A stretch of 64,000 bases of DNA from a virus. Its lineage: Duplodnaviria > Caudoviricetes. Below the pieces are notes generated by a model that saw only the letters and a program-made list of their open reading frames with translations, did not search any database and was not told the DNA's origin. Each line of letters starts with the position of its first letter. Within the stretch, counting starts at the first letter, position 1. The translations under genes were made by a program, and so were the position numbers. Below, piece by piece: positions 1-64,000 of this stretch. The DNA is taken from IMG/VR virus record IMGVR_UViG_3300029798_000001. One strand, written 5' to 3'.

Positions 1-297
1 GTTGAACGTACTTGCTTTGGTATTACCGGTAACCCAACACGCCGTATTCAAGGATATGAAGGGCACGTAGGGCACCGAGTAAAGTTTAGTGCTCTATGGA
101 CTGGCCCCGAAAGACTAATCCGTGAACTTGAATCACAAATCAAAGACCATAGTGAGGGTTTTAGATTCGTTGGCACTGGTAATTTTAAATACGAGTGGAT
201 TACTGAGCAAGTACCGTATGACCAATTTTATGATTGGGTTGATCTTACTTTAACTAAGAGTGTCGATGGTGTTACTAAAATTGAAGGAGTATTATGA
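1..297 (+). CDS. 5'-truncated ORF, GIY-YIG/T5orf172-like nuclease
   Basis: Frame 1 open from the window edge to TGA at 295-297; VERTCFGITGNPTRRIQGY resembles the GIT-x-N-x3-R motif of GIY-YIG-like proteins. Confidence 0.45.
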   Translation, partial: VERTCFGITGNPTRRIQGYEGHVGHRVKFSALWTGPERLIRELESQIKDHSEGFRFVGTGNFKYEWITEQVPYDQFYDWVDLTLTKSVDGVTKIEGVL

Positions 298-863
298 TGC
301 AACATATTTTATCACAACAACCACAGTATATATTGTCTCTTAAAAACTACGCCGAGCCGATTGAAGTAAGCCATGCTATTAAAAATTTAAAAATAACTCG
401 TATGATCTATGGATTTATTCATAACTATGTTGAAAATAATCAAGCAGCAACTGATGTTTTTAAATATGGGCAAGGTGCAGATTACGAATGGCAACGTGGC
501 TGTTGGGGGGCAAGAATTTATCGTCAAGCTGGGAATATTCCAGGATGGACCAATATGCTCTACGGTCCCAACGGTAAAGAGATGCGGGTTATAACAGACG
601 ACTATATTAACGCCACTGGTCGCATAGTACACAAAAATGATGTGACCATTTTAGTATATGATTTTACTAATTTTGTATTTCCAACTGAATCTCAATTTAA
701 AAGATATTTAGAAAAAGTTGAGAATTATTTAATTGAAGATTATAGAAACACTTATCACAAGAATCCAATTGGTAACATTAAAGATGAAGCTCACGCTAAA
801 AATTCTTCTTCTGTGACTGATGCTCAATTTAATACATTATTTGATGCTAGCCCAATACTATAA
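294..863 (+). CDS. hypothetical protein, GIY-YIG-like
   Basis: VFKYGQG...GARIYRQ near the N-terminus and ENYLIEDY...PIGN near the C-terminus; ATGA overlap with the upstream ORF. Confidence 0.4.
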   Translation: MMQHILSQQPQYILSLKNYAEPIEVSHAIKNLKITRMIYGFIHNYVENNQAATDVFKYGQGADYEWQRGCWGARIYRQAGNIPGWTNMLYGPNGKEMRVITDDYINATGRIVHKNDVTILVYDFTNFVFPTESQFKRYLEKVENYLIEDYRNTYHKNPIGNIKDEAHAKNSSSVTDAQFNTLFDASPIL

Positions 864-1989
864 CCAGTTATGTCAAGAGTGGGGTTACACCCCCACCGCT
901 GACGTATGCACGGGCTATGAAAGTGTAATGCCCAGACTTCGAGCATTGGGCAAAGACACGTGGACCCGAGCCGACGATGTTGGCAAGCAAGCAATACAAG
1001 ATGAAGTGTTTGACATCTATCGTAGTATCAACATAGTCCCGATTACCTATTATAGTTTAGATGGATGTCGTCAGCAGGTCAACGAACTAGCAACAAAGAC
1101 TAAGTCAGTTAAGAATCATCAACTCGGTGTAGGCAACAACGAAGGATTAGCGTTTGGTCGCTTCTGGTTTCCTAATATGCAAACGGCTAAATGGCTTAAC
1201 AACGATACAGTTAGTATCCGTGCCCGCTTCAACCACGACAACAAACTCAAGCGGGCTATTAAGTTAGCCTATGTCCACCGTGACGAAGGCGCGGATACAG
1301 TTATACCCAAGAACATACGCCGTGCATTAGAACTAGTCAACGGTGGTACAATACAAAACTTTAAACCAATGAATGCCCGGGCTGTATGGGAACACATCTG
1401 CCCTGTGTTCCGTGGCCGTGTTCTAGACTTTAGTTCGGGCTATGGTGGTCGTATGCTAGGCGCCATGACCAGTAATCTACGCTATCACTACACAGGTATA
1501 GACCCTAATACAAGAACATTCCAAGGACTAGAAGCACTAGGTCAACTACTCGACGAACAAAACATCGGCAGTGGTTATGCAATGAACTGTATGCCAAGTG
1601 AGGAGTTTGACCCAGAACCTGGATTCTACGATGCGGCATTCTCAAGTCCGCCCTACTTCAATCTAGAAACATACACCGACGAGCCGACCCAGTGTATGAA
1701 TCGCTATACCACGCTATCTGCATGGTTTGATGGCTATGTCGCACCAACCTTACAAATGGTACATCGGGCATTAGCCGATGATGGAATATATGCTGTAAAC
1801 ATTGCAGACTACAAGAACGGTAAAGAACAGTTTGCTATTGTGGATCAATGGAAAGAATTAAGTAAACAAGTAGGATTTGAATATCAAGAAACAGTGGATA
1901 TGATCCTTAATGTCCGACCGGGTGTAGGTAATAATAAGTTAGAAAAAGCATACAAATCCGAGGGTATTTACATCTTTAGAAAAACTTAA
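844..1989 (+). CDS. SAM-dependent amino-DNA methyltransferase (m4C/m6A type)
   Basis: Motif I VLDFSSGYGGR and motif IV FSSPPYF; likely start is ATG 844 (ORF track gives 820). Confidence 0.8.
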   Translation: MLAQYYNQLCQEWGYTPTADVCTGYESVMPRLRALGKDTWTRADDVGKQAIQDEVFDIYRSINIVPITYYSLDGCRQQVNELATKTKSVKNHQLGVGNNEGLAFGRFWFPNMQTAKWLNNDTVSIRARFNHDNKLKRAIKLAYVHRDEGADTVIPKNIRRALELVNGGTIQNFKPMNARAVWEHICPVFRGRVLDFSSGYGGRMLGAMTSNLRYHYTGIDPNTRTFQGLEALGQLLDEQNIGSGYAMNCMPSEEFDPEPGFYDAAFSSPPYFNLETYTDEPTQCMNRYTTLSAWFDGYVAPTLQMVHRALADDGIYAVNIADYKNGKEQFAIVDQWKELSKQVGFEYQETVDMILNVRPGVGNNKLEKAYKSEGIYIFRKT

Positions 1990-2015
1990 TCTGTAGTCTA
2001 AAAACAACACTTTTT

Positions 2016-2039
2016 AACCCCCTTAAATGGGGGTTTTTT
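2016..2039 (+). terminator. intrinsic terminator
   Basis: AACCCCC-TTAAAT-GGGGGTT hairpin followed by a T run. Confidence 0.75.
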
Positions 2040-2056
2040 ACGGGGTTACCAAAAGG

Positions 2057-2085
2057 TTGACCATAAATGTCCGATTTGCTATAAT
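2057..2085 (+). promoter_or_regulatory. sigma70-type early promoter
   Basis: TTGACC-N17-TATAAT. Confidence 0.8.
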
Positions 2086-2115
2086 ATATGTATAGTGAAA
2101 ATAAAGGAGCAAAAG

Positions 2116-2388
2116 ATGTCAAAACTTACAGCATACACAGTAGAAATTTATAAAGCTGATCGCCGTATTAAAGCGGGTCAGAGATTGATTGAGAAGCGTG
2201 ATTTTTGCCCAGTTACCCGTGATTACATCCAAACAGTGGTATCGGACAAGATTGCACAGGGTTTTATTGTTGAGTTACACGAAACCTTTGTTACCAAAAC
2301 GAATCTAATGGGTGGCAAGGAGTTCACCGAGCGGTATGATACTCCTTACTTCTGCTCGCCTGCTAGTGAGAGCTACTGGTCGGCATAA
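2116..2388 (+). CDS. hypothetical phage protein
   Basis: AGGAG RBS before ATG 2116; C-terminus DTPYFCSPASESYWSA. Confidence 0.7.
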   Translation: MSKLTAYTVEIYKADRRIKAGQRLIEKRDFCPVTRDYIQTVVSDKIAQGFIVELHETFVTKTNLMGGKEFTERYDTPYFCSPASESYWSA

Positions 2389-2412
2389 GTTAACGGGCAC
2401 TAACCTGCCCGG

Positions 2413-2441
2413 TTGACCAGAAATTACCGAAATGTTATAAT
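2413..2441 (+). promoter_or_regulatory. sigma70-type early promoter with extended -10
   Basis: TTGACC-N17-TATAAT with TGn. Confidence 0.8.
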
Positions 2442-2471
2442 AGTTGTATAGTTAAACAAAAGGAGTTAGAA

Positions 2472-2627
2472 ATGAGCAAAAAACACTTTGTAGCAATGGC
2501 TAAAGAGATTAGTTCGATGCCTAACAAGGCCCAGGCTTTAGCCACAGCAATTGCATTTTGTCGGGTTGCACAAACGGCCAATCCAAGATTTGACCAAGCC
2601 CGTTTCCTTGAAGCCTGTGGAGTTTAA
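2472..2627 (+). CDS. small hypothetical protein (51 aa, not in ORF track)
   Basis: AGGAG RBS; MSKKHFVAMAKEIS...NPRFDQARFLEACGV. Confidence 0.7.
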   Translation: MSKKHFVAMAKEISSMPNKAQALATAIAFCRVAQTANPRFDQARFLEACGV

Positions 2628-2628
2628 T

Positions 2629-2946
2629 ATGATAAGTCAAATTGTTAATCAAGCATTTACAGCCGCAAGACAAGCCGAGGCTAATTATCTTGCCCAACAC
2701 GGTGAGCCTGGTTACTGCGGATTTTCGTGGGTCGAAGTGTATGTTGACCGCACCAACTCTAAACAAGCCAAAGAATTATTGGCCAATGGGTTTAAGAAAG
2801 ATTACAAACCAAAATGTTTGACCGTTTGGAATCCAGGTGGTAGCCATACTCAGTCAATGGATATCAAAGAAGCTGGTGCCCAGGCCTTTGCTGAAGTGCT
2901 ACAAAAGGCAGGCTTGAAGGCCTACGCTTGTTCAAGGGCTGACTAA
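2629..2946 (+). CDS. hypothetical phage protein
   Basis: Start ATG 2629 packs against the previous stop codon. Confidence 0.7.
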   Translation: MISQIVNQAFTAARQAEANYLAQHGEPGYCGFSWVEVYVDRTNSKQAKELLANGFKKDYKPKCLTVWNPGGSHTQSMDIKEAGAQAFAEVLQKAGLKAYACSRAD

Positions 2947-2947
2947 T

Positions 2948-3163
2948 ATGGACTATGCTATGTTTACGCAAGAAGGTAATCGTTTGGTAGACCGTGTAGT
3001 TAACGAAGCTCGGGTACAGGGGTGGGATTGGCCTAAAACATACAGGCACCTGCAACTCCTATCAAAAGCCCATCCTAAGACCGCAGGGGAAGCCACAGAT
3101 ACCGCAGTCCGAGAGGTAGTATATACAACCTTGAAGTTTGAAACTAGTTTTTACGGAGCTTAA
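2948..3163 (+). CDS. hypothetical protein
   Basis: Tightly packed ORF. Confidence 0.65.
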   Translation: MDYAMFTQEGNRLVDRVVNEARVQGWDWPKTYRHLQLLSKAHPKTAGEATDTAVREVVYTTLKFETSFYGA

Positions 3164-3820
3164 TTGAAAAAGAACCATGACACGATTGATGCTATAGACG
3201 CAGACCTACTTTGGTCAGCGGCTTGCACAGCGTATCGATTGAACAACGGTTACCTTAAGGTTCCAGAGACCATTGGTGACCAAGTTATTCGACCTACCAA
3301 CCGCGAGATTGTTAAGATTGCATTATATGATCATTCGTTGATTACTGATGCGGACCGTGATATGGCCCAACAATGTCGCCGGTATATGGCTACCGCGGTA
3401 ACTATGCAAGCTCTCAAGACCGAACTTGGTGAGTGGTCAAAGATTACGGCCAAGGTCTGTGGGTTAGAAACTATCAACAGCAATTACGACTTTTCAGTAA
3501 TTACAGCCATGCCACACAGTTATATCAAGCAACTGAAAAAAGAATCAGTAGACGCTCGTCTGGCTCGTTGTAACCAGGGTATAGTTGGTAAGGTTGGTGA
3601 TAAGATTGAGTTGGCGGTAGAGATTGTTCGCAATAACTATAGCGCCAAATTTAATACATGGTTTATAAGTGCTATTACTAAAGACAACTGCGCGGTGTTC
3701 TTTGCTTATCGCGAAAGTCTTGACCCAGAAACTCATGTAACTATTCGTAGCACAATCAAACGACACACCGATTCTGCGACTCAACTCAACCGTGTCAAAA
3801 TTGTAGGAGAACTAGCATGA
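3164..3820 (+). CDS. hypothetical protein, possible C-terminal OB-fold
   Basis: TTG start; beta-rich C-terminus GKVGDKIELAVEIV...TIKRH. Confidence 0.6.
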   Translation: MKKNHDTIDAIDADLLWSAACTAYRLNNGYLKVPETIGDQVIRPTNREIVKIALYDHSLITDADRDMAQQCRRYMATAVTMQALKTELGEWSKITAKVCGLETINSNYDFSVITAMPHSYIKQLKKESVDARLARCNQGIVGKVGDKIELAVEIVRNNYSAKFNTWFISAITKDNCAVFFAYRESLDPETHVTIRSTIKRHTDSATQLNRVKIVGELA

Positions 3821-3945
3821 AAGGTTTTATTTTAGGTACAGTGTTTGGTATTATGGTTTGCACCGTTGGTTTTTCGGGCATCGCTCGAATTTTTGACAAT
3901 GGGTTAACCAAAGTCCAAGATGTATCCAAAGAATACGCCAAATAA
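3817..3945 (+). CDS. small membrane protein (42 aa, not in ORF track)
   Basis: GGAG RBS, ATGA overlap, hydrophobic N-terminus MKGFILGTVFGIMVCTVGF. Confidence 0.65.
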   Translation: MKGFILGTVFGIMVCTVGFSGIARIFDNGLTKVQDVSKEYAK

Positions 3946-3979
3946 GACCCTTTTGGCAAACCAGATATAGTAATTATGG

Positions 3980-4008
3980 TTGACTTTAATTCTGAATTCA
4001 AGTATAAT
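3980..4008 (+). promoter_or_regulatory. sigma70-type promoter
   Basis: TTGACT-N17-TATAAT. Confidence 0.75.
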
Positions 4009-4071
4009 TGTTATTGTAGTGAGTAGTAGCAGTTTAAATCAACTTTAATAGGCAACTTAGAAAGGCATCAC

Positions 4072-4401
4072 ATGTCACAAGACAAATTATTTACAGTAGC
4101 AGGTACAGCAACTAACGCAGACGGCACAGTTAAAGCTCGTTTCGCAAACGATTTGGTGGCTCGTATCAAGATTTTGAACAAAGCAGGTTGCACCAGTATC
4201 AACCTTATGGAATTGCCAAGTGCAATGACCAAACTCCAAGCTCTCCAGTATTTGGCAGAGCAAGGCGTTACAGGTGATGCAGGTTATGCTGTAGCCAATA
4301 AATTGGCTGAAAAGACCAAGCTCGCTAAGAAAGGCGAAGTAAAGGTCAAGGCAACCGCAGTTAAGCCAGCAGTTAACGCTGGCACTAAAGTAACAGCCTA
4401 A
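4072..4401 (+). CDS. hypothetical phage protein with basic Ala/Lys-rich tail
   Basis: ORF downstream of promoter; C-terminus AKKGEVKVKATAVKPAV. Confidence 0.7.
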   Translation: MSQDKLFTVAGTATNADGTVKARFANDLVARIKILNKAGCTSINLMELPSAMTKLQALQYLAEQGVTGDAGYAVANKLAEKTKLAKKGEVKVKATAVKPAVNAGTKVTA

Positions 4402-4534
4402 TAGGCAACAGGGGCAACCATAAGTCCCCTGGTATTAATTTTGTTGTTTGTAAGCACAGAGGCTTGATCATGCGTTATGTAACCGAAACAAACATTCCAG
4501 TAAACTCGAGTAAAGCTGGTGAGTTAGGCAAACA

Positions 4535-4846
4535 GTGCAGACAACAAAACTAATATCTTTAGTAATTCCGTTGGTATTATCCGGTTGTGCTGTGCCAGTT
4601 ATGGTATCTATGATAACTGGTGCCGCTAGTGTAGCAGTTAACGAAACTACAGGTAAAACAGTAACAGATCATACAGTAAGCACAGTTAATGGTCAAGACT
4701 GTCGAGTAAGCAGATCGTTTAATAATCAAGCCGTTTGTCAAGACGAAACTCCAATAAGTCCAGCGACAACGGTTACAACCACCGGGGTTACGCCAAGTTC
4801 AGTTGCAGAACTTGAAGCAAGATATCGACAGACTGCAAACAAATAA
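4535..4846 (+). CDS. putative lipoprotein
   Basis: Signal peptide with lipobox LSGC. Confidence 0.65.
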   Translation: MQTTKLISLVIPLVLSGCAVPVMVSMITGAASVAVNETTGKTVTDHTVSTVNGQDCRVSRSFNNQAVCQDETPISPATTVTTTGVTPSSVAELEARYRQTANK

Positions 4847-4851
4847 AGAAT

Positions 4852-4872
4852 TGCCCGAAAGGGCATTTTTTA
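4852..4872 (+). terminator. intrinsic terminator
   Basis: TGCCC-GAAA-GGGCA followed by TTTTTT. Confidence 0.8.
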
Positions 4873-4903
4873 TGATTTTGAAATCTCAGCTAAGTATTTT
4901 AAT

Positions 4904-5134
4904 ATGTTTGATGAACTTGATCTCACTATCAGAGCTGCTATCCATAATCTCATGTTGGTTTTATATGAGCAAGGAATAACGGAAATCCATACAGGAGGAA
5001 TGATGCGCCTACTTGGAGTATCTGATGAAGTCGCCCAACAGTACGACGACGAGCGAGTAATTTTAGATGACAATTTTGTTAAATATGTAGAGGAAATTAA
5101 CACTCCTAGACCAGCAGACCAACCGTTACATTAA
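4904..5134 (+). CDS. hypothetical protein
   Basis: ORF coupled to the next gene (TAATG). Confidence 0.6.
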   Translation: MFDELDLTIRAAIHNLMLVLYEQGITEIHTGGMMRLLGVSDEVAQQYDDERVILDDNFVKYVEEINTPRPADQPLH

Positions 5135-5376
5135 TGACCTTACCTACGTTTAAAAGCGGCGACGCCCTTTATACAGTAATCATACGAGATCCCGAAGCTC
5201 GAACCCGTTTAACAAAATGGTCTACTACTAGCCGCAGTATTCAATGTCGTGTTGAAGATAACCGTATGCACATCTATGATCATAATACCCTAAGTCTTTT
5301 TATGGTAACATGGGCACACAGTTGGGACAATATGGTTATTTGGGATCCGTGGACCAAACGGCATATTAACTTCTAA
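5134..5376 (+). CDS. hypothetical protein
   Basis: Coupled ORF. Confidence 0.6.
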   Translation: MTLPTFKSGDALYTVIIRDPEARTRLTKWSTTSRSIQCRVEDNRMHIYDHNTLSLFMVTWAHSWDNMVIWDPWTKRHINF

Positions 5377-5383
5377 TTATTTC

Positions 5384-5411
5384 TTGACATACTGGCATTA
5401 TAGTGTATAAT
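5384..5411 (+). promoter_or_regulatory. sigma70-type promoter
   Basis: TTGACA-N16-TATAAT. Confidence 0.75.
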
Positions 5412-5449
5412 TAATAGGTGCTCGTGGCACTTATAATAAAGGAAATAGA

Positions 5450-5638
5450 ATGACAACTCATGAACAAATTGTAGAAGCATTTAATAACTACATTGCTGAA
5501 AACGAAAAATTCACATCAAAAGGCGTAAAAGCCGCAGCTGCTCGGGCAAGGAAATCTTTGCAGGAAATTGCAAAGGCGGTTAAGGTTCGCAGAGCCGAGA
5601 TAACAACCGAAAAAGAAGCACTATCAACAGCCAAGTAA
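5450..5638 (+). CDS. histone H1-like (Hc1-family) small basic protein
   Basis: KGVKAAAARARKSLQEI matches the Hc1-like GxKAAxxRARKxxxEL pattern. Confidence 0.7.
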   Translation: MTTHEQIVEAFNNYIAENEKFTSKGVKAAAARARKSLQEIAKAVKVRRAEITTEKEALSTAK

Positions 5639-5643
5639 TACTG

Positions 5644-5670
5644 CTTAGGAATGGGGCAACCCATTCCAAG
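5644..5670 (+). terminator. stable GNRA hairpin, possible terminator or processing site
   Basis: GGAATGGG-GCAA-CCCATTCC. Confidence 0.6.
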
Positions 5671-5691
5671 TTTCTATATTAAGGAGCCATA

Positions 5692-6174
5692 ATGGACCCT
5701 ACAAAAGAAAACACAGAATTAGATAAAATTCAAGCGCAATTCAACACAACCATGCTGAATAATACCGGTGCCTATACCGGAACAATTAGTACAGGCCTCA
5801 GCGAAGATACTATTACCTTGTCAAACACCGGTGGCGGATTTGCTTATCCTACCACCGTGATAGCAACTGGTGGCCCATATACTATTAGTGGCGGCACAGG
5901 TATTAGCCAGCCTTGGTATAGCACATCTGTCAGTCCAAAAATCAAGCTAGATGGCACCGGTGCTGACATCGAAGTCAACGGTTGGAGCTTGATTGATGCT
6001 ATCAAAAAGATCGAAGAACGCTTAAACATCCTAACTCCTAATACCAAATTAGAAGCGGAATGGGAAGAACTTCGTGCGCTAGGCGCCGAGTATCGTAAAC
6101 TAGAGCAACACATTAAGGACAAACAGGCTACATGGGACCGCTTGAAGGCCATGCCTCCACCTATAGTTGAATAA
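5692..6174 (+). CDS. hypothetical protein with Thr/Gly-rich N-terminus and coiled-coil C-terminus
   Basis: GGAG RBS; IEERLNILTPNTKLEAEWEELRALG. Confidence 0.65.
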   Translation: MDPTKENTELDKIQAQFNTTMLNNTGAYTGTISTGLSEDTITLSNTGGGFAYPTTVIATGGPYTISGGTGISQPWYSTSVSPKIKLDGTGADIEVNGWSLIDAIKKIEERLNILTPNTKLEAEWEELRALGAEYRKLEQHIKDKQATWDRLKAMPPPIVE

Positions 6175-6252
6175 TATACGCAGTTAACGGCAAAAACCTA
6201 TCAAAAATCATAGATTTTAGCCTTCCTGAACTAATAGGAACTAAGTATTTTA

Positions 6253-6535
6253 GAGAGTAGAAAAAACAACCAGGCTAACTTATGTTTAGCGGAGGATTAT
6301 AATCTTAGATCTACTCCACAACGGATGGCCAGTGCCGCAAAGCTGGTCCAGTTTTAAAGAGGACTTCGGAAATCCTCTTCATTGACAAATGGTATGAGCC
6401 CGGGTAAAGACAAAACCGCGCTTAGAGAGTATGGCACTGAGGCCCGAGGTCTTATTCTGTCTCCAGCTTAATCTCACCTGTCTTTGCACCCATCCTGGGA
6501 CTCCGCTGACACGCACAGTATTGCGATGAGGAGAC
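6253..6535 (+). ncRNA. candidate structured leader RNA ending in a k-turn that covers the RBS
   Basis: About 360-nt gap without a long ORF, after TAAGTA (6242-6247); several complementary pairs (see finding). Confidence 0.5.
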
Positions 6536-6539
6536 GAAG

Positions 6540-7196
6540 ATGAAACTTAAAAACTTTCTTATATCGTTGTTAGTAGTTGGTAGTACCGCAGTAGTGGCAG
6601 AAGAAGTACAAGTAGCACAAGTAACATTTACAGATCAAATGATTAACCAGGCCAACACATTTGTTGAGCGTACAGTTAATATAATTGCAACTCCATTCTT
6701 ATCCGACAAGGATGTTGATTGTTTAGCTCGTAATATATTTTACGAGAGCGGCGGAGAATCAACCGAAGGCAAAATTGCTGTAGGTATTGTTACCGTTAAT
6801 CGCTCCCAAGACCCACGCTTTGGTAAGAGTGTATGCGAAGTAGTTAAAGCTCGCACAGTCGTTACAAAGACTCGCGAGGTCCGAAAGACCGAATTAGTCA
6901 AGGTCGGCTATTTTGGCAGCCCAGAAAAAATAACAACAGTACACACAGCCGTAGAACAAGTTCCGGTGTGCCAGTTCTCATGGGTATGTGGCGGCTATGC
7001 CAAGCACCCTAAATCCGATGATGAACGCTGGATAGAAAGTAAAGAAATTGCTGAAAATATTGCACACGGTGACTATGCAGAGTACCGTCTTAAGTACGGT
7101 GGCGCTATGTACTTCCATGCTACTGCTATTCGACCAGTTTGGGCAAAAACCAAGAAGTTTGTAACTAAGACTGGGCACCACTTATTCTACGAATAG
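6540..7196 (+). CDS. cell wall hydrolase, SleB/Hydrolase_2 family
   Basis: Signal peptide; CLARNIFYESGGE...VTVNR...CQFSW...AMYFH...GHHLFY. Confidence 0.9.
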   Translation: MKLKNFLISLLVVGSTAVVAEEVQVAQVTFTDQMINQANTFVERTVNIIATPFLSDKDVDCLARNIFYESGGESTEGKIAVGIVTVNRSQDPRFGKSVCEVVKARTVVTKTREVRKTELVKVGYFGSPEKITTVHTAVEQVPVCQFSWVCGGYAKHPKSDDERWIESKEIAENIAHGDYAEYRLKYGGAMYFHATAIRPVWAKTKKFVTKTGHHLFYE

Positions 7197-7197
7197 G

Positions 7198-7226
7198 TTG
7201 ACCAACTATTCGCAATTTGTTATAAT
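7198..7226 (+). promoter_or_regulatory. sigma70-type promoter with extended -10
   Basis: TTGACC-N17-TATAAT. Confidence 0.8.
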
Positions 7227-7255
7227 ACTAGTATGAATAACAATTGTGAGTTAAT

Positions 7256-7651
7256 ATGACAATGCATCTTGAAGGACCTTGGTTAAGCACTACAGGTAAA
7301 AAGAAAGGCCCAAAAAAATGGGCCAGTTCCGAAGCCAAGAACTTAGCCAAGCAACGCGAATCCGAGTGGGACCGTAAGTTGCTCGAATTCGAAAAGATGA
7401 CGCCAAAATTTAGCACTGGACCTTATAATGCTCCTAAGAAATCTATCACAAATTACATGCCAAAAACTCCACCAGGCCGGGAAACGGCTCCGATACCTAG
7501 CCAAGATACTGGTTGGGTTACCTGCGTAAAACCCAAAGATACAGAATACACCGGTGAAAAATGTCTAGGAATTTCTGTGCTTCATAAGAGCAACGGAGTT
7601 CCGGTTTTTAGTCAAGAAGAGGTAATCTCCATAAGTAAAATGCGGAGATGA
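7256..7651 (+). CDS. hypothetical phage protein
   Basis: C-terminus GISVLHKSNGVPVFS. Confidence 0.65.
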   Translation: MTMHLEGPWLSTTGKKKGPKKWASSEAKNLAKQRESEWDRKLLEFEKMTPKFSTGPYNAPKKSITNYMPKTPPGRETAPIPSQDTGWVTCVKPKDTEYTGEKCLGISVLHKSNGVPVFSQEEVISISKMRR

Positions 7652-7680
7652 ACTATGACATATTTTGAAGGTTGGGACGG

Positions 7681-7899
7681 TTGAGTAAAGAAGATGTAAT
7701 TAAAATGGAAGGTGTTATAGCAGAAGTGCTACCTAACACCATGTACCGTGTTCAAATCGAAAACTTTGAAAAGCCTGTACTTGCCAATCTCAGCGGGCGT
7801 ATGCGTCAAAATAATATTAAAGTTTTAATGGGTGATATTGTAGAAATGGAATTTAGTCCGTATGATTTAAACCGTGGTAGAATTACCCGTCGCAGATAA
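7681..7899 (+). CDS. infA: translation initiation factor IF-1
   Basis: (M)SKEDVIKMEGVIAEVLPNTMYRV...LSGRMRQNNIKVLMGDIVEMEFSPYDLNRGRITRR; TTG start at 7681. Confidence 0.95.
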   Translation: MSKEDVIKMEGVIAEVLPNTMYRVQIENFEKPVLANLSGRMRQNNIKVLMGDIVEMEFSPYDLNRGRITRRR

Positions 7900-7907
7900 G
7901 TAACAGT

Positions 7908-8462
7908 ATGACCAACGATATACGCACCACTATTGACCTAGTAGAACAAACTACTCGTCCAACTAAACTAGAAACCACTCTATTGCCCTATACCCATACA
8001 GCGTTAGAGCCTGTAATGAGTGCAGAAACTATTGAATATCATTACGAGCACCTGGCGAAAGGTTATGCTAAACGTTATAACGCTGGCGAAGGCGATCCTG
8101 ATTTTAACCGTGCAGGGTCGTATCTCCATAACAAATTCTTTCCACAACTTCATGCACCAAAAGGAGCAAATCGCCCTAAAGGTGCTGTATTAGAACTAAT
8201 TGAAACTAACTTTAAAACATATGAAGACTTTAAAGATGAATTTAAAAAGGTGGCCATGGCCGTCGAGGGATCGGGCTGGATATATCTCAGCACACAGGGC
8301 ACGATTAAAACAATCAAGAATCATGCGGTTAGACTCGATATCTGTGTTCTCGTTGATTTCTGGGAGCATTCATGGGCGACGGACTACCAGTGGGACAAAG
8401 AACGATATCTAGATAACATCTGGAAAATAATTAACTGGGACATTTGCAATGAGAGAATATGA
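7908..8462 (+). CDS. Fe/Mn superoxide dismutase
   Basis: LPY...LEP, HYEHLAKGY, LHNKFF, GSGW and DFWEHSW motifs. Confidence 0.9.
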   Translation: MTNDIRTTIDLVEQTTRPTKLETTLLPYTHTALEPVMSAETIEYHYEHLAKGYAKRYNAGEGDPDFNRAGSYLHNKFFPQLHAPKGANRPKGAVLELIETNFKTYEDFKDEFKKVAMAVEGSGWIYLSTQGTIKTIKNHAVRLDICVLVDFWEHSWATDYQWDKERYLDNIWKIINWDICNERI

Positions 8463-9220
8463 ATTATCAAAAGATCTATGATAGTATCATAGAAAATGCT
8501 AAACAGCGTAACTGGACTAGAAAAACAGCACCAATTTATGTTGAGTATCATCACATTGTGCCTAGATCGTTAAACGGCTCAGATAGTGCCGATAATCTTG
8601 TATTCCTAACGTATCAAGAGCATTTTCTTGGCCACTGGCTATTGTACAAATCGTCTGTGGGGATTAATAAATCTAAAATGGCAAATGCTTGGTTTCGTAT
8701 GTGCCAAAGTAATGAATTTCAAATTAGAAACAGTAAGCATTATTCAAAAGCTAGACAAGCATTTTCGGACAACAATCCGTTCAAAGATCCTGAAATAATC
8801 AAAATAGTTAAACGTAGAATGACTGATAATAATCCGATGAAAAATCCTAAAAATGCGGCTAAAGTAAGCAAGGCACTAAAAGGAAAAATGGTAGGAGAAA
8901 AGAATGGCTTCTATAATCAAAAACATTCAATACAAACCCTAGAAAAAATATCCGGCATAAATCATTATACACAAAAAGAAGGTTATGTAGCACCTGTTGT
9001 ATCTGCTGAAACTCGAAAAAAGCATAGTTTAGCAAAAAAAGGAAAACCTAATCCTACGATGTCGCAACTTAATCGAGATAAAGCTGCTACTTGGAAAATA
9101 ACTACTCCAGCCGGCGAAGAACTTATTATTAAGAATATAAACAACTGGGCAACTGAGCAAAAGATTAGCCCACATTGGTTATATAGAAATAGACGCGGAT
9201 ATAAGGCGGTAAAATTATGA
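8459..9220 (+). mobile_element. free-standing HNH homing endonuclease with NUMOD-type DNA-binding repeats
   Basis: EYHHIVPRSLNGSDSADNLVFLTYQEHFLGH; NPM/NGFYNQKHS repeats; ATGA overlaps at both ends. Confidence 0.85.
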
Positions 9221-9549
9221 TTGATATTAGAATTACTAACGACGCTATAAGTAAAATTAAGCAAATTTTAGAAGAGGAAAATAAGCCGGATCTTAAATTA
9301 AGAGTAGGAGTGCAAGGAGGTGGTTGCGCTGGTTTTTCTTATTTCTTTACCCTCGACGATACACAAGCCGAGGATGATTGGGATTTAGACATTGACGGTG
9401 TAAAAATCCTAGTAGATAGTATGAGTGGCGGCTACCTACAAGGCGCTGTAGTAGACTACAAAGAAGACCAGTATGGCTCTACTTTTAGTATTAATAATCC
9501 TCAGGCTGTAACCACCTGCGGTTGCGGCAGCAGTTTTAGCCCAGAATAA
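9217..9549 (+). CDS. erpA: A-type Fe-S cluster carrier (HesB/IscA/ErpA family)
   Basis: GGGCAGFSY and TCGCGSSF motifs. Confidence 0.9.
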   Translation: MIDIRITNDAISKIKQILEEENKPDLKLRVGVQGGGCAGFSYFFTLDDTQAEDDWDLDIDGVKILVDSMSGGYLQGAVVDYKEDQYGSTFSINNPQAVTTCGCGSSFSPE

Positions 9550-9613
9550 ACAAAATACCCAAAATAGTCTAGAATACACCCTCTGCTAAATACAGTATGA
9601 GGACTCAAATTCT

Positions 9614-11881
9614 ATGACTCAACAGATCATCAATGTAGGACCAGCGGCCAACGATGGCTTAGGCGATCCTATACGAACAGCATTTATTAAAACCAACGAC
9701 AATTTTAGTCAATTGTACAGTATACCACAAGCAAGCCCACCGGCTACCTTAGAAGGAACTGTTGGCGATTTTGCTGGAATGTATGCTTATAGTTCAGCTT
9801 ATTTCTATTACTGTTTTGCTAATTACACAACAGGTAATAGTACCATTTGGGCACAAGTTACTCAGGTAGCAAATATCGCAGTTAGTACCATTTCAGATGG
9901 TACTAGCAATGTTAAACTAGTTGGTCTTAATGGTGATGCTACTATTAATATTAATGGCACCAGCAATATTGCGGCATTTCGTACAACCGGTGCATACATA
10001 ACCGGAGTTGTGAGTGCTACAGGTACTATCACTGGCGCCAACATTACAGGTAGTAATGTTACCGGAACTCGTATAGTTGGCGGAAATATATCATCAACTG
10101 GCAATATTGTAGCCACAGCCAATGCCACAGCCAATAATCTAGTGGCCGTTACAAGTATTACCTCGGGTAACGGTATGTCTAGTACGGGTGTTTATACAAA
10201 TATAACATTTGATGATGGTATTGTAATTGATTACAACCCTGCAACCAGCGATGCCAGAATTTCAACCGGTGTCGGCGACTCTATAACTTTTTATAACAAC
10301 GGCGTAGGAAATATAGCCATTGTTTCTTTTGATAGTAATGGTAATATTGTTACAGGTGGAACATTCCAATCAACTGGTAATATTATAACCAATGGCATAA
10401 TTAGTGCCGCGGGTAATATCATAACCGCAGGATATTTTGTAGGAAACTTTGTTGGTAATGTAACTGGTAACTTTGTGATTCCAGGATCCAATACACAGGT
10501 AATTTTTAATACCTCTGGTAGTGCAGATGCTGTAGGCGGTTTTACTTTTAACAAAGATTCAAACACAATGATAGTATTGGGCGTAGTAAGTGCCCGTGGT
10601 AATGTTATTGCTGGTAATGTTAATACTGGTGGGCAGATTACTGCCAGTGGCAATATTTTAGGTAGTAATTTAAATACTGGAAACATTGTTAGTGCAACAG
10701 GTAATATTTTATCTGCTGGTAATATTTCCGGCGGGAATTTATTAACCACCGGAATCCTAAGCGCCACTGGCAATATATATGGTGCTAATTTAATTATTAC
10801 TGGCACAGAGTCGGATACTGGTAACATCACTGGCGGGAATTTATTAACTGGCGGACAAGTAAGTGCCACTGGTAATGTTACCGGAGCATATTTTTCTGCT
10901 CAAAACGATATCAATGCTGGCGGCAATGTATCAACTGTTGGGCTTACTGGTAGTTCAGTTAGTATTTCCGGTAATGTAACCGGCGGGAATTTATTAACTG
11001 GCGGCGAAGTAAGTGCCACTGGTAATATCACCGGAAACTATATATTAGGAAATGGTAGTCAACTCTCGGGATTGCCTGCTACCAATCTCATACAAAATGG
11101 CAATAGTAATGTACTAGTTAGTACAACCGGCGGCAATGTATCAATTAATGTCAACGGCGTTAGTCCGATTATTACAGTCACACCACTGGGTCAGAATGTC
11201 TTTGGTGCGTTGTCAGCTTCGGGGAATGTTACTGTCGCTAACTTAAGAACCGGTGGATCAATTAGTGCGGCTGGTGGTGTTACAGGTGCAAGTTTAATTG
11301 GTACAATTACTACAGCAAGTCAAACGAATATTACCGCAGTTGGTACACTTGGATCATTAAGTGTAACTGGAAATGTGACCGCTGGCGGGTATGTTGGTGC
11401 TGTTTATACTAACAGTATTGTAAACACCGGATCAAATGCTACAGGCAACATCGGTAGTTCATCATTGTACTTTAATACTGTATTTGCCCAGGCAACTACA
11501 GCACTCTATGCCGACTTGGCAGAGTGCTATTTGGCCGATGCTGACTATGCTCCTGGTACTGTATTGAGTGTTGGCGGCAACAACGAAGTAACAATTAGCA
11601 CTACAGATGCAGACGCATTAATTATTGGGGTAGTATCTACTAATCCAGCGTATAAAATGAATTCTGGGTTAACTGGGGATCATGTCGTTGCTGTGGCATT
11701 AACCGGGCGTGTTCCTTGTCGAGTTGAGGGCCCTGTAACTAGAGGTGCTATGATGGTCAGTGCCGGTACCGGTCGAGCTCGTGCCGAAGCTAATCCAGCA
11801 ATGGGAACAGTAATTGGCAAAGCAGTAGAAGCATTTGACGGTGATATCGGAACTATTGAAATAGTTGTTGGAAGACTTTAA
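9614..11881 (+). CDS. tail fibre-like structural protein with C-terminal intramolecular chaperone-like domain
   Basis: N-terminal GD.IRTAF.K.NDNF motif; repeated SATGNITGGNL beta-helix motifs; C-terminal ADLAE.Y.AD..Y.PGTV...GRVPCRV. Confidence 0.8.
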   Translation: MTQQIINVGPAANDGLGDPIRTAFIKTNDNFSQLYSIPQASPPATLEGTVGDFAGMYAYSSAYFYYCFANYTTGNSTIWAQVTQVANIAVSTISDGTSNVKLVGLNGDATININGTSNIAAFRTTGAYITGVVSATGTITGANITGSNVTGTRIVGGNISSTGNIVATANATANNLVAVTSITSGNGMSSTGVYTNITFDDGIVIDYNPATSDARISTGVGDSITFYNNGVGNIAIVSFDSNGNIVTGGTFQSTGNIITNGIISAAGNIITAGYFVGNFVGNVTGNFVIPGSNTQVIFNTSGSADAVGGFTFNKDSNTMIVLGVVSARGNVIAGNVNTGGQITASGNILGSNLNTGNIVSATGNILSAGNISGGNLLTTGILSATGNIYGANLIITGTESDTGNITGGNLLTGGQVSATGNVTGAYFSAQNDINAGGNVSTVGLTGSSVSISGNVTGGNLLTGGEVSATGNITGNYILGNGSQLSGLPATNLIQNGNSNVLVSTTGGNVSINVNGVSPIITVTPLGQNVFGALSASGNVTVANLRTGGSISAAGGVTGASLIGTITTASQTNITAVGTLGSLSVTGNVTAGGYVGAVYTNSIVNTGSNATGNIGSSSLYFNTVFAQATTALYADLAECYLADADYAPGTVLSVGGNNEVTISTTDADALIIGVVSTNPAYKMNSGLTGDHVVAVALTGRVPCRVEGPVTRGAMMVSAGTGRARAEANPAMGTVIGKAVEAFDGDIGTIEIVVGRL
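10730..11026 (+). repeat. intragenic direct repeats in the tail fibre gene
   Basis: 45-bp repeat at 10832-10876 and 10982-11026 (2 mismatches); partial copy at 10730. Confidence 0.85.
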
Positions 11882-11884
11882 ACT

Positions 11885-14356
11885 ATGACGCAACCAGTTT
11901 GGATCACTCCTCCTGGAAGTTTAGGAACCATACCAGAGGGTGTGTTCTACGCCACCCCATTGTCGGCGACTGCAGATACCACAGTATACTATCAACTTAT
12001 AGCCGGTAACTTACCACCCGGTATGTTTATTAACGAAACTGGAATATTATCCGGTAATCCTGCAGCCAAAAGTTCCGCAGAAGGTATTCCTTTGCCGGTC
12101 GCTGCCGATACCACCAGTAGATTTGCTGTTAGAGCATATACCAATACACGCCAATTGGCTGATCGTACTTTTACCATTACAGTTGCAGTACAAAATACGG
12201 TATCGTGGACTACACCGGCCGGAACGATTGGCACATATTATGATGGAAATCAAATCGTAGGACTTCAGGTTAACTATGTGGATACTGATATCTACGCCAC
12301 TCCGGTAGTAACTTTGCTCAACGGAAGTCTTCCTCCTGGACTTACTATATCTAGTTCAGGGGTCATCTCGGGATACATTAGTCCTAGTACCAATACATCA
12401 GCCACATCAACTAGTTATTCATTTACATTAAGAGTATCAAATGGACAATCTAACGATACAAGAACTTTTGATATTTTAGTATATCAACTTGAAGCAATGA
12501 CCGCCGATAATACATTTATTACAGCCGATAATACATTTATTACAGCCGATGTCAGCCCTGCCATTCCTCCGATTATTACAACGCCGACGGGTAGCATCGG
12601 TAGTGTTCGTAGTGATAATTTCTTTGCTTTCCAATTTACCGGAATTGATTTTAATTACAATCAATTCCAATTTATAGCAATTGATAATTTACCCCCTGGA
12701 TTAACTTTAGATCCAAACACTGGTTGGTTATATGGGTTTATTCCACCAGGTGGCATTTTAGCCCCGGCTTATACATTTACACTTGTTGCATGGGAAACCA
12801 ATAATCATACTGTAGTCAGTGGATCGTATGTTTATTCATTAACTATCACTGGCCCAGTAAATTCAGATGTTATATGGCTAACCCCCAGCGACCTGGGATC
12901 AATTTTCAACGGATCAACTAGCACATTTTATGTTGCCGCAGTGAATACTTCAGGATTATCGTTGACTTATCAACTATTATCTGGTAGTAATAGTCGACTA
13001 CCACAAGGTCTACAATTATTGTCATCGGGTAATATTGCTGGTCGTGTTAGTTTTGACACTTTTACCGTTGACAATGGCGCCACTACATTTGATGCTACAA
13101 CAAATTCAAACACTACGGTCGTTCCTAGGCCAACCACATTTGATTTGGTATGTACTTTTACAGTAAATGTTACCAGTGTTAATGGCGTAGTGAATGCCAG
13201 TAAGATCTTCTCAATTAGAGTAATTCGTGAGTATCAGGCACCATACAATAATCTTTATATACAAGCAATGCCACCACAGGATGATCGAGCCTTGTTGGCT
13301 AGTTTGTTACAGAGTACTTTAATATTTCCTCAACCGTTAATCTATAGAGCCGATGATCCAAACTTTGGTGTAGCCCGTCGAGTCATCTATGACCATGCAT
13401 ATGGTCTTACTGCCGCTACCTTAGAAACCTATGTAGAAAGTTTAAATCTTAACCATTACTGGAAAAATTTAACTCTAGGCAACATTAAAACGGCCCGGGC
13501 TGTAGATCCAACGACAGGTGCGATTGTTTATGAAGTTGTGTACAGTGAAGTTGTTGATAATCTAGTTAATAATGCTGGCGAAAGCGTTGGCAAATTAGTT
13601 AACACACCGTTTGTAATTCCAGTTGATACACAAATAGTATATCCTAATGCGTTAGTGGACATGCGTAATCAAGTCATTGATGTTGTCGGACAGGAAAGTA
13701 ATGTCTTACCCTTGTGGATGCTATCAAAACAAAGTAACGGGCAAGTTCTAGGATTTACTCCGGCATGGGTTATTGCCTATACCAATCCCAGACAAAGCGG
13801 ACAAGTTGCTTACAATATCAAAACTTATTTTGGCAATCGACTTGATCTTGTTGACTTCGAAGTTGATCGCTACGAGTTAGATAACTTATTAACTAAGAAT
13901 TGGGACCGCGCTGGACAGCATTGGGTACCACAACCACCTACACTAACTACATTTGATATAGAGTGTCACTACGAAGTTACTGATTACTCTGTAGGTTCTG
14001 GATATCTGGAAGGTGATATTATTAAGATACTAGGTACACAAGTTGGCGGTGTTACACCATTAAATGATATAACTATTCAAATAAATCAAGTTAATATTGT
14101 CACTGGAGCTATTTTAGGATACTTTGCAAGTGGAGTAGCACCTCTAAATTCATCCACCGCAACGTACACAAACATTACAGGAACCAATGTAGTAGGATCC
14201 GGCGTTGGTACCGTGTGGGATTTTGTTTCGGTTCCAGGAACTCCTACAGTATTTGATGGAAATAGCCTAGAGTTTACAGCCCCGGTAGATATGTATAGCA
14301 ACACTAACGAATACGATAAATACCTTGTATTCCCCAAACGGAACATTTTAGAATAA
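11885..14356 (+). CDS. virion structural protein with putative Ig domains (baseplate/tail)
   Basis: Repeated LPPGL.L...G.I.G putative-Ig motifs; in-frame 21-bp tandem repeat TADNTFI near 12500-12550. Confidence 0.75.
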   Translation: MTQPVWITPPGSLGTIPEGVFYATPLSATADTTVYYQLIAGNLPPGMFINETGILSGNPAAKSSAEGIPLPVAADTTSRFAVRAYTNTRQLADRTFTITVAVQNTVSWTTPAGTIGTYYDGNQIVGLQVNYVDTDIYATPVVTLLNGSLPPGLTISSSGVISGYISPSTNTSATSTSYSFTLRVSNGQSNDTRTFDILVYQLEAMTADNTFITADNTFITADVSPAIPPIITTPTGSIGSVRSDNFFAFQFTGIDFNYNQFQFIAIDNLPPGLTLDPNTGWLYGFIPPGGILAPAYTFTLVAWETNNHTVVSGSYVYSLTITGPVNSDVIWLTPSDLGSIFNGSTSTFYVAAVNTSGLSLTYQLLSGSNSRLPQGLQLLSSGNIAGRVSFDTFTVDNGATTFDATTNSNTTVVPRPTTFDLVCTFTVNVTSVNGVVNASKIFSIRVIREYQAPYNNLYIQAMPPQDDRALLASLLQSTLIFPQPLIYRADDPNFGVARRVIYDHAYGLTAATLETYVESLNLNHYWKNLTLGNIKTARAVDPTTGAIVYEVVYSEVVDNLVNNAGESVGKLVNTPFVIPVDTQIVYPNALVDMRNQVIDVVGQESNVLPLWMLSKQSNGQVLGFTPAWVIAYTNPRQSGQVAYNIKTYFGNRLDLVDFEVDRYELDNLLTKNWDRAGQHWVPQPPTLTTFDIECHYEVTDYSVGSGYLEGDIIKILGTQVGGVTPLNDITIQINQVNIVTGAILGYFASGVAPLNSSTATYTNITGTNVVGSGVGTVWDFVSVPGTPTVFDGNSLEFTAPVDMYSNTNEYDKYLVFPKRNILE

Positions 14357-14369
14357 ATTAGGATAACTT

Positions 14370-15248
14370 ATGACAAGTAACATTAACCCAAACAATATCG
14401 TCGGCTCCTATCCAGTAGCCGGACAGGATAATAATTCGCAGGGATTCCGCGATAATTTTACCAATACATCCACAAATTTTCAGTACGCAGCCAACGAAAT
14501 TACAGATCTGCAGAATAAAGCAGTTCTTAAAGCCGCTCTTACTGGTACTACATTAAACAACGACATGAATGGAGCAGTATTAAGTAATGCTCAACTCCTG
14601 GATATGAGCGAAACGGTTAATCCACTGGGATCACTTAGTGGGTCTGTTGCTATAAATTATACATTGGGTTCCTACCAAACAGTAACTACCAACGGTCCTA
14701 TTAGCCTAGGATTTAGCAATTGGCCTGTTGCCGGAACAGCTGGCACTGTGGTAGTACAAGTTACTGTGGTAAACACAAGTCATTCAATAACCTTTCCTAC
14801 AGCAGTATCCGTTAACACCCTTGGTATCCAAGGACTTGATACATCAACTAATGTATTGACCGTTGCCGCCGTTGGCACATATACATTTGCCTTTACCACA
14901 GTTAATAGTGGCTCATCTATTACTATCGCCGAAGTCAACAAAGAATTACAACCATTTAATAATAGCAGTGAGAATTTAGCAGATGCAGCCGCTGCCAATT
15001 TAGCTGTTACTACTAGCTACTTCAGTACAGTTACTACTACCACAGCAACCTTAGCTGATGGTGTAGCAGGGCAAGTTAAAGTATTTGCCATGTACGAGGA
15101 AAGCGGCACAATGACTATTACGGTAGTTAGCCCAGCATGGGGCGGTGCTGGAACAATTACCTTTGACACGGTTGCCCAAGCCTGCACATTGCAGTATGTT
15201 AACGGTGTATGGTTTTGCATTGGTAATAATGGCGCTGTATTTGCCTAA
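14370..15248 (+). CDS. virion structural protein
   Basis: YPVAGQDNNSQGFRDNF N-terminus; Thr/Asn/Gly-rich. Confidence 0.7.
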   Translation: MTSNINPNNIVGSYPVAGQDNNSQGFRDNFTNTSTNFQYAANEITDLQNKAVLKAALTGTTLNNDMNGAVLSNAQLLDMSETVNPLGSLSGSVAINYTLGSYQTVTTNGPISLGFSNWPVAGTAGTVVVQVTVVNTSHSITFPTAVSVNTLGIQGLDTSTNVLTVAAVGTYTFAFTTVNSGSSITIAEVNKELQPFNNSSENLADAAAANLAVTTSYFSTVTTTTATLADGVAGQVKVFAMYEESGTMTITVVSPAWGGAGTITFDTVAQACTLQYVNGVWFCIGNNGAVFA

Positions 15249-15258
15249 CCAAATACCG

Positions 15259-15287
15259 TTGACTTTCGTTTAAAGTTATTGTATAAT
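15259..15287 (+). promoter_or_regulatory. sigma70-type promoter
   Basis: TTGACT-N17-TATAAT. Confidence 0.8.
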
Positions 15288-15293
15288 TAGGAT

Positions 15294-15524
15294 ATGGACT
15301 ATCCTGAACACCCACTAATTTCTAGTCTCGACGACTTGTCTGAACAGCAACTTTTGGACAAAATAACCGAACTCAATAAAAAATTATCCATTGCCTATAA
15401 TACCGGCAATGGGCATTTATGCAATCAAGTAAGATTAGCATTAGCCTCCTATAACACCAAGTACCAAGAAAAACTTCGTAAAAATCCCGGTTCAGAATAC
15501 GACGGTGTGATTGATATATCATGA
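15294..15524 (+). CDS. hypothetical protein
   Basis: First gene after the promoter; helical. Confidence 0.65.
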   Translation: MDYPEHPLISSLDDLSEQQLLDKITELNKKLSIAYNTGNGHLCNQVRLALASYNTKYQEKLRKNPGSEYDGVIDIS

Positions 15525-16126
15525 ATGTAAGACTTAAAAATGATTTAATTTTCCAAGCCGGCGTATACTACAATGGCGAATTGCGTATGAATAATTATAA
15601 TCTACGCCTGTGGATGATTACTAATACGCACGAACCATCTAGTCACAATATAGCCTTTGATCGTATTAAATATTTTGTTTATTCTACTTTAGACAGTACT
15701 ATTTTTATCAACGAAGACAATCAAGAACAGTGCGAACAGTTACTCGATGCCGGACTTAAACTTACTACCATGCCCGGTGAACCAGTTGACCAACTCATTG
15801 GACTTATGTTATACTACAAACTTAATGCTATTACCGAAAGTCGTATGACCATAGTAGAAACAGAATTGTCTAGTGTCATGGGCGAAAATATGACCTACTT
15901 ACACAGTGAAAACGAAAATCCAGAAACTGTTATTCGTCCAGACTGGTGGAGTAGTCCGGATCTTGTACATTATAATACTGATTTAGTAGATTCTGATAAG
16001 GTAGTTACCATGCATCAAGTTAGTGTATGGAGAGATTTAGAGCTGGCTTGGCCCGACGAAGATATATCCGAATCCGGAAACACAGTTGTATTCGCAGATT
16101 TTAAGCGTAGTGATGATACAGAATAA
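15521..16126 (+). CDS. hypothetical protein
   Basis: ATGA-coupled ORF. Confidence 0.65.
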   Translation: MNVRLKNDLIFQAGVYYNGELRMNNYNLRLWMITNTHEPSSHNIAFDRIKYFVYSTLDSTIFINEDNQEQCEQLLDAGLKLTTMPGEPVDQLIGLMLYYKLNAITESRMTIVETELSSVMGENMTYLHSENENPETVIRPDWWSSPDLVHYNTDLVDSDKVVTMHQVSVWRDLELAWPDEDISESGNTVVFADFKRSDDTE

Positions 16127-16625
16127 ATTTGGTGAACTAATTTTTAATGAGTCGGATGTTTGTGATCTTGTCATGCAAGGTCGTGAGTTATCCATGCTCG
16201 ATGGTATGATTGTAGACGATACTGTAGATCTTTCTCGACTGCCAGATTTTTTAGATTCGATACCCAAGTTACAGCAACAACGATTACATTCTGCATCAGT
16301 TCCTGAATGGCATGCCCAACAGCAAGCAAACTGGCACATGCCCCAGGAATACAAAGATTTAGAAATCGCCGAATATATTCTAGGACTATGTGACAACGAA
16401 GCAGAATTGCAACGCTGTGGTGAAGAATTGTTGTTGTATCAAGAGCGTGGGTTGTTTGATTTATTGCGTTATTTAAAATATCTAGTTGATATCATGACCC
16501 AAAATCAAATAATTTGGGGAGTTGGTAGAGGTAGTAGTGTAGCAAGTTTTGTACTGTATAAATTGAGTGTGCATCGAATTGACAGCCTTTTCTATAATTT
16601 AGACATACACGAATTCTTACGATAA
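16113..16625 (+). CDS. truncated DNA polymerase III alpha (DnaE)-like protein
   Basis: WGVGRGSSVASFVLYKLSVHRID resembles DnaE GPGRGSAAGSLVAY.LGIT.ID; ends before the catalytic Asp motif. Confidence 0.75.
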   Translation: MIQNKFGELIFNESDVCDLVMQGRELSMLDGMIVDDTVDLSRLPDFLDSIPKLQQQRLHSASVPEWHAQQQANWHMPQEYKDLEIAEYILGLCDNEAELQRCGEELLLYQERGLFDLLRYLKYLVDIMTQNQIIWGVGRGSSVASFVLYKLSVHRIDSLFYNLDIHEFLR

Positions 16626-16652
16626 GTACAAACATATTCTAAAGGAAGTATC

Positions 16653-17135
16653 ATGGCCAAACAAATTTATAAATCAGCCCAAGGAAAATCAGTCGATTTG
16701 GGCACAATAAAACTGAGAAACGAACATGTTCGAGCAGTCGGCAACATGAATGTCAACGCCCGAGGAGATGTATTAGATTCTAATAATCAAGTAATTGACA
16801 AAAAAAGTAGTCAAATACAACGACAAAATGCTCGGTTAACTAATATCTCAGATGCTCCTGTACATACTAGTACTTCTGCGGCTAAACGGGCCCGAGCAAA
16901 TCAACAGTCTACGGACTCTACAGATAGTTTACCAGCGGCACCAATTACAGCTGAACCGGAACCACAAATAATCAATGCTGCACCTGCACCGGTTGAGGTC
17001 ATTGATCCGGTTGACCCAACAACCGCTGGTGGCGGGCTTGCGGCTGCCATAGCAAGATCCAAAGTTATTAAACAAGAAAAAGAAAAAACTGCAAGACAAC
17101 TACAACAAGACACTCCAGGAGTAAGGAAAATTTAA
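16653..17135 (+). CDS. hypothetical phage protein
   Basis: TAAGTA late motif and AAGGA RBS upstream; AVGNMNVNARGD motif. Confidence 0.7.
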   Translation: MAKQIYKSAQGKSVDLGTIKLRNEHVRAVGNMNVNARGDVLDSNNQVIDKKSSQIQRQNARLTNISDAPVHTSTSAAKRARANQQSTDSTDSLPAAPITAEPEPQIINAAPAPVEVIDPVDPTTAGGGLAAAIARSKVIKQEKEKTARQLQQDTPGVRKI

Positions 17136-17527
17136 TGAAGAAACATGCATTTGAATCACACAAAGTACGACGCGAACAGATTAAAGCTATTCATGATCAT
17201 GTGTTAGTATACGAAATGGCATTCGATGGTCGTAAATTAAATTCTGGTATTATCCTGTTAAATGACGACGGCAAAGGTTACGGTATTCGCCCACGCTGGG
17301 GCCGTGTGTATGCCGTAGGTAAAGATCAAAAAGATGTAAAGATAGGACAATGGATTATGATTGCGCACGGTCGATGGACCCGTGGATTAAAAATTGAAGA
17401 CGAGACCGGGGAACTTACCCTTCGTAAAATTGACCCCAATGATATTTTATTAGTGTCGGATCAAGAAGATGCTCCACAAGACGATACTCAAAGTACCGCA
17501 ATTCATGTTGACAAACAAACAATGTGA
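17135..17527 (+). CDS. groES: GroES-like co-chaperonin
   Basis: AIHDHVLV...SGIIL...GRVYAVGKDQKDVKIGQWI. Confidence 0.75.
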   Translation: MKKHAFESHKVRREQIKAIHDHVLVYEMAFDGRKLNSGIILLNDDGKGYGIRPRWGRVYAVGKDQKDVKIGQWIMIAHGRWTRGLKIEDETGELTLRKIDPNDILLVSDQEDAPQDDTQSTAIHVDKQTM

Positions 17528-17544
17528 TAGTTATCCAATAGCTA

Positions 17545-17573
17545 TTGCAATCCTGTATTTTTTGTAGTATAAT
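17545..17573 (+). promoter_or_regulatory. sigma70-type promoter
   Basis: TTGCAA-N17-TATAAT. Confidence 0.65.
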
Positions 17574-17579
17574 AATTAT

Positions 17580-17744
17580 ATGAAAAAAACAGACTGTAAA
17601 ACCTGTGGCAAAGAATACTCACCTATGTGTGATTTTATGCAAGGCCGCTGTCCGTATCATCCAGCAACGGTTGATATGTCAGTATTAAAAACTAGATTTG
17701 CAAATCTACTCAAATTCTTTAAAGGAAAAATAAAATGGCATTAA
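17580..17744 (+). CDS. small Cys-rich, possibly zinc-binding protein (54 aa, not in ORF track)
   Basis: MKKTDCKTCGKEYSPMCDFMQGRCPYHP. Confidence 0.6.
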   Translation: MKKTDCKTCGKEYSPMCDFMQGRCPYHPATVDMSVLKTRFANLLKFFKGKIKWH

Positions 17745-17923
17745 CTAGACCTACAACAACACAAGTAACACACCCACACCCTATTAAACATCGAACTATT
17801 AGTTTTGTTAAAAGTGGATTAAGAATTGTTGCTTGTTATTTTTTAGCATACTACGATATGCAATATGCAGCCGGGCTGTTCGCTGTAGCCGAACTGTTAG
17901 GTATTGCTGAAGAATTGGTGTAA
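17735..17923 (+). CDS. small membrane protein
   Basis: Hydrophobic C-half ending AELLGIAEELV. Confidence 0.6.
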   Translation: MALTRPTTTQVTHPHPIKHRTISFVKSGLRIVACYFLAYYDMQYAAGLFAVAELLGIAEELV

Positions 17924-18207
17924 TGAATCGAACCACTTGGATACAACTTAACCGCTGGTATACAAGTTTACATCGTATACAGCAGTGGTTGGTCAAAATT
18001 GGATTAGTTATAGGTGTTCTATGTTTTATCTTAGTAGTTACTCACGAACCTCGTGAACGCACCAGGCATGCTAACATCATACTTAACTGCGACCATTGCG
18101 GAACTGATCCTGAAAGAACGATATCATATAATGATTATATGAATCAAAAAGAACAACAGCAGGTTTGGTTTAAACAAGAACGAAAACGACTCCGTCAAGA
18201 AATATAG
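17923..18207 (+). CDS. hypothetical membrane protein, possibly prematurely stopped
   Basis: TM segment and CxxC; frame stays open for 20 codons after the TAG. Confidence 0.6.
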   Translation: MNRTTWIQLNRWYTSLHRIQQWLVKIGLVIGVLCFILVVTHEPRERTRHANIILNCDHCGTDPERTISYNDYMNQKEQQQVWFKQERKRLRQEI

Positions 18208-18279
18208 GATGAGCGAGGACGCCAACGCTGGTGTAGCACCCATTTGCATGATGTAAATTGCAAGAAGTAGGAGAATTAT

Positions 18280-18444
18280 ATGTCTGGAAAAAAGGTAAAA
18301 GCAATCCCTGTTATTGTTTCGTTAACTAAAGTTAACAAACAAAAGAAAAAAGCAAAAGTTATTGACACCAACGAATTAGATGCGTATAATGAAGAACGCT
18401 TGGTTTCAAAATTTGACAAAGAAAATATTAAAGGTAAAAAATGA
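18280..18444 (+). CDS. small basic protein (54 aa, not in ORF track)
   Basis: AGGAG RBS; ATGA overlap with the clamp loader gene. Confidence 0.6.
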   Translation: MSGKKVKAIPVIVSLTKVNKQKKKAKVIDTNELDAYNEERLVSKFDKENIKGKK

Positions 18445-19361
18445 AAGAATTATGGGTTGAGGCGTATCGTCCAAAAACAATTGATGGTTATGTGTTTGTA
18501 GACGATAATCAACGGCAACAAGTTGAGTCATGGATTAAAGACGGTAGCATTCCAAATTTGTTGTTTAGTGGTAGTCCGGGTACGGGTAAAACTACTCTAG
18601 GTAAGATGTTGATTAACGAGCTCGGTGTAGATGAATATGATGTGCTATATGCCAACGGTAGTAAAGAAGCTCGTAAGATTGAATGGGTGGACAAACTAAT
18701 TAGTTTCTGTCAAACTATGCCCTATGGCAAGTTTAAGATTGTGTTTATTGACGAAGCAGATTATATGAATCCGCAGAGCGTTCAACCAGCACTACGTAAT
18801 CTAATGGAAGACTATAGTCACAGCGTTAGATTTATTTTAACCTGCAACTATCCTAACAAGATTATTCCACCACTACATTCGAGACTGCAACAGTTACATA
18901 TCTTAAAAACAGATCATACCGAATTTACTGCCCGTGCGGCAACAGTGCTGGTTACAGAAGAAGTTGAGTTTGATATTGATACCCTGGATAGTTATGTTCG
19001 TGCTACATATCCAGACTTACGCAAATGTCTACAGTTACTACAACAAAATAGTCAAAGCGGCCAATTAAATGTACCCAACAGCACAGATAAATCTGCAGGC
19101 GATTGGAAATTAGACTGTGTACAGTTATTTAAAGATGGCAAGATTCGTGAAGCTCGCACATTACTTTGTCAACAAAGTACTCCTGAAGAGGCCGACGAAA
19201 TATTCCGTTGGATGTACGATAACCTAGACTTATGGTCTACTGATGTACACAAGCAAGATCAAGCAATCGTTATTATTCGCAATGGCTTAGTTAATATACC
19301 GTTGGTTGCAGATCAAGAAATTAATCTAAGTGCTACGCTATCTGAATTATGCCAACTTTGA
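18441..19361 (+). CDS. sliding-clamp loader AAA+ subunit (T4 gp44/RFC-like)
   Basis: LWVEAYRPK, Walker A GSPGTGKT, Walker B FIDEAD, ILTCNY, SRLQ. Confidence 0.93.
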   Translation: MKELWVEAYRPKTIDGYVFVDDNQRQQVESWIKDGSIPNLLFSGSPGTGKTTLGKMLINELGVDEYDVLYANGSKEARKIEWVDKLISFCQTMPYGKFKIVFIDEADYMNPQSVQPALRNLMEDYSHSVRFILTCNYPNKIIPPLHSRLQQLHILKTDHTEFTARAATVLVTEEVEFDIDTLDSYVRATYPDLRKCLQLLQQNSQSGQLNVPNSTDKSAGDWKLDCVQLFKDGKIREARTLLCQQSTPEEADEIFRWMYDNLDLWSTDVHKQDQAIVIIRNGLVNIPLVADQEINLSATLSELCQL

Positions 19362-19988
19362 TAGTACCACCTTTGAAATAGTTAAATGACTTTTTATTCC
19401 AAATGTATCTGTATTATTAGGTAGACTTGCATCAAGATGAAATTTATTATGTATTAACAGTTTATTTTTAATCTCAGGTGGCAATATATGGTCAACATTA
19501 TCCCAATAAAAATAAAATTTTTGTTTATTCCACAGTAGTTGTTCCACTTGAGTAAAATAATCAATAAATTTGTTAACTGCTTGAATTTTATTCCCGGGTG
19601 ATATAACTTTCTCTGAACCGATGCGTTGTCGGTCAAGATTATTAAATTGTATTAAAAATAAATCATTAGTGGTGCGTTTAGTTAGATTTTTTAAATTTAA
19701 TAAATGATCGTAATTTTCATGAAAATAGCACCCTAATGAACAATTAATATAACCAAGCCCTGCTTGTTTAGCGACTTGATATCCGTAAATATCAGCTTCA
19801 GCAATACCAATGCCAAAACTAATTGAATTGCCGATAACAATTACTGAATCACGATTATATTGTTCAGGGGAACGAAACCCAAGAGAATTAAATTTATAGG
19901 TAATATTATTAGACTGATCATAGCCAAAATTAATAACTTCTTGCCCTGCTAGGCTACCCATAGTGTTTGATACGAACCAGTTTTCCAT
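19347..19988 (-). CDS. hypothetical protein, SGNH-like, in AT-rich insert
   Basis: YKFNSLGFRS, IGNSISFGIG. Confidence 0.55.
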   Translation of the reverse strand: MENWFVSNTMGSLAGQEVINFGYDQSNNITYKFNSLGFRSPEQYNRDSVIVIGNSISFGIGIAEADIYGYQVAKQAGLGYINCSLGCYFHENYDHLLNLKNLTKRTTNDLFLIQFNNLDRQRIGSEKVISPGNKIQAVNKFIDYFTQVEQLLWNKQKFYFYWDNVDHILPPEIKNKLLIHNKFHLDASLPNNTDTFGIKSHLTISKVVLSKLA

Positions 19989-20686
19989 TTAATGATTTCC
20001 TTGAGAATTTTTGTATTGCTAGATGAGTCTATGTTATTAATATCTTTTAAAAAATTACTTAATATATCTTTGTTGAGTAATTTATAATCCTGATAGATAT
20101 TGTTCCAGGGTTTCCATCTATCTGTACTCACTGATATATTTAAAAATTTAAAAATTTCTAATATTTTACTATCCAGGGTATTAAATATATCTTGGTAATT
20201 AACAATAAAATTATCAGTGTTATCAGGTAGATTATAATAGTTAAGAAAAAAGTTATTTGATAGATCCAGTAGGACTTTTTTAACTTGTTCTATATTATAT
20301 TTTTTACTAAGTTGATCTGTAATATGAATAAATGGACTATTAGTAACTGTAGTATAATGCCTCGCTAGTTGTTCTGGACAAAATTTGCTGTTATCAAAAA
20401 TAATTTTTTTACTTGGTATTTCAATTAACAATTTAAAATCATTATCATCTTTTGGTACAATGTACACTATTGAGTTTTTTGATGCTGTCAACAGCGTCGA
20501 TCGGTCAGCATTGGGATCTAGATGATCTTTTTTAAAATTGTGCGCTGTAAACTTATTAATTGGATTAATATCTACTTGAACTTTATCGTTAAATAATGTA
20601 TAATAGTATTCATCGCCACATAAATAGGCAATAGACCAATTTAAAAAAGTAAAGCCGCACCCGCCAGGGCCAATGGTTAATATCAT
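19949..20686 (-). CDS. hypothetical protein, sulfotransferase-like P-loop
   Basis: N-terminal GPGGCGFTFLNWSI. Confidence 0.5.
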   Translation of the reverse strand: MILTIGPGGCGFTFLNWSIAYLCGDEYYYTLFNDKVQVDINPINKFTAHNFKKDHLDPNADRSTLLTASKNSIVYIVPKDDNDFKLLIEIPSKKIIFDNSKFCPEQLARHYTTVTNSPFIHITDQLSKKYNIEQVKKVLLDLSNNFFLNYYNLPDNTDNFIVNYQDIFNTLDSKILEIFKFLNISVSTDRWKPWNNIYQDYKLLNKDILSNFLKDINNIDSSSNTKILKEIIKWKTGSYQTLWVA

Positions 20687-20705
20687 AAGAAAGAAAGAAA
20701 GAAAA

Positions 20706-20990
20706 ATGCGCTACCTACTACTTACCTACTATACCAAACCCAATGGCCAAATTGATGAAGCTATGACCCTAAGCAATCGTATCAGAACAAAAGATTGGCA
20801 AACAGTTAATGTTATCCTGGATTTTAAGGAACTTAAAGTTATAAAAGCCGCCATGAACAATGTAACCGTACCAAAAGATTGGGATCGCATTGTTGGTTAT
20901 TATTATCAACACTATTCGGCGACGATTGAACGCTTGTTCCAAGAAAACGGGCATCCTATTGATATTAAAGCTGAAATTCCAGCCGGTTGA
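20706..20990 (+). CDS. hypothetical phage protein
   Basis: Likely start MRYLLLTYY at 20706. Confidence 0.65.
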   Translation: MRYLLLTYYTKPNGQIDEAMTLSNRIRTKDWQTVNVILDFKELKVIKAAMNNVTVPKDWDRIVGYYYQHYSATIERLFQENGHPIDIKAEIPAG

Positions 20991-21016
20991 CCAATAATGA
21001 CATTTCATAGTATAAT
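20987..21016 (+). promoter_or_regulatory. sigma70-type promoter
   Basis: TTGACC-N18-TATAAT. Confidence 0.7.
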
Positions 21017-21021
21017 GTATT

Positions 21022-21624
21022 ATGAAATCAAAATATAGAAACAGAAAAAATCTTATCCTCACAGATTTTGACGGCGTCTGCGGTGATTGGGAATGGGCAT
21101 TTAATGTCTGGATGCAGGAGCACGGGTTTGAGGAAGTTCCGGGTAGCAAACTTAACTATGACATGAGTGTTCGCTATGGCATACCTAGAGAACAAGTAGT
21201 TAAACTAATACGAATCTTTAACGAAAGCGCCGCAATTGGATTTTTGCCGGCACAGCGCGATGCCATGTATTATGTCAAACGCCTACACGAGGAACACGGA
21301 TACAAATTCCACTGTATTACTAGTTTAAGTTTGGACCCTAATGCGCAGAGATTGCGTGAAATGAATATCCACAAAATGTTTGGCCCAACAGCATTTGAAA
21401 GAATTGTATGCCTAGACACCGGAGCACACAAGGATGAAGCTCTTGAAGAGTACGAAGGTACTGGTTTGTATTGGATTGAGGACAAAATTGAAAATGCTGA
21501 GGCCGGTTACCGAGCAGGTTTAAAATGTTTGCTCATGGAACACGGCCACAACATGCACCACTATCATCCTAGTATAACACTCGTAAAAAACTGGAAACAC
21601 ATTTACGAGTTAATTACTCAGTAA
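21022..21624 (+). CDS. HAD-superfamily phosphatase (5'-nucleotidase-like)
   Basis: LILTDFDGV motif I; CITS; WIEDKIENA. Confidence 0.8.
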   Translation: MKSKYRNRKNLILTDFDGVCGDWEWAFNVWMQEHGFEEVPGSKLNYDMSVRYGIPREQVVKLIRIFNESAAIGFLPAQRDAMYYVKRLHEEHGYKFHCITSLSLDPNAQRLREMNIHKMFGPTAFERIVCLDTGAHKDEALEEYEGTGLYWIEDKIENAEAGYRAGLKCLLMEHGHNMHHYHPSITLVKNWKHIYELITQ

Positions 21625-22591
21625 CACCACAGGTAGTATTGCAGGCATATATTTGATGTTGATCATTCCAGGTTTGTTCAACGCGATCAAACCAACTGAT
21701 AGCCTGCTCGATTCCCACTTCAATGGCATTATTGTTTTCAGGTAACAATCGTTTGATCCCGGGATTACCGGTATGATTCATAACTCTAGGATAAAAACCC
21801 AGCCAACAGCAAGGGTATATTTCGCCGGTTGCACTGACATACAAAGATTTCGATCGTTTAACTTGACATTTAATTGGTTTAGGCTCAACCACCGGGTCTA
21901 TTAGATTATTTCTGCGTGAGCCTTCCCACCACGCGACTTTTTCTTCCCAATTTTTTGGCTCAATATTTTCACCTATATCATGCGAAAATTCTCGGTTACG
22001 ATTAAAAACTGAAAATTGATTTCGTCCGTGGTCTACCAGTTCAAATCTTTTGAATCCTAACTGTTCACTTAATTTGCGGCATTCCTCAATTTGATGTAGG
22101 TTGTGGTCAAATTTAATCATTGTCCAGATTGCGTTTCCGCCTGCGGCAATAAATTTTTGAGCATTTTTTAAAATAAAATTATAATCTGTATACTGTCTGT
22201 ATAATTGATGAGTGTCTTCCAGGCCGTCAATTCTAAAAAACACCGTAACATTCAATTTCCCTAGTGGCTCCCATATTGCTGGTTTGGCACTGGCATTGGT
22301 AGATATTGTTAGATATAGTTTAGGATTTTGTTTTAAGAAATACTCAACAATTTTCAACCCATCACGGGCTGTAACAAAATCTCCGAGATTGCCGTTTATA
22401 TTGATACTTTTTAACTGCTGTAAAAAACTGGGTTGAAAAATAGTTTGAGCTTCTGCCAAAGTCATATCATGGATAGGATAATCGTCAACGATATCAACCC
22501 CACCCATATTTCGCGGACATCCGGGACAACCAGCGTTACATCTAGTTGAAATTTCTAAGTGTACAGCTCTGATTTCAGAATAAGAATACAT
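21614..22591 (-). CDS. radical SAM protein with C-terminal SPASM/twitch-like domain
   Basis: CNAGCPGC CxxxCxxC motif; C-terminal C...G.IYPCC...C..TC. Confidence 0.9.
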   Translation of the reverse strand: MYSYSEIRAVHLEISTRCNAGCPGCPRNMGGVDIVDDYPIHDMTLAEAQTIFQPSFLQQLKSININGNLGDFVTARDGLKIVEYFLKQNPKLYLTISTNASAKPAIWEPLGKLNVTVFFRIDGLEDTHQLYRQYTDYNFILKNAQKFIAAGGNAIWTMIKFDHNLHQIEECRKLSEQLGFKRFELVDHGRNQFSVFNRNREFSHDIGENIEPKNWEEKVAWWEGSRRNNLIDPVVEPKPIKCQVKRSKSLYVSATGEIYPCCWLGFYPRVMNHTGNPGIKRLLPENNNAIEVGIEQAISWFDRVEQTWNDQHQIYACNTTCGVTE

Positions 22592-22698
22592 CTGATATTT
22601 ATTGTAGAATAATACAACATATTATTTAATTACCTGTACATCATCTTTGGACCATTGTTGATCGAATAAATTAATCAAATCCGGTGTATTGGCTAGTT

Positions 22699-22968
22699 CT
22701 AAATTGTTTTGCCATAATATTTGGCATTGGTATCCAACTGCCAATTAAATTGATTTAGCAGATAGTCTTGAAGATTGTTTGATCCAACAGGAGATATGTT
22801 ATCGATATCTCTTAAATTTTGCTGCATACCATAGCTGCGACCAGTTGCAGGGTCAATGGACCATTGATTGTTGATTGTGTGAGGCAGGCTTCCGATCCAC
22901 CCTGCAACAAAATCTCCGCGGGCGCCGCCTATGCCCAGAGTTAGATAAAGTGATATAGGGTAGGTCAT
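22699..22968 (-). pseudogene. probable internally deleted or frameshifted accessory gene
   Basis: GGARGDFVAGW N-terminus; protein-like C-terminus LWQNNLELANTPDLINLFDQQWSKDDVQVIK continues in another frame. Confidence 0.45.
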
Positions 22969-23068
22969 ACCCTATATTTACTTTTAAATTAATCAGTGTA
23001 AAGTTTTAGTATTGACCGGGATACCATATCTAAGTATGGCACCCCGACCAACTGTTCTACAGATACGC

Positions 23069-23806
23069 CTATTCGTCGGCGTAGAGTTTGAGAATATCCT
23101 TGATCATTGGGTGACGTTGAACGTCACGATCATCAAGATTACATACAGAAATACCGTTTACACCTCCTTTCTGTAATCTTTCGCATAAATCTACGAGGCC
23201 GTTACTGCCCTTACTGTGGTCTGCTTGTTCAGCATCACCTGTTATTACTATCTTACTACCTTCCCCAATACGGGTCATAAGCATCAATACCTGTGCTTTT
23301 GAGCTATTTTGAAATTCGTCAGCAATAATATACGCACTTTTGAAAGTACGGCCCCTCATAAATCCCAAGGGTGCAATCTCGATGGTCTGATCTTCAAGCA
23401 TGGCAGCAATATCCTGTGGCCTGTAATACTCTCTAAGTATATCAGTTAGTGGGCGTACCCACGGATCCATCTTTTGATTTAAGTCGCCTGGTAAAAAGCC
23501 ATGCTTCTCACCTTCTACTCCAACTGCTGGTCGCGTTAATACAATGCGATCTACTTCTCCGGCTCTGAACGCCTTTACTGCTGCTAGCATGGCCAAATAT
23601 GTCTTTCCTGTTCCTGCAGGCCCTGCTGTAACGACAATATGCTGACTATCGTCTTGTAAAGCCAATACTAACTTTTCCTGATTTCTAGTTCTAGGAACTA
23701 TGTTAATCGGGCGTTGTTTTACTGGTTTTACTTGATCGAAGCGAATTGTATTTTCTTGGTATGTCATACGGCTTTTTTGTGATTTTACTGCTCGTTGCTT
23801 ACTCAT
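23069..23806 (-). CDS. phoH: PhoH-family ATPase
   Basis: GPAGTGKT, LTRPAV, GFLPGDL..KMDPW, MRGRTF, DEFQN, GD..Q.D. Confidence 0.95.
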   Translation of the reverse strand: MSKQRAVKSQKSRMTYQENTIRFDQVKPVKQRPINIVPRTRNQEKLVLALQDDSQHIVVTAGPAGTGKTYLAMLAAVKAFRAGEVDRIVLTRPAVGVEGEKHGFLPGDLNQKMDPWVRPLTDILREYYRPQDIAAMLEDQTIEIAPLGFMRGRTFKSAYIIADEFQNSSKAQVLMLMTRIGEGSKIVITGDAEQADHSKGSNGLVDLCERLQKGGVNGISVCNLDDRDVQRHPMIKDILKLYADE

Positions 23807-23983
23807 GTAATCTCCGTTGTTGAGTTGAGTTAAAGTAACAGCGACATGCTGTTATAGATATTTACGGACTTAGATCTAAAAGTTTAGTATGGGTACTAAA
23901 TGATTTAAAAACGGCATAAGTATTAGGCTAGGCTGTAAATTAACCAAACTCTTGCTAGCGATCAACTAGCCATAAATAACTAT

Positions 23984-24562
23984 ATGGATCAAGAAATCTT
24001 TAAAAATCATCAGGATTATTGGCAGGTGGCAGAAAACATCCGCGACATATACCTTAGCGAAGGAAGTTTGCTCACGCTGTTAGACTTTGAACGGGTATTA
24101 GATGAGCTAGATATCTATGCCTTTAAAAACTGGGCGGTTGGGGAGCTAGTACAAGGCCCTACGGTTACTAAGTATCGTGTAAGTTGCATATTCATGTGGC
24201 CTGAAAAACTCATGCCAGACCCACGCGGCGCTCGCAGACTATTACCATTTGACTGCAAGGTCGAATACAAAAAAACCAACATGAAGATTCCAGTTAAAAT
24301 TATGGACCCGTCTGATTATCGTCCTGGTACCCATAAAGCTAAGATTACAGAAAAGAAAATCTGGCTAGTAGAAATTACCATGCCCAAAGCTCTAATGAGC
24401 GATATACGCACAGGTAGTATAGAATTAGAAGATCAAGATATTGATCTTGCAGACCTAGATGATGCATCCGAACAGGATTTAGGTAAAGATGAATTCCAGG
24501 ACCAACAACAAGCTCAAAATGCACAACAATCACTTAGCCAACCTCAACTCCCTGCTTTCTGA
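23984..24562 (+). CDS. hypothetical phage protein (late)
   Basis: TAAATA 5 nt before ATG; DFERVLDELDIYAFKNW..GELV.GP. Confidence 0.7.
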   Translation: MDQEIFKNHQDYWQVAENIRDIYLSEGSLLTLLDFERVLDELDIYAFKNWAVGELVQGPTVTKYRVSCIFMWPEKLMPDPRGARRLLPFDCKVEYKKTNMKIPVKIMDPSDYRPGTHKAKITEKKIWLVEITMPKALMSDIRTGSIELEDQDIDLADLDDASEQDLGKDEFQDQQQAQNAQQSLSQPQLPAF

Positions 24563-25088
24563 AAGCCTGGACTATAAAGAAATGGAAGGCTTAATGAAGC
24601 CTACTGTTCATGTGGACGAATTTAGTTCCAAGATGGGCGATGACGATGATATCATTGTTGTTAGCTTTTTTATACGCGATGCACAGGCCGCCAGAGATCT
24701 AATGAATTGGTTTGAAAAAGGGTACGACTTTGTCCTAGATGCTGACCGTAGCCCTGGAGAAATCAAACCAAATCGTTATCTGGTCTATGTAGAAATTCGT
24801 CGGCGCAGTACTGCAGGTGGGCATGTAGAACAACTATTAAACGATCTTAATACGTTAACTGAGCACGAAGATAGTAAAGATTGGACTATGCACTATAAAG
24901 GTAAAGAAGTTCCTTTTAGTCGTGATACATTTGACAGTATGGTTCCATTAAGTCCTAAAGCGTATCGTGAAAAATATGAAAAAGATCTAAATGAAGTACG
25001 AACAGCCGCAGGTATTCCTATAGTTACTACATACGACAAGCGAGATCGGGCATTACAATCAATTCAAAGTGCCGCTGGCATAATCTAA
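24519..25088 (+). CDS. hypothetical phage protein
   Basis: Likely start 24519; VHVDEFSSKMGDDDD motif. Confidence 0.7.
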   Translation: MHNNHLANLNSLLSESLDYKEMEGLMKPTVHVDEFSSKMGDDDDIIVVSFFIRDAQAARDLMNWFEKGYDFVLDADRSPGEIKPNRYLVYVEIRRRSTAGGHVEQLLNDLNTLTEHEDSKDWTMHYKGKEVPFSRDTFDSMVPLSPKAYREKYEKDLNEVRTAAGIPIVTTYDKRDRALQSIQSAAGII

Positions 25089-25127
25089 AAATCCTAGTAT
25101 TATCATAAACTAGGTATATAATTACCT

Positions 25128-25811
25128 ATGAATCTAAAAAGTTTTGGATGTAGTTTTATCTTTGGCAGTGAATTAGCCGATGACGGTCGTGATAGTTTGT
25201 ACGCTACGCCTAGCCAATTAACTTGGCCAGCGCACCTGTCTCGGCACCTAGCAAAAGAATACCAATGTTATGCTAGACCCGGTGCCGGCAATTTACACAT
25301 CCTTGAACAATTATTAAATCAAGCAGCTATTAGCAATAACTCTGATTTGTTTGTTGTTGGATGGACTTGGATTGATCGCTTTGATTACTATCCTGCTAAC
25401 CCAGACACTCCTAGCCGAAGCCCGTGGCGTACTATTATGCCGGTGGATAAAGATTTATTGGCTAAAACATATTATCGAGAGTTACACTCAGAATATCGAG
25501 ATAAATTTACCTCGTTGAGTTATATAAAGTTAGCCATAGATACACTTAATCAAAAAGGTATTCCGTTTATTATGACCTACATGGATTATCTGCTATTTGA
25601 TCAACAATGGCATACTACCCCGGCTGTTATGGATTTACAAGAATATATTAAACCGTACCTGACTACTTTTGAAAATAAAACTTTTTTAGAATGGAGTCGT
25701 AGTCGAGCATATCCAGAAACAATAGCATGGCATCCACTAGAGGCTGCACATGCTGCAGCTGGCGAATATATGATTAAAGTTTTTGATAAACAAAATACAA
25801 TCGATCGTTAG
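25128..25811 (+). CDS. hypothetical protein, SGNH-like
   Basis: FGCSFIFGSEL, GAGN, HPLEAAH. Confidence 0.6.
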   Translation: MNLKSFGCSFIFGSELADDGRDSLYATPSQLTWPAHLSRHLAKEYQCYARPGAGNLHILEQLLNQAAISNNSDLFVVGWTWIDRFDYYPANPDTPSRSPWRTIMPVDKDLLAKTYYRELHSEYRDKFTSLSYIKLAIDTLNQKGIPFIMTYMDYLLFDQQWHTTPAVMDLQEYIKPYLTTFENKTFLEWSRSRAYPETIAWHPLEAAHAAAGEYMIKVFDKQNTIDR

Positions 25812-26502
25812 CATCCTTCTTAAACTCTAATAATTTAAGATTATACTTTTCAGCAAAGTCAGTTACCACTTCAAAACTCCACGGAAAAAGTTCTACATAT
25901 GGACCAGTTTTATGTGTAATACCCGGATTGGCTCTTAGGTAAAATCTACCACCCGGTTCTAGCAAATCTACGCAATGGCTAAATCGAGCCTCGATCTCAT
26001 CTCGACTATTAAAGTTAATTGACCCCAACGCAATAATAACATCGTGCTTATGCTTAACCTTGTAATCTAAAATATCAACTTGGAAATCAGCGTGATCGTT
26101 GTAGGGATCGATGCCCACTAGATTTTGTATACGGCCTTTGAACGGATGATATCCACACCCAACATCTAATACATTTTTAGGGTTAAGTCTGTTGACTTCA
26201 TCAACTAATTGCCAGCCAGTGTGATTATAGTCATCCGTGCGCGGTTTCCAAATTTCACCAAAAAAGCGTAGAATGTAACGTTCGCTAATGGTGTCTACAA
26301 TATCAAGTAGTGGGCCATTGAATGCACAATCTTCCAAGGCAAGTTCTGCTTCTACATGATCCTTAAATTTGCGATAGCGAGCAGGGGTCCACGGTAGCAG
26401 ATCTACTACTGTATCCTTGTTGATAACAATGTTTTTATACTTGGGTAAATTAAAGGTTGTTGTTAAATTTTCTTTAATTAGGTTAAAAATTTTGGTATTC
26501 AT
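25774..26502 (-). CDS. class I SAM-dependent methyltransferase with N-terminal ACP-like helical domain
   Basis: VLDVGCG, GIDP, LLEPGGRF. Confidence 0.8.
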   Translation of the reverse strand: MNTKIFNLIKENLTTTFNLPKYKNIVINKDTVVDLLPWTPARYRKFKDHVEAELALEDCAFNGPLLDIVDTISERYILRFFGEIWKPRTDDYNHTGWQLVDEVNRLNPKNVLDVGCGYHPFKGRIQNLVGIDPYNDHADFQVDILDYKVKHKHDVIIALGSINFNSRDEIEARFSHCVDLLEPGGRFYLRANPGITHKTGPYVELFPWSFEVVTDFAEKYNLKLLEFKKDANDRLYFVYQKL

Positions 26503-26593
26503 TGAAATTTTCCGTTAAATGATAAATAAATTTACAAAGAGCTTAAAAATTTTAAGTATCTTGTAATTCATGATAACTATTTAAGGAGATTAT

Positions 26594-27289
26594 ATGAACT
26601 CAAAAGATTTCGTTGCCAAGATCGTGGCAGACAACCAAGCACTATTCCAAGCTAGTCAACACAATGTTAAAGCATACTTTGACAGCAAACCAGCTCAATC
26701 TGAGCTAGTAGACCACTTTATTGGCCGCATGGTCAATGAGCGCATGAACATGGTTGAAATCAGCCAAGCTATTGCCCAAATGCCTGCTGATGCAGATCCT
26801 GTAGAATTGCAGTTGCTTACACAGCAGGCCGCTGATGAAGCTGTTCATTTCCGTATGGTTAAAGAAGTTATTGAACACATCACCGGTGCTCCAGTTGATG
26901 TTGAGGCCGCCATCGCTCGTGAAGCCGCCAAGCCAACAGCCAAAGGTGCTGGTTTGTTAGCCAAGTATGAAGCAGAGTCAGATCCAGTTGCTCTTGCCGC
27001 TTATCAGTTGGTTGCCGAAGGTCGTGCCGAAGCTGTTTGGAACACAATGGCTGAGTGTATTGAAGACGAATTTGTTTCCAAGTCATATGCTAAGATTGCC
27101 AAGGACGAGGGTTTCCACAGCAAGATTGGTGCTCGCAAGTTAGAGCAGTTAGTTACAGACGCAGAAGTTGCTGCTAAAGTTGAAACTTTGGTTGCCGCTA
27201 TGCGTAAAGACTTGTATGAAATTTCATGCAAAAATACTGTAGCCGCTGAGTCTGGCAAGCAATTAGTAGCAGACGCTTACGGGTGGTAA
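26594..27289 (+). CDS. ferritin-like diiron protein
   Basis: E...DEAVH...E...DEGFH, paired ExxH diiron motifs. Confidence 0.8.
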   Translation: MNSKDFVAKIVADNQALFQASQHNVKAYFDSKPAQSELVDHFIGRMVNERMNMVEISQAIAQMPADADPVELQLLTQQAADEAVHFRMVKEVIEHITGAPVDVEAAIAREAAKPTAKGAGLLAKYEAESDPVALAAYQLVAEGRAEAVWNTMAECIEDEFVSKSYAKIAKDEGFHSKIGARKLEQLVTDAEVAAKVETLVAAMRKDLYEISCKNTVAAESGKQLVADAYGW

Positions 27290-27292
27290 TCG

Positions 27293-27844
27293 TTGAAGAT
27301 AGGATTAACACAACGAATCCTATATCATAACGGGCAAGCGTATGACGCCACTCAACACGGGTGGTATTCATACTTAACGGGTCATACGCTTGTTCCAATC
27401 GCAAACAGAATAGATCAAGATTTTGAGCAGTTGGCAGTAGATTTAGACGCCGTAATTATCACAGGTGGGGACGATTCAGCTCTTCGCCGCACAGTAGAAT
27501 TAAAGTTAGCAGGAGCGATGGCCTTACGCAAGAAACCAGTGGTTGGTGTTTGTCATGGTTGTTTTTTGTTAACAGAAGTATTGGGTGGCACGGTAGTAGA
27601 CATAGTAGGGCATCATAACACCGCTCACAATATAAACTATTTTGGAGAACTGATAGCGGTTAATAGCTATCATACTTTAGCAATCACGGAATTGCATAAA
27701 TCTGGCACGGTGCTAGCCACAGATGAAGAAGGCAATTGTGAAGCCTGGATTGATGGAGCAACAGCAGGGGTAGTATGGCATCCAGAGCGTATGAAAGACG
27801 CATGGTTACCGGACGAAATTAAAAATTTATTATTCAAGGACTAA
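27293..27844 (+). CDS. class I glutamine amidotransferase-like (peptidase C26/PuuD-like)
   Basis: ITGG, GVCHG nucleophile, VNSYH, WHPE; TTG start. Confidence 0.88.
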   Translation: MKIGLTQRILYHNGQAYDATQHGWYSYLTGHTLVPIANRIDQDFEQLAVDLDAVIITGGDDSALRRTVELKLAGAMALRKKPVVGVCHGCFLLTEVLGGTVVDIVGHHNTAHNINYFGELIAVNSYHTLAITELHKSGTVLATDEEGNCEAWIDGATAGVVWHPERMKDAWLPDEIKNLLFKD

Positions 27845-27845
27845 A

Positions 27846-28820
27846 ATGAAAAAGTTATTATCAGTATTATTATTGTTGCCAGCATTGGCATTTGCGTGGG
27901 AACCCACAAAGCCAGTTGTGGTTATTGTGGGTAATACCCCAGGGGCTGGAAACGAAATCGCGTTTCGCAAACTAGCAGAGATTGTTCAAAAGAAGAATCC
28001 CAAGTTTGTGTATGTAGTGGAAAATCGCCCGGGTGCTGATTCGGTAGTAGCGCAGAATCATTTTATACAACAGCCAGCGGATGGCTACACTATTAACTTG
28101 CCTAGTCATATGAGCACTTATGTTACCAATGACATTTGGGAAGCAAAGACCAAGAAGTTCCAATACGATAGTTTCATTGATGTGTTGACCATGGGCAAAA
28201 GTCCGTTAGCACTAGTTGCCAGTCCGTTAAGCCGTGTTGATACACCATTGGATTTTGTTCGGTTAATTGCTACAACACAGAAACCTATTAATATTGCTGT
28301 AGGCGGTGGTGCTCATAGAACAGCATTTGAATACCTAATGACCAAGAACAACGGCAAGACAGAGTTTATCAAACCTATCAAGTTTAACGGCCCATTGCCA
28401 GCAGTGATTAGTGTATCGGCATTTGATGGTAAAGATGGCACAGAGTTTGGTATCATGCCTATCGCTGTGGCCCGGCCCTTGGTAGAAGCAAAGAAAGTTA
28501 AAATCATTGGCTTCACTGGAAATAGAATAATGTCACAGTATCCCGATGTTCCATTGTTGAACACAGTAGCGCCTGGTATCAATGTATATGCCGCTTGGTC
28601 AATAGAGTTGCCAAAAGGCACGCCGGATGATGTAGTGGCCTGGTATCAAAAGAACTTTGCAGACGCTGTTCGCAGTGAAGAATATAGAGAATGGCGTAGA
28701 CAAAATGTAGTATTTTATGATGAATCTGAACTAACACCGGCAGGGTTAAAGAAACATATTGAAGAACTTCGCGCTACATTTTTACCAGTGCTACAACGAA
28801 TCGACCTAAGTAAAGAATGA
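27846..28820 (+). CDS. tripartite tricarboxylate transporter substrate-binding protein (Bug/TctC family)
   Basis: Signal peptide; VVENRPGA, PADGYT, YPDVPLL, LPKGTPDDVV. Confidence 0.88.
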   Translation: MKKLLSVLLLLPALAFAWEPTKPVVVIVGNTPGAGNEIAFRKLAEIVQKKNPKFVYVVENRPGADSVVAQNHFIQQPADGYTINLPSHMSTYVTNDIWEAKTKKFQYDSFIDVLTMGKSPLALVASPLSRVDTPLDFVRLIATTQKPINIAVGGGAHRTAFEYLMTKNNGKTEFIKPIKFNGPLPAVISVSAFDGKDGTEFGIMPIAVARPLVEAKKVKIIGFTGNRIMSQYPDVPLLNTVAPGINVYAAWSIELPKGTPDDVVAWYQKNFADAVRSEEYREWRRQNVVFYDESELTPAGLKKHIEELRATFLPVLQRIDLSKE

Positions 28821-29434
28821 AATATATCTTTTGTGCCGGTGCTCCTGGCAGTAAATGGAGCAGTTTGATCAAAAACATCTACTATAGTCCTAGTGTTGAT
28901 CGCACAGACTATACAGAAGCTAGAACATATTGGCATGATGCTCCGGGACAACTTGAGCTTATGCATCTAGGTGCTTACTTTGATCCGGGTATGGAGTTTG
29001 ATTTGCCGGCGGATCTAAGCACTTTGAGTCAGGCTGAACTGGAACGCCGCTTTGACGAGCCATTCTCAGGTAAAGGTGTGCGTATTATAAAGAGTCATAT
29101 ATTTGCACACAACATTGACTTTTTACGTCACACCTGGCCTGATGCTCCTATTATTCTAGCACAACGTGGTGATGATGCTTGTTTAGGTTGGTGGGTCAAG
29201 TGTGGGCACTTTAATATTACCTACCCAAGCTACGATAAGTATTATAAAGATTTACGGACCATGTCAGGAATTATCGCCGACCAAAATCGCGATATACAGA
29301 CAGCGTGGAACAAATATGAAGGTATGATGCCCACAGACAACTTTGCCTTGGCACATATACTAGGTATTCTGCCGGTGCCGGCAGAATATAAACAGAACTA
29401 CAACAAATCAGACCTAGGAGTAAAAGTAATATGA
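28817..29434 (+). CDS. hypothetical protein, sulfotransferase-like P-loop
   Basis: YIFCAGAPGSKWSS N-terminal loop; IIKSH. Confidence 0.5.
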   Translation: MKYIFCAGAPGSKWSSLIKNIYYSPSVDRTDYTEARTYWHDAPGQLELMHLGAYFDPGMEFDLPADLSTLSQAELERRFDEPFSGKGVRIIKSHIFAHNIDFLRHTWPDAPIILAQRGDDACLGWWVKCGHFNITYPSYDKYYKDLRTMSGIIADQNRDIQTAWNKYEGMMPTDNFALAHILGILPVPAEYKQNYNKSDLGVKVI

Positions 29435-30102
29435 CAACATTAAGCAGTTATGATCGACTTAAAGAAATCAGTGAGTATCATTTTGACACTGATCGTATGG
29501 ACCCATGTTGGGACACAGTTGTCCAGCTAGGGCATGTCGCAGGAGATTTTTCAACAGATGTCGCAGATATTCTAGCACAGGCCAAGCCAGCTAACTGGGA
29601 GACACGCGGATTCAAAGGTGAAGGCGTAGAAGTTCCTAGTGACGAACTGGTCAACGAAGAATACGACCTAGAACGTGTAGGCATTGATCCTAAAGTTGTA
29701 ATTACGGATCTGGCTTGGAAATTAAGTCCTAGACTACAAGCACTAAGCGATCGTTTTGCCTTACGCGATGTAATGAATCGAATTCACGTGCAAAAGCCAG
29801 GACAGTTATGGCACCTGCATATTGACAAATTGTATAAATGGTTTCCCGAAGATCCTAGTCAAGTGTATCGGTTGTTTGTTCAACTAACTGACTGGCAACC
29901 TGGACAATTTTGGCAATACGGTAACTATAACTGGGCACAGTGGAAGGCTGGCAATGTAACCACATTTGACTGGAAGAACGTTCCACACTCAACAGCCAAT
30001 GCTGGATTCTATCCTAGAGTTACACTACAAATTACCGGAATTAGAACCGACGCAACAGATGCCTTTTTAGCTGAACTAAAATCGGGCACAGTTACTCTAT
30101 GA
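29431..30102 (+). CDS. 2OG-Fe(II) dioxygenase/cupin (AspH-like)
   Basis: HLHID...VPHSTAN...RVTLQITG, an HxD...H triad plus Arg. Confidence 0.7.
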   Translation: MTTLSSYDRLKEISEYHFDTDRMDPCWDTVVQLGHVAGDFSTDVADILAQAKPANWETRGFKGEGVEVPSDELVNEEYDLERVGIDPKVVITDLAWKLSPRLQALSDRFALRDVMNRIHVQKPGQLWHLHIDKLYKWFPEDPSQVYRLFVQLTDWQPGQFWQYGNYNWAQWKAGNVTTFDWKNVPHSTANAGFYPRVTLQITGIRTDATDAFLAELKSGTVTL

Positions 30103-30749
30103 AGAAGTTATTAATTGTTACTGGGCCGCAGGGCTCTGGTAACCATTTGTTTAGTCGACTGCTAAGTTTACATCCAGCTGTTGAAGGTTGGGAAGAACTA
30201 TTAGACAAGTATTGGGTACCCAGTGATCAAGAGCCCTTTGCTGAATACTGGGTATATCCAGAACGTTTAACAGCAGATGTGTTTGCAGGCAAGGATTATT
30301 TCTTTGCCAATGTCAGTTGCCCATTCTTTTACGATGGCACAAGACGTATACCCAAAATTCTGGAAGTTGCGGAGCTGGCCCGGAGCTTTGGGATAGAAGT
30401 AGAAATTGCTATTGTTGTTCGTGATCAAAACATCAACCGGGAACAGCAGTTACGTATTCGCAAAGAGCACACAACTCCTATAGCGCAGGACTATTATTAT
30501 AATGCCCTATTGCCTAGCGAGTTTCCTGTTCACTATATCGATCACGAAGCATTTTTCTTACATACAACGCACTACCTAAAATGGTTAAGTCGTATACTTG
30601 CATTTCCTATTGCGTATAATGATCCAGATATAATGAAATTTATTAGCGAGGATGCCAATCACAAATATATAAAGTATGTTGACCATCACTGGTTAGACGA
30701 AGAAATACTTCGTGGATCGCACACTACACTAGCAGAAAGAACAAAATGA
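30099..30749 (+). CDS. sulfotransferase-like P-loop protein
   Basis: LLIVTGPQGSGNHLFSRLLSLHP; IVVRD. Confidence 0.55.
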   Translation: MKKLLIVTGPQGSGNHLFSRLLSLHPAVEGWEELLDKYWVPSDQEPFAEYWVYPERLTADVFAGKDYFFANVSCPFFYDGTRRIPKILEVAELARSFGIEVEIAIVVRDQNINREQQLRIRKEHTTPIAQDYYYNALLPSEFPVHYIDHEAFFLHTTHYLKWLSRILAFPIAYNDPDIMKFISEDANHKYIKYVDHHWLDEEILRGSHTTLAERTK

Positions 30750-31582
30750 CACAACGTATACTCATCATGGGGTTACCGGGTTCCGGCAAAACAACACTAG
30801 CAGGCGCTCTTAAACGGTATCTAGAAGCCAATGGCGAGATTAGTTATGCTCGTGCATTAACAGAACCAATGGATAGTAGTATAATGGTGAACTGGTTTAA
30901 TGCTGATGACATCCGCCGCAAGTATAACGACTGGGACTTTAGCAATGACGGGCGCATTCGCCAGAGTATCCGTATGTTCCAGTTTAGTATGGAATCCGGC
31001 GGCGATTATGTCATCTGCGACTTTGTTGCTCCCCTGGTCGAACAGCGTAACAATTTCAAAGCTGACTGGACCATCTGGGTCGATACAATCCGCGAAGGTC
31101 GTTACGAAGACACCAATAAAGCATTTGTAGAACCTGAGCAGTATGACTTCCGAATTACAGAACAAGATTGCGAAAAGTGGGCTGAATTTATCGGAGAGCA
31201 TATTGTTGCTAATCGCCGTCGTCCTGTATTTGATTGGCAAGCCGAAAGTGCCTTGTTACTTGGAAGATATCAGCCCTGGCACGACGGACACAGAGCACTA
31301 TTTGACCGTGCTATTGCCAAATCCGGACAGGTGATTATTCAAGTTCGTAATTGCCAAGGATGGAATGGATCTAATCCATTTGAATTTGAGAAAGTTAAAT
31401 CATTTATTAAACGCGATCTTGACCCGGTATATCAAGGGCAATACGAAATAATGCTAGTTCCTAATATAACTGAAATTGTATATGGAAGAGATGTAGGTTA
31501 TAAGATAACGCAAGAAACATTTGATGATAAAATACACTCTATCTCTGCTACAAAAATCCGTAAGGAGTTAGGAATTGAGTGA
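30746..31582 (+). CDS. adenylylsulfate kinase (CysC-like) fused to an HxGH nucleotidyltransferase domain
   Basis: MGLPGSGKTT, NADDIRR, DFS..GR; C-terminal GRYQPWHDGH and ISATKIR. Confidence 0.8.
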   Translation: MTQRILIMGLPGSGKTTLAGALKRYLEANGEISYARALTEPMDSSIMVNWFNADDIRRKYNDWDFSNDGRIRQSIRMFQFSMESGGDYVICDFVAPLVEQRNNFKADWTIWVDTIREGRYEDTNKAFVEPEQYDFRITEQDCEKWAEFIGEHIVANRRRPVFDWQAESALLLGRYQPWHDGHRALFDRAIAKSGQVIIQVRNCQGWNGSNPFEFEKVKSFIKRDLDPVYQGQYEIMLVPNITEIVYGRDVGYKITQETFDDKIHSISATKIRKELGIE

Positions 31583-31781
31583 TTCCAAAAGTCGTAGCCT
31601 GGTAAAAACTATTAGTTGGCGTTTAACTGGTAGTTTTTCTACTTTTCTAATTTCTTTTATTATTTTGGGTAATTTTACTATAGCAGGATCAATTGCTGTG
31701 ATCCAAATTATAGCTAATACCACGTTATATTACATACATGAACGATTTTGGGACCGTATTACTTGGGGTAAACGTAACTAA
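31575..31781 (+). CDS. small membrane protein (DUF2061-like)
   Basis: RSLVKTISWR...YYIHERFW; TTG start. Confidence 0.75.
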   Translation: MSDSKSRSLVKTISWRLTGSFSTFLISFIILGNFTIAGSIAVIQIIANTTLYYIHERFWDRITWGKRN

Positions 31782-31808
31782 ATATTGGTATCGACGGAGC
31801 ACAATACC

Positions 31809-32420
31809 ATGGAAATTAGACAAGATCAACTCGCACAAATCCTACCCGGCAACGCCTACATAGAACACTGGACGGATGCTTTAAACAAGATTCTACCCGA
31901 CTATGACATCACTACACCACAGCGTGTGGCCGCCTTTTTAGGTGAAACCTATGTGGAAAGTGCTGGTTATACAGCCCTACACGAAAACTTGAACTACACA
32001 GCACAGAGTCTTTGCCGTGTATGGCCCAGCCATTTTACCGCAGATATTGCTGACCAATACGCACACAATCCCGAACGCATTGCCAATCGTGCCTATGCTG
32101 GCCGTATGGGCAACGGTGACGAAGCGTCAGGTGATGGATGGAATTATTGCGGTCGCGGACTTATTCAGATTACTGGCCGCAACAACTATCAGGCCTTTGC
32201 AGATAGCCTACAGATGAACATTGCGGATGTTCCTGCCTTCCTACAAACATTTGAAGGTGCTATACAATCAGCGACCGCATTTTGGGAAACCAATAATCTT
32301 AATCAGTTTGCAGATAGTTGGAACATTCAAAAGCTAAGTATTAAGATCAATGGCGGAGAGTTGGGCTTACCAGAGCGTATTGCTCAATGTAACCATGCAC
32401 TTCAAGTATTAAACACGTAA
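31809..32420 (+). CDS. glycoside hydrolase family 19 endolysin
   Basis: AAFLGE..VES, ENLNY, IANRAYAGRMGNG, GRGLIQITGRNNY, INGG. Confidence 0.9.
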   Translation: MEIRQDQLAQILPGNAYIEHWTDALNKILPDYDITTPQRVAAFLGETYVESAGYTALHENLNYTAQSLCRVWPSHFTADIADQYAHNPERIANRAYAGRMGNGDEASGDGWNYCGRGLIQITGRNNYQAFADSLQMNIADVPAFLQTFEGAIQSATAFWETNNLNQFADSWNIQKLSIKINGGELGLPERIAQCNHALQVLNT

Positions 32421-32422
32421 TT

Positions 32423-32557
32423 ATGACAATAGCATTTTTATATCGATGGACTCAAAAATCTACAGGAATGTGGTATGAAGGCTCACGGACTGCTAACGGT
32501 AAAGAAATGGATATCGATAATTTTAATAAATGGCTTAAGCGACAAGGAAGTGCATAA
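32423..32557 (+). pseudogene. GIY-YIG homing endonuclease remnant (44 aa)
   Basis: MTIAFLYRWTQKSTGMWYEGSRTA is a Seg-like GIY-YIG N-terminus, followed almost at once by a stop. Confidence 0.6.
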
Positions 32558-33039
32558 TGTTAGATATTATCATAAAATACGCAGTTGGTGGTTTTCCAAT
32601 TTGGATGTGGCCTGCCTGTGCCGGCGGCAGTGCTGTGATATATTTTTTATTTCATGTTCTTAGTTCGTTACCACAAATTCGTCCATATGCTTTTTTAATC
32701 AAACCAGTCAGTGCTATTGTGTTTATGATTAGTATTTTTATGTATGGTGGTGCTGGAGTAGATGCCATCTATAAAGCGGCATTTAAAGAACAACAACAGC
32801 AACTTGAGCTGGCCCAACAGGCCAGCACCGATGCTACAAAACAGTTAACAGATGCTTTGGCCGCCAATGAACATTTAGTCAAAGGCCGTAATTATGGAGT
32901 TAGTCAAATTATTATAAAAGACACAACCAAGATCAACGCAGATTGTAATCGAATCAACAACGATGCCTGGGAAGATTATAATCGTGCGGTAAAAAATACA
33001 GGTAGCAAACAATTGCCTGCTGCAGGAGCCAAACAATGA
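32557..33039 (+). CDS. membrane protein with coiled-coil, possible inner-membrane spanin
   Basis: N-terminal TM segments, helical C-terminus, next to endolysin and a lipoprotein. Confidence 0.5.
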   Translation: MLDIIIKYAVGGFPIWMWPACAGGSAVIYFLFHVLSSLPQIRPYAFLIKPVSAIVFMISIFMYGGAGVDAIYKAAFKEQQQQLELAQQASTDATKQLTDALAANEHLVKGRNYGVSQIIIKDTTKINADCNRINNDAWEDYNRAVKNTGSKQLPAAGAKQ

Positions 33040-33305
33040 AACAATTAATTGTTATTTTTGTATTTTTATTGACCGCTTGCGCCAACAATAAACCACCTGC
33101 TATTCCCAACTGGCCAACTGTGCCTGCTGATCTGCAACAGCCTGCTGCGGATCTAACACCCCTGGGCGCCAACCAGCATAATTTGTCCGATTTGATCAGC
33201 AATTCAAACGACAATTACACTCAATACTATATTTTAAAAGAAAAGTATGAAGGCTGGCAAAATTGGTATAATGGTCAACAAAAGATATGGCAAGGTCTTA
33301 AATGA
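33036..33305 (+). CDS. lipoprotein, possible outer-membrane spanin
   Basis: Lipobox LTAC; Pro-rich N-part. Confidence 0.55.
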   Translation: MKQLIVIFVFLLTACANNKPPAIPNWPTVPADLQQPAADLTPLGANQHNLSDLISNSNDNYTQYYILKEKYEGWQNWYNGQQKIWQGLK

Positions 33306-33706
33306 AAAAGTTATTGTCGGCGGTATTTGTTCTTGCCCTCAACGGATGTGTTGCGTATGATGCTTACATGCTAACATCATTTGACTCAAATGAATACCAA
33401 CTAATGGCACAGATCCGTATTGATGCCAGGCATTTTGCCACCGCTTGTGCCAACCCTGTCATGGGCAAACCCAATGCTGTTGCCATGGCCAATGAAACAG
33501 AGCTGTTTGTGGCCTACAGCGAATACTTGCCACACAATAGCGATGCTGTCAACGCCGCTCGAGCATTGAATGAAATAGCACAAGGACTCAAAGATAGATA
33601 CAACTCGGGCGGTGCTGTTAGCCCGTTATTCTGCAGGTTAAAGTTCAACGGAATAGAACACAGCGCAGATTTAATACAACAAACCTTAGGAAATAGACCA
33701 AGATGA
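33302..33706 (+). CDS. putative lipoprotein
   Basis: Lipobox LNGC. Confidence 0.6.
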   Translation: MKKLLSAVFVLALNGCVAYDAYMLTSFDSNEYQLMAQIRIDARHFATACANPVMGKPNAVAMANETELFVAYSEYLPHNSDAVNAARALNEIAQGLKDRYNSGGAVSPLFCRLKFNGIEHSADLIQQTLGNRPR

Positions 33707-33963
33707 CCATAGATGAAATTAACCAGCAATTGGCCGCATTGGCCAACTGCGGAGACCCACAATTTGCTCAGGCTGCACAGTATGTGGCACAGGCTACTGC
33801 TGCTGCTCAAGCAGGACAAATGAGCCCGCAAGAATTAACAGAAACTCTGCAGGACATGCAACGGCAGATGCAAATCATACAGGACATGGGTCAACTACAA
33901 TTGAAAGAAACCCTGAATACTGTAATCAATGGCCTGATCTTGATTGCCGCTGCGGCAACATGA
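33703..33963 (+). CDS. hypothetical Gln/Ala-rich helical protein
   Basis: ATGA-coupled ORF. Confidence 0.6.
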   Translation: MTIDEINQQLAALANCGDPQFAQAAQYVAQATAAAQAGQMSPQELTETLQDMQRQMQIIQDMGQLQLKETLNTVINGLILIAAAAT

Positions 33964-33997
33964 ATTTGTAATATAACAACACATAAATAGACGCACC

Positions 33998-35080
33998 ATG
34001 ACAAATAAAGTATTATTCATCCTTAAACGCAGAGAAGATTACAACGCAGTGGAGCACAGTCCACAGGGACTTAGCACGGGCCTGTATAACTCGGCCAGCT
34101 TCATGAAAAACATGTTGGTCAACGCCGGGATTGACGCTGAACTTGAAGTTGCCATTGACAATAATGATATCGATCGACTGGTCACATTACACAAACCAAC
34201 TCATGTGATCATTGAAGCATTATGGGTGGTGCCCAGCAAATTTGCGGTATTGATTCCACTACACCCCACAGTTAGATGGATTGTTCGTCTACACAGTGAA
34301 ATGCCTTTTATGGCCGGCGAAGGCATGGCCATGGATTGGCTTGGAGAATACATTAAATTTCCTGAAATCAGTATTGGGGTAAATGCTCCTAGAATGCTGG
34401 ATGAAATTCGAACATATCTAGCCACTACAACAGATCATACGGAAGAAGAAACAGAAAGTCGCGTGTTTTATTTGCCCAACTACTATCCACAACAGTATAA
34501 CAGCAAAGATCTAGACGAACACAATCGTTATCGTGGCTACAAGTATTGGATTGATGTGGCCTGCTTTGGAGCGGTTCGTCCACTTAAAAACCACATGGTG
34601 CAGGCCGTAGCAGCCATCAAGTATGCTAACCAATACGGTAAACAGCTACGCTTCCACATCAATGCTGGCCGCATTGAAATGAAGGGCGATCCTGTGCTAA
34701 ACAACCTGCGCGGCATGTTTGAGCATCTAAGTGAGCATGGGCATCAACTAATAGCACATCAATGGGCAGTTAGAGAAGAATTCTTAGAACTATGTGCCGA
34801 CATGGACATAGGACTACAAACAAATTTTAGCGAAACATTTAACATTGTTTCGGCTGACTTGATTAGCCAAGGTGTTCCTATTGTTACCAGTAGAGAAATA
34901 CCCTGGAGCAACTGTATATTCAACGCTCGCCCTACAGAAAGTGACGAAATATATCATGCCATGACTAGAGCCTTGGTTTTTCCCAAGGCCAATGTGTGGT
35001 TGCATCAACACAATTTGACCCGTTATACCAATCGAACAGAAAAAATTTGGGTCAAATATTTTAAGGAGCCACAAAAATGA
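33998..35080 (+). CDS. glycosyltransferase (GT-B fold)
   Basis: FGAVRPLKNH, DIGLQTNFSETFNIVSAD..S.GVPIV. Confidence 0.8.
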   Translation: MTNKVLFILKRREDYNAVEHSPQGLSTGLYNSASFMKNMLVNAGIDAELEVAIDNNDIDRLVTLHKPTHVIIEALWVVPSKFAVLIPLHPTVRWIVRLHSEMPFMAGEGMAMDWLGEYIKFPEISIGVNAPRMLDEIRTYLATTTDHTEEETESRVFYLPNYYPQQYNSKDLDEHNRYRGYKYWIDVACFGAVRPLKNHMVQAVAAIKYANQYGKQLRFHINAGRIEMKGDPVLNNLRGMFEHLSEHGHQLIAHQWAVREEFLELCADMDIGLQTNFSETFNIVSADLISQGVPIVTSREIPWSNCIFNARPTESDEIYHAMTRALVFPKANVWLHQHNLTRYTNRTEKIWVKYFKEPQK

Positions 35081-35274
35081 GTAAACATCACTACAAAGTA
35101 AAAACACACCACTGGAGACAAGGTATTTTACACACAGCCGAGCAGGTATTTGAATCATTAGAAGAAGCCATGCAATACGCATTACACGCTGGCGGACACT
35201 CGGTTAAAGTTTATAACGAAAACGATCAATTGATACATCAGACCTCCGGTCAATCCAGCGATACCTATGCTTAG
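35077..35274 (+). CDS. hypothetical protein
   Basis: ATGA-coupled ORF. Confidence 0.6.
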   Translation: MSKHHYKVKTHHWRQGILHTAEQVFESLEEAMQYALHAGGHSVKVYNENDQLIHQTSGQSSDTYA

Positions 35275-35314
35275 TTTATTGTAGTAAATATAATAATAAT
35301 AAAAAGGAGCAGGT

Positions 35315-35965
35315 ATGTCACAGTTAAGTGAATACAATCACTCTACCGACAGCGAAAAGAAAAAAGAAGACTGGATGAACAGCAAATGGCGTCCAATGAT
35401 GGGTTGGATGTATATGTGTATCTGTATGTTTGATTTTATGATTGCACCAATTCTTTGGTCCACGATACAAGCACTATTCCACGGTGGTATTACAACACAA
35501 TGGCAACCCCTGACCCTTCAAGGCGGTGGCTTGTTCCATGTGGCCATGGGTGCTGTTATTGGTATTAGCGCATACGGTCGCACACAAGAAAAACTAGAAG
35601 GTGTGGCCGGGTCCAATCAACCCATGGGCACACAGTATGTTCCGCCTGGCGGTATGGGCGGTATGGGCGGTATGGGCAGTATGAACTCAGGACAGGGTGG
35701 AGGATTTAACAATGGCGGATTTAACAATGGGTCGCAGTCAATGGGCAGTGGGTCAACATTTGGCGCACCTTCAACAGGAGGATTCGGAAGTCCAGCACCA
35801 GCATTTGGTAGCACACCGTCTCCAACATTTGGTTCAGCCCCAGCACCAGCATTTGGATCTACGCCAGCACCAGCATTTGGCGCAGCACCAACATTTAATA
35901 CAACACCACCGGTAACTGCCGCAGGCGGGCCAAGTGGTCCAGCGCAATCTTTTCCAGCACTATAA
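35315..35965 (+). CDS. holin-like (3TM family) membrane protein with Gly/Pro/Phe low-complexity tail
   Basis: WRPMMGWMY...WQPLTL...FHVAMGAVIG...GRTQEK. Confidence 0.65.
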   Translation: MSQLSEYNHSTDSEKKKEDWMNSKWRPMMGWMYMCICMFDFMIAPILWSTIQALFHGGITTQWQPLTLQGGGLFHVAMGAVIGISAYGRTQEKLEGVAGSNQPMGTQYVPPGGMGGMGGMGSMNSGQGGGFNNGGFNNGSQSMGSGSTFGAPSTGGFGSPAPAFGSTPSPTFGSAPAPAFGSTPAPAFGAAPTFNTTPPVTAAGGPSGPAQSFPAL

Positions 35966-35975
35966 GGATACAAAA

Positions 35976-36179
35976 ATGATAAAATTATTAGTAACATCGA
36001 ACATAGCCGTTTGGTTATTTGTTGGATTCGAAGTAGCACACGCTGTTGAAACAAAGCAAGTGTGTCACGATGTTGTGGTTAAGGGCAAAACGGTTAATCA
36101 ATGTAAGACTGTTAAAATACACAAAAAAGTAGAAGGTACTCCTGTACCAGACGCACCTGCCAAAAAAGCCAAGAAGTAA
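35976..36179 (+). CDS. small secreted protein
   Basis: Signal peptide ending AHA; two Cys; basic tail. Confidence 0.55.
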   Translation: MIKLLVTSNIAVWLFVGFEVAHAVETKQVCHDVVVKGKTVNQCKTVKIHKKVEGTPVPDAPAKKAKK

Positions 36180-36230
36180 TTGACATCACCTCAAGCAGAC
36201 AGTATAATTAATATGCTGTCTGCTTTTTCT
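36180..36230 (+). promoter_or_regulatory. sigma70-type promoter overlapping a terminator hairpin
   Basis: TTGACA 36180-N17-TATAAT 36203; GCAGACAG/CTGTCTGC stem plus T run encloses the -10 box. Confidence 0.75.
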
Positions 36231-36235
36231 TTTAT

Positions 36236-37036
36236 ATGACTAACCACTACCAAACTCTCGGCGTTAATCGTGACGCCACCTCGGACGACATTAAACGGGC
36301 TTATCGTCGGCTCGCTAGCCAGCATCATCCTGATAAAGGTGGTGACAAAGTTAAATTCCAAGAATTACAATCAGCATATGCTATATTAAGCGATGATCAA
36401 AAAAGAGCCGAATACGATAACCCAATGAGTAGAAGTAATGGGTTTAATTTTCATACCAATGGCGCTGGCCCGTTTAATTTTGAAAGTATTTTTGATATTT
36501 TTGGCGCCAAATTCCAAAATCCCCATCAGCAACACCATCGTAAGGCACAACATGCCGTAATGACATTATGGATCACCTTACGAGATGTCGCACAAGGCGG
36601 TAATAGAAGTATTAGTGTTGGTACCCACCAAGGCAATATGACAGTGGAAATAGAAATACCCAAGGGTATCAATGACGGCGATAGTATACAATATTCTGGA
36701 ATTGGCCCCGGAGGCATCGATTTAGTAATCACCTATAGAATACACCCAGATCCTAAATGGGCTCGTCAAGGCTCTACCTTACAAACAGAACATACTATAT
36801 CTATTTGGGATTTAATCCTAGGATGTGAGATACCAATAAAAGACATATTGGGTAATAATTTAAGTTTAGCTGTGCCAGCCGGAACACAGCCCGGAACCAC
36901 ACTACGACTACGAGGCCGTGGACTTACTCCTCGTAGCAGTGAAACTGGAGATTTATTGGTTAAGGTACAGGCACAAATCCCTACAGATATCCCACAAGAA
37001 TTATTGGATCATATTACTCAATTCCGCGGTCAATAA
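36236..37036 (+). CDS. dnaJ: DnaJ-class co-chaperone (CbpA-like, no Zn finger)
   Basis: J-domain with HPD; C-terminal GRGL...GDLLVKV. Confidence 0.92.
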   Translation: MTNHYQTLGVNRDATSDDIKRAYRRLASQHHPDKGGDKVKFQELQSAYAILSDDQKRAEYDNPMSRSNGFNFHTNGAGPFNFESIFDIFGAKFQNPHQQHHRKAQHAVMTLWITLRDVAQGGNRSISVGTHQGNMTVEIEIPKGINDGDSIQYSGIGPGGIDLVITYRIHPDPKWARQGSTLQTEHTISIWDLILGCEIPIKDILGNNLSLAVPAGTQPGTTLRLRGRGLTPRSSETGDLLVKVQAQIPTDIPQELLDHITQFRGQ

Positions 37037-37049
37037 ATACCTATAGAGC

Positions 37050-37078
37050 TTGCATTTTGTAATAAAACATAGTATAAT
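37050..37078 (+). promoter_or_regulatory. sigma70-type promoter
   Basis: TTGCAT-N17-TATAAT. Confidence 0.65.
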
Positions 37079-37111
37079 AAACATTCGGATAACACATAAT
37101 AAAAGGAATCC

Positions 37112-39388
37112 ATGCAAACTAGTCCAGAAATTGAACAGATACTCGAAAATGCCGTTGGTTTGGCTCGTGAGTACAAACACGAATATGTATTAACCGAACA
37201 TGTGCTACTGGCCTTGATTCGATATAATCCTTTTAGAAAATGCCTAGAAAAATTTGGCACTAATGTTGAGTTGATGGATTCAGAAATATACGCATATCTA
37301 CTCAGTCTAGTTAATTTGGTTACTAATAAAGATGCGCCACCAAAAAAAACTAACGCATTAGAACGCTGTTTTAACCGAGCACTAACACAGGTATTGTTTA
37401 CTGGCCGCCGCCAAGTGGCTACCGCAGATTTATACATGGCCATGATGGCCGAAAACAATAGTCATGCTCATTATTTCCTACTCAAGTACGGAGTTAAAAA
37501 ACAAGAGTTTATGGAATTTTGGCAGGTCCATTATAATCATTCTGATGTTACCTTAAACGATCAACAGGCTACAGAAATACTCACACAGCATTGTTTAGAT
37601 CTTACTAAGTTAGCCAAAGAAGATCGACTAGAACCTATGATTGGTCGTAGTGAAGAACTTGATGAAATGATTACAGTACTAGCACGACGCTTTAAGGCCA
37701 ATGTATTGATGGTTGGTGATCCAGGGGTAGGCAAAACAGCTATCATCGAGGGCCTGGCCCAGGAAATTAATGCAGGACGGGTTCCTGAGTTTTTAAAGGA
37801 TCACGAAGTATGGAGCCTGGAAATTGGTAGCTTGCTCGCCGGTAGTAAGTATCGCGGCGAGTTTGAGGAAAAGTTTAAGGCAGTTATTACAGCTCTGGAA
37901 ACTAAAAAGAAATGTATTTTGTTTATTGACGAAGCACATACAATGATGGGTGCAGGAAGTTCAAGTAACAGCACATTAGACTTTGCAAATATGTTAAAGC
38001 CTGCTATTACCAAAGGTAATTTAAAAGTAGTAGCAAGTACTACCTGGGAAGAATATTATGGATCGTTTGAAAAAGATCGCGCTTTAATGCGTCGCTTCCA
38101 TCGTGTGAGCATTGACGAACCTACTCCAGCAGTAACTGAGCAGATCCTGATTGGACTTAGCCCTAGACTAGAAACATTCCATAATGTATTAATTGATACA
38201 GATGCTATTACAGCAGCCGTGGAGTTAAGTGGCCGCTACATACACGATCGTAAAAATCCAGATAAGAGTATTGATTTGATCGATGGTGCTTGTGCTAAAG
38301 AGCGGGTCAAAGACAAAGGTAATGTTACAGTTAATCGTGATATGATTATGGCGCAGTTAAGTCGTGTAACCAGTGTGCCGTTGGACCGATTGCAAAACGA
38401 ACGCAGTACCAATATTGTTGAGTTAGAAAGTAATATCAAACAAAAGCTCTATGGACAAGATGCCGCAGTTGATGCTGTGCTAGAGCGTGTCTATATTAAC
38501 TTCTCGGGTATTGGTAATCAAAAGCGTCCTATCGCCAGTTATCTATTCCTGGGGCCAACTGGCACAGGTAAAACAGAATTGGCCAAATTGTTAGCAGAAA
38601 ATCTAGATATGAAGTTGCTCAAGTATGATATGAGTGAGTATCAAGAACGGCATACTGTAAGTAGTTTAATCGGAGCACCCCCGGGCTATGTAGGTTTTGA
38701 AGATGGTAATATAGGCGGCGGCAAACTAATATCAGATATTAGTAAAAATCCTTTTAGCATTTTATTATTCGACGAAATCGAAAAGGCACATCCAGATGTA
38801 ATTAACATTATGTTACAAATGTTAGATGAAGCTCGTATCACCAGCAGCAACGGTAAAACCGTGGATCTTAAAAATTGTATCATTATTATGACATCTAATT
38901 TGGGTGCTCGTGATAACGAAAATAATAATATTGGATTTGGACAAAGTTTAGAAAAGACCGGCAGTGAAGACAAGGCTATGAAAGATTTCTTCAAGCCCGA
39001 ACTACGCAATCGTATTGATCAAGTATGTAAGTTTGTTAAACTTGACACCCTGGCAATTAAGAAAGTTGTTATTAAATTTGTAGATGAATTAAAAGCCAGC
39101 TTAGTTGAACGGAACATTCGATTAACTCTAGCCGAGTCAGTCATTGATATGTTAGCCGATAAAGGATATGATAGTAAGATGGGGGCTCGTCCGTTAGGTC
39201 GTAAAATTGACGAGTTAATTCGTGTACCATTGAGTAAACGCATCTTATTTGATCGCTTAGAAAATTGTACAATACATGCCGTTATGAATAATGATCAAGT
39301 TGAGTTTGTTTCGGATGAATCAATCATGCAACCCGGAGTTGATGAAGAAGGATATATAGTACTTGATCAATTTAAACCAACAGTTTAA
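37112..39388 (+). CDS. clpA: ATP-dependent Clp ATPase subunit ClpA
   Basis: Two AAA+ modules: GDPGVGKT/FIDEAH and GPTGTGKT/LFDEIEKAH; GARPL. Confidence 0.93.
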   Translation: MQTSPEIEQILENAVGLAREYKHEYVLTEHVLLALIRYNPFRKCLEKFGTNVELMDSEIYAYLLSLVNLVTNKDAPPKKTNALERCFNRALTQVLFTGRRQVATADLYMAMMAENNSHAHYFLLKYGVKKQEFMEFWQVHYNHSDVTLNDQQATEILTQHCLDLTKLAKEDRLEPMIGRSEELDEMITVLARRFKANVLMVGDPGVGKTAIIEGLAQEINAGRVPEFLKDHEVWSLEIGSLLAGSKYRGEFEEKFKAVITALETKKKCILFIDEAHTMMGAGSSSNSTLDFANMLKPAITKGNLKVVASTTWEEYYGSFEKDRALMRRFHRVSIDEPTPAVTEQILIGLSPRLETFHNVLIDTDAITAAVELSGRYIHDRKNPDKSIDLIDGACAKERVKDKGNVTVNRDMIMAQLSRVTSVPLDRLQNERSTNIVELESNIKQKLYGQDAAVDAVLERVYINFSGIGNQKRPIASYLFLGPTGTGKTELAKLLAENLDMKLLKYDMSEYQERHTVSSLIGAPPGYVGFEDGNIGGGKLISDISKNPFSILLFDEIEKAHPDVINIMLQMLDEARITSSNGKTVDLKNCIIIMTSNLGARDNENNNIGFGQSLEKTGSEDKAMKDFFKPELRNRIDQVCKFVKLDTLAIKKVVIKFVDELKASLVERNIRLTLAESVIDMLADKGYDSKMGARPLGRKIDELIRVPLSKRILFDRLENCTIHAVMNNDQVEFVSDESIMQPGVDEEGYIVLDQFKPTV

Positions 39389-40079
39389 ACTTATTGTTAA
39401 AGATCGATTATTTTATAATCGATTTGAATATGCCATCGGGTTTCACTTAGATGAAGTTAGTTGTCTGCGTGAGCTCGACCATGTTTATATCGATACTATG
39501 ATCGAGCGTCGTATTGCTTGGCGTGAAATAGCACAACAGCGTATTATCGGCCCAGGTAAATCTAATTTGTTTGGACAACAGACCATACTGTCTCGCAGGC
39601 AAAAGGATATTACTGAAAAAACTGTAAGTAATCTACATGAGTTGGCCGATATACTATTAACTACTTCTGCAGATTTTAAATTAGTTGTCAGTGTTAGTAA
39701 CGGGCATGTTTATACCAACGATCGAGCACTGTTTGACCAGCTGGACAATTTAGAATACATAACACACAAAGATTATAGTCGAGCGGTTATCTGTCGGCCA
39801 ACAAATACAATACAATTAAAAAATCCAAAACATCAGTTTCGTAGCTATTTTAAAATGAGTAAATTACCGTACGAACAAAAGGATTATTTAATAAGTTTTT
39901 TATTAAATCAGCCCACAGTTAGAATTAGTCCGGCCCTGGATAGTTGGTTAATTAGTAAATTTCATAGGACCCAGGATTACTTTTTTATTGATCACAACGA
40001 ACAGTCGTGGTTAACCATGCTAAGTTTAGTATGTCCTGGATTAATAAGAAAAACTATGCAGATAATTCAGGCTAAATAG
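39363..40079 (+). CDS. hypothetical protein
   Basis: TTG start; long ORF. Confidence 0.6.
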   Translation: MINLNQQFKLIVKDRLFYNRFEYAIGFHLDEVSCLRELDHVYIDTMIERRIAWREIAQQRIIGPGKSNLFGQQTILSRRQKDITEKTVSNLHELADILLTTSADFKLVVSVSNGHVYTNDRALFDQLDNLEYITHKDYSRAVICRPTNTIQLKNPKHQFRSYFKMSKLPYEQKDYLISFLLNQPTVRISPALDSWLISKFHRTQDYFFIDHNEQSWLTMLSLVCPGLIRKTMQIIQAK

Positions 40080-40085
40080 TTGACT

Positions 40086-40250
40086 ATGGCAAAAATTAAT
40101 CAACAAAATTTGGTAGTAACTTTAAGTAGTTTGATCAAAGATTCAGACCCGGAATCCTTTATTATGTCGGCTGATGTCCTAGAACAACTAGAAGCTGTTA
40201 TTGCTGAACTTGCTGGCGCAGGTGTAATTGTGGAAATTCAACAAGTATGA
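40086..40250 (+). CDS. small hypothetical protein (54 aa, not in ORF track)
   Basis: TAAATA 7 nt upstream; ATGA overlap with the next gene. Confidence 0.7.
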   Translation: MAKINQQNLVVTLSSLIKDSDPESFIMSADVLEQLEAVIAELAGAGVIVEIQQV

Positions 40251-40615
40251 CAGTCTATACAAATTTAACCCTATTACCGTTAACTGTTAACGGAACACCA
40301 TCAGGTAACTACAATGGCACAAGTACTACATTCATAGGAAATCTTGTTCCTGCGGCCAATTATTATGCTGGGCAAGGAATAGTACAAACACTAACCTACA
40401 CAACCGATGGGTTGGTTGGAGTAATTACTATACAGGCCACACTAGAAGATAATACTCCGCAGGCCGCATGGTTTGATATAGACTCGTATGGCAACGCCAC
40501 AGTTGCTACTACTGGAACGCAATCCAATTCTGTTATTGGCAATTTCACTTATTTGCGGGCACTAATAACAGAGTTTACCGCTGGTAATATCACTATTGTA
40601 ACTACCTCATACTAA
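40247..40615 (+). CDS. probable structural protein
   Basis: Thr/Gly-rich beta protein; GNFTYLRA. Confidence 0.6.
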   Translation: MTVYTNLTLLPLTVNGTPSGNYNGTSTTFIGNLVPAANYYAGQGIVQTLTYTTDGLVGVITIQATLEDNTPQAAWFDIDSYGNATVATTGTQSNSVIGNFTYLRALITEFTAGNITIVTTSY

Positions 40616-40629
40616 TTTAGAAAGATCAT

Positions 40630-41067
40630 ATGACAACTTATCAACTCTCTTGCACGATTGGATCCACCGACACCACCGCTAAACTTGGCCTAGAAATATG
40701 GCTTGATACAAATCAATTATATAATACAGATCATGTAACAGATGTCAGTTTACCGTTGACATTTGATTTAGATGAGGACGAGGCTGCTCACGAACTACGA
40801 TTTGTAATGAAAAATAAAACTGCAGAGCATACACAAATTAACGAAACTGGTGATATTATATCCGATGCGAGACTTACAATTTCCGATCTAGCATTTGATG
40901 AAATTGCGCTGGGGCAACTGTTTATTGATCTAGCAGTATACACCCACGATTTTAATGGCACTCAAGCAGAAGCTCAAACTAAATTCTACGGTGAGATGGG
41001 CTGTAATGGCTCCGTAAGTTTAAAATTTACTAGCCCAATTTATCTATGGCTTTTAGAGCACCTGTGA
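40630..41067 (+). CDS. hypothetical protein
   Basis: C-terminus GCNGSVSLKFTSPIYLWLLEHL. Confidence 0.65.
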   Translation: MTTYQLSCTIGSTDTTAKLGLEIWLDTNQLYNTDHVTDVSLPLTFDLDEDEAAHELRFVMKNKTAEHTQINETGDIISDARLTISDLAFDEIALGQLFIDLAVYTHDFNGTQAEAQTKFYGEMGCNGSVSLKFTSPIYLWLLEHL

Positions 41068-41083
41068 CACTAAATATGTTACA

Positions 41084-42055
41084 ATGAACTATCTTGTAAT
41101 ATATCCCGGCCGTTTTCACCCTTTTCATCGCGGACATCTAGCCAGCTACGAGTATCTGACTAAAAAATATGGGCCAGAAAATGTCTATATTGCTACTAGC
41201 GATGTACAAGCACCGATTACCAGTCCGTTTAGTTATAGCGATAAAGTAGCGATGATGACTAAGTTGGGTATCCCTGCTAGTCATATTGTGCTAGTTAAAA
41301 ATCCCTATCAGCCAAAAGAAATAACAGATAATTTGCCGGTGGAAGCAAAGAACGATACAGCATTAATATTTGCAGTCAGTGCCAAAGATGGAGATAGATT
41401 TACATTTGGTACTAAAAAGAATGGCGAGCCTAGTTACATTCAACCATTACCAGAAAATCTTAAACAATTACAACCGTTAACTAAACACGCTTATGTTGAT
41501 GTAACTCCTACAGTTAATTTTAAAATCCGAGGAGTAGATGCTAACAGTGCCAGCGAAGTCCGCAAAATGTATCTTAAAGGTAGCGACGCAGACCGTGATC
41601 AAATCATAACAGAATTATACGGTACATATTATCCAGAACTACGAGATATATTTGATAAAAAACTAGGCGTCACAGAACGGGCACAAGGATTTATTAAAGA
41701 AGCCCGTGCTAGTCGTCATCCTTGTGCTGTAATAATCCTGGAAAAAATGTTGCATTTAGAGCGCCTAGCATTAAACGAATATAACGGTATGGCAGAAGGT
41801 GAAGTGATACCCTTTCCTGGAAAAGCTATTCCGCCCGACTTAGACCAAGCACAAAAATTAGCCCGTGAATTAATTGATGCTGCCTACAATGGCCACGGTG
41901 ATCCTGGTCAAAAAACGGCAGATATACGGCAACAATTACAACGCATGGGTTATAGAGTCCGTGGTGCTGGGCGTGGATTTGAACTGGTAAATGATCGATA
42001 TACATTTAAGCAGTTAATTAAGCCCTTTGATTATCTCGAAGAAAAAAAGCATTAA
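41084..42055 (+). CDS. HxGH nucleotidyltransferase (cytidylyltransferase/NMNAT-like) with appended C-terminal module
   Basis: YPGRFHPFHRGH; extra module after LNEYNGMAE-G. Confidence 0.8.
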   Translation: MNYLVIYPGRFHPFHRGHLASYEYLTKKYGPENVYIATSDVQAPITSPFSYSDKVAMMTKLGIPASHIVLVKNPYQPKEITDNLPVEAKNDTALIFAVSAKDGDRFTFGTKKNGEPSYIQPLPENLKQLQPLTKHAYVDVTPTVNFKIRGVDANSASEVRKMYLKGSDADRDQIITELYGTYYPELRDIFDKKLGVTERAQGFIKEARASRHPCAVIILEKMLHLERLALNEYNGMAEGEVIPFPGKAIPPDLDQAQKLARELIDAAYNGHGDPGQKTADIRQQLQRMGYRVRGAGRGFELVNDRYTFKQLIKPFDYLEEKKH

Positions 42056-42116
42056 CAAAATTTTAGCTATCCTGTAAACTAGTGTAAATATTCTACATTT
42101 TACATAAAAGGAAATC

Positions 42117-43022
42117 ATGGCTGAAAAAGACGCAGTACCAACAACACAAACCCCACAAATTAATCAAGTAACCGAAACACCACAACCTGGTGCTAATCAA
42201 ATTCAGGTCAATGTTGATTTTCTAAAAACCACACGAGTTCATATATGTATGCCATGTTACGGGGGCATGCTCACAGAGTCATGCTTTATGAGCTATATTA
42301 AATGGTCCAATGTTTGCCGTCAATTGGGTATTGATTGGACTATGGAAACAATGACTAACGAAAGTCTTATTTCTCGTGCCCGTAATACACTTACTGCTAA
42401 ATTTCTGCATAATAAAGATTCTACACACCTAATGTTTATTGATGCCGATATTGGTTGGGAGCCATGGCATTTGTTAGCCATGTTAAACCGCGATGTGGAT
42501 GTTATTGGTGGATTATACCCAATGAAATCCCTGCCAGTTAAGTGGTGTGTTAATGGCTTTGAAGGTGCCGAAGAAGGCCCAGATGGCCTACAAGAAGTTA
42601 CTAAAACTGGTACAGGATTCTTGTTGATCAAGCGTGATGTATTCTCTAAGTTAGATGCACATCCGGCAGTTAAACCGTTTATGAATGATATTGGATTACC
42701 AGCAGAACTTAATCCGTTTATGAAAACTTACTTCGACACAGCAGTCCGTGAAAATCGCTACTACAGCGAAGATTGGACATTCTGCGAAAACTTCAGGGAT
42801 ATTGGTGGTAAGATTTGGGTAGACAAGCGTATTCTGCTCAGGCACACAGGTACCTATGTATTTGACTTTGCTACCCAGGATCAACTCTACAAAGATCTCC
42901 ATGTATTGGCCTTGGCAAATGGCGCGGCATTACCGGGTGCTGGCGGAGTAGCAGCACCAGTTGATGTACCGGCTGTACCCGCAGCTAAAGTATTAGCATC
43001 AAGTAAAAAGAAAAAGAAGTAA
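42117..43022 (+). CDS. glycosyltransferase-like protein (GT-A fold)
   Basis: SLISRARN, HLMFIDADIGW (DxD), TGTGFLLIKR, YSEDWTFC. Confidence 0.75.
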   Translation: MAEKDAVPTTQTPQINQVTETPQPGANQIQVNVDFLKTTRVHICMPCYGGMLTESCFMSYIKWSNVCRQLGIDWTMETMTNESLISRARNTLTAKFLHNKDSTHLMFIDADIGWEPWHLLAMLNRDVDVIGGLYPMKSLPVKWCVNGFEGAEEGPDGLQEVTKTGTGFLLIKRDVFSKLDAHPAVKPFMNDIGLPAELNPFMKTYFDTAVRENRYYSEDWTFCENFRDIGGKIWVDKRILLRHTGTYVFDFATQDQLYKDLHVLALANGAALPGAGGVAAPVDVPAVPAAKVLASSKKKKK

Positions 43023-43046
43023 TTAGTAATCCTGCTATTATACAAG

Positions 43047-43072
43047 AGCCGCTATCTAAGCGGCTTTTGTTT
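43047..43072 (+). terminator. intrinsic terminator
   Basis: AGCCGC-TATCTAA-GCGGCT followed by TTTGTTT. Confidence 0.75.
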
Positions 43073-43090
43073 ATCCGGTAAATACATACT

Positions 43091-46000
43091 ATGAATATTC
43101 AAGAATTGGATTCCTACAACCTTGGCGATGCTGTTAAGTTTAACAAGAAGTTAAACCCTCGGCTGTGGGGCAAAGACGAACATTTACTGCCGGAAGTGCG
43201 CGATCATCTATTAAAAATAGCCGATGATTTCCGCGAGTTCCTTGGAGTGACCGACCTACAACTAAAAGATATTACTATAAGTGGTTCAAATGCTGCCTAC
43301 ACCTATACTCCACATTCCGACATTGATCTACATTTAGTTGTAGATTTACCCGAAGCAGATGGGTCGGAAGTTTACCGTGAATTATTCGATGCCAAAAAGT
43401 ACCAATATAATGATATGCACCATATTAAAATTGGTGGATATGACATTGAAGTGTATGTACAAGATGCTAACAAGCCACATCGCAGTCAAGGTATCTATTC
43501 TATATTAAACAACCGATGGGTCGATGTACCTAAGCGTCGTCGACCCGAAGTAGATGACATCAGTATACGCAGTAAGTATGAAGATTTAAACCATCGTATT
43601 GAAGACGCGATTAAATCTAATAACCCCGACACAATAGGTGCATTGGCAAAAAAGATCAGCGATCTAAGACAAGCGGGCCTAGATGAACATGGCGAGTTTG
43701 GTCCAGAAAATCTAGCATTTAAAATGTTGCGTAGCCAGGGCATCATACAAAAATTATACGATGCTCGCAATGCCGCCAAAGATCACGAACTAAGTCTTAA
43801 AGAAAAAGCACCTCCAACAAGAGTTACATATGGATTTAAGACTCCGACTGTGGTAGAAGATGTTGGCATGTCGTGGGATGGCGTTAGCCCTAGTACTAAG
43901 ATGTTCCTAAGTGAAACAGAGTCAGACGAAGAAATACTTAAAGACTTTATTGAATTTTGCGTTAAAGAATTAAAAATTGAAAAGATGCCCGCGATCAAGT
44001 TGCGTAAAGATCCGCAATGGCCAGTGGTACACAAAACATTTGGTCGTTATATAAATGACCGGCACTTATTAGAAGTAGCCTGGGGTTCCCGCCATATTAT
44101 GGATGTACTACGCACTGTAGCCCACGAACTTACACATCGTCATCAACACGAGCGTGATGGCAACCGCATGGGACCCGAAGCTGGTGAAACTGGTAGTCCA
44201 TGGGAAAACGAAGCCAATGCCCGTGCCGGCGTACTAATGCGTGACTATGCTAGACTACATCCTGACTATTTTGCTGTAGGACAAGCCCAAGGCTTACACG
44301 CCGATGAGGTAACAGAAGCTTCTGTTATACAAAATCGTTTGCCGCCTAAGTTGGTAATAGGCGGCTATACATTTGTTCTTAATCCAACTACCCGCAATGT
44401 TACTGTTACTCATGGTGGCAAACCTTTTACTACCTACCATTATACTGGACTTAACAACTACGAATCATATGCAGATATTGCTTATCGTAAAATAGATCAA
44501 ACCAAATCAAGCGAGTTGGCAGATATAGCTAAAAGAGATCGTGCCAGCCCCACAGCGGCTCAACGTAGTTTTGAATACCCAACTGATTCCAGATATCAAG
44601 TTGCCATGCCCAATCAAGATCTTGACCAACTATATCGTCAGCACGATCAAGCAACAGCGCAACACGGAATCGTGGGCGGCATTACAGATTTTGGCAAATA
44701 CAGTTCCTTGGCCAAACGACGTAGACAGGCCGCACAAGCACAGGCCGACGAAGTTAAAGAAGCCAATCCAAATCAACAGTTGTCTTTGTATCGACCTGAT
44801 GGCACCACATACCGTGGTGAAAAAATGCCAGTGTTAGATCCAAACGATTTCCACAGTGACACCAATCCTCGAAAGCGTGTTGATCAAGTTACCCATCAAG
44901 ACTTAGCCAACAGGACTGCACCTGACCTGGTGGATCCTATTGAGCGGACTGAACGCAAGATTGACTTGGACCGATTAAAAAATGTAATTCGTGCCAACAT
45001 GAAAGATCTACTGTCAACTGAAACAGCAGTATTAAACATGCGTTACTGGAAAGACTTGACCTTGGAACAAACTGCACAAGCTCTGGGACTCACTCCTGAG
45101 CGTGTAAGACAAATAGAAGCCAAGGCCTTGAGAAAATTGCGGCATTTTTCCAAGAGCGATCAATTAAAACCGTTTGTAGAACCGCGGCTCACATGGCCAG
45201 GCATAAAAGAAGCTGTGGGCTACATTCCTACCGCGGCAGAAAAAAATGATCCTAGATTCAGCATGGCACTTACACAGGATATCCGTCCAGGACAACTAGG
45301 CAAAGAAGCAAACAAATTAAAATTAAAAACCAACAGTCAAGGCCAGCCGCAGATAGCTAATCCCAATGGCCTGTTTGAGAAATTAGCACTAGAGTTAGCA
45401 CAATTTAAAACGGTATCAGAGTCAGTAGAACAGTTAGACGAAGTGCGTATGGCTCCTAGCAACCTAATGCAGTGGGCCACCAGTCCAGAAGCCAAAGGCG
45501 TCCGTGCTGGTTTTGAAGCAGAGTTAATTTTCCGTGACACACAGCGTGATGATGACGAAGACTATGAAATGGAACCCGACTATGATCAAGATGAGCGTTG
45601 CCGTAGTATCAGTCAAGTAATAGACTTTTTTGGCGGTGGTGACTATGGCATGAGTAGTCGTGCATTAAACCGATTGCAGGAACAACTAGATGAAGCCTAC
45701 ATGGAGTGGCTTGATGAACAAATGATCTCTGACTTCAAACACGAAGCCGAAGATTTAATTCGTAAAGTATTAGTTGACGAAGGCGATTGGGATCTTGACA
45801 ACGAAATACAAAAGCAGTTGGCATTGATAGACGACCTAACAGATGACCAAATGAATGCTATTATACAAGCTGGCGAGCGGGCTCCTAAGTTTACAAGCAG
45901 TAAAGAAAAGGTATTATACGCAGAAGCTAATCCGTTATATGAAAAGTATTTAGATGCACAAGAAGAAGCCGAAGACCTGTTAGATGAGTTAGTTCAAGAT

Positions 46001-47851
46001 CATCTTAAAGCACAAGATGGTATTTACGATGCTGCCCTAGATGATTTCCGCGACAATTATTACATTGATGATGATAGTGGGTTTTTTGACGATGCCGGCC
46101 TACGATATATGAGTGACATAGCCAATAACTATGATGCAGAATGGCCCTACATGACCGGCGGTAATTCAGGCTCTGGCAGTCGTGATTGGGATAGCCTTAA
46201 AGATAGTTTAGAAAATACTATTGATATGCCAGTTAAAGTTAGCTCGGGCTATCACAATGCCACACGCAAAGAAGGTTTATGGATTATTGAACCTGATTCA
46301 AGCCTAACACCCGATGACTCCGATGACATGGGACTAGAAATCGTAAGTCCACCTATGCCACTATTGATGGCCCTGGAAAAATTACAAGCAGTCACAGACT
46401 GGGCCAACAGCGATACGGGCAATGCCTACACTAATAGTTCAACTGGCCTACACATGGGCGTTAGTGTTCCATTTAAAGGTGGTGATGTTGACTATCTTAA
46501 ACTAATCCTGTTCCTAGGTGACGAATATGTATTACAGAAGTTTGGTCGCGAAGCCAATACCTACTGTAAATCAGCTATGAGCAAGTTTAAAGAAAATATC
46601 AAAGGTGGTCGTGCTGACCCAGCAGGTGCGCTAAAACTCATGCAACACGGCCTACTTGAACTGGCACATAAAGAAATACAAAAAGGTGTAGGCGATGGCA
46701 AGTATACTTCGGCACATATACAAAACGGCTATATTGAATTCCGTAGTCCAGGTGGTGATTGGTTAGCTGAAGAGTCGGCTGACCCAGAAGTATTACAAAA
46801 CACTATGTTGCGTTTTGCCCGTGCTATGAGTCTTGCCGCTAACCCCAGTGAAGAACGCAGAGAATATGCCAAGAAGTTATACAAGTTAATTGCTCCTGAA
46901 GGTGACAGCGAGTTTGCATTGTTTAGTCAGTTTGCCGCGGGCGAACTCTCAGCAGAACAACTTAAGAAGCGTTGGGCTGAAAAGACCATCGGCACTGAAA
47001 AGAAAATGAATCAGCGTTGGCAATTATTCCAATTTGATAAGATTGCTGACCAATGGTTGCCAGTTCCCGGGCAGAGCTATAATGGCTACTCCGAAGATGA
47101 AGTTAAAAATAGAATATGGAGTAAGTTTGGGCGTGAAGCACTAGACTCCGGCGAATACGAACTACGCAACATGAGTGAAGACCAGCAGTGGGAAGTCTAC
47201 GATGTAAACACTGGTGAGACACTTGAGATTGTTGCAGGTAAGAACAAGGGCGAAGTAGCCGACAAAGTCTACGACAAGTATGCGGAGCAGGGAATTGGAT
47301 TTAATGTTCGACCATACGAAGATCCGGCAACAATGACTCCTCGTGCCAAGTTGGCCAAGCGTATTGCAACCAAGAAACCAGAACCGCAAAAACCTGCACA
47401 GGCTACAAACGAACGCGGTGTTCCTTATTGGGAAGTATATGAACTTGAAACTGGACATGTTGTCCATACTTTACTAAGCGACGATCTACCAGACGCTGTC
47501 ACAGACGCATACAATTGGCTGACTAGCATTGGTGCTGAACAACCAGACCTGTTTAAAGTGCGTCCTAAAATGAATGCCGACACTCCGGTCAAAGACATTG
47601 CACCCGATGTTGCTCAGAACTTTGGAGACGATTCAATGGCCGCCTACGAGAGGAACAGTGATCGCATTGATGCTATCAGAGCCGGACAAAATGCTACAGA
47701 CAGAGTAGGGTCCTGGAGCATATACGATGTTACCTTGGGGCGTGAAATCAGCAGAATGACCGATGTTCCGTGGCAAGAAGCCAGTGATCGTGCCGACATG
47801 CTCGAACGCAGTACTGGACATAATATGTCGGTCAGAGGGTTATCAGCATGA
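43091..47851 (+). CDS. giant polyvalent protein: Pol-beta nucleotidyltransferase, zincin metallopeptidase, sigma70 region 4, amidoligase and small modules
   Basis: GSNAAYTYTPHSDIDLH; HELTH; LTLEQTAQALGLTPERVRQIEAKALRKLR; GFEAE/EIVSPP/TGLHMGVS/IEFRSPG. Confidence 0.8.
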   Translation: MNIQELDSYNLGDAVKFNKKLNPRLWGKDEHLLPEVRDHLLKIADDFREFLGVTDLQLKDITISGSNAAYTYTPHSDIDLHLVVDLPEADGSEVYRELFDAKKYQYNDMHHIKIGGYDIEVYVQDANKPHRSQGIYSILNNRWVDVPKRRRPEVDDISIRSKYEDLNHRIEDAIKSNNPDTIGALAKKISDLRQAGLDEHGEFGPENLAFKMLRSQGIIQKLYDARNAAKDHELSLKEKAPPTRVTYGFKTPTVVEDVGMSWDGVSPSTKMFLSETESDEEILKDFIEFCVKELKIEKMPAIKLRKDPQWPVVHKTFGRYINDRHLLEVAWGSRHIMDVLRTVAHELTHRHQHERDGNRMGPEAGETGSPWENEANARAGVLMRDYARLHPDYFAVGQAQGLHADEVTEASVIQNRLPPKLVIGGYTFVLNPTTRNVTVTHGGKPFTTYHYTGLNNYESYADIAYRKIDQTKSSELADIAKRDRASPTAAQRSFEYPTDSRYQVAMPNQDLDQLYRQHDQATAQHGIVGGITDFGKYSSLAKRRRQAAQAQADEVKEANPNQQLSLYRPDGTTYRGEKMPVLDPNDFHSDTNPRKRVDQVTHQDLANRTAPDLVDPIERTERKIDLDRLKNVIRANMKDLLSTETAVLNMRYWKDLTLEQTAQALGLTPERVRQIEAKALRKLRHFSKSDQLKPFVEPRLTWPGIKEAVGYIPTAAEKNDPRFSMALTQDIRPGQLGKEANKLKLKTNSQGQPQIANPNGLFEKLALELAQFKTVSESVEQLDEVRMAPSNLMQWATSPEAKGVRAGFEAELIFRDTQRDDDEDYEMEPDYDQDERCRSISQVIDFFGGGDYGMSSRALNRLQEQLDEAYMEWLDEQMISDFKHEAEDLIRKVLVDEGDWDLDNEIQKQLALIDDLTDDQMNAIIQAGERAPKFTSSKEKVLYAEANPLYEKYLDAQEEAEDLLDELVQDHLKAQDGIYDAALDDFRDNYYIDDDSGFFDDAGLRYMSDIANNYDAEWPYMTGGNSGSGSRDWDSLKDSLENTIDMPVKVSSGYHNATRKEGLWIIEPDSSLTPDDSDDMGLEIVSPPMPLLMALEKLQAVTDWANSDTGNAYTNSSTGLHMGVSVPFKGGDVDYLKLILFLGDEYVLQKFGREANTYCKSAMSKFKENIKGGRADPAGALKLMQHGLLELAHKEIQKGVGDGKYTSAHIQNGYIEFRSPGGDWLAEESADPEVLQNTMLRFARAMSLAANPSEERREYAKKLYKLIAPEGDSEFALFSQFAAGELSAEQLKKRWAEKTIGTEKKMNQRWQLFQFDKIADQWLPVPGQSYNGYSEDEVKNRIWSKFGREALDSGEYELRNMSEDQQWEVYDVNTGETLEIVAGKNKGEVADKVYDKYAEQGIGFNVRPYEDPATMTPRAKLAKRIATKKPEPQKPAQATNERGVPYWEVYELETGHVVHTLLSDDLPDAVTDAYNWLTSIGAEQPDLFKVRPKMNADTPVKDIAPDVAQNFGDDSMAAYERNSDRIDAIRAGQNATDRVGSWSIYDVTLGREISRMTDVPWQEASDRADMLERSTGHNMSVRGLSA

Positions 47852-48807
47852 GAGCCCAAGAGTTTATCTTTGAAGAGTATCAACCGAAGCCTGCAACATT
47901 TGCCGACGGTACTCTTAAGCTGAGCCGTCATTTGTTGACTCGTAGTGCCCAGAGAGAAATTTCCATGCCAGATATAATGGCAGTACTACAACGACTCGAA
48001 GCATTGCGTGGCAAAGATCTACGGCAGTTACCCCCAACTGGTTTTATCGTTAAAACACCAAATGATTTTGAATTGGCTATAATTAAAAGCCAGGATATCA
48101 ATACTAAAAAAATAGAATATGTAGTAGCAACAGTTCGTAAACGATTAACACCTAGCCCAGGCCAACGAATTATATATTTAGAAGATCAAGTAGACGAAGG
48201 CTGGCGAGATGTAGCTGCTGGTGTTGCTACGGCTGGAGCACTGGCTCTAGGATCTCCACAGGCTGATGCTAAAGCTATGCCCGGGCCAGGCCCGTCAATA
48301 CAAGCGCAAGCGGCAATGACACCCGTAGACAAATTACGAACTGCCGCAAAGGCCAATGGCATTCAAGGCACAGAGTTAGCACAATTCCTAGCACAGTGCG
48401 CCCACGAAAGTGCCGATTTTAATAGCATGGAAGAACATGGTGATTCCAATTACTTTGCCAAAAAATACGATCCTAATTATGCTCCAAAGACAGCCAGGAT
48501 ACTGGGCAACACACAAGTTGGTGACGGTGAACGCTACAAGGGCCGTGGCTTTATACAACTAACTGGCCGTGACAATTATACCCGAGCCGGGAAGGCATTG
48601 AACTTACCATTGGCGGATAATCCAGCACTAGCAGCTCGTCCAGATGTTGCCGCTGTGATAGCTGTATGGTATTGGAAGAATCGTGTGGCCAGTAAAGTAA
48701 AGAATTTCCACAACACTCGACAGGTAACCCGTGCTATCAATCCTGCGGCTAAAGGCCTACAATCACGGAAGGATCAATTTAAAGCATATCAGGTGGCCCA
48801 ACGATGA
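47848..48807 (+). CDS. probable virion protein with C-terminal GH19 lysozyme/chitinase domain
   Basis: MRAQEFIFEE N-terminus; AQFLAQCAHES, YKGRGFIQLTGRDNY, IN. Confidence 0.85.
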   Translation: MRAQEFIFEEYQPKPATFADGTLKLSRHLLTRSAQREISMPDIMAVLQRLEALRGKDLRQLPPTGFIVKTPNDFELAIIKSQDINTKKIEYVVATVRKRLTPSPGQRIIYLEDQVDEGWRDVAAGVATAGALALGSPQADAKAMPGPGPSIQAQAAMTPVDKLRTAAKANGIQGTELAQFLAQCAHESADFNSMEEHGDSNYFAKKYDPNYAPKTARILGNTQVGDGERYKGRGFIQLTGRDNYTRAGKALNLPLADNPALAARPDVAAVIAVWYWKNRVASKVKNFHNTRQVTRAINPAAKGLQSRKDQFKAYQVAQR

Positions 48808-49409
48808 GATTATACGAAATAGCCCGCATACCACAAAGCGAACTAGGTGACTGGGGCGATAAGGATACACTTGAGCCAATGACTACTCCGCCCAAGAATC
48901 GTCGACCCCTACCCGGTGGTAGTGGCTACACTTATGCTGTAAACCGAGGCGATCCCGAGTTTATGGAGATTATGATTTTTGAAGGTGACACATTGGCCGC
49001 AGAACTAGATTTATTTGCCACTCTTGACCCGTTAAAGACCTGGCGTGTCGAAACTGTAATAACCGATCCAGACTATCGTGGCAAGGGTTTAGGCAAAGCC
49101 TTGTATGGTATTGCTCTTAACATACTTAAACTTACAATTGAAGCCGGAGAAACACAGACCAAATTTGGACAACAGATGTGGCTTATGTTAAGCAGTATTC
49201 CCGGAGTAGAAGTCCTGGGTTATGCTATGGAATCAACTGATAGGTATCGTCCAAGACCGGGCGATCAAGTGGTAGATAAAAATGATACCTGGACTCGCTA
49301 TACATTCCCTGTAGAGCCCGGACGGCGTAGCATGCGTAGTACACGCCGCGGAACTGGCATTTATAGTAGTCAGTACGTTAGCATGATAGCAAAGTGGACA
49401 GGCCAATGA
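48804..49409 (+). CDS. GNAT acetyltransferase-like protein
   Basis: PDYRGKGLGKALY acetyl-CoA-binding motif. Confidence 0.75.
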   Translation: MRLYEIARIPQSELGDWGDKDTLEPMTTPPKNRRPLPGGSGYTYAVNRGDPEFMEIMIFEGDTLAAELDLFATLDPLKTWRVETVITDPDYRGKGLGKALYGIALNILKLTIEAGETQTKFGQQMWLMLSSIPGVEVLGYAMESTDRYRPRPGDQVVDKNDTWTRYTFPVEPGRRSMRSTRRGTGIYSSQYVSMIAKWTGQ

Positions 49410-49618
49410 GATTCCAAGAAATCCTCGAAGCTGTAAAAACCAACCCTGGTACAAATTATAAACTATGGGTGGCATCAGTTAAGATCAAACAACCTAACTA
49501 TGTGGGCTATATCGATGTCACTGCTACAGCTCCCAATATCCAAATAGCCCGTACACTAATGAAAGCCCAGTACGGTGTACAAGACTGGGAAATTGGCAGT
49601 ATCAAAGAAGTAAAATAA
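49406..49618 (+). CDS. small hypothetical protein
   Basis: Likely start MRFQEILE at 49406. Confidence 0.6.
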   Translation: MRFQEILEAVKTNPGTNYKLWVASVKIKQPNYVGYIDVTATAPNIQIARTLMKAQYGVQDWEIGSIKEVK

Positions 49619-49657
49619 GACTACATACCCACCAAGTAAAATTGCACTAAATACAGC

Positions 49658-49951
49658 ATGACCAAGCAATTTATCCGTTTGCTGTGTGATGTTGATTGTG
49701 AGTGGGAAAGTTTCCCACCCATATATCGTGCCTATGTCAACGACGAATTGTTTGCGGAACGCACCTGGCTGTGGACCGATTGTTATCTCGAAGAACTGTT
49801 TCAGATTGAAGCCGAGCCCGGTGAATACACTATACGCTATGAATTAGTTCCTCCACATCTGGCCCGGCTAACTGTGAAAAATATGCGTGTAGATCACGGC
49901 CCAGGAACCGTGGATAATAATGTATTAAGGATTACCAATGAGACTACATGA
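49658..49951 (+). CDS. hypothetical protein
   Basis: TAAATA 4 nt before ATG. Confidence 0.65.
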   Translation: MTKQFIRLLCDVDCEWESFPPIYRAYVNDELFAERTWLWTDCYLEELFQIEAEPGEYTIRYELVPPHLARLTVKNMRVDHGPGTVDNNVLRITNETT

Positions 49952-50150
49952 ATTTGTTGATTTAAAAGAAGACGGCGGTGCCAGCAGTGGAAGCACTTGT
50001 AGCGGCAGTATAGCCCCTGTAGTTACTGCGTTAGGCGGTACGATTAGTAGAAATAGCGGTAGTTTCTTTAGTGGAGTAAGCACCTCAGATCCGACCCCAA
50101 ACACACCTAAAAAATATAAAAAAAAATCTAGGTTTCAGAATAGTCTTTAA
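49938..50150 (+). CDS. small hypothetical protein, possible internal head protein
   Basis: MRLHEFVDLKE-DGGASSG; 3' end overlaps the convergent endonuclease gene. Confidence 0.6.
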   Translation: MRLHEFVDLKEDGGASSGSTCSGSIAPVVTALGGTISRNSGSFFSGVSTSDPTPNTPKKYKKKSRFQNSL

Positions 50151-50811
50151 CTATTTTCCAATCTTTATAGATTTCTCTTTTACCTTGTGCTAGTGCTCTT
50201 ATAGGGACTCTTCTAAGTTTTAATTTTTTGCTAAACTCGTAGGGAGTTTCTTTATATTCTTCTCCTGTTTTTTCGTTCTTAAAAACATAAAGGGTATGAT
50301 CATATCCGGGATTATTTTTTCCAATCTTAGATCTTGATCCAAATGTCTTTTTATAATCATCGGTAAAATATCGTCCTTTGGTCCATCCTGTTGGAATTTG
50401 GGTTGTTCCTTTGATCTTTTTGTTTTTACTGCCATTATTAATCCAAATAGTTCCATACATGGGATTATTTTTGCCAGCATTATTAATTACACATTTTTTC
50501 TTAAAGTCTTCTCCGCGATCACGACCCGCTACACCGCCAGGTCCACCGCCAGTTTCACGAATACGATTTGCCCAGGCTGGATCATTGACGATATTCCACA
50601 GATCGCTATAATAACGACCTGTTTGTTTCATTTCTTCTTTGTTTGTAGTTTCGAGTAGTATTTCGGTATTGACATCATACCCATATTCTTCTATATGAGT
50701 AGTCCAATCAACCCCAGATCCTTGGTATTTAAACGGATCTCTTTTTGTTTGTCCTAGGTATTGCAGACCTGTTTTGTTATGGGTCTTTTTGTAAAGGTAG
50801 TAAATACTCAT
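50128..50811 (-). mobile_element. free-standing GIY-YIG (Seg-like) homing endonuclease
   Basis: YYLYKKTHNKTGLQYLGQT...YQGSG; NPMYG/WINNG NUMOD-type motifs; orientation opposite to neighbours. Confidence 0.85.
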
Positions 50812-50881
50812 GCTGATTGCTCCTTCAAGCGTTAGAGTAGTTGGATATCCCCATATCGCGAACTACACATAAACATATTTA
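50812..50881 (-). promoter_or_regulatory. late promoter, hairpin and RBS of the endonuclease gene
   Basis: On the minus strand: TAAATA (50881-50876), GTAGTT/AACTAC plus GATAT/ATATC stem (50866-50837), GAAGGAG. Confidence 0.6.
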
Positions 50882-50921
50882 TGGCATAAATATAAAATAT
50901 AATAACATTAAAGGAACAGTT

Positions 50922-51362
50922 GTGTTAGCTGAATTATTAAAAACTCTGCTTGCTAGTCAATTTGCTTACTATTTAAAAGCTACTTTCTTCCATTGGAATT
51001 GCGAAGGAGCAGATTTTTATCAGCTACACAAATTTTTCCAAAAAATTTACGAAGATGCCTATTCTGCTGTAGATACTATAGCTGAAGAAATTCGCACTCT
51101 TGATGAATATGCCCCCGGTAGCTTTGAACGCTTTGCCGAACTTTCACAAATACAAGGACAAACTAAAGTTCCTAGAGCTAGGCTCATGATTGAGGAATTG
51201 TTGGCCGATAGTCAGACCATGATTGATCTACTCAATCAAATATTTGTTGTTGCAACCAAAGAAAACAAACAAGATATTGCTAATTTTATGGCTGAGCGGT
51301 TAACGGCGCAAAACAAATATATGTGGCAGTTAAAAAGTTTCCTAAAAGAAGCAAGGGCATGA
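50922..51362 (+). CDS. dps: Dps/ferritin-family DNA-protection protein
   Basis: FHWNCEG.DFYQLHKFFQKIYED....DTIAE.IR; likely GTG start at 50922. Confidence 0.88.
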   Translation: MLAELLKTLLASQFAYYLKATFFHWNCEGADFYQLHKFFQKIYEDAYSAVDTIAEEIRTLDEYAPGSFERFAELSQIQGQTKVPRARLMIEELLADSQTMIDLLNQIFVVATKENKQDIANFMAERLTAQNKYMWQLKSFLKEARA

Positions 51363-51365
51363 TCC

Positions 51366-52841
51366 GTGTCACAAGACCATAACGATATCTATTCTATTGT
51401 AGAACGTCTTCGTATGCTTGAAGAAGGCTTAAACACGAATCAACGAAGTGTTAATCAACTTTCGGCCACATTTCGACCAAAAACAGTAGCAGTGCTTACT
51501 GCCAAAACTGATCCTAAAAATCCCCTGGCCGGCAAGTTAGTTGGTGGTTGCGAGGAAAGTGAAGAGCTTGATGATGACAATGCTATTAATAATGCAATAG
51601 ATCCAGAAAGAGATCGCAATACTATTGCCTCTGAAAGTCGTGTAGAAGAAGATGTCCTGGATAAAGTTAAAAGTAGTTTTTCAGACTATCTAAAAAGTAT
51701 TGAGGACAAGTATCGAGATTCTCACTTGAAAGATAAAAAACACGAAGATACAGATTTACGAGCAAAAGATAAAACAGATCGGGATCTACGCCCTAAACAA
51801 GTTACTGCCGAAGGCTTAGAACAACAATATCTATGGCACGGGTCAAGACAAAAGATTCCTATGTTAGAACCACGCCAATCAGTAGATACAGGTGGTGCGG
51901 CAGGTAGCAATCAAAATGCTATCTATGCTACAAGTGATCCTAAAGTTGCTATAGCAATGGGACTTACAACTCCTGGTAGCGATACAGGTATGTTCCCTAA
52001 CGATCCTCAGATGGTCTTGTTTAGTGGCAAGATTAGAAAAGGTGAAAATGTTTACCTACACAAGGTGCCGATGAATGGACCTGATGGCAAACCGCAGTTT
52101 GTTCAAGGTGGCAACAGTAGAGAGTGGTATTCCAAGCCAGGTGTTAAAGAAATTAAGCCACTAGAAGTAAAAGCAGTTCCTGTGGACCAGTATCTGAACT
52201 TGATTAGACAAGCAACACCGCAAGATTTAGAACTACAGAAAAAGTATATGAAGCAAGGTATAGCGGAAGCCATCGATACACAGGCATATTATATTGTTAA
52301 TGCTAACAAGAATTATTCAATCTTGGCAGGTCCGTTTGCGTCACGCGAGCAAGGCCGCGCAGAATTTCAAAAAATAATACATCAATATCCTGGCGACTTG
52401 AAAGATCTTAGTTTACTACAAGGTCATGTATTACAGCAATCACAAAAAGATGCACTGGATGAACCAGATAGCAAAGAGCCGTGGCATGGTATTAAAGATC
52501 CTGAGCTATTAAAAGATTTAATTGCTGATGCACAAGTTATGGACTACGATGAGTTCTACGATGAATACAGTAGTATGTTTGATGATCCAGAAGAATTCTG
52601 GGATAACTATCATAACGACGAGCAAGATATAGTAGAAAGCGCACCAGTTAAGACTATTACCAATGAATGTGGGTTGTGGGAAGTGCATGGTGATGATCAT
52701 AGCGGGTTTGCAATTCGCCACGGTAATCGTCAACTACCCACACGCTTTAAAAATTTAGAAGAGGCCGAGTTGGCCTTAGAGATGTTTAATATTCGTCGCC
52801 GTCGGCGTGATGACGCAGCGGATTACATAGACGAAGCATAA
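51366..52841 (+). CDS. modular protein containing an ADP-ribosyltransferase-like domain
   Basis: LWHGS...IYATS motif in module 51813-52253; module ends at QGIAE-A. Confidence 0.65.
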   Translation: MSQDHNDIYSIVERLRMLEEGLNTNQRSVNQLSATFRPKTVAVLTAKTDPKNPLAGKLVGGCEESEELDDDNAINNAIDPERDRNTIASESRVEEDVLDKVKSSFSDYLKSIEDKYRDSHLKDKKHEDTDLRAKDKTDRDLRPKQVTAEGLEQQYLWHGSRQKIPMLEPRQSVDTGGAAGSNQNAIYATSDPKVAIAMGLTTPGSDTGMFPNDPQMVLFSGKIRKGENVYLHKVPMNGPDGKPQFVQGGNSREWYSKPGVKEIKPLEVKAVPVDQYLNLIRQATPQDLELQKKYMKQGIAEAIDTQAYYIVNANKNYSILAGPFASREQGRAEFQKIIHQYPGDLKDLSLLQGHVLQQSQKDALDEPDSKEPWHGIKDPELLKDLIADAQVMDYDEFYDEYSSMFDDPEEFWDNYHNDEQDIVESAPVKTITNECGLWEVHGDDHSGFAIRHGNRQLPTRFKNLEEAELALEMFNIRRRRRDDAADYIDEA

Positions 52842-55800
52842 GGAAAAATAAATGTTTGCATTAGACCTATTCAACACAAAATACGAGAAGTCACTACAAG
52901 AGGGTGCCACAGATAACACGACCGAACATCTGCTTAAACCTCTCCATCTCCGTGCTGCAAACATTCTTACACAGTTGCGTTCCGGACATACTACTCCTGA
53001 AAAAGTAGCGGCCCTTACAAAAGAATATGAAGATTTAGTTGCAGAGCGTATGAGTATTCTTAAAGGTGAACACCCAGAATCAACAAACGAAATGGGTTAC
53101 GGTAGTCTAGGCGAAGATGATATGATTCCAGTTGGTCGTATGCAACCCGGTACACCAGAATATGCTGCCGCCCGTAATCGTTCTGTAAAATACGCAGAGT
53201 TGACACCAGATTACACAGGCGGGCATAAAACTGCTGGCCCTACTACTGTCGGATATAAAAAAGCAACAAACAAACCGTTGGTCCCAGGCGAAGTTGAAGT
53301 GGCGGAAGCCGGATTACCGGGCAATTTACCTCCAGAACAAATTCCGGGTAAAGAAGATTTACTAAAAGGTAAGGGTCGTCAAACTTACGAAGAAAATATA
53401 GACGAAGGGTTTGGCCCTGTTGGTAGTAAGGGATTAATGAATGGCAATTTTGCTACATTTATGAAAGCTCGCCAAAACAGGACACCAGTTACATTAGAAA
53501 TCGGTGGTGAGGAGTTTAGACTTACACCAACAATGATGGATGCTATGGCTAAGAAATATCTTGCAGATAAAGCCGCTAGTGATGCAGCCCCTACTAATCG
53601 AGATATAAAATTAATAGCTGTTAACAATTATCGTGCATTTGGTTATCCACAATTGATGAGAGCATTTATCGACGGTGTTGCTACTCACGACAACACTCCT
53701 CCGGCTAATGTGCCAGGTGAACAGTTGCCAATGTTCGAAAGAACTCAACAGGTTCAAAAAAAAAATTCTAAAAAAGCCGATCCAGATTTAGGTGCCGGTA
53801 CAGCTCGAGATGCGACGGTACAGAGAGAACTTCAAAAGGTTCGGGCCCGCCATCCTAATGCCCGTAGCGATATCGAAGCCCTGGTCAAAGACGAAATAGT
53901 TAATCAAGAACGAGTTGACCAGGAATTGTCTCAACAACAAGATAATATTCAACAACAAACAGCTCAATTAGCACAATTAGGTAGTGTAAATCGACAACAA
54001 GATACAAAAATAAACAGTTTACAGCAACAGTTAGCTACCGCGGTACAGTCTATTAAATCTGCACCCGTTACTCCAGCTACTACAAAACCCGCCAGTATGC
54101 CTGTTAGTAAGCCTGCTAGTGTTGCTCCTGCAACTACTACAGTGCCAAGTAGTATTACAGCAGCATTGCCGGTACCACAGACAGCCAAGGATCAAGAAAT
54201 TTACGATAAAGTTCAAAGTCTCGAAACAGAGCTTAAAGACAAAATTGATGCCATGGCTAGCTGGAATGCTATTGCACAAAAAGATCCTCAATCTAATAAT
54301 GAACTTACAGCACTGCGCAAAGAAGTTGAGCGCACTAAGAAAGAATTACAGCAACAAATTATTAAACTTAAACCAATTAAAAAGAAACCAACAACTCAAG
54401 CTCCGGCGTTATCAGACCCTAATGTAATTGATATAGATGCTTGGGAGGTTCCGGGGATGGCAGTACCCGAAGTGCCTGATAATATAAAAACCGAGCCAGG
54501 AACTGCTACGCCCGCAAAAGAATTACCGATTGATCAATTAGATCACCAAGTTGATACTACTCCATTCGCCGGTGGTACTAAAAACAATCAATGGGGTCCA
54601 AAAAATATGCCAGGTGGCAGATTTACAGTACAAGATGTTGACCCTTACGACATCGGAGTTCATGAAGCTGTTGAACCCGGTGAAGAAATCTCAACAAATG
54701 AATTACTATACCGTGCGGCTGTTGAGTATATGCAACACATGGGCCGCGAAGGTCAGCCAGTTGACTACGAAACAGCCGTTAAGTTGGCAGCCAAACATTA
54801 CCATATTCCTTACCGCCCAGGTATGGTTCCAGAATTACATGCCAAGCGTCAAGAACTAGATGCTAAACTTGATGCGGCTATTAGAGCTCGTCAAGCCGAG
54901 CGTGGTGCCCGTAAACAACGACAACTGGCTCGCACAGCGCCAACTACCCCAGAACAGGAAAAGAAAATGCAAGACTATTGGTCCAAGAATGCGCCACAGG
55001 CTACAAGAGTAAAAGCACCAACACGAAGTTTAGAAGAAAATCAACAGTTACATGTCGGTGATCCTATTGTTGTTACAGCACCCAACGAGTTTGAAGGTAA
55101 GACTGGTGAGATCTACGACTTTGCGCCAAGTGGCAAGTTTGTTATTGTCAACTTGTACAATCACGGCAAACACAGTATGCACCTAAGTGATGTTGAATAC
55201 AATCAATATGCCAACGACCAAGATGAGAAAGAATTTTGGAATGGTGATAAAGAAGTTAATGAAAGCAATATGAGTGAGTTAGATGCAATGCGTCAAGATC
55301 TTGAATTAATGAATGATCGCCAATTTAAAGTTGCCTATGGTATAAGCAAGGTAGCATTTAGGCAAAAGTATCGTGCATTATTGAATCCAGCACCTCAACA
55401 AGATGTTCCGGTAGAAGAAGGATGGCAAGACTTCAACAAGGTAGAGCCATATGCTGTTTGTTTAGCTGGCAAGCCTGTTAAGAAGTTTGACTACTATGAA
55501 GAAGCTCGCCGCTTCCACGATAACTGGAAGAAGAAGTTGTACCGCGAAGGCAACAAAGAAAAAGCAGATAAGATTACCTTGATGCCCATCATGGACGAAG
55601 GTGATGATCAGAATGGTCAACCTAGGGCTGGATTACCTGCAAATTTTGCAAACAGAATAATGGCATTAGATTTTCCACAAAGAAAAATATTTAGAGATTA
55701 TATAAATTCATTTAACAAAATTCGCCAGGCATCGGCCGATCTTAATAAGATGTTGGCTGGATTTCCTAAAGATATTATTGACGCTTATCAACAGTTAACT

Positions 55801-57146
55801 CCTGAGCAACAACAGTCAGTGTCAATGGTGTTAGAACCTGGTTGGGAAGAAGAAAACCAACTGGTACAAAAATATAAAAATGGAGTTGTAAAAAAACAAG
55901 GCGTGACAGAAGCTGGTAGCCCAGCACAACAGGCTGCCATCGCCATTGCTATGAAGCGGGCTGGTAAGAAACCTAAGCAAGCAGATGAGGGACAATTTAG
56001 CGTCACTGATGATCCATCTGCACATATTAAAGTATTATTTCTTAAAACAATAAACGGAAATGAATATCGTTTGGTAAAACAAGGCGGTGTGTATAAGATT
56101 TATGTAAACAGAAGTAAGAAAACCAAACAAGAATTTCCATCTTTTGACCTTGCTAAAAAAGCATTACAACAATTATTATTAAATGCAGTGAATACAGATG
56201 AAGCGTATACACCAAGTCCAGCTAAACCGTTTCGCAATCCTAGAGGCTTTAATAAACAAGGCACAGGTGTAGGCAATAAATTAGCACAACAAACTCGTGC
56301 TGAGTTAGCAAACATACAACCAAGGAAAGGTACACCGGTTCCAGCCAAAGAATTTGCTCAAGGTGTTTTGAAAGATTTAAAGAAGGTGAATGTAAAAGAA
56401 GCAGAAGGTAGTTGGATTGTGTATGATCCCGAAACCAAACAGATCAAGAAGCGTTTTAAAACACACACCGCAGGCAAGAGCTATGCTCAAACTCACGGCC
56501 TAGGATTTGCCAGTAGTGAATACTACTTTGACCGTGTTAAAGAACCGGTTAATGAACTTGATGTTAATACCTTAAAGAGTTATGCAGACAAGCGTGGAGC
56601 ACAAGTGGCCGCAATGAAGGCCGACAATCCTAATCCTCAAACAGGCAGTAAAGAATGGGTTCAACAAGCTGTTCCGGCACAACAAGTAGGTCTTGCAAAT
56701 CGTAAGATTGCTCGTAAAGAACGCCAGCAAGGTGTGGCGGAGGACTGGATTGATGACGATGCCGCAGAGCCATTGGCCAAATACTTTGCTGACTTATACT
56801 ATGGCGATTTTAGTGCTACTATGAAAGTTAAACTAACCTCACACATTTATCAAGCTATTCAAAACGGTGAGTTGAGTATTGAACAACTTAAAGCTGACAT
56901 TGATATGTTGGAAAAAGAAAAAGGCATTAAAGAGCAAGGTGTGGCGGAAGGCAAGGGTCTGGCTAAGAAGGTAAAGATTGTTAAAGGTCCAGATGCAGGC
57001 AAGACAGGTTGGATTAGAGAAGTTAAACATGGTGCTTTCAAAGGTGCTCCAAAAACTTATTATATTGATTTAGATGATGGTGGTCAGGCAAATAACTTAC
57101 CGGCCACAGCATTACGATTAGTTAAAGAACAAGGCATGGCGGAAGG
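52254..57146 (+). repeat. dispersed in-frame junction repeat CAAGGYRTRGCGGARG (QG[VIM]AE)
   Basis: Copies at 52254, 55897, 56728, 56935 and 57130; core GTGGCGGAAG at 53299. Confidence 0.85.
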
Positions 57147-57930
57147 CTATACTCCGGATACAAACTATTCTTATACTATTGTAGGCAACGGTGACGAATC
57201 TAAAGCGTATGATAGTAAAGAAGAAGCGCGAGATGCCATGCGTAAACTTGGCGCTGGTTATAAGATTAAACGCAAGCCACGCACAAGTGCTCGTAGTGTT
57301 AAAAAACATTTTAGTAATCGCAATATGGAACTTGGTGAAACACACGAACCACAGAAGTTTATTGTTACTATCAATGGTAAAGCCACTAGCCCACTATACC
57401 CAGATATGGCAGATAAATTATACATAGCGGCCAAGCGGGCACAACCTAATGCTCGTGTTGAAAAGACTGTGGCACAAACTACGGAGCGTCAAAAAGGTAT
57501 TGATCGTGTTAAAGCTGGCTACGGTGATGAAGATGCATTAGAATTACATGAACAACTGCCATCAACACCGCCGGCTAATCGCAAAGAGTATTTAGATCAA
57601 CGCGATAAGTTATTCCGTATGTTGGCAGTTGACACCAACCCAGTTAATAAGCAGATTATTAAACAGGCATTAAAAGATTTAGACAATCGATATGGTTCTA
57701 TAAAAAATCCAGTAAATGAAGAAAATAGCACCAGCAGTGAAGCTGTTGAAATAGCCCTAATTCGTCGTGTATTAGTAGCACATACTGATTTAATCATGGA
57801 TTTTGGTCTTGACAAGGTTACACAAGCCATCGAGGAAGTTGCTTACAATGTTGGTGATGTGGATGAAATCGGCACCAGTGATGTTAGTGGCTGGATCCAT
57901 CAAGTCAAACAAATACTCGGTGTTGAATGA
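52852..57930 (+). CDS. giant modular polyprotein (coiled coils, KOW/SH3-like and other small cassettes)
   Basis: 1692-aa ORF punctuated by repeated (V/I/L)xE-(G/A/S/D) and QGVAE junctions. Confidence 0.8.
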   Translation: MFALDLFNTKYEKSLQEGATDNTTEHLLKPLHLRAANILTQLRSGHTTPEKVAALTKEYEDLVAERMSILKGEHPESTNEMGYGSLGEDDMIPVGRMQPGTPEYAAARNRSVKYAELTPDYTGGHKTAGPTTVGYKKATNKPLVPGEVEVAEAGLPGNLPPEQIPGKEDLLKGKGRQTYEENIDEGFGPVGSKGLMNGNFATFMKARQNRTPVTLEIGGEEFRLTPTMMDAMAKKYLADKAASDAAPTNRDIKLIAVNNYRAFGYPQLMRAFIDGVATHDNTPPANVPGEQLPMFERTQQVQKKNSKKADPDLGAGTARDATVQRELQKVRARHPNARSDIEALVKDEIVNQERVDQELSQQQDNIQQQTAQLAQLGSVNRQQDTKINSLQQQLATAVQSIKSAPVTPATTKPASMPVSKPASVAPATTTVPSSITAALPVPQTAKDQEIYDKVQSLETELKDKIDAMASWNAIAQKDPQSNNELTALRKEVERTKKELQQQIIKLKPIKKKPTTQAPALSDPNVIDIDAWEVPGMAVPEVPDNIKTEPGTATPAKELPIDQLDHQVDTTPFAGGTKNNQWGPKNMPGGRFTVQDVDPYDIGVHEAVEPGEEISTNELLYRAAVEYMQHMGREGQPVDYETAVKLAAKHYHIPYRPGMVPELHAKRQELDAKLDAAIRARQAERGARKQRQLARTAPTTPEQEKKMQDYWSKNAPQATRVKAPTRSLEENQQLHVGDPIVVTAPNEFEGKTGEIYDFAPSGKFVIVNLYNHGKHSMHLSDVEYNQYANDQDEKEFWNGDKEVNESNMSELDAMRQDLELMNDRQFKVAYGISKVAFRQKYRALLNPAPQQDVPVEEGWQDFNKVEPYAVCLAGKPVKKFDYYEEARRFHDNWKKKLYREGNKEKADKITLMPIMDEGDDQNGQPRAGLPANFANRIMALDFPQRKIFRDYINSFNKIRQASADLNKMLAGFPKDIIDAYQQLTPEQQQSVSMVLEPGWEEENQLVQKYKNGVVKKQGVTEAGSPAQQAAIAIAMKRAGKKPKQADEGQFSVTDDPSAHIKVLFLKTINGNEYRLVKQGGVYKIYVNRSKKTKQEFPSFDLAKKALQQLLLNAVNTDEAYTPSPAKPFRNPRGFNKQGTGVGNKLAQQTRAELANIQPRKGTPVPAKEFAQGVLKDLKKVNVKEAEGSWIVYDPETKQIKKRFKTHTAGKSYAQTHGLGFASSEYYFDRVKEPVNELDVNTLKSYADKRGAQVAAMKADNPNPQTGSKEWVQQAVPAQQVGLANRKIARKERQQGVAEDWIDDDAAEPLAKYFADLYYGDFSATMKVKLTSHIYQAIQNGELSIEQLKADIDMLEKEKGIKEQGVAEGKGLAKKVKIVKGPDAGKTGWIREVKHGAFKGAPKTYYIDLDDGGQANNLPATALRLVKEQGMAEGYTPDTNYSYTIVGNGDESKAYDSKEEARDAMRKLGAGYKIKRKPRTSARSVKKHFSNRNMELGETHEPQKFIVTINGKATSPLYPDMADKLYIAAKRAQPNARVEKTVAQTTERQKGIDRVKAGYGDEDALELHEQLPSTPPANRKEYLDQRDKLFRMLAVDTNPVNKQIIKQALKDLDNRYGSIKNPVNEENSTSSEAVEIALIRRVLVAHTDLIMDFGLDKVTQAIEEVAYNVGDVDEIGTSDVSGWIHQVKQILGVE

Positions 57931-58568
57931 GATTTGGTGAATTTAAACGAGCCAGCCAAGAACACCTTGACGAAATTCTAGTTCGTTTATGTGCTATGGT
58001 GGTTGACGGTCAGAAGAAAGACCCTGACCATTATGGCATGGTTGCTGCTGCGGTATTAGATCCTGATAATAATTGTGTTGCGGCTACTAGTTATAATGAA
58101 GATGGCAAGTGGGTGCATGCCGAGAGGGCGGCAATAGATGCATATCATAGTCGTGGTGGCCGTATTCCAGCCGGCAGTATTATTATTACAACCTGTAGTC
58201 CATGTAGTGAAAAAATGGATGACCGCTACAGTGAAAGTTGCACAGACTTAATTAATGATACAGGTGTAGACTTAGTCTATGCTGGCTATGAAGATCCCAC
58301 CCAACATGCAGAGCAGGCCAAGTTCAAGGTTGAAGTGTCCGACAATCCAAAGATACACGAACTATGCCATGTATTTGCATCAACCTTTATGGACAAAGAA
58401 GCGGCACAGTTAGATGAACTCAGCTTCTTAGGATCGCCATGCACCAAAGACTGTTCGGGTCATCGTGCTGGCTATGCCTGGAGCCAAAGCAAAGGTGGGC
58501 GTGTTGCCCAAAGTCCTTTTAGTCCTAGTTTCAATAATGGTAGCCAACTTCAAGTGGATGGTAAGTAG
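57927..58568 (+). CDS. zinc-dependent cytidine/dCMP-type deaminase with appended C-terminal module
   Basis: HAERAAI and CSPC motifs; extra module after QLDE (CTKDCSGH.AGY.W). Confidence 0.85.
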   Translation: MRFGEFKRASQEHLDEILVRLCAMVVDGQKKDPDHYGMVAAAVLDPDNNCVAATSYNEDGKWVHAERAAIDAYHSRGGRIPAGSIIITTCSPCSEKMDDRYSESCTDLINDTGVDLVYAGYEDPTQHAEQAKFKVEVSDNPKIHELCHVFASTFMDKEAAQLDELSFLGSPCTKDCSGHRAGYAWSQSKGGRVAQSPFSPSFNNGSQLQVDGK

Positions 58569-58572
58569 AGTT

Positions 58573-58647
58573 ATGAACGAATACCCAGTATACCCAGAAC
58601 AACAAGGTGAGGAGGATCGACCAGTCCTTCCTTACTCACCTGTTTAA
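58573..58647 (+). CDS. Pro/Tyr-rich micropeptide (24 aa)
   Basis: MNEYPVYPEQQGEEDRPVLPYSPV; TAAGTA 5 nt upstream. Confidence 0.5.
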   Translation: MNEYPVYPEQQGEEDRPVLPYSPV

Positions 58648-58652
58648 AGAAT

Positions 58653-58736
58653 AGCCTTAGGACCGCACTAGTTGCGAGGCTGGGTGGTTACTACCCTGGG
58701 TCATCCGATTCGCTACCGGAATCCCAAAAAGTAACT
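58653..58736 (+). ncRNA. candidate structured RNA (three hairpins, possible pseudoknot)
   Basis: AGCCT/AGGCT, CGCA/TGCG, GGGTGG/CTACCC and GATTC/GAATC stems in a GC-rich gap. Confidence 0.45.
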
Positions 58737-58750
58737 TTACTAAAATATCA

Positions 58751-58778
58751 TTGACTTTCTAAAATAATACTGTATAAT
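58751..58778 (+). promoter_or_regulatory. sigma70-type promoter
   Basis: TTGACT-N16-TATAAT. Confidence 0.75.
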
Positions 58779-58803
58779 AGTAAGACTTACTTAGGAGATT
58801 TAT

Positions 58804-59064
58804 ATGTCAGACCGTATTTTTACAGCAGAAGAGACCAAAAAACTTAATCAAATCATAAATGAGGGAATTCAAGTCACAATGGAAATCGAAACTCTTCAAG
58901 GTGGATTAACTGATACCGTAAAAGCAATTTCGGAAGAACTCAACATTAAACCATCTATCCTCAAAAAAGCAATCCGCCTGGCACATAAATCAGAATTTGG
59001 CCGTGAGCAGGATGATCACAGTTTGCTCGAGCAAATACTTACACAAGTAGGTAAGACACTATAA
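58804..59064 (+). CDS. small helical protein, possibly T4 DsbA-like dsDNA-binding
   Basis: AGGAG RBS; VKAISEELNIKPSILKKAIRLAHK. Confidence 0.5.
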   Translation: MSDRIFTAEETKKLNQIINEGIQVTMEIETLQGGLTDTVKAISEELNIKPSILKKAIRLAHKSEFGREQDDHSLLEQILTQVGKTL

Positions 59065-59067
59065 ATA
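59060..59067 (+). promoter_or_regulatory. T4-type late promoter
   Basis: Exact TATAAATA upstream of the polymerase leader. Confidence 0.6.
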
Positions 59068-59142
59068 TTGTTTTACAACAGCGAGTCGCTCACGTTACGA
59101 ACATGAATCAAGGTCAGTGGGCCATAAGCCACAAGGAGAAGA

Positions 59143-61293
59143 ATGAGTTTTGTAGATGCACTTTTTGATCGTGAACACGATCGTATCCATGTAGTTGAGC
59201 GCCGAGACGGTGAGCGGGTATACAAAGAATACCCTGCAAATTTTGTATTCTATTATGAAGACCCTCGTGGCAAGTTTCAAAGTATATTTGGCACACCGGT
59301 AAGTCGTTTTAGCTCACGTAACAATAAAGAATTCCGCAAAGAACTTAGGATACAATCAGGCAAGAAATTATTTGAATCTGATATCAATCCTGTATTTCGG
59401 TGCCTTGAAGAAAACTACAAAGGGCAAGACGGTCCAAAACTTAATGTAGCGTTCTTTGACATTGAGGTGGACTTTGATCCTGAGCGCGGATTTAGCCGCC
59501 CAGAGGATCCATTTAATGCTATCACTGCCATTTCAGTTTACCTACAGTGGTTAGAGCAAATGGTCACCTTGGTAATTCCACCTAAGCATATGAGCAAAGA
59601 AACAGCTCAAGAAATTGCCAACGAGTTTGAAAACACAATCATATTCACTGAAGAAGGAGAACTGTTAAAAACATTCCTAGACTTAATCGAAGATGCAGAT
59701 GCATTGTCGGGTTGGAACTCAGAAGGATTTGATATACCGTACACTGTCAACCGTGTAACTCGTATACTAAGTAAAGATGATACCCGCAGGTTTTGCTTAT
59801 GGAATCAATATCCCAAGAAGCGTACATTTGAACGCTTTGGTGCAGAAAACGAAACTTACGATTTGATTGGTCGTGTACATATGGATTATATGCAATTGTA
59901 TCGAAAATATACATATGAAGAACGCCATAGTTACAGTTTAGATGCCATTGCTGAATATGAACTACAAGAAACTAAAACAGTGTTCGAAGGCACACTGGAT
60001 CAATTATACAATCAAAACTTTAAAACATTTATTGAGTATAATCGACAAGATACAATGATTCTTGCCAAGTTAGATAAGAAACTAAAATTTTTAGATCTAG
60101 CCAACACCTTGGCACATGAAAATACTGTGCTATTGCAAACTACTATGGGTGCCGTGGCTGTGACAGAACAGGCCATTATCAATGAGGCACACGAGCGTAG
60201 TATGGTTGTTCCTAATCGTAAGGAACGCTATTCGGATGAAGATACACAAGCGGCCGGTGCCTATGTTGCTTATCCACGCAAGGGTATACATGAGTATGTA
60301 GGATCAATTGATATTAACTCACTATATCCAAGTGCTATTCGTGCGCTTAATATGGGTCCAGAAACTATTGTGGGGCAACTCCGTCCTACAATGACCGATC
60401 GTTATATTGCCGATAAGATGCGTAGTGGAAGTAGTTTTGCCGCAGCGTGGGAAGGCCTGTTTGGATCATTAGAATATGAAGCTGTAATGGCCAGTGAGCG
60501 CGGCACAGAGATTACAGTAGATTGGCAAGGTGGTGAAGATTCTGTACACAGTGCGGCAGAAGTTTGGAAGATGATTTTTGATTCTAACCAACCATGGATG
60601 CTTAGTGCCAACGGTACAATCTTTACCTATGAAAAAGAAGCAATTATTCCGGGATTGTTAAAACGCTGGTACGCCGAGCGGAAAGAAATGCAGTCCAAAC
60701 TTAAAGAATGTAAAAATGCAGAAGACGAAGAATATTGGGATAAACGACAACTCGTTAAAAAGATTAACCTTAACAGTCTCTATGGTGCTATCCTTAACCC
60801 TGGTTGCCGCTTTTTTGATAAGCGCATTGGACAATCTACCACACTAACCGGTCGTGCTATCGCCAAGCACATGGACGCCTATGTAAATGAATGTATCACT
60901 GGCAAGTATGACCATGTAGGCGAATCAATTATTTACGGTGACAGTGTAACCGGCAATACTCTTATTAAGACTGATTCTGGAGAAATAGCTATTGAAGAAT
61001 TATTTAGACAGACTCCTGAACATTGTATTATTGGTGACAAGGAATATGCTACTGGAGCATTGGCCAAAGTTGTGGGATTTAATGCGTATGAAGATTCTCC
61101 TATAATGAGCAATATATCGTACGTAATGCGACACAAAACAAAAAAGAAACTGTACAAAATTACGCTAGAAAATAATAAGTCAGTCACTGTAACCGAAGAT
61201 CATAGTATAATGGTAGATCGTGACGGATTCCTAATGGAAGTAAAACCCAATGACATCTTGGGTAAAGATTTAATTATCAGTCTGAATACATAA
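59143..61293 (+). CDS. polB: DNA polymerase B, N-terminal part (600 aa) fused to N-intein (116 aa)
   Basis: Exo motifs FDIE, GWNS..FD, YN.QD; Pol motifs DINSLYPS, KINLNSLYG, YGD followed by intein Ser1. Confidence 0.95.
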   Translation: MSFVDALFDREHDRIHVVERRDGERVYKEYPANFVFYYEDPRGKFQSIFGTPVSRFSSRNNKEFRKELRIQSGKKLFESDINPVFRCLEENYKGQDGPKLNVAFFDIEVDFDPERGFSRPEDPFNAITAISVYLQWLEQMVTLVIPPKHMSKETAQEIANEFENTIIFTEEGELLKTFLDLIEDADALSGWNSEGFDIPYTVNRVTRILSKDDTRRFCLWNQYPKKRTFERFGAENETYDLIGRVHMDYMQLYRKYTYEERHSYSLDAIAEYELQETKTVFEGTLDQLYNQNFKTFIEYNRQDTMILAKLDKKLKFLDLANTLAHENTVLLQTTMGAVAVTEQAIINEAHERSMVVPNRKERYSDEDTQAAGAYVAYPRKGIHEYVGSIDINSLYPSAIRALNMGPETIVGQLRPTMTDRYIADKMRSGSSFAAAWEGLFGSLEYEAVMASERGTEITVDWQGGEDSVHSAAEVWKMIFDSNQPWMLSANGTIFTYEKEAIIPGLLKRWYAERKEMQSKLKECKNAEDEEYWDKRQLVKKINLNSLYGAILNPGCRFFDKRIGQSTTLTGRAIAKHMDAYVNECITGKYDHVGESIIYGDSVTGNTLIKTDSGEIAIEELFRQTPEHCIIGDKEYATGALAKVVGFNAYEDSPIMSNISYVMRHKTKKKLYKITLENNKSVTVTEDHSIMVDRDGFLMEVKPNDILGKDLIISLNT
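60943..61293 (+). mobile_element. split intein, N-terminal half
   Basis: Block A SVTGNTLIKT; block B VTVTEDHSIM (TxxH); ends at TAA. Confidence 0.9.
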
Positions 61294-61320
61294 ATACTAT
61301 GAAGATAGGAGTATCATCAT

Positions 61321-62280
61321 ATGCCAACATGTTTAGAGTGCGGGTATTCAGCCCCAAGATTACAGTGGACACACTTCAAATACAAATGTACCGGAAAATT
61401 CAAAAACGGTAATGAGTATATGTCCGCACACCCCGGTAGTGAGATAATAGATCCAGAATTAAAGAAAAAATACGGGTTTACACTTGACTCGGCTGTCAAA
61501 AAGTATGGTGCTGTGGAAGGTCAAAAACGATGGAATGAGTATTGTGATGCGCAGGCAACCACTAATACTTTTGAATACAAACATGAAAAATACGGTTGGA
61601 CCCGTGAACAGTTTGACGAGTACAATTCATCAAGAGCAGTAACCATTGCAAACATGATCAAACGACATGGTGAAGAAATTGGAGTTGCTAAATGGCAAGA
61701 ATATTGCGAACGACAAGGATATACCAATACCAAAGAATATTTTATTGAAAAGTACGGTGCAATCATTGGCGTTAAAAAATATATTGAGGTTAACAAGAAA
61801 AAGAAAAACCCACACGACCCGGTGAGTATTTCTGAAAAATTAGGAATTACCTTGGACGAGGCGGTAGACATTATCTTGTCGAGAGAAAATTCTGGAAGAA
61901 GATATATTAGTAATCTTGAAGAAGAATTTACAAACATGCTTGAAGATAAAGTAGGACCACTTGACTATACCTCAGCTAAACGACCATTTGGCAAATGGTC
62001 TCATTTATTGAATACCTATGTTGTATATGATATAAAACACGGCAATTGCATTATTGAATTCAATGGTGATTACTGGCATGCTAATCCCAACATTTATGCT
62101 GGCACCGCTACAATAAGAGGTGTCCCGGCGGTTGATATATGGCGCCAGAATGTGTTAAAATTACAAACAGCACAGGATTTGGAATTCAAAACCCTAGTGG
62201 TTTGGGAAACAGAATTTCGAAATGATAAAGTTGGAACAATTAATAAGGTAGCAGAATGGATATTACAAGAACAACCGTAA
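61321..62280 (+). mobile_element. free-standing Vsr-like/PD-(D/E)XK homing endonuclease between the intein halves
   Basis: Repeated KYG...W.EYC..Q motifs; YDIK...IIEFNGDYWHANP...LVVWE; own TAAATA (61291) and AGGAG RBS. Confidence 0.85.
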
Positions 62281-62381
62281 AAAGTATTGATTGTCTCGGT
62301 GAGGTGGATGACTATGTGTATGATCTCAGTATAGAAGATCAAGATCCTTATTTTTTTGCCAATGACATATTGGTGCATAAT
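62256..62381 (+). mobile_element. split intein, C-terminal half
   Basis: Block F VYDLSIE; block G HN; +1 residue Thr. Confidence 0.9.
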
Positions 62382-63239
62382 ACCGACTCGTGTTATTTCA
62401 CTGCATACCCTGTGTTGCAAAAAGAAATCGAAGCTGGTACAATGTCTTGGTCGAAAGAAATTGCGGTACAATTATATAACTCTATTGCCGACCAAGTTAA
62501 TGATAGCTTTCCAGGATTTATGGAACAAGCATTTCATGTACCTAGAGAAATGGGCGAAGTGATCAAAGGTGGGCGAGAGATTGTCGCAAGTAAAGGGCTG
62601 TTTATTACCAAGAAGCGGTATGCTGTATTGTATTATGATAAAGAAAATAAGCGTGTAGATACCCACGGTAGTCCTGGTAAAGTAAAAGCCATGGGCCTTG
62701 ATTTAAAAAGATCAGATACTCCCAAGGTTATTCAAGAATTTTTAAGCGAGATTCTCGACGAGGTACTCACAGGCTCCACCAGAGATCAGGTTATTGAAAA
62801 GATCCGCGAATTTAAGTATATTTTTAAAGAGAGGCCGGGTTGGGAGAAGGGTAGTCCTAAGCGTGTAAACAACTTAACCAAATATGGTAAGGAAGAAGAA
62901 AGATTAGGCAAAGCCAATATGCCAGGACATGTCCGTGCTGCACTTAATTGGAATAATCTTCGCAGGATGAATGGCGACAAATATAGTTTACAGATTGTTG
63001 ATGGCATGAAAACAATTGTATGTAAACTAAAATCTAATCCACTTGGCTGGACTAGCATTGGTTACCCTACTGACGAAACACATTTGCCACAATGGTTTAA
63101 AGAGTTGCCGTTTGATGACACCGAAATGGAAGCCACTGTAGTTGATCAAAAGCTAGACAATTTATTAAGTGTATTAGAATGGGACTTGGCCAGTGCTACT
63201 AACACTAAAAATATTTTTCAAACATTGTTCGAGTGGTAA
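62256..63239 (+). CDS. polB: C-intein (42 aa) fused to DNA polymerase B C-terminal part
   Basis: VYDLSIE...ILVHN then TDSCYF (restores YGDTDS); KKRYA; GLDLKRSDTP. Confidence 0.95.
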   Translation: MDITRTTVKSIDCLGEVDDYVYDLSIEDQDPYFFANDILVHNTDSCYFTAYPVLQKEIEAGTMSWSKEIAVQLYNSIADQVNDSFPGFMEQAFHVPREMGEVIKGGREIVASKGLFITKKRYAVLYYDKENKRVDTHGSPGKVKAMGLDLKRSDTPKVIQEFLSEILDEVLTGSTRDQVIEKIREFKYIFKERPGWEKGSPKRVNNLTKYGKEEERLGKANMPGHVRAALNWNNLRRMNGDKYSLQIVDGMKTIVCKLKSNPLGWTSIGYPTDETHLPQWFKELPFDDTEMEATVVDQKLDNLLSVLEWDLASATNTKNIFQTLFEW

Positions 63240-63240
63240 T

Positions 63241-64000
63241 ATGAAACTTAGCAACCTTATTAATTATCGTAATCAGTTAAATGCGTTATCGGCGACATCG
63301 GTATTGGAAACAGCCAATGTTGAGCTTGATAAAGTATTACATCTTGTTGACACCGAACCTGAGTTGATGAGTTTAGTTACCCATGATCTTGATCAACAAT
63401 ATGCAACTATACAACAGGCATTCATTAATTTTGAAACAGACCTTAATAATTTAAAAACCCAACTACAAGTAAAAATTGAAGAGGCAGAACGGCCATGGAT
63501 CCAAGAAGGGTATAATATGTACGACAAAGGAGAAGTAGATTATGTTAATACTATCCTTACTACCCGCAAAGATAATTCAGTAGATTCAACTCCGTTCCGT
63601 GCAAAACTGAATCAATATGCTAACTGGAAATATCCAGCAATGATCATTCGACCCGGCCTAGAAACATTTATTGAAGATATGGTAGCCTACGATCCTCTTT
63701 ACATTGTAGATCTATCCTATGATTTTTTACGACCTGCCATGGATCGATTTAATAAACAATACCAAAATCGACTGAGACTGTATGTTGTTAAAGAAGATCT
63801 TGACGCTGGAATATTAAATAAATTACCCAACGAACAATTTGGTATCTGTCTTGCTTACAATTATTTTAATTTTAGACCATTAGAAATAATTAAAAAATAT
63901 TTAGAAGAAATATATCAAAAACTTAAACCAGGTGGTATTTTTGTGTTTACCTTTAATGACTGTGATCGTCGTAGTGCAGTTGAATTAGTTGAAAACCATT
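63241..64000 (+). CDS. 3'-truncated ORF, coiled-coil plus class I methyltransferase-like domain
   Basis: Open from ATG 63241 to the window end; EIYQKLKPGGIFVFTFND. Confidence 0.6.
   Translation, partial: MKLSNLINYRNQLNALSATSVLETANVELDKVLHLVDTEPELMSLVTHDLDQQYATIQQAFINFETDLNNLKTQLQVKIEEAERPWIQEGYNMYDKGEVDYVNTILTTRKDNSVDSTPFRAKLNQYANWKYPAMIIRPGLETFIEDMVAYDPLYIVDLSYDFLRPAMDRFNKQYQNRLRLYVVKEDLDAGILNKLPNEQFGICLAYNYFNFRPLEIIKKYLEEIYQKLKPGGIFVFTFNDCDRRSAVELVENH

Follow-up and report, generated by a model that had tools for sequence, protein, structure and literature searches.

A structured leader RNA ending at the Shine-Dalgarno sequence of cell-wall hydrolase genes in freshwater giant phages

The window analyzed here, by which we mean the whole stretch of 64,000 nucleotides taken from a tailed virus (Duplodnaviria; Caudoviricetes; IMG/VR record IMGVR_UViG_3300029798_000001), is gene-dense and phage-like, with 89% of it coding according to simple ORF tiling. 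Between an ORF of 160 aa and an ORF of 218 aa it leaves a gap of 365 nt (6175-6539), which raises the question of what this gap contains and how it bears on the cell-wall hydrolase gene that follows. A sequence-only reading of the locus had proposed a large structured leader that ends in a canonical kink-turn (k-turn), occludes the hydrolase gene's ribosome-binding site and acts as an unrecognized switch. Comparison of homologs gives a different picture of the 3' end: the gap holds a genuine conserved structured RNA, which closes on the Shine-Dalgarno (SD) sequence with a pseudoknot.

The hydrolase gene and its surroundings

The features immediately downstream of the gap are the following.

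6528-6542, + strand: SD sequence GAGGAG (6528-6533) and start codon ATG (6540), from the sequence
6540-7196, + strand: gene for an exported cell-wall hydrolase of 218 aa, Hydrolase_2 / SleB-CwlJ type, from Pfam and PHROG

The 218-aa ORF matches Pfam family PF07486 (E = 1.3e-17) as well as PHROG endolysin families, and its translation begins with an N-terminal signal peptide; the hydrolases of this group have either such a peptide or a membrane segment at the N terminus and are thus predicted to be exported. The 160-aa ORF 5' of the gap gave no family match. When the hydrolase was compared with cultured phages by tblastn, the nearest relatives were all below 35% identity. The motifs underlying the sequence-only reading lie where it had placed them (TAAGTA at 6242, GAGTAGA at 6255 with TCTACTC at 6310, the k-turn string at 6501-6533, GAGGAG at 6528-6533 and ATG at 6540), and we keep its assignment of GAGGAG as the SD sequence of the hydrolase start codon.

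Directly 3' of the hydrolase gene, a near-consensus sigma70-type promoter (7198-7226; TTGACC-17-TATAAT, extended by TG and matching at 11 of 12) precedes a basic protein of 131 aa to which no function is assigned (phrog_27048). In L001, L003 and L004 this protein likewise comes after the hydrolase. Further downstream, an Fe/Mn superoxide dismutase gene (7908-8462) has a stop codon that overlaps the start of an HNH/NUMOD3 homing-endonuclease gene (8459-9220).

A family of related leaders

The hydrolase protein, which was used first as a query, led to four viral contigs of 28 to 344 kb, all with a similar gap of 330-395 nt and with a different upstream gene. A 17-base pattern from the gap retrieved 38 stretches of viral contigs, 33 of them distinct homologs, and a 21-base pattern retrieved at least 120 metagenome stretches, many of freshwater lake origin. 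By nhmmer, the element was recognized in at least 158 loci on viral and lake-metagenome contigs, with at least 119 full-length copies, at least 93 of which are distinct; the divergent copies L206 and L180 were added by searching with the protein, which does not depend on the RNA pattern. A pattern scan of genome contigs returned at least 120 stretches, and the matches listed were all chance matches by nhmmer. Blastn of the leader against 50,697 records of cultured phages gave no match.

Among the matches listed, all 136 readable downstream ORFs at the aligned start codon fit the hydrolase profile, and this start codon is TTG in 74 homologs, ATG in 54 and GTG in 11, so that weak codons (TTG or GTG) account for 85 of 139. 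The distance from the RNA to the start codon is fixed in every copy; the upstream gene is not constant among loci. Two hydrolase subfamilies, with a mutual protein identity of 34-38%, carry the leader, which in the alignments is conserved far above the level of the hydrolase protein, and the next-closest hydrolase clades (45-53% identity) have ordinary short leaders of ~130 nt. The leader occurs once in the window.

Searches of the whole window against Rfam 15 gave no match at gathering thresholds, the unmatched families including T-box, glmS, ydaO, c-di-GMP-I/II, group I introns, GOLLD and ROOL, and permissive scans of the leaders of the window, L035 and L180 returned only noise (E ≥ 0.3, families inconsistent). 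The RNA is therefore unrecognized at either threshold, as the sequence-only reading had supposed, and a full-text literature search found no description of it. At the level of sequence, these searches establish an uncatalogued family of leaders of ~300 nt, positioned, among the matches listed, exclusively 5' of hydrolase genes in freshwater giant phages.

Covariation supports a multi-domain fold

The minimum free energy of 6175-6545, folded as a single sequence, is at the level of shuffled sequences (z = -0.09), and its stability is thus not unusual; given this and the lack of an Rfam match, the case for an RNA structure is built on the comparison of relatives and not on thermodynamics. We used a structure model of 74 pairs in 16 helices, with pairs counted on MAFFT alignments and 500 shuffles as the control. 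In an alignment of 68 diverse copies less than 93% identical to one another (alignment A4), 90.4% of cells were paired (84.1% in shuffles), 37 of the 74 pairs had changed on both sides (21.0±1.9 in shuffles), 312 cells had changed on both sides (105 in shuffles), and the covariation score was 0.199 (0.100 in shuffles). None of the 500 shuffles attained any of the observed pairing or covariation values, and sliding the partners by 1-3 columns lowered the score to 0.04-0.06. Compensatory changes are present in both pseudoknots of the model (PK1 and S1/S2, described below). Conserved, covarying structure is thus present in the orthologous leaders. The 5' domain and the core comprise the following elements.

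6255-6316, + strand: helix PA (6255-6261 / 6310-6316) around hairpin PA3 (6274-6277 / 6287-6290), an accessory 5' domain, from covariation
6322-6347, + strand: hairpin PB (6328-6333 / 6342-6347) with pseudoknot PK1 (loop CCG 6335-6337 / 5' flank CGG 6322-6324), from covariation
6357-6379, + strand: hairpin PC, AAGAGGA-C(UUCG)G-AAA-UCCUCUU, 99% paired, with covariation in L206 and L180
6380-6486, + strand: long-range helix PD, CAUUGACA (6380-6387) with UGUCnnUG (6479-6486), which closes a multi-branch core, from covariation
6488-6500, + strand: hairpin PF, ACCCA-UCC-UGGGA, 97% paired, 5 of 5 pairs compensated

Four local pairings that had been picked out from the window alone are confirmed in these helices. 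GAGTAGA/TCTACTC, which forms PA, is 96% paired in the 68 copies, with compensatory changes at 4 of 7 pairs, and GCTAA/TTAGC survives as the GCTA/TAGC of PA3 (98% paired, G-C replaced by A-U in 20 copies). CCAG/CTGG is part of the PB stem GCCAGT/GCTGGT, which is paired in 98% and compensated at 5 of 6 pairs; its loop pairing, PK1, is 99% paired, with C-G replaced by G-C in L133 and L095 and G-C by A-U in L127. One locus (L048:764-1126, - strand) has an insertion of ~60 nt in place of PB, which contains a tRNA T-arm-like string, GGTTCGATTC. Hairpin PC, the proposed AGAGGA/TCCTCT pairing, is invariant among the copies found by pattern, partly because the search pattern lies inside it; in the copies found independently through the protein it is compensated, with A-U changed to U-G in L206, and G-C to A-U and A-U to U-A in L180.

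PD is 95.5% paired in the 68 copies, with two U-U mismatches in the window copy, and encloses PE, PH and a variable G-poor linker. In PE (6395-6399 / 6420-6424 plus 6401-6403 / 6416-6418) all 8 of 8 pairs are compensated. PH (6433-6436 / 6457-6460 plus 6439-6444 / 6448-6453) is 97% paired at its tip; its base is GGCA/UGUC, and another subtype has GC./.GC instead. The long-range pairings of the sequence-only reading fared less well than its local ones. AAAGACA/TGTCTTT is contradicted by the alignment, as its central pairs form in only ~10-15% of copies and the partner of TGTC is GACA at 6384-6387. GGATG/CATCC is compatible with ~93% of copies only because both strings are conserved, and it does no better than shuffles and lacks covariation; moreover, G6323 and G6324 belong to the covarying PK1, which competes with it, and at most it might form as an alternative state.

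PF has a conserved, anti-SD-like loop, AUCCU, which complements the AGGA of the SD sequence (weak to no covariation) and also GGAU at 6323-6326 (no covariation). Several further candidate contacts were rejected. the anti-anti-SD pairing of CGGAU (6322) with AUCCG (6500-6505) is not compensated and is missing where the 5' domain is absent; a pairing of the PE-loop GGAGA with UCUCC of the linker is inconsistent across subtypes; and for an 11-nt tetraloop receptor made of CUAAG (6240) and UAUGG (6430), the first base of CUAAG can be C, A or G and nothing covaries with it, for which a promoter motif is the better explanation. A group I intron reading of GAGAGUAGA and AGAUCUACUCC, which we take to resemble the R and S elements of such introns, fails on the wrong order of domains and the lack of an Rfam group I match.

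At least seven natural variants (among L020, L034, L060, L084, L097, L108, L134, L206 and L180) are without PA, PB and PK1 but have everything from PC through the SD sequence, and the conserved core therefore measures ~190 nt.

Covariation supports a pseudoknot and not a kink-turn in the 3' module

The leader ends in a compact module that includes the SD sequence.

6501-6533, + strand: 3' module, in which closing helix PSD, (C)UCC 6501-6504 / GGA(G) 6530-6533, surrounds the H-type pseudoknot S1/S2, the latter from covariation

S1 (GCUG 6505-6508 / CAGU 6516-6519) is Watson-Crick paired in 68 of 68 copies, occurs as GCUG/CAGU, GGUG/CACU or GCCG/CGGU, and has two covarying pairs: at 6506/6518, 48 copies have C-G and 20 have G-C, none being mismatched, and 6507/6517 changes from U-A to C-G or G-C in 3 copies. 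G6508 is paired with C6516 in all 68 copies. In S2 (6511-6515 / 6522-6526), 5 of 5 pairs are compensated. S1 and S2 are thus two interleaved helices, both kept in evolution, which is the arrangement that defines an H-type pseudoknot; with only 2 nt between them on the 3' side, they might be alternative states rather than co-formed. The putative helix PSD comprises 3-4 bp, the proportions of copies in which its three inner pairs can form are 97%, 88% and 100%, and its lack of covariation is expected, as one of its strands is the SD sequence.

The same segment had been read as a canonical k-turn, with CUCC/GGAG as C-stem, GCU (6505-6507) as bulge and sheared pairs of G6508-A6509 with G6528-A6529, that would be bound by an L7Ae-family protein or serve as the hinge of a riboswitch while sequestering the ribosome-binding site. 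The string at 6501-6533 can indeed be written as the C-stem, 3-nt bulge and GA/AG pairs of a Kt-7-type kink-turn and is compatible with a simple k-turn pattern, the 5' GA of that reading is kept in 91 of 93 distinct copies, and 79 of 93 have A as the nucleotide directly preceding GGAG. The homologs nevertheless contradict it at both diagnostic positions. The supposed unpaired bulge, G6505-U6507, is paired with A6517-U6519 of the supposed loop, and the first G of the supposed tandem G-A/A-G pairs is Watson-Crick paired with the loop as well, both in every one of the 68 copies; conservation is lacking at the 3' GA, since the dinucleotide before GGAG is GA in just 31 of the 93 distinct copies, AA in 46, CG in 10 and TG, CA or AG in 6. 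Patterns of this kind also come up by chance, the + strand of the window containing 6 instances of a generic hairpin k-turn pattern, against 0-4 per shuffle, and an unsystematic look noticed no L7Ae-like gene. From the bulge-loop pairing, the unconserved 3' GA and the chance frequency of the pattern, we conclude that the module is an H-type pseudoknot, and we regard a k-turn here as very improbable. Other strings in the window that fit the loose pattern lie at 1872-1907, 16108-16139, 40878-40905, 43945-43984 and 62986-63013.

Promoter-like elements upstream of the RNA

Three elements precede PA.

6173-6178, + strand: TAATAT, which may be the -10 box of a sigma70-type promoter upstream of the RNA, weak in the window, from alignment A2
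6185-6240, + strand: upstream part of the leader, conserved (TTAAYGGYAAAAA...ATCAAAA) and containing the variable hairpin P1 (~6223-6238) just 5' of the late-type motif, from alignments A1 and A2
6241-6248, + strand: CTAAGTAT, nearly invariant, with the look of a T4-type late promoter (TAAATA/TAAGTA class), from alignment A4

Most relatives have a clear TTGACA-17-TATAAT ~70 nt 5' of CTAAGTAT; the window has only TAATAT there, and a promoter scan found no consensus sigma70-type promoter at this place in the window. The TAAGTA of CTAAGTAT is invariant in 68 of 68 copies, and no covarying RNA partner of CTAAGTAT was found. Among hexamers in the 60 nt before the ORFs of related loci, TAAATA shows the highest enrichment (19-fold), and TAAGTA is enriched 5.4-fold. 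In the window, these hexamers stand a few to ~40 nt before many start codons (TAAATA, e.g., at 9587, 33984, 35285, 42085, 43079, 49648 and 61291; TAAGTA at 4891, 7897, 16623, 26553 and 28807) and look like a T4-type late-promoter consensus of this phage group. In T4, late promoters consist of a TATA-type box placed one helical turn 5' of the start (PMC2988020), which the motif resembles. We infer a late-type promoter at 6241-6248, with a transcript start near 6253, two bases before PA.

The segment at 6185-6240 would then be present only in transcripts started upstream. It is an A-rich stretch of ~60 nt (UUAAYGGYAAAAA..AUCAAAA), seen in the window, L013, L035 and others between the sigma70-type promoter and the late-type motif, and could be an early-only part of the leader or a separate small RNA. 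The stem sequence of P1 varies among homologs, and the hairpin can be folded in each. A pairing of AUGGUA/ACGGCA in this early-only segment with the PB loop was rejected, being uncompensated in L127, L133 and L095, with the motif persisting where PB is absent.

Proposed masking of the Shine-Dalgarno sequence

The UCC adjoining S1 is conserved and complementary to the GGA of the SD sequence. The sequestration proposed by the sequence-only reading therefore holds in the model insofar as the SD sequence is paired with CUCC/UCC; the pairing is the closing helix of a pseudoknot and not the C-stem of a k-turn. In nested folding, GGAG has a mean predicted pairing probability of 0.81 across the 3' modules of the 68 homologs versus 0.48 for 24 other SD sequences of the window; that of the window copy itself, 0.68, is within the range of the other genes. 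The SD sequence can pair both with UCC at 6502-6504 and with UCCU of the PF loop at 6493-6496, with weak to no covariation, and no conserved alternative fold was found in the homolog comparison.

As in riboswitches, a covarying structured domain occupies the 5' UTR, here of a single gene family. The model has three parts: a 5' accessory domain (PA, and PB with PK1), a core (PC and the PD-closed multi-branch region) and the 3' module (PF, S1/S2 and PSD). We propose that the 3' module would limit binding of the 30S subunit at the hydrolase SD sequence and that the ~190-nt core may sense an effector, whether a small molecule, an ion, or a phage or host protein, which would stabilize or open the 3' module, such that the exported hydrolase would be made only at the right time or dose; untimely synthesis of an exported hydrolase could be harmful. 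Our main reading, to which we assign a probability of roughly 60%, is that the leader is a new cis-acting translational control RNA that gates the hydrolase, riboswitch-like or protein-responsive, with the core as its sensor. Of the unrecognized switch envisaged from the window alone, a large, structured, uncatalogued leader ending at the SD sequence and plausibly acting as a translational switch is retained, and the k-turn is not.

Alternative explanations

The masking of the SD sequence invites comparison with bacteriophage T4, in which the SD sequence of the lysozyme gene is masked by mRNA structure in early transcripts, preventing premature lysis (Uzan & Miller 2010, PMC3014915). A ligand-independent device of this kind would damp translation constitutively or affect mRNA stability, with timing set by promoter choice alone. 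T4 genes e, soc, 49 and I-TevI all have a TIR masked by mRNA structure in early transcripts (PMC3014915), and the leader shares with them a lysis-type hydrolase mRNA (as in gene e), an SD sequence predicted to lie in an intramolecular helix, and a T4-like late-promoter motif with an early-type promoter upstream; most relatives have both of these promoter-like elements 5' of the RNA. A structured 5' end beginning 2 nt past the inferred late start could also shield the mRNA. In T4 gene e, however, the mask is a single simple stem, and late transcripts escape it because its 5' strand lies upstream of where they start, whereas here the late-type motif (6241-6248) lies ~290 nt 5' of the SD sequence and all partners of the SD region (6493-6504) are 3' of that motif, and late transcripts would therefore retain the masking structure. 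No conserved complementarity was found between the early-only segment and the TIR, and a ~300-nt multi-domain fold with a ~190-nt core, near-invariant unpaired stretches and two pseudoknots goes far beyond the needs of a masking hairpin. The position of the masking elements 3' of the putative late start, together with an RNA over-elaborate for masking, suggests a regulated device, and we consider the ligand-independent alternative unlikely.

More improbable still is an RNA that functions mainly by itself, as a ribozyme, a processed trans-acting RNA or a decoy, and is merely co-transcribed with the hydrolase. The leader is better conserved in sequence than the adjacent protein, has a weak terminator-like hairpin at 6438-6454, and resembles in size and pseudoknot content the ornate phage RNAs GOLLD and ROOL (PMC12286853). 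Like GOLLD, ROOL and OLE, it is a large and intricate RNA of phage or environmental origin first seen in lake metagenomes, but those RNAs are stand-alone, span 580-800 nt and are not fused to an SD sequence, unlike this mRNA leader of ~300 nt (PMC12286853). Linkage to one gene family in all 136 cases among the matches listed, inclusion of the SD sequence in the 3' module, a single copy in the window and the absence of a match to any known ribozyme or RNA family in Rfam speak against autonomy, and the U-rich tail of PH pairs, extending the hairpin, which is not expected of a terminator. As for conservation due to DNA-level signals such as promoters or binding sites of regulators, CTAAGTAT and the TTGACA/TATAAT boxes upstream probably are such signals; for 6255-6533, the covariation result refutes this explanation, given that compensatory double substitutions run to dozens, that G-U pairs are strand-specific and that hairpins vary in length with their pairing kept, and we accord it next to no probability.

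The gating RNA that we favor can also be set beside known riboswitches. The preQ1-II and SAM-II/SAM-V classes are translational riboswitches in which an H-type pseudoknot abuts or includes the SD sequence, and the leader resembles them in being a conserved element of the 5' UTR of one gene family with a compact covarying pseudoknot at the SD sequence; it differs in being 3 to 6 times larger, without a match in Rfam and, so far, confined to phages. The ydaO (c-di-AMP) riboswitch often lies 5' of cell-wall hydrolase genes in bacteria, and the likeness extends to a structured leader before peptidoglycan hydrolase genes. Unlike ydaO, to which cmscan found no match, the leader has another architecture with no evident pseudo-two-fold symmetry, and its carriers are phages rather than bacteria. 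To our knowledge, structured leaders this large and this well supported by covariation are rare, and we know of only a few phage-specific riboswitch-like RNAs, none of which controls a lysis-type enzyme.

Implications for giant phages of freshwater

The family is common in lake metagenomes and missing from Rfam, and it could enter annotation pipelines straightaway. A bolder version of the gating proposal, which we hold only tentatively and at well below even odds, is that the leaders constitute a new and unusually large orphan riboswitch or sensor class exclusive to giant freshwater phages, in which the core would bind a metabolite, a second messenger, or a phage or host factor signaling the condition of the infected cell, and the pseudoknot holding the SD sequence would time synthesis of the exported hydrolase. 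If true, this would amount to an RNA-level clock for lysis or cell-wall remodeling. Should the core sense a signal, the leader would show how uncultured giant phages time the production of an exported hydrolase that is dangerous to make, and structural work would gain a new RNA fold; in the ligand-independent case, the leader would still extend the masking principle of T4 lysozyme to a much more elaborate RNA device.

Follow-up and report, generated by a model that had tools for sequence, protein, structure and literature searches.

The locus studied here was found to be a three-gene core with optional modules, and not one fixed eight-gene operon or pathway. It lies in a 64,000-nt stretch of DNA (the window) from an uncultured giant lake phage, and its core consists of a methyltransferase (M), a sulfotransferase-fold enzyme (S1) and an oxygenase (O). 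In our best reading, the cassette is a mobile accessory (auxiliary-metabolism) unit of uncultured aquatic T4-related jumbo phages, through which a carboxylate would be taken up and then hydroxylated, sulfated and methylated. This explanation is tentative, and its probability is about 0.4. The cassette recurs in thousands of aquatic phages, and a literature search found no paper that describes the cassette.

Organization of the Locus

The ORF analysis of the window placed eight translationally coupled genes on the + strand, together with a divergent methyltransferase gene, at positions 25774-31781. Within the eight-gene run, neighboring genes were separated by gaps of 1-3 bases or overlapped by 4-8 bases, which confirmed the coordinates and tight spacing given in an earlier note on this DNA. 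The GH19 endolysin gene at 31785 continues the operon directly after o8. The features are as follows:

M, 25774..26502, - strand: class I SAM-dependent methyltransferase, divergent; cassette core
F (o1), 26594..27289, + strand: ferritin-like diiron-carboxylate protein; optional module, paired with G
G (o2), 27293..27844, + strand, TTG start: stand-alone class I glutamine amidotransferase / peptidase C26-type gamma-glutamyl hydrolase
C (o3), 27846..28820, + strand: Bug/TctC-family periplasmic solute-binding protein with a Sec signal peptide
S1 (o4, ST1), 28817..29434, + strand: sulfotransferase-fold enzyme, by its model; cassette core
O (o5), 29431..30102, + strand: 2-oxoglutarate/Fe(II)-dependent oxygenase; cassette core, adjoining S1 in nearly all ST1-anchored loci
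S2 (o6, ST2), 30099..30749, + strand: second, putative sulfotransferase-like protein, unrelated to S1; optional module
K (o7), 30746..31582, + strand: APS-kinase-like P-loop domain fused to a minimal NMNAT-like HxGH nucleotidyltransferase
o8, 31575..31781, + strand: small DUF2061 membrane protein; often downstream of K, with which it is associated rather than with the cassette
GH19-type endolysin, 31785..32420, + strand: context only, 3 bases past o8; phrog_181 endolysin, E 2.4e-70

A Conserved Core With Optional Modules

The earlier note had read the eight genes as a single biosynthetic cluster and had staked that reading on their co-occurrence in other genomes. In all 80 ST1-anchored viral loci, S1 and O were indeed neighbors, and M was present in 72 of these. 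The cluster, however, was replaced by a smaller core: among 69 related viral loci, which share ancestry so that the counts are not independent events, only M, S1 and O were invariant. The binding protein was present in 52 cassettes (in 9 of these, TctA and a divergent TctC took its place or accompanied it), G in 36, S2 in 35, F in 30 and the K fusion in 22. All 17 cassettes that lacked the binding protein carried F, G and S2. The genes that flank the M...S1-O block were of at least four unrelated kinds (up3-up2-up1, Lys-Nuc, RNR-small and u24-u31-u47). In one lineage, the gene order was F-G-K-Cupin-S2-S1-O, with K inside the cassette and adjoining G.

The Core Enzymes

The family assignments proposed earlier for all ORFs were borne out at the level of fold or profile, and for S2 by language-model features and a motif. 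The AlphaFold model of S1 (pLDDT 82) matched the tyrosylprotein sulfotransferases TPST1/2 with a VIA Z of 11.3 over 165 residues, and “sulfotransferase family” clusters of AFDB with an E-value of 1.5e-14 and a TM of 0.77-0.79. Adenylate kinases scored about 9.4, and NMP kinases trailed the sulfotransferases by only about 2 Z units. Judged by this model, S1 possesses a sulfotransferase fold. S1 resembles the PAPS-dependent sulfotransferases (TPST1/2, CurM/OLS ST domains, Stf-type, Sulfotransfer_3) in this fold, in an N-terminal phosphate-binding loop after strand 1 and in a strand-Arg-x-x-Asp block at the position of the 3'-phosphate motif. Its invariant motifs were the APGSKWSS loop, IIKSH and R117..D120, and IIKSH, with its histidine, resembles the KTH catalytic motif of cytosolic SULTs. 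On the other hand, the identity was 13-14%, a Pfam search returned a sulfotransferase match only below the cut-off (E 0.016), the loop differs from the canonical PAPS loop PKxGTT(W/L), and S1 has 205 residues compared with 275-390 in its matches. The S1 family is phage-only and comprised 4278 clusters at 90% identity, none of them named.

The model of O (pLDDT 87) was compared with the PDB using Foldseek, and Pseudomonas putida P4H, viral collagen P4H and AspH were matched at E-values of 4e-5 to 3e-4. In AFDB, the matches were PhyH (9e-11), JmjC (1e-8) and Asp/Asn/Pro hydroxylase (8e-6). O shares with the P4H/AspH/PhyH-type hydroxylases the double-stranded beta-helix, the HxD...H facial triad and an arginine ten residues past the distal histidine, all four residues being invariant (H130-x-D132...H186...R196). 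It differs from them in that a Pfam search gave no match to any family and the TM was only 0.47-0.61. S1 and O were found on phage contigs only, with no cellular relatives of known context to lend a function; in the genome collection, the O family was present in two contigs, both of which were themselves phage DNA.

M matched Pfam Methyltransf_23/25 weakly (E 0.008), and its Atlas features gave 0.99 to viral AdoMet-MTase clusters. Moreover, S1 and M formed a single polypeptide in P0132, P0150, P0161 and P0201, and residues 68-241 of M were 40% identical to the C-terminal half of the P0132 fusion (E 3e-44).

The Optional Modules F, G and S2

In a Pfam search with F, the matches to AurF, RNR-R2 and Ferritin_2 were all sub-threshold. 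Its Atlas features pointed to viral “RNR-like” clusters and to AurF/DUF455/rubrerythrin clusters, and E49, E82xxH85, E142/E146 and E172xxH175 were invariant. G exceeded the Pfam cut-off for Peptidase_C26 (E 2.8e-13) and GATase (E 3.8e-11), its top PDB match was 3fij (Lin1909 protein, E 1e-16), and its triad Cys87/His163/Glu165 was invariant. S2 had no match in Pfam or PDB sequence searches, and hhalign detected no homology between S2 and S1 (probability 0.5%). Its language-model features in the Atlas gave 0.94 to sulfotransferase clusters, among them one with Sulfotransfer_3 in 98% of its members. Together with the invariant GPQGSGNH loop and R108-D109, they suggest that S2 is sulfotransferase-like and represents a second family. 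The sulfotransferase fold expected earlier of both P-loop ORFs was seen in a model for S1; for S2, the assignment comes from features and motif.

The Binding Protein and Uptake

C scored 63 bits with Pfam TctC (cut-off 27, E 3.2e-17) and has a signal peptide at its N-terminus, which reads MKKLLSVLLLLPALAFA. Its relatives in the PDB were TphC, the terephthalate-binding protein (TBP) and two uncharacterized TctC-family (UPF0065) proteins, with E-values of 1e-9 to 2e-8. Neither TctA nor TctB was found in the window, as had been noted before; since TctA is absent, C would need a host channel. In nine related cassettes, a full-length TctA (E 4e-91) adjoined a TctC-like gene in the C slot, and in L163 this pair adjoined an S1-M fusion. 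Pfam fails to recognize this TctA-linked protein as a TctC because of its strong divergence. Because these nine cassettes carry TctA and a divergent TctC in the same slot, membership in an uptake system is a better reading of C than the receptor for signaling that was first proposed.

In family and signal peptide, C agrees with the tripartite tricarboxylate transporters (TctABC; Bug proteins, TphC, AdpC), from which the phage genes differ in being phage-encoded, in being embedded in an enzyme cassette and in that no TctB was seen. PstS is an established case of a phage-encoded binding protein that raises uptake via a host transporter, and C is comparable to cyanophage pstS as a periplasmic binding protein presumed to boost such uptake. 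But the transporter family here is TTT and not ABC, C is co-inherited with tailoring enzymes instead of standing alone, and some relatives add a membrane channel.

K and DUF2061 as a Separate Unit

K exceeded the Pfam cut-off for APS_kinase (28.9 bits against 21.1) and matched phrog_10255 over its full length (E 5e-50). An APS-kinase-like domain spans approximately residues 1-160 and an NMNAT-like domain residues 168-278. The profile of the K family aligned through three motif blocks to the APS kinases 2yvu (E 4e-6) and PAPSS1 over residues 6-105, and this match was specific to APS kinases and not to NR kinases; over residues 171-228, the profile matched NadM/archaeal NMNAT (E 2e-6). The earlier CysC-like kinase assignment was thus upheld, and the domain travels with the cassette, at times as the kinase domain alone. 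The HxGH domain had been linked to ATP sulfurylase, which makes PAPS together with an APS kinase. However, this domain, with the motifs GRYQPWHDGH...ISATKIR, is NMNAT-like and did not match the ATP-sulfurylase family PF01747; therefore a “minimal PAPS synthase” is not supported. K resembles the bifunctional PAPS synthase (APS kinase plus ATP sulfurylase) in fusing an APS-kinase-like domain to a domain of the HxGH nucleotidyltransferase superfamily, and in being linked to sulfotransferase-like genes in several phages. It differs in its C-terminal domain of about 110 residues with NMNAT-type GRxQPxHxGH and ISxTxxR motifs, in the existence of kinase-only versions, and in being widespread in phages without sulfotransferase-like genes.

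K was present in more than 590 viral contigs, most of which lacked the cassette within 8 kb, and K with DUF2061 but without the cassette was found in hundreds of phages. o8 (Pfam DUF2061, E 8e-20) has such a homolog behind K in many of these cassette-free loci. K and o8 are a separate unit, whereas the earlier note had counted them with the other genes. A doubtful but serious alternative goes further: K and DUF2061 would be functionally unrelated to the cassette, K being a nucleotide/NAD-type salvage or anti-defense enzyme in a neighboring slot, and the sulfotransferases would draw on PAPS made by the host or would not in fact be sulfotransferases. This agrees with the NadM-like, archaeal NMNAT-type signature, with the K genes of Xylella and Stenotrophomonas siphophages that lack the cassette, and with the 56-kb siphophages (Sanovirus) in which K has a NADAR-domain gene on one side and a DNA methyltransferase on the other. 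Three of three complete K-bearing genomes lacked S1 and S2 in a search with a positive control, and the complete genome G011 carried S1 without K; therefore the main role of K may be unrelated to the cassette. Against a complete separation, several unrelated contexts show K or the kinase domain alone at the edge of the cassette or inside it, including the kinase-only versions in G009 and G013, which is hard to explain by chance adjacency, and the N-terminal domain is specifically APS-kinase-like. The kinase domain was present in five of six S1-bearing genomes that were at least 90% complete. It is plausible that it acts as an APS kinase supplying the sulfotransferases.

Proposed Pathway and Alternatives

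In the preferred reading, one small substrate that carries a carboxylate would most likely be hydroxylated, O-sulfated and methylated, in some order, by O, S1 and M in succession. The phage TctC would most likely capture this substrate in the periplasm, and import would proceed via the host TctAB channel or, in some relatives, the phage TctA. S2 would add a second sulfation, F and G would be an oxidative/amide-hydrolyzing pair, and the F, G and S2 set may make or unmask the substrate where the binding protein is absent. PAPS, the sulfate donor, would be formed from APS of the host by K through its APS-kinase-like domain; the NMNAT-like half and DUF2061 belong to a unit found more widely in phages, which may serve mainly another purpose. 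Such a pathway would presumably benefit the phage.

A finding that counts against a small-molecule substrate is that the top solved-structure matches of S1 and O modify proteins. It is unlikely, in our view, that the core enzymes hydroxylate, O-sulfate and methylate a macromolecule (a phage structural protein, a host protein or an envelope/polysaccharide precursor) and that the TTT parts provide no more than a co-substrate (2-oxoglutarate or iron-citrate, for example). The structural matches in question are TPST1/2 for S1 and, for O, P. putida P4H (with EF-Tu), viral collagen P4H, lysyl hydroxylase and AspH, and a distant S1 relative and a methyltransferase are located next to phage structural genes (see below). 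2OG oxygenases require 2OG and Fe, and di- and tricarboxylates are ligands of TctC-type proteins, which also agrees with a supply of co-substrate. But a fold match at 13-18% identity cannot settle the class of substrate, the best AFDB E-value of O was to PhyH, a small-molecule enzyme, and no collagen-like repeat or precursor peptide co-traveled as a target gene in the census of cassettes. Furthermore, the pairing with TctC, including phage TctA, is so tight and recurrent that an imported solute serving as the substrate is the simpler explanation.

It is quite improbable that the S1- and S2-fold enzymes transfer a non-sulfate group from a PAPS-like 3'-phospho-nucleotide donor built by K and G. 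The model for this is the O-methyl phosphoramidate (MeOPN) pathway of Campylobacter jejuni (Cj1415-Cj1418), in which a nucleotidyltransferase, a C26 hydrolase and a CysC-like kinase are followed by a transferase and a methyltransferase. Within it, Cj1415, although annotated as CysC, acts as a cytidine diphosphoramidate kinase. The likeness lies in a C26-type hydrolase, a CysC-family kinase, a nucleotidyltransferase and a methyltransferase (here part of the core) in one cluster, and in the logic of a 3'-phosphorylated nucleotide donor, K joining the same two steps in one protein and standing beside G in the lineage described above. In addition, the top NCBIfam match of G was gamma-glutamyl-CDP-amidate hydrolase (E 9e-14), although at 52 bits it was far below the equivalog cut-off of 250. 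Nor was a PPDK_N-type glutamine-kinase homolog found in five cassette-bearing genomes, S1-O-M persist where G and K are missing, and some K variants lack the nucleotidyltransferase. Intermediates of the C. jejuni pathway are cited in PMC6429109.

Finally, it is very improbable that there is no pathway and that the locus is a hot spot accumulating unrelated accessory genes (“morons”): relatives differ widely in what lies between M and K, and the close relatives L007 and L052 have nothing between up1 and K, but the M...S1-O block keeps the same optional partners across its flanking contexts, S1-M fusions exist and the genes are translationally coupled.

The distant S1 relative mentioned above adjoins a methyltransferase gene in a 166-kb T4-like phage. 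The block around them consists of unknown genes of about 200-290 residues and lies between the gp13/gp14/gp15 neck genes and a Laminin_G fiber-like protein.

Organization of the Locus

The window derives from an uncultured T4-related jumbo phage of fresh water and encodes a family B DNA polymerase, a GH19 endolysin, PhoH, a large ATP-dependent protease and long polyproteins. Several separate lake metagenome studies contain near-identical copies of the stretch. At 26594-31781, eight plus-strand ORFs follow each other, either 1-3 bases apart or overlapping by 4-8, which confirms the tight coupling described in an earlier note made from the sequence alone. In order, they encode a ferritin-like diiron protein (F), a peptidase C26-type hydrolase (G), a TctC solute-binding protein (C), a sulfotransferase-like protein (S1), a predicted hydroxylase (O), a second sulfotransferase-like protein (S2), a kinase fused to an NMNAT-like domain (K) and a DUF2061 protein (o8). 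The divergent methyltransferase gene (M) is separated from them by a 91-base AT-rich gap. The families that the earlier note listed for the eight genes and the methyltransferase stand, on Pfam, AlphaFold-model, motif and feature evidence. The surroundings are listed below.

Features of the region, in window coordinates
21614-22591, minus strand: radical SAM protein (E 4e-5, under the cut-off)
23069-23806, minus strand: PhoH (E 1e-71)
25128-25811, plus strand: up1, a conserved upstream neighbour; begins MNLKSFGCSFIFGSE, resembling GDSL/SGNH block I with Cys replacing Asp; no Pfam match
25774-26502, divergent: M
26594-31781, plus strand: the eight ORFs, F to o8
31785-32420, plus strand: GH19 endolysin
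32557-33039, plus strand: membrane protein with a coiled C-terminal half, lysis cassette member
33302-33706, plus strand: lipoprotein with lipobox LNGC, candidate outer spanin of the lysis cassette
41084-42055, plus strand: second HxGH nucleotidyltransferase, 323 residues, 10 kb downstream (Pfam CTP_transf_like E 1.8e-5)

The operon continues into the endolysin starting at 31785, and a lysis cassette (31785-33706, plus strand) lies directly downstream of o8. The endolysin was also the sole match when the DNA of the region was compared with cultured phages. No T4 late promoter (TATAAATA) was found upstream of the operon; the window contains one match, at 59060, which is below chance. No RNA data set was listed for the stretch, nor for S1 and O. 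In related phages, the upstream block up3-up2-up1 usually has PhoH as its neighbour on the left.

Distribution and Modularity of the Cassette

Eighty related viral loci were anchored on S1, and the 69 covering M, S1 and O were used as the census. O adjoined S1 in nearly all of the 80 loci and M was present in 72, many of those without M being truncated contigs. The other genes were optional: among the 69 loci, a TctC-type gene occurred in 52, G in 36, S2 in 35, F in 30, K in 22 and a cupin in nine. The commonest architecture was M / C S1 O (15 loci), and the full form of the window was found in five. The genes of the operon proposed in the earlier note do co-occur in related loci, as a modular cassette of which the full form is one of several architectures.

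The cassette block was flanked by at least four different gene pairs, and in two close relatives (L007 and L052) K comes immediately after up1, so the cassette behaves as an insertable unit. Moreover, S1 was fused to a methyltransferase in four representative proteins, and the methyltransferase half of P0132 shares 40% identity with M of the window (E 3e-44). The fusion and an adjacency that persists from one unrelated context to another together make a good case for M, S1 and O acting on one thing. The cassette is real, abundant and mobile, and is classed as an auxiliary metabolic module of phages. In the literature on phage auxiliary genes for the tripartite tricarboxylate transporter (TTT), sulfotransferases or APS kinases, no paper describing the cassette was found, nor any that reports sulfotransferase-like and oxygenase genes linked to TTT genes in a phage.

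A profile search of genome contigs with O also returned two contigs (L160 and L161) from GTDB species-representative MAGs, assigned to Chitinophagales and Haliscomenobacter. Both contain up3 and up2 from the phage flanks and are therefore jumbo-phage DNA with no bacterial context, and the presence of their cassettes in bacterial bins reflects either mis-binning or a faint hint of a Bacteroidota host.

Core Enzymes and S2

The AlphaFold model of S1 (pLDDT 82) was closest to tyrosylprotein sulfotransferases. Its match to TPST1 reached a VIA Z of 11.3 (rmsd 3.5, 165 residues), some 2 Z units above the ~9.4 of adenylate kinases, and it also matched two AFDB clusters named sulfotransferase (E 1.5e-14, TM 0.77-0.79). 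Judged by this model, S1 has the sulfotransferase alpha/beta fold, as the earlier note had supposed. None of Pfam Sulfotransfer_1/2/3 was matched above cut-off, the best being Sulfotransfer_3 (E 0.016, 15.9 bits, cut-off 27), and apart from this sub-threshold match S1, O and S2 gave nothing significant in Pfam, PHROG and NCBIfam. When the family profiles of S1, O, S2 and F were compared with PDB sequences, the matches were at chance level, and no PDB sulfotransferase was found with S1. Invariant residues of S1 (A9-P-G-S-K-W-S-S16, S93-H94 in IIKSH, and R117..D120) lie at the positions expected for a 5'-phosphosulfate-binding loop, a 3'-phosphate-binding motif and a catalytic base, yet deviate from the canonical PKxGTT and RDPxDxxxS. 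S2 is classed as sulfotransferase-like by language-model features and motifs only: it has an Atlas feature score of 0.94 against clusters whose members are 96-98% Sulfotransfer_3 proteins, carries GPQGSGNH and RD, and has no Pfam or PDB sequence match. A profile comparison of S1 with S2 (hhalign) found no significant relation (probability 0.5%).

The model of O (pLDDT 87) matched P4H, vCPH and AspH in the PDB (Foldseek E 4e-5 to 3e-4) and PhyH in AFDB (E 9e-11, TM 0.61), with JmjC also among the nearest. O is thus modelled as a double-stranded beta-helix 2OG/Fe(II) oxygenase, nearest to prolyl/aspartyl hydroxylases, PhyH and JmjC. The iron triad H130-x-D132 and H186, as well as the basic R196, a candidate binder of the 2OG C5 carboxylate, was invariant in 24 homologues. 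M is a class I SAM methyltransferase. DNA hypermodification, in which a base would be methylated, hydroxylated on the methyl and activated by sulfate, was considered and set aside: M matches no DNA C5, N4 or N6 methyltransferase, and the best matches of O are not TET/JBP or AlkB.

The enzyme superfamilies represented in the cassette are ordinary. The S1 and O families themselves are unnamed and were found on phage contigs only. At 90% identity, the S1 family falls into more than 4000 clusters from fresh water and the sea, including Tara Oceans metagenomes, none with a function name or Pfam domain, so a very common phage function is uncharacterised. A protein search with S1 returned only two unannotated marine single-cell virus records, and the contigs encoding distant S1 relatives showed phage contexts only.

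The Binding Protein and Its Transporter Partners

C matched Pfam TctC with 63.4 bits (gathering score 27) and PDB members of the TctC family at E 1e-9, and its N-terminus is a signal peptide (MKKLLSVLLLLPALAFA). It is therefore a TctC/Bug solute-binding protein with a signal peptide. TctA was absent among the window ORFs scanned with Pfam (the cluster and its neighbours), as the earlier note had seen, and TctB was seen neither there nor in related cassettes. In nine cassettes, a 479-residue TctA (Pfam E 4e-91) occupies the TctC slot, and behind it comes a protein of 353 residues in which, of TctC, only the N-terminal signature is retained. In one further contig, TctA, this divergent binding protein and an S1-M fusion lie one after another. 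As these phages bring a membrane channel together with a binding protein, they import something, and uptake is a better reading of C than the sensing periplasmic 'receptor' of the earlier note. Since TctC alone was found among these ORFs of the window, host TctAB would have to serve there.

F, G and S2 were carried by all 17 cassettes without a binding protein, a pattern that is suggestive rather than statistical because the loci are related. It is consistent with F, G and S2 providing, within the cell, what is otherwise brought in by the transporter.

G scored above cut-off for both Peptidase_C26 (50.6 bits, cut-off 20.5) and GATase (43.4 bits, cut-off 22.8), with an invariant triad C87-H163-E165, which places it among the class I amidotransferases, in the peptidase C26 type. 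In F, the diiron ligand set E49, E82/H85, E142 (and E146) and E172/H175 was invariant in 22 homologues, and the Pfam ferritin, AurF and R2 matches all fell under their cut-offs; these ligands point to a ferritin-like diiron-carboxylate protein. The cyanobacterial structure PDB 3fse has a DJ-1/PfpI-like domain of the class I amidotransferase fold fused to a ferritin-like domain, a possible precedent for the pairing of F and G.

The last gene, o8, is a DUF2061 protein. Bacterial DUF2061 genes respond to iron limitation or are members of Fur/SsoR regulons, as in Caulobacter (CC_0155, 13-fold; PMC3751524) and Shewanella (SO_4740; PMC12442407). A link to sulfur was not found for the DUF2061 family.

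The Kinase Fusion and a Possible Supply of PAPS

K matches phrog_10255 along its whole length, and K was found on more than 590 viral contigs. Its N-terminal domain matched Pfam APS_kinase (28.9 bits, cut-off 21.1) and scored 23 bits against TIGR00455 (cut-off 138.7). The K profile aligned to the APS kinases 2yvu (E 4e-6), PAPSS1, 7yq0 and 2gks, over residues 6-105 for 2yvu and PAPSS1, in blocks comprising the P-loop, a DGDxxR-like motif, FS..R..R and an FxxP strand. Two motifs are altered, with NADDIR for DGDxxR and FVAP for FISP.

The last ~110 residues aligned to NadM 2qjt (E 2e-6) and the archaeal NMNAT 1f9a (E 0.003). GR(Y/W)QPWHxGH and ISATKIR were invariant here, and CTP_transf_like was matched at 18.5 bits, just below the cut-off of 21. 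By these alignments the domain is classed as an NMNAT-like HxGH nucleotidyltransferase. The earlier note had linked it to ATP sulfurylase, which together with APS kinase makes PAPS. The sulfurylase catalytic domain PF01747 (~212 positions) was not among the Pfam matches of K, so the only family test available went against a one-chain PAPS synthase. PF01747 was likewise not matched at E<=0.01 in five cassette genomes, two of them (G006 and G007) with full-length K, and the control matched 5 of 14 genomes. A tempting over-reading is thereby corrected: none of the available tests makes the small HxGH domain an ATP sulfurylase. The second HxGH protein, at 41084-42055, may serve the phage as its NadM-type NMNAT, a point relevant to the role of the small domain of K.

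Neither K nor DUF2061 is confined to the cassette, which is missing from most K loci. In three complete K-bearing genomes no S1 or S2 was detected (the positive control was found elsewhere), and homologues in 56-kb Xylella and Stenotrophomonas siphophages lie between a NADAR gene and a DNA methyltransferase. At the same time, K recurs at the cassette, after O or S2 in several contexts and inside it in one lineage (F G K Cupin S2 S1 O); two genomes (G009 and G013) carry a kinase-only version beside the cassette. A kinase domain was present in five of the six S1-bearing genomes of at least 90% completeness, the exception being G011. We consider it somewhat unlikely that K is functionally unrelated to the cassette, a question that concerns the K part only. 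Plausibly, its APS kinase-like domain supplements the PAPS available to S1 and S2 by acting on host APS, and this would be neither obligatory nor the sole role of K.

Proposed Mechanism and Alternatives

From the folds, motifs and linkage observed, we infer a chemistry, an order and a substrate with a probability of about 0.4 for the mechanism overall. The phage TctC would bind a carboxylate-type solute, which would then be imported and hydroxylated by O; S1 (and S2) would sulfate a hydroxyl with PAPS, M would methylate the solute, and F and G would add an oxidative, amide-cleaving step. As the cassette joins uptake to tailoring, the phage TctC is expected to bind the substrate or a co-substrate of the pathway. 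The earlier note was confirmed in what it observed and partly supported in its interpretation.

A macromolecular target of the core enzymes in place of a metabolite would agree with the best structural matches, which modify proteins, and with a distant S1 relative that sits among virion genes; set against the linkage of uptake to the core, it seems rather unlikely. Following the methyl-phosphoramidate model of Campylobacter, G and K could instead build a donor other than PAPS. The best NCBIfam match of G is indeed the gamma-glutamyl-CDP-amidate hydrolase (NF045546, Cj1417 equivalog), at 52 bits and a cut-off of 250. However, the C. jejuni MeOPN pathway has an L-glutamine kinase of the PPDK_N/PEP-utilizer type, whereas its homologue PF01326 was absent from five cassette-bearing phage genomes (the control matched 13 of 14), and both G and K are optional; such a donor is improbable. 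A mere hot-spot of unrelated genes, considered beside the S1-M fusions, is very improbable.

The import and sulfation of a solute can be taken further, to a self-contained, horizontally mobile 'import-and-tailor' system of aquatic jumbo phages. Here the TTT (TctC, sometimes TctA) would import a specific dissolved organic acid, and phage-only hydroxylase, sulfotransferase and methyltransferase families, with PAPS from a phage APS kinase, would turn it into a sulfated, methylated product with its own role in infection, for example in signalling, in inhibiting competitors or host defence, or as a cofactor. In this extended form the proposal is distinctly unlikely; if true, the product would belong to a new class of metabolites made by phages, and the pathway would be the first for sulfation in a phage. 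Sulfation by itself, if confirmed, would mean that phages run PAPS-dependent chemistry during infection, and that sulfated metabolites or proteins join the virus-made products in lakes and oceans.

Further Genes Around Related Cassettes

In one lineage (L101-L107, L111, L115 and L142), a Cupin_2 protein (E 1.5e-10) is encoded between G or K and S2, and a UDP-glucose/GDP-mannose dehydrogenase-like gene lies downstream (L111:9433-10233). In another context, a PP-loop ATPase gene (L088:7615-8223) follows shortly after the cassette. ORFs resembling paralogues of up1 recur around the cassette in related phages, where a weak GDSL match was also seen at L151:8900-9778.

Follow-up and report, generated by a model that had tools for sequence, protein, structure and literature searches.

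Mosaic proteins of a lake jumbo phage joined by a short repeat that may be shuffled as DNA and cut as protein

Two adjacent genes of an uncultured freshwater jumbo phage from a lake encode P1 and P2, mosaic proteins that are strings of unrelated small modules joined by a QGVAE-G linker. The locus raises the question of why unrelated modules share one linker, and whether it is the DNA, the peptide or both that are conserved. Here, we analysed the window, which is the whole stretch of 64,000 nucleotides under IMG/VR record IMGVR_UViG_3300029798_000001, together with related metagenomic contigs. The reading that we favour, with a probability of about 0.6, is that P1 and P2 are cassette polyproteins whose dual-coded junction would be shuffled as DNA and cut as protein. 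In this explanation the source is probably a T4-related jumbo phage. The polB of the window is ~50% identical to the polB of PA5oct and of Atu_ph07. P1 and P2 gave no match among 50,697 phage records by megablast and tblastn, and the clade is uncultured. The neighbours of the locus are replication and nucleotide-metabolism genes (ClpB-like ATPase, polB and deaminase), outside the head module. The T4 late promoter TATAAATA has one occurrence versus 7.6 expected; TAAATAC shows no overall enrichment, yet several copies lie directly upstream of starts. No paper describing a system of shuffled, linker-joined cassettes was found in the literature.

Organization of P1 and P2

P1 (51366–52841; all features described here are on the plus strand) is an ORF of 491 amino acids. 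Its N-terminal domain (amino acids 1–145) and C-terminal domain (amino acids 424–491) are conserved and are common to orthologues of 190–270 amino acids; between them lie two inserted cassettes, a predicted ADP-ribosyltransferase (ART)-fold cassette (amino acids 150–301; 51813–52268), which carries H-G-S, Y-A-T and R-E motifs, and cassette B (amino acids 302–424; 52269–52637). P1 is also encoded on a 246-kb contig represented in the protein collection. P2 (52852–57930) is an ORF of 1692 amino acids that begins with a conserved 17-residue leader-like stretch (MFALDLFN...LQE-GA), followed by a variable middle, a cassette array (amino acids ~1000–1620) and a conserved 72-residue C-terminal domain. 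Two mini-cassettes, one helical and of 69 residues (amino acids 1298–1366; 56743–56949) and one KOW/SH3-like and of 65 residues (amino acids 1367–1431; 56950–57144; weak KOW match, E 0.03), are mutually unrelated, as an earlier note on this DNA had proposed for the segments bounded by the last three copies of the repeat; their homologues are too few for structure modelling. A further cassette of ~129 residues (57330–57715) is missing from the relatives L005 and L006 and from one lake variant, and it is not bordered by the canonical repeat. When scanned against Pfam and PHROG, P1 and P2 had sub-threshold matches only.

Amino acids 150–301 of P1 are predicted to form an ART-fold domain. The AF2 model of this cassette has a pLDDT of 74.8, and its top PDB structure matches (E 1.7e-3, TM ~0.4) all have the ART fold: Arr, Tpt1/KptA, RES, MbcT, cholera toxin A and tankyrase. 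AFDB clusters, DUF3990 among them, are matched at E 1e-8, and H9, Y38 and E104 are invariant in the alignment of the cassette. There was no Pfam match, and a PDB sequence-profile search with the alignment found nothing. The cassette occurs in hundreds of metagenomic proteins of many architectures and in relatives is combined with GNAT, ParB, NUDIX and other domains.

The degenerate DNA pattern CARGGNRTNRCNGARG has five matches in the window versus 0.01 expected, all within the P1 and P2 ORFs and all in frame. The single copy in P1 (QGIAE, residues 297–301; QGIAE-A, 52254–52270) forms the boundary between the ART-fold cassette and cassette B. The four in P2 are QGVTE-A (residues 1016–1020 for QGVTE; 55897–55913), QGVAE-D (1293–1297; 56728–56744), QGVAE-G (1362–1366; 56935–56951) and QGMAE-G (1427–1431; 57130–57146), and the claimed 16-bp identity is exact, AGCAAGGTGTGGCGGA being present at both 56726 and 56933. 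A partial copy of 11 nt, VAE-AG, lies at 53299–53309, where 53309 is the start of one metagenomic joint, and a degenerate copy, NGMAE-G (41783–41799), lies within the ORF of an HxGH nucleotidyltransferase (41084–42055). With these, every copy that the earlier note had listed was recovered. Its view that the degenerate copy marks an added module also holds: alignments with relatives of the HxGH nucleotidyltransferase stop at residue 238, which is the Glu of NGMAE, and the 85 residues behind it have no counterpart in these relatives. Two decayed copies absent from that list bracket the inserted cassettes of P1, namely QVTAE-G (51798–51814) at the upstream edge of the ART-fold cassette, where relatives have the canonical repeat, and QDIVE-S (52623–52639) at the downstream edge of cassette B.

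Conservation of the repeat DNA and exchange of cassettes

Conservation at the DNA level had been suspected from the apparent rarity of the GCG codon. Over the 20 ORFs used as window background, GCG accounts for 8% of the codons for Ala and GTG for 15% of those for Val, yet GCG is used at 4/4 Ala positions in the pattern copies of P1 and P2. The linker is present in more than 120 IMG/VR contigs. Comparison of motif codons with background usage (in parentheses) gave GCG 88% (7%), GTG 80% (19%), GGT 93% (45%) and CAA 98% (70%); taken over 90 distinct flank contexts, third positions of the motif carry 1.0–1.4 bits and the flanks ~0.1; and at loci chosen by protein homology an identical 15-mer encodes 50 of 76 QGVAE peptides versus 0.25 expected. 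Much of the statistics in this work draws on sequences that are related and non-independent. The synonymous sites of the repeat are fixed, and the repeat is almost certainly under constraint at the DNA level, as had been suspected. The CTS-like leaders described below show no comparable fixation. The repeat was not taken for a rare-codon pause at domain borders, since fixation is even stronger for the common codons CAA and GGT than for the rare ones. An internal Shine–Dalgarno or restart signal was also rejected: by inspection, there are no start codons at the beginnings of cassettes and the anti-SD match is weak.

The earlier note had further proposed that the repeat is a handle for recombination, and several lines of evidence bear this out. 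Between relatives, internal homology ends no more than 6 residues from the motif in 31% of cases, versus 3.8% for random positions. In L005, a relative that is 97–99% identical, a P1 cassette sits inside the P2 gene: cassette B is found in the P2 orthologue behind the repeat equivalent to that at 56728, the crossover falls within this repeat, identity is 99.4% and 96.8% on the two sides of the junction, and the junction repeat itself is a P2/P1 chimera. The copy at 56728 is also one end of a 402-nt in-frame deletion in lake contigs, which joins 56734 to 57137 and restores a perfect repeat; its other end is the copy at 57130, where homology to L005 and L006 begins. Further joints or loose ends in lake contigs fall at 56726–56745, at 56929–56954, around the copy at 56935, where there are several of both, and at 57124–57146. 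The joints that restore a perfect repeat have an ambiguity of 5–10 nt. The earlier note had suggested a search for junction variants in metagenomes, and contigs from other lake samples contain deletions, replacements and reorderings that join at repeats. An assembly artefact was rejected as the origin of these joints, because the same junctions recur in independent IMG/VR assemblies and a Logan k-mer (31) exceeds the 17-nt length of the repeat. Comparison of these sequences indicates that cassettes are very probably exchanged at the repeat.

Clustering of breakpoints could in principle arise by selection alone, if illegitimate recombination occurred at any position and all joints were lost except those that are in frame and lie between intact domains. 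This is the standard explanation of phage mosaicism, and the indel of 57330–57715, with no repeat at its edges (57329/57716), indicates that some cassette boundaries do not use the repeat. Selection alone leaves unexplained the fixation of silent sites, the perfect-repeat joints with their ambiguity and the chimeric repeat of L005, and we consider it highly improbable. It is only slightly less improbable that the 17-mer is the site of a dedicated DNA enzyme or a hotspot, such as that of a site-specific recombinase, a homing-type nuclease or a host Chi-like sequence. Extreme nucleotide conservation across hundreds of contigs and a uniform orientation would fit such a site. Against it, 120 independently retrieved contigs contain 162 exact 17-mers, of which 161 are in frame with the longest ORF, no copy in the sequences examined was out of the QGVAE frame or intergenic, no recombinase was found adjoining the loci scanned, the 17-mer is not palindromic, and crossover points vary within the repeat in L005 and the lake contigs, as in homologous exchange. 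The comparison with integrons made in the earlier note stands as an analogy only, because the crossover pattern fits general short-homology recombination; no integrase was found among the ~30 window ORFs scanned, and the 17-mer has no inverted symmetry.

In the favoured reading, P1 and P2 would be built of small, independently folding modules joined by six residues, (K/E)-Q-G-V-A-E, followed by Gly, and the junction appears to be dual-coded in DNA and protein. At the DNA level, the ~17-nt sequence CAAGGTGTGGCGGAAGG, identical at silent positions, very probably acts as a short in-frame homology at which the general recombination machinery of the phage swaps, deletes, inserts and reorders cassettes within and between co-infecting relatives.

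The linker peptide as a candidate cleavage site

Constraint on the linker is also visible at the protein level. Mismatches to the repeat are found mainly in the third positions of codons and in the first Gln base, and the Glu is never altered. The sequence takes the form V/I/M-A/T-E followed by G/A/D/E/S; decayed DNA copies retain x-x-E ahead of a small residue, and the AF2 model shows disorder at the linker residues.

T4 gp21 cuts after L/I-X-E, its CTS propeptides being 10–19 residues long (PMC9026906), and the T4 CTS is MKTYQEFIAE (PMC8442874). Leaders that match M-[RK]-x-x-E-F-[ILV]-x-E, which resemble the T4 CTS, start 77–84 ORFs in the loci, multi-cassette ORFs included; cassette ORFs of relatives start MRAxEFIxE, and GVAE follows immediately on the leader in some ORFs. 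The same domain families start directly behind either the linker Glu or the leader Glu, and 24 of 28 stand-alone ORFs of these families have a CTS-like leader. Neighbouring ORFs in the window start MRAQEFIFEE, MRLYEIARIP and MRFGEFKRAS, which resemble the CTS. P1 and P2 have no canonical MRxxEF leader; their own conserved N-termini are leader-like and end LEE-G and LQE-G. A Peptidase_S77 is encoded in four of five large relatives, including G005, a carrier of P1 and P2 orthologues; it was not found in five closer relatives, which are fragments only 22–45% complete, so that their result is uninformative. The P3 residue of the linker is Val or Met, a departure from the Leu or Ile of T4.

The gp21-like proteases of relatives, the CTS-like leaders and the interchange of linker and leader before the same domains together suggest that the linker Glu is a putative cleavage position, cut somewhat more probably than not by a gp21-like prohead protease. 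QGVAE as a general site of this protease was rejected. The likely maturation site of the capsid protein in relatives, found at the expected place, is different, (M/Y)-L-x-E followed by N, and in G001, a relative of 354 kb, only three ORFs, all adjacent, carry the motif, and the head genes lack it.

Several of these observations could be accommodated if the junction were a recombination linker only, with QGVAE-G an uncleaved flexible hinge, the proteins acting intact as polyvalent proteins and the conservation of residues a by-product of a DNA repeat kept uniform by recombination and gene conversion. Such a reading would account for a fixation of the DNA that exceeds any protein need and for a motif that occurs at one locus per genome and is missing from head proteins; polyvalent proteins such as N4 vRNAP are packaged uncut (PMC5512222). 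We nevertheless regard it as unlikely, given that changes keep away from the first two positions of codons and never affect the Glu, that even decayed copies keep x-x-E before a small residue, and that the linker Glu and the last Glu of CTS-like leaders align before the same domains. Still less probable is a classical viral polyprotein, cut in the cytoplasm by a host protease, another phage protease or autoproteolysis. The position of the locus among replication and nucleotide-metabolism genes and the lack of a canonical CTS in P1 and P2 speak for it. Against it, a Glu at cleavage position P1 with a hydrophobic P3 is a gp21-type signature, the T4 IP and alt genes likewise lie outside the head cluster, and scans of P1, P2 and neighbouring ORFs revealed no protease domain.

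If cleavage by a prohead protease is adopted, the hydrophobic-small-Glu sequence and the small residue after it would most likely be cut by a gp21-like (Peptidase_S77) enzyme once the leader or terminal domains had brought the polyprotein into the prohead. The products would be numerous small proteins that accompany the DNA, as T4 internal proteins and Alt do. This putative loading into the capsid and ejection of the cassettes, judged from sequence comparison, we hold to be about evenly balanced.

Relation to known systems and implications

The system proposed here can be compared with T4 IPI, IPII, IPIII and Alt, from which the prohead protease gp21 removes a capsid targeting sequence (CTS). 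A protease of the T4 type is encoded here in relatives, short leader-like N-termini end in hydrophobic-x-Glu, and the putative cargo varies widely and evolves fast, conservation being limited to the targeting and processing signal (PMC3012670). An ART fold is predicted in the putative cargo, in parallel to packaged T4 Alt, and the genes lie outside the head cluster in both. In contrast to the T4 proteins, many putative cargo modules are strung together here in one ORF, separated by linkers of a processing type; the DNA of these linkers does not vary at silent sites and is where exchange takes place, P3 is Val or Met rather than Leu or Ile, and the system is known from sequences alone. In phiKZ-like phages and SPN3US (gp175 / gp245; S/A/G-X-E or A-X-E), a diverged gp21 homologue likewise cleaves head and ejection proteins of giant phages behind Glu at multiple positions, and many fragments remain in the head and are then ejected (PMC5694885, PMC10052503); their lineage and motif are different, and no DNA-conserved shuffling linker has been reported for them.

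Polyvalent proteins (Iyer et al. 2017, PMC5512222) are also large phage proteins that join several unrelated effector-type domains, with extensive mosaicism and a predicted delivery with the DNA in both cases; P1 and its relatives have an architecture of this type, an ART-fold domain with unrelated cassettes, to which relatives add GNAT, ParB and NUDIX. They differ from those proteins in that Pfam and PHROG scans of P1 and P2 detected no MuF or MPTase/zincin peptidase anchor and no autoprotease domain, and in that most modules are tiny (60–130 residues) and are split by one fixed linker. A search of that paper by terms found no conserved junction at the DNA level.

Short repeats as points of exchange have precedents. 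The PeSL cassettes of T4-type hyperplastic regions (Arbiol et al. 2010, PMC2839356) are variable units flanked by short conserved repeats and inserted, deleted or replaced by homologous recombination between related T4-type phages; they are intergenic promoter/stem-loop units that shuffle whole genes, whereas the present repeat is coding, in frame and shuffles modules within an ORF. Adhesins and tail fibres of T-even phages recombine in or near short conserved in-frame motifs (glycine-rich motifs of gp38, His boxes), which gives chimeric proteins from a common pool of segments (PMC3157838); those motifs are structural elements of one fold, whereas the present motif parts independent domains and resembles a protease site.

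What these data suggest as new relative to the biology of T4 internal proteins and polyvalent proteins is concatenated cargo with a DNA-fixed, shuffling linker. If this is true, one 17-nt sequence would solve both the loading of many small proteins from one gene and their exchange in frame, and would account for quick diversification of injected arsenals for anti-defence or host takeover. The linker and leaders would then be a simple sequence tag for hundreds of candidate delivered effectors in metagenomes, as well as a natural blueprint for packaging several cargoes in T4-type vectors. The silent-site fixation of a coding linker provides a clean natural case in which to ask whether intragenic recombination signals are themselves selected. 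More tentatively, and in our view doubtfully, the 17-nt junction may be a selected, dedicated evolvability device with two readings, one as a site cut by a protease and one as a signal for in-frame recombination. Were this so, it would be a functional protein-level counterpart of the integron, working with no integrase, and a clade of lake jumbo phages would share a pool of small capsid-delivered modules, probably for anti-defence or host takeover, that are re-dealt inside single genes.

The mosaic genes P1 and P2 and their in-frame repeat

P1 (51366-52841; 491 amino acids, GTG start) and P2 (52852-57930; 1692 amino acids) are co-directional neighbours. Neither has a match among 50,697 phage records or a significant Pfam or PHROG family. 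The gene immediately upstream of P1 (50922-51362) encodes a ferritin/Dps-like DNA-binding protein, assigned by the gene call of identical contigs (Pfam PF00210) and by the PHROG annotation 'DNA binding protein'. Across 65 related loci in IMG/VR, the P1 orthologues comprise 190-270 residues and retain only the N-domain (amino acids 1-145) and the C-domain (amino acids 424-491); residues 146-423 of P1 are therefore inserted cassettes. Decayed repeat copies lie at the two edges of the inserted part, QVTAE-G at 51798 and QDIVE-S at 52623. In the P2 orthologues the first ~90 and last 72 residues are kept and the middle is variable.

The earlier note had located copies of a ~17-nt in-frame repeat encoding QGVAE-G, and each named copy was found in place in the window sequence. 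A degenerate DNA pattern of the repeat matches five times in the 64 kb (0.01 expected), always in frame and reading Q-G-[V/I/M]-[A/T]-E. The GCG alanine codon, which had been thought uncommon, indeed makes up 8% of Ala codons in 20 window ORFs, yet it occupies 4/4 Ala positions of the pattern copies; GTG provides 15% of Val codons in these ORFs. In 59 unique contexts the codons of the motif (background in parentheses) are CAA in 98% (70%), GGT in 93% (45%), GTG in 80% (19%), GCG in 88% (7%) and GAA in 86% (79%). Third positions carry 1.0-1.4 bits in the repeat versus ~0.1 bit in the flanks (90 contexts with both flanks differing). Among loci found by protein homology, an identical 15-mer encodes 50 of 76 QGVAE peptides, against 0.25 expected from codon usage, and at least 120 IMG/VR contigs contain the exact 17-mer. 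The repeat is special in this respect, because the invariant residues of the ART cassette (named for a putative ADP-ribosyltransferase fold; P1 amino acids 150-301; 51813-52268) use their commonest codon at a share of 0.33-0.91, and silent-site fixation comparable to that of the repeat was not found in the leader resembling the T4 capsid targeting sequence (CTS). Comparative and population data support the proposal that the repeat is conserved at the DNA level.

The encoded peptide is also constrained. An unbiased DNA search that tolerated three mismatches or fewer places nearly all matches on the coding strand in the QGVAE frame; mismatches cluster at third positions as well as the first Gln base (giving Lys or Glu), and the first two bases of the Glu codon are never altered. 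In an independent set of 120 contigs, the longest ORF contains 161 of 162 sites in frame, and the repeat-bearing ORFs have a median length of 501 amino acids, with two or more copies in 84 of 125. The repeat is restricted to a single ~7-kb locus per genome in near-complete relatives. In the 354-kb relative G001, nine of the 23 G-[VIML]-[AT]-E matches fall in three adjacent ORFs, and the remainder are scattered and use ordinary codons.

Cassette boundaries and exchange at the repeat

Dozens of proteins that are otherwise unlike share the ART cassette with 58-88% identity, and their matches stop with the Glu of QGIAE (residue 301-302). When all sequences were compared with one another, a G-[VIML]-[ATSG]-E motif lay within six residues of 31% of the internal homology ends versus 3.8% for random positions (maximum 5.4%), a large effect, although the ends counted are non-independent events. 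Homology ends peak exactly at the Glu and homology starts three to five residues ahead of it. A ~63-residue SH3/KOW-like module (55411-55599; P2 amino acids 854-916) is found at 78-92% identity in many unlike proteins of relative phages, a conservation far above that of its surroundings.

The related locus L005, found in another metagenome, matches 56578-56741 with 99.4% identity and 52252-52626 with 96.8%; the 16 nt shared by these alignments are the repeat. This copy reads GGTGT (P2-type) and then AGCGGAA (P1-type), a chimera which implies a crossover inside the repeat; cassette B of P1 (amino acids 302-424; 52269-52637) is thereby located within the P2 orthologue. Contigs from four other lake samples were aligned to the window stretch. 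One carries a 402-nt in-frame deletion joining 56734 to 57137 with 10 nt of ambiguity and restoring a perfect CAAGGTGTGGCGGAAGG; this deletion was found again in a second run. In the lake contigs, moreover, the interval 56745-56933 is replaced, three joints terminate at 56929 or 57124, directly ahead of a repeat, two back-joints depart from 56950 and 56954, one of them entering the ART cassette at 51828, and one joint departs from a partial repeat copy at 53309; loose ends lie at 56726, 56931, 56951-2 and 57146. Repeats make up ~2% of the stretch, yet about half of the listed joints contact them. These comparative and population data uphold the suggestion that the repeat acts as a recombination handle. 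Some cassette boundaries are independent of it: the cassette at 57330-57715 (~129 amino acids), missing in L005, L006 and one lake variant, is edged by no canonical repeat, only by short ATGAAGAA-type microhomology.

Cassette contents and genomic setting

Modelled with AF2 (pLDDT 74.8), the ART cassette has only ART-fold proteins among its best PDB matches (Arr, Tpt1/KptA, RES, MbcT, cholera toxin A and tankyrase), with weak scores (E 1.7e-3, TM ~0.4), and AFDB clusters including DUF3990 match it with E 1e-8. Its alignment has an invariant His, Tyr and Glu. In a collection of 5.8 billion proteins, the module is partnered in hundreds of proteins with GNAT, ParB-like, NUDIX and other domains. 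The P2 mini-cassettes, a 69-residue helical, a 65-residue KOW-like and a ~62-residue DUF2188-like module, have few relatives. The HxGH nucleotidyltransferase (NMNAT/cytidylyltransferase-like; 41084-42055) carries an added 85-residue module after NGMAE-G, and in the related locus L026 (9164-10498) this same enzyme is joined via QGVAE straight to the ART cassette, a fusion that possibly couples NAD synthesis with NAD use.

The window derives from a freshwater jumbo phage that is uncultured and belongs to the wider T4-related group. Its family-B polymerase shares ~50% identity with the enzymes of PA5oct, Phosso, Atu_ph07 and SCTP-2, and the sequencing runs containing the stretch are without exception freshwater or lake metagenomes (12 studies). 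The polymerase gene is split (59143-63239): ORF 59143-61293 terminates in an intein-splicing domain, a separate 319-residue ORF follows (61321-62280) and polymerase coding resumes after ~62380; 60942-62379 is wholly missing from relatives L005, L006 and L007. The window also encodes a clamp loader, a ClpB-like ATPase, a GH19 lysozyme-like protein, a GNAT, a deaminase and a 1586-residue protein (43091-47851) bringing together a phage family of unknown function (amino acids 15-235), sigma-70 region 4 (amino acids ~612-732) and an amidoligase-like domain (amino acids ~1054-1171), with no copy of QGVAE. Copies of TAAATAC at 9587, 14317, 43079, 49648, 50801 and 61291 lie ~10-50 nt 5' of ORF starts, including those opening the two large-ORF operons; the heptamer is not enriched across the window (14 versus 18 expected).

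Leaders, candidate proteolysis and comparison with known systems

Judged from sequence, the linker would most likely be a protease site and the modules injected cargo. The T4 prohead protease gp21 cleaves L/I-X-E sites C-terminal to the Glu, and N-terminal targeting propeptides of 10-19 amino acids are present on T4 cargo proteins (PMC9026906), the internal-protein CTS being MKTYQEFIAE (PMC8442874). In favour of this reading, genes for a Peptidase_S77 (gp21) homologue and for a gp23-type capsid protein occur in four of five large relatives; one of the four, G005, also has P1/P2 orthologues. In the related loci 77-84 ORFs, multi-cassette ORFs among them, start with M-[RK]-x-x-E-F-[ILV]-x-E, and in some the leader is fused straight to GVAE (MRATEFIIEGVAE-G, MRINEILVEQGVAE). 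Window ORFs at 47848 (MRAQEFIFEE), 48804 (MRLYEIARIP) and 57927 (MRFGEFKRAS) have starts like the T4 CTS. These three encode the GH19 lysozyme-like, GNAT and cytidine/dCMP deaminase-like proteins, and each start codon shares an ATGA with the stop of the large ORF before it. The same domain families begin directly after the linker Glu in polyproteins or after the final Glu of the leader in stand-alone ORFs, 24 of 28 of which have a CTS-like leader; linker- and leader-headed domains would yield an identical mature protein if both were cut after Glu. The P2 N-terminus, MFALDLFN...L-x-E|GA (52852-52905), is kept in orthologues and represents a second leader class, M-F-x-(D/N)-(D/E)-L-F-(D/N), which stands atop many repeat-bearing ORFs (L095, L100, L166, L196, L199 and others) and is similar to the start of T4 Alt, MELITELFDE. 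The ART cassette model shows the linker residues as disordered. Against proteolysis at the linker, the capsid protein of the relatives is probably matured at (M/Y)-L-x-E|N, QGVAE was not found in the head genes of G001, and P3 of the linker is Val or Met, not Leu or Ile.

A full-text literature search for the linker peptide returned alpha-synuclein papers only, and searches on the cargo of huge phages gave no equivalent system. The linker system would work like that of the T-even internal proteins and Alt, where cargo is diverse and only the targeting signal is conserved (PMC3012670), and it also resembles the polyvalent proteins described by Iyer et al. (PMC5512222). Shuffling at the linker locus resembles PeSL-mediated exchange (PMC2839356) and the exchange of gp38 and tail fibres at conserved motifs (PMC3157838); the comparison with integrons is an analogy only. 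Unlike those systems, the linker system strings many putative cargo modules in one ORF, with one fixed junction between modules at which the silent sites are fixed too.
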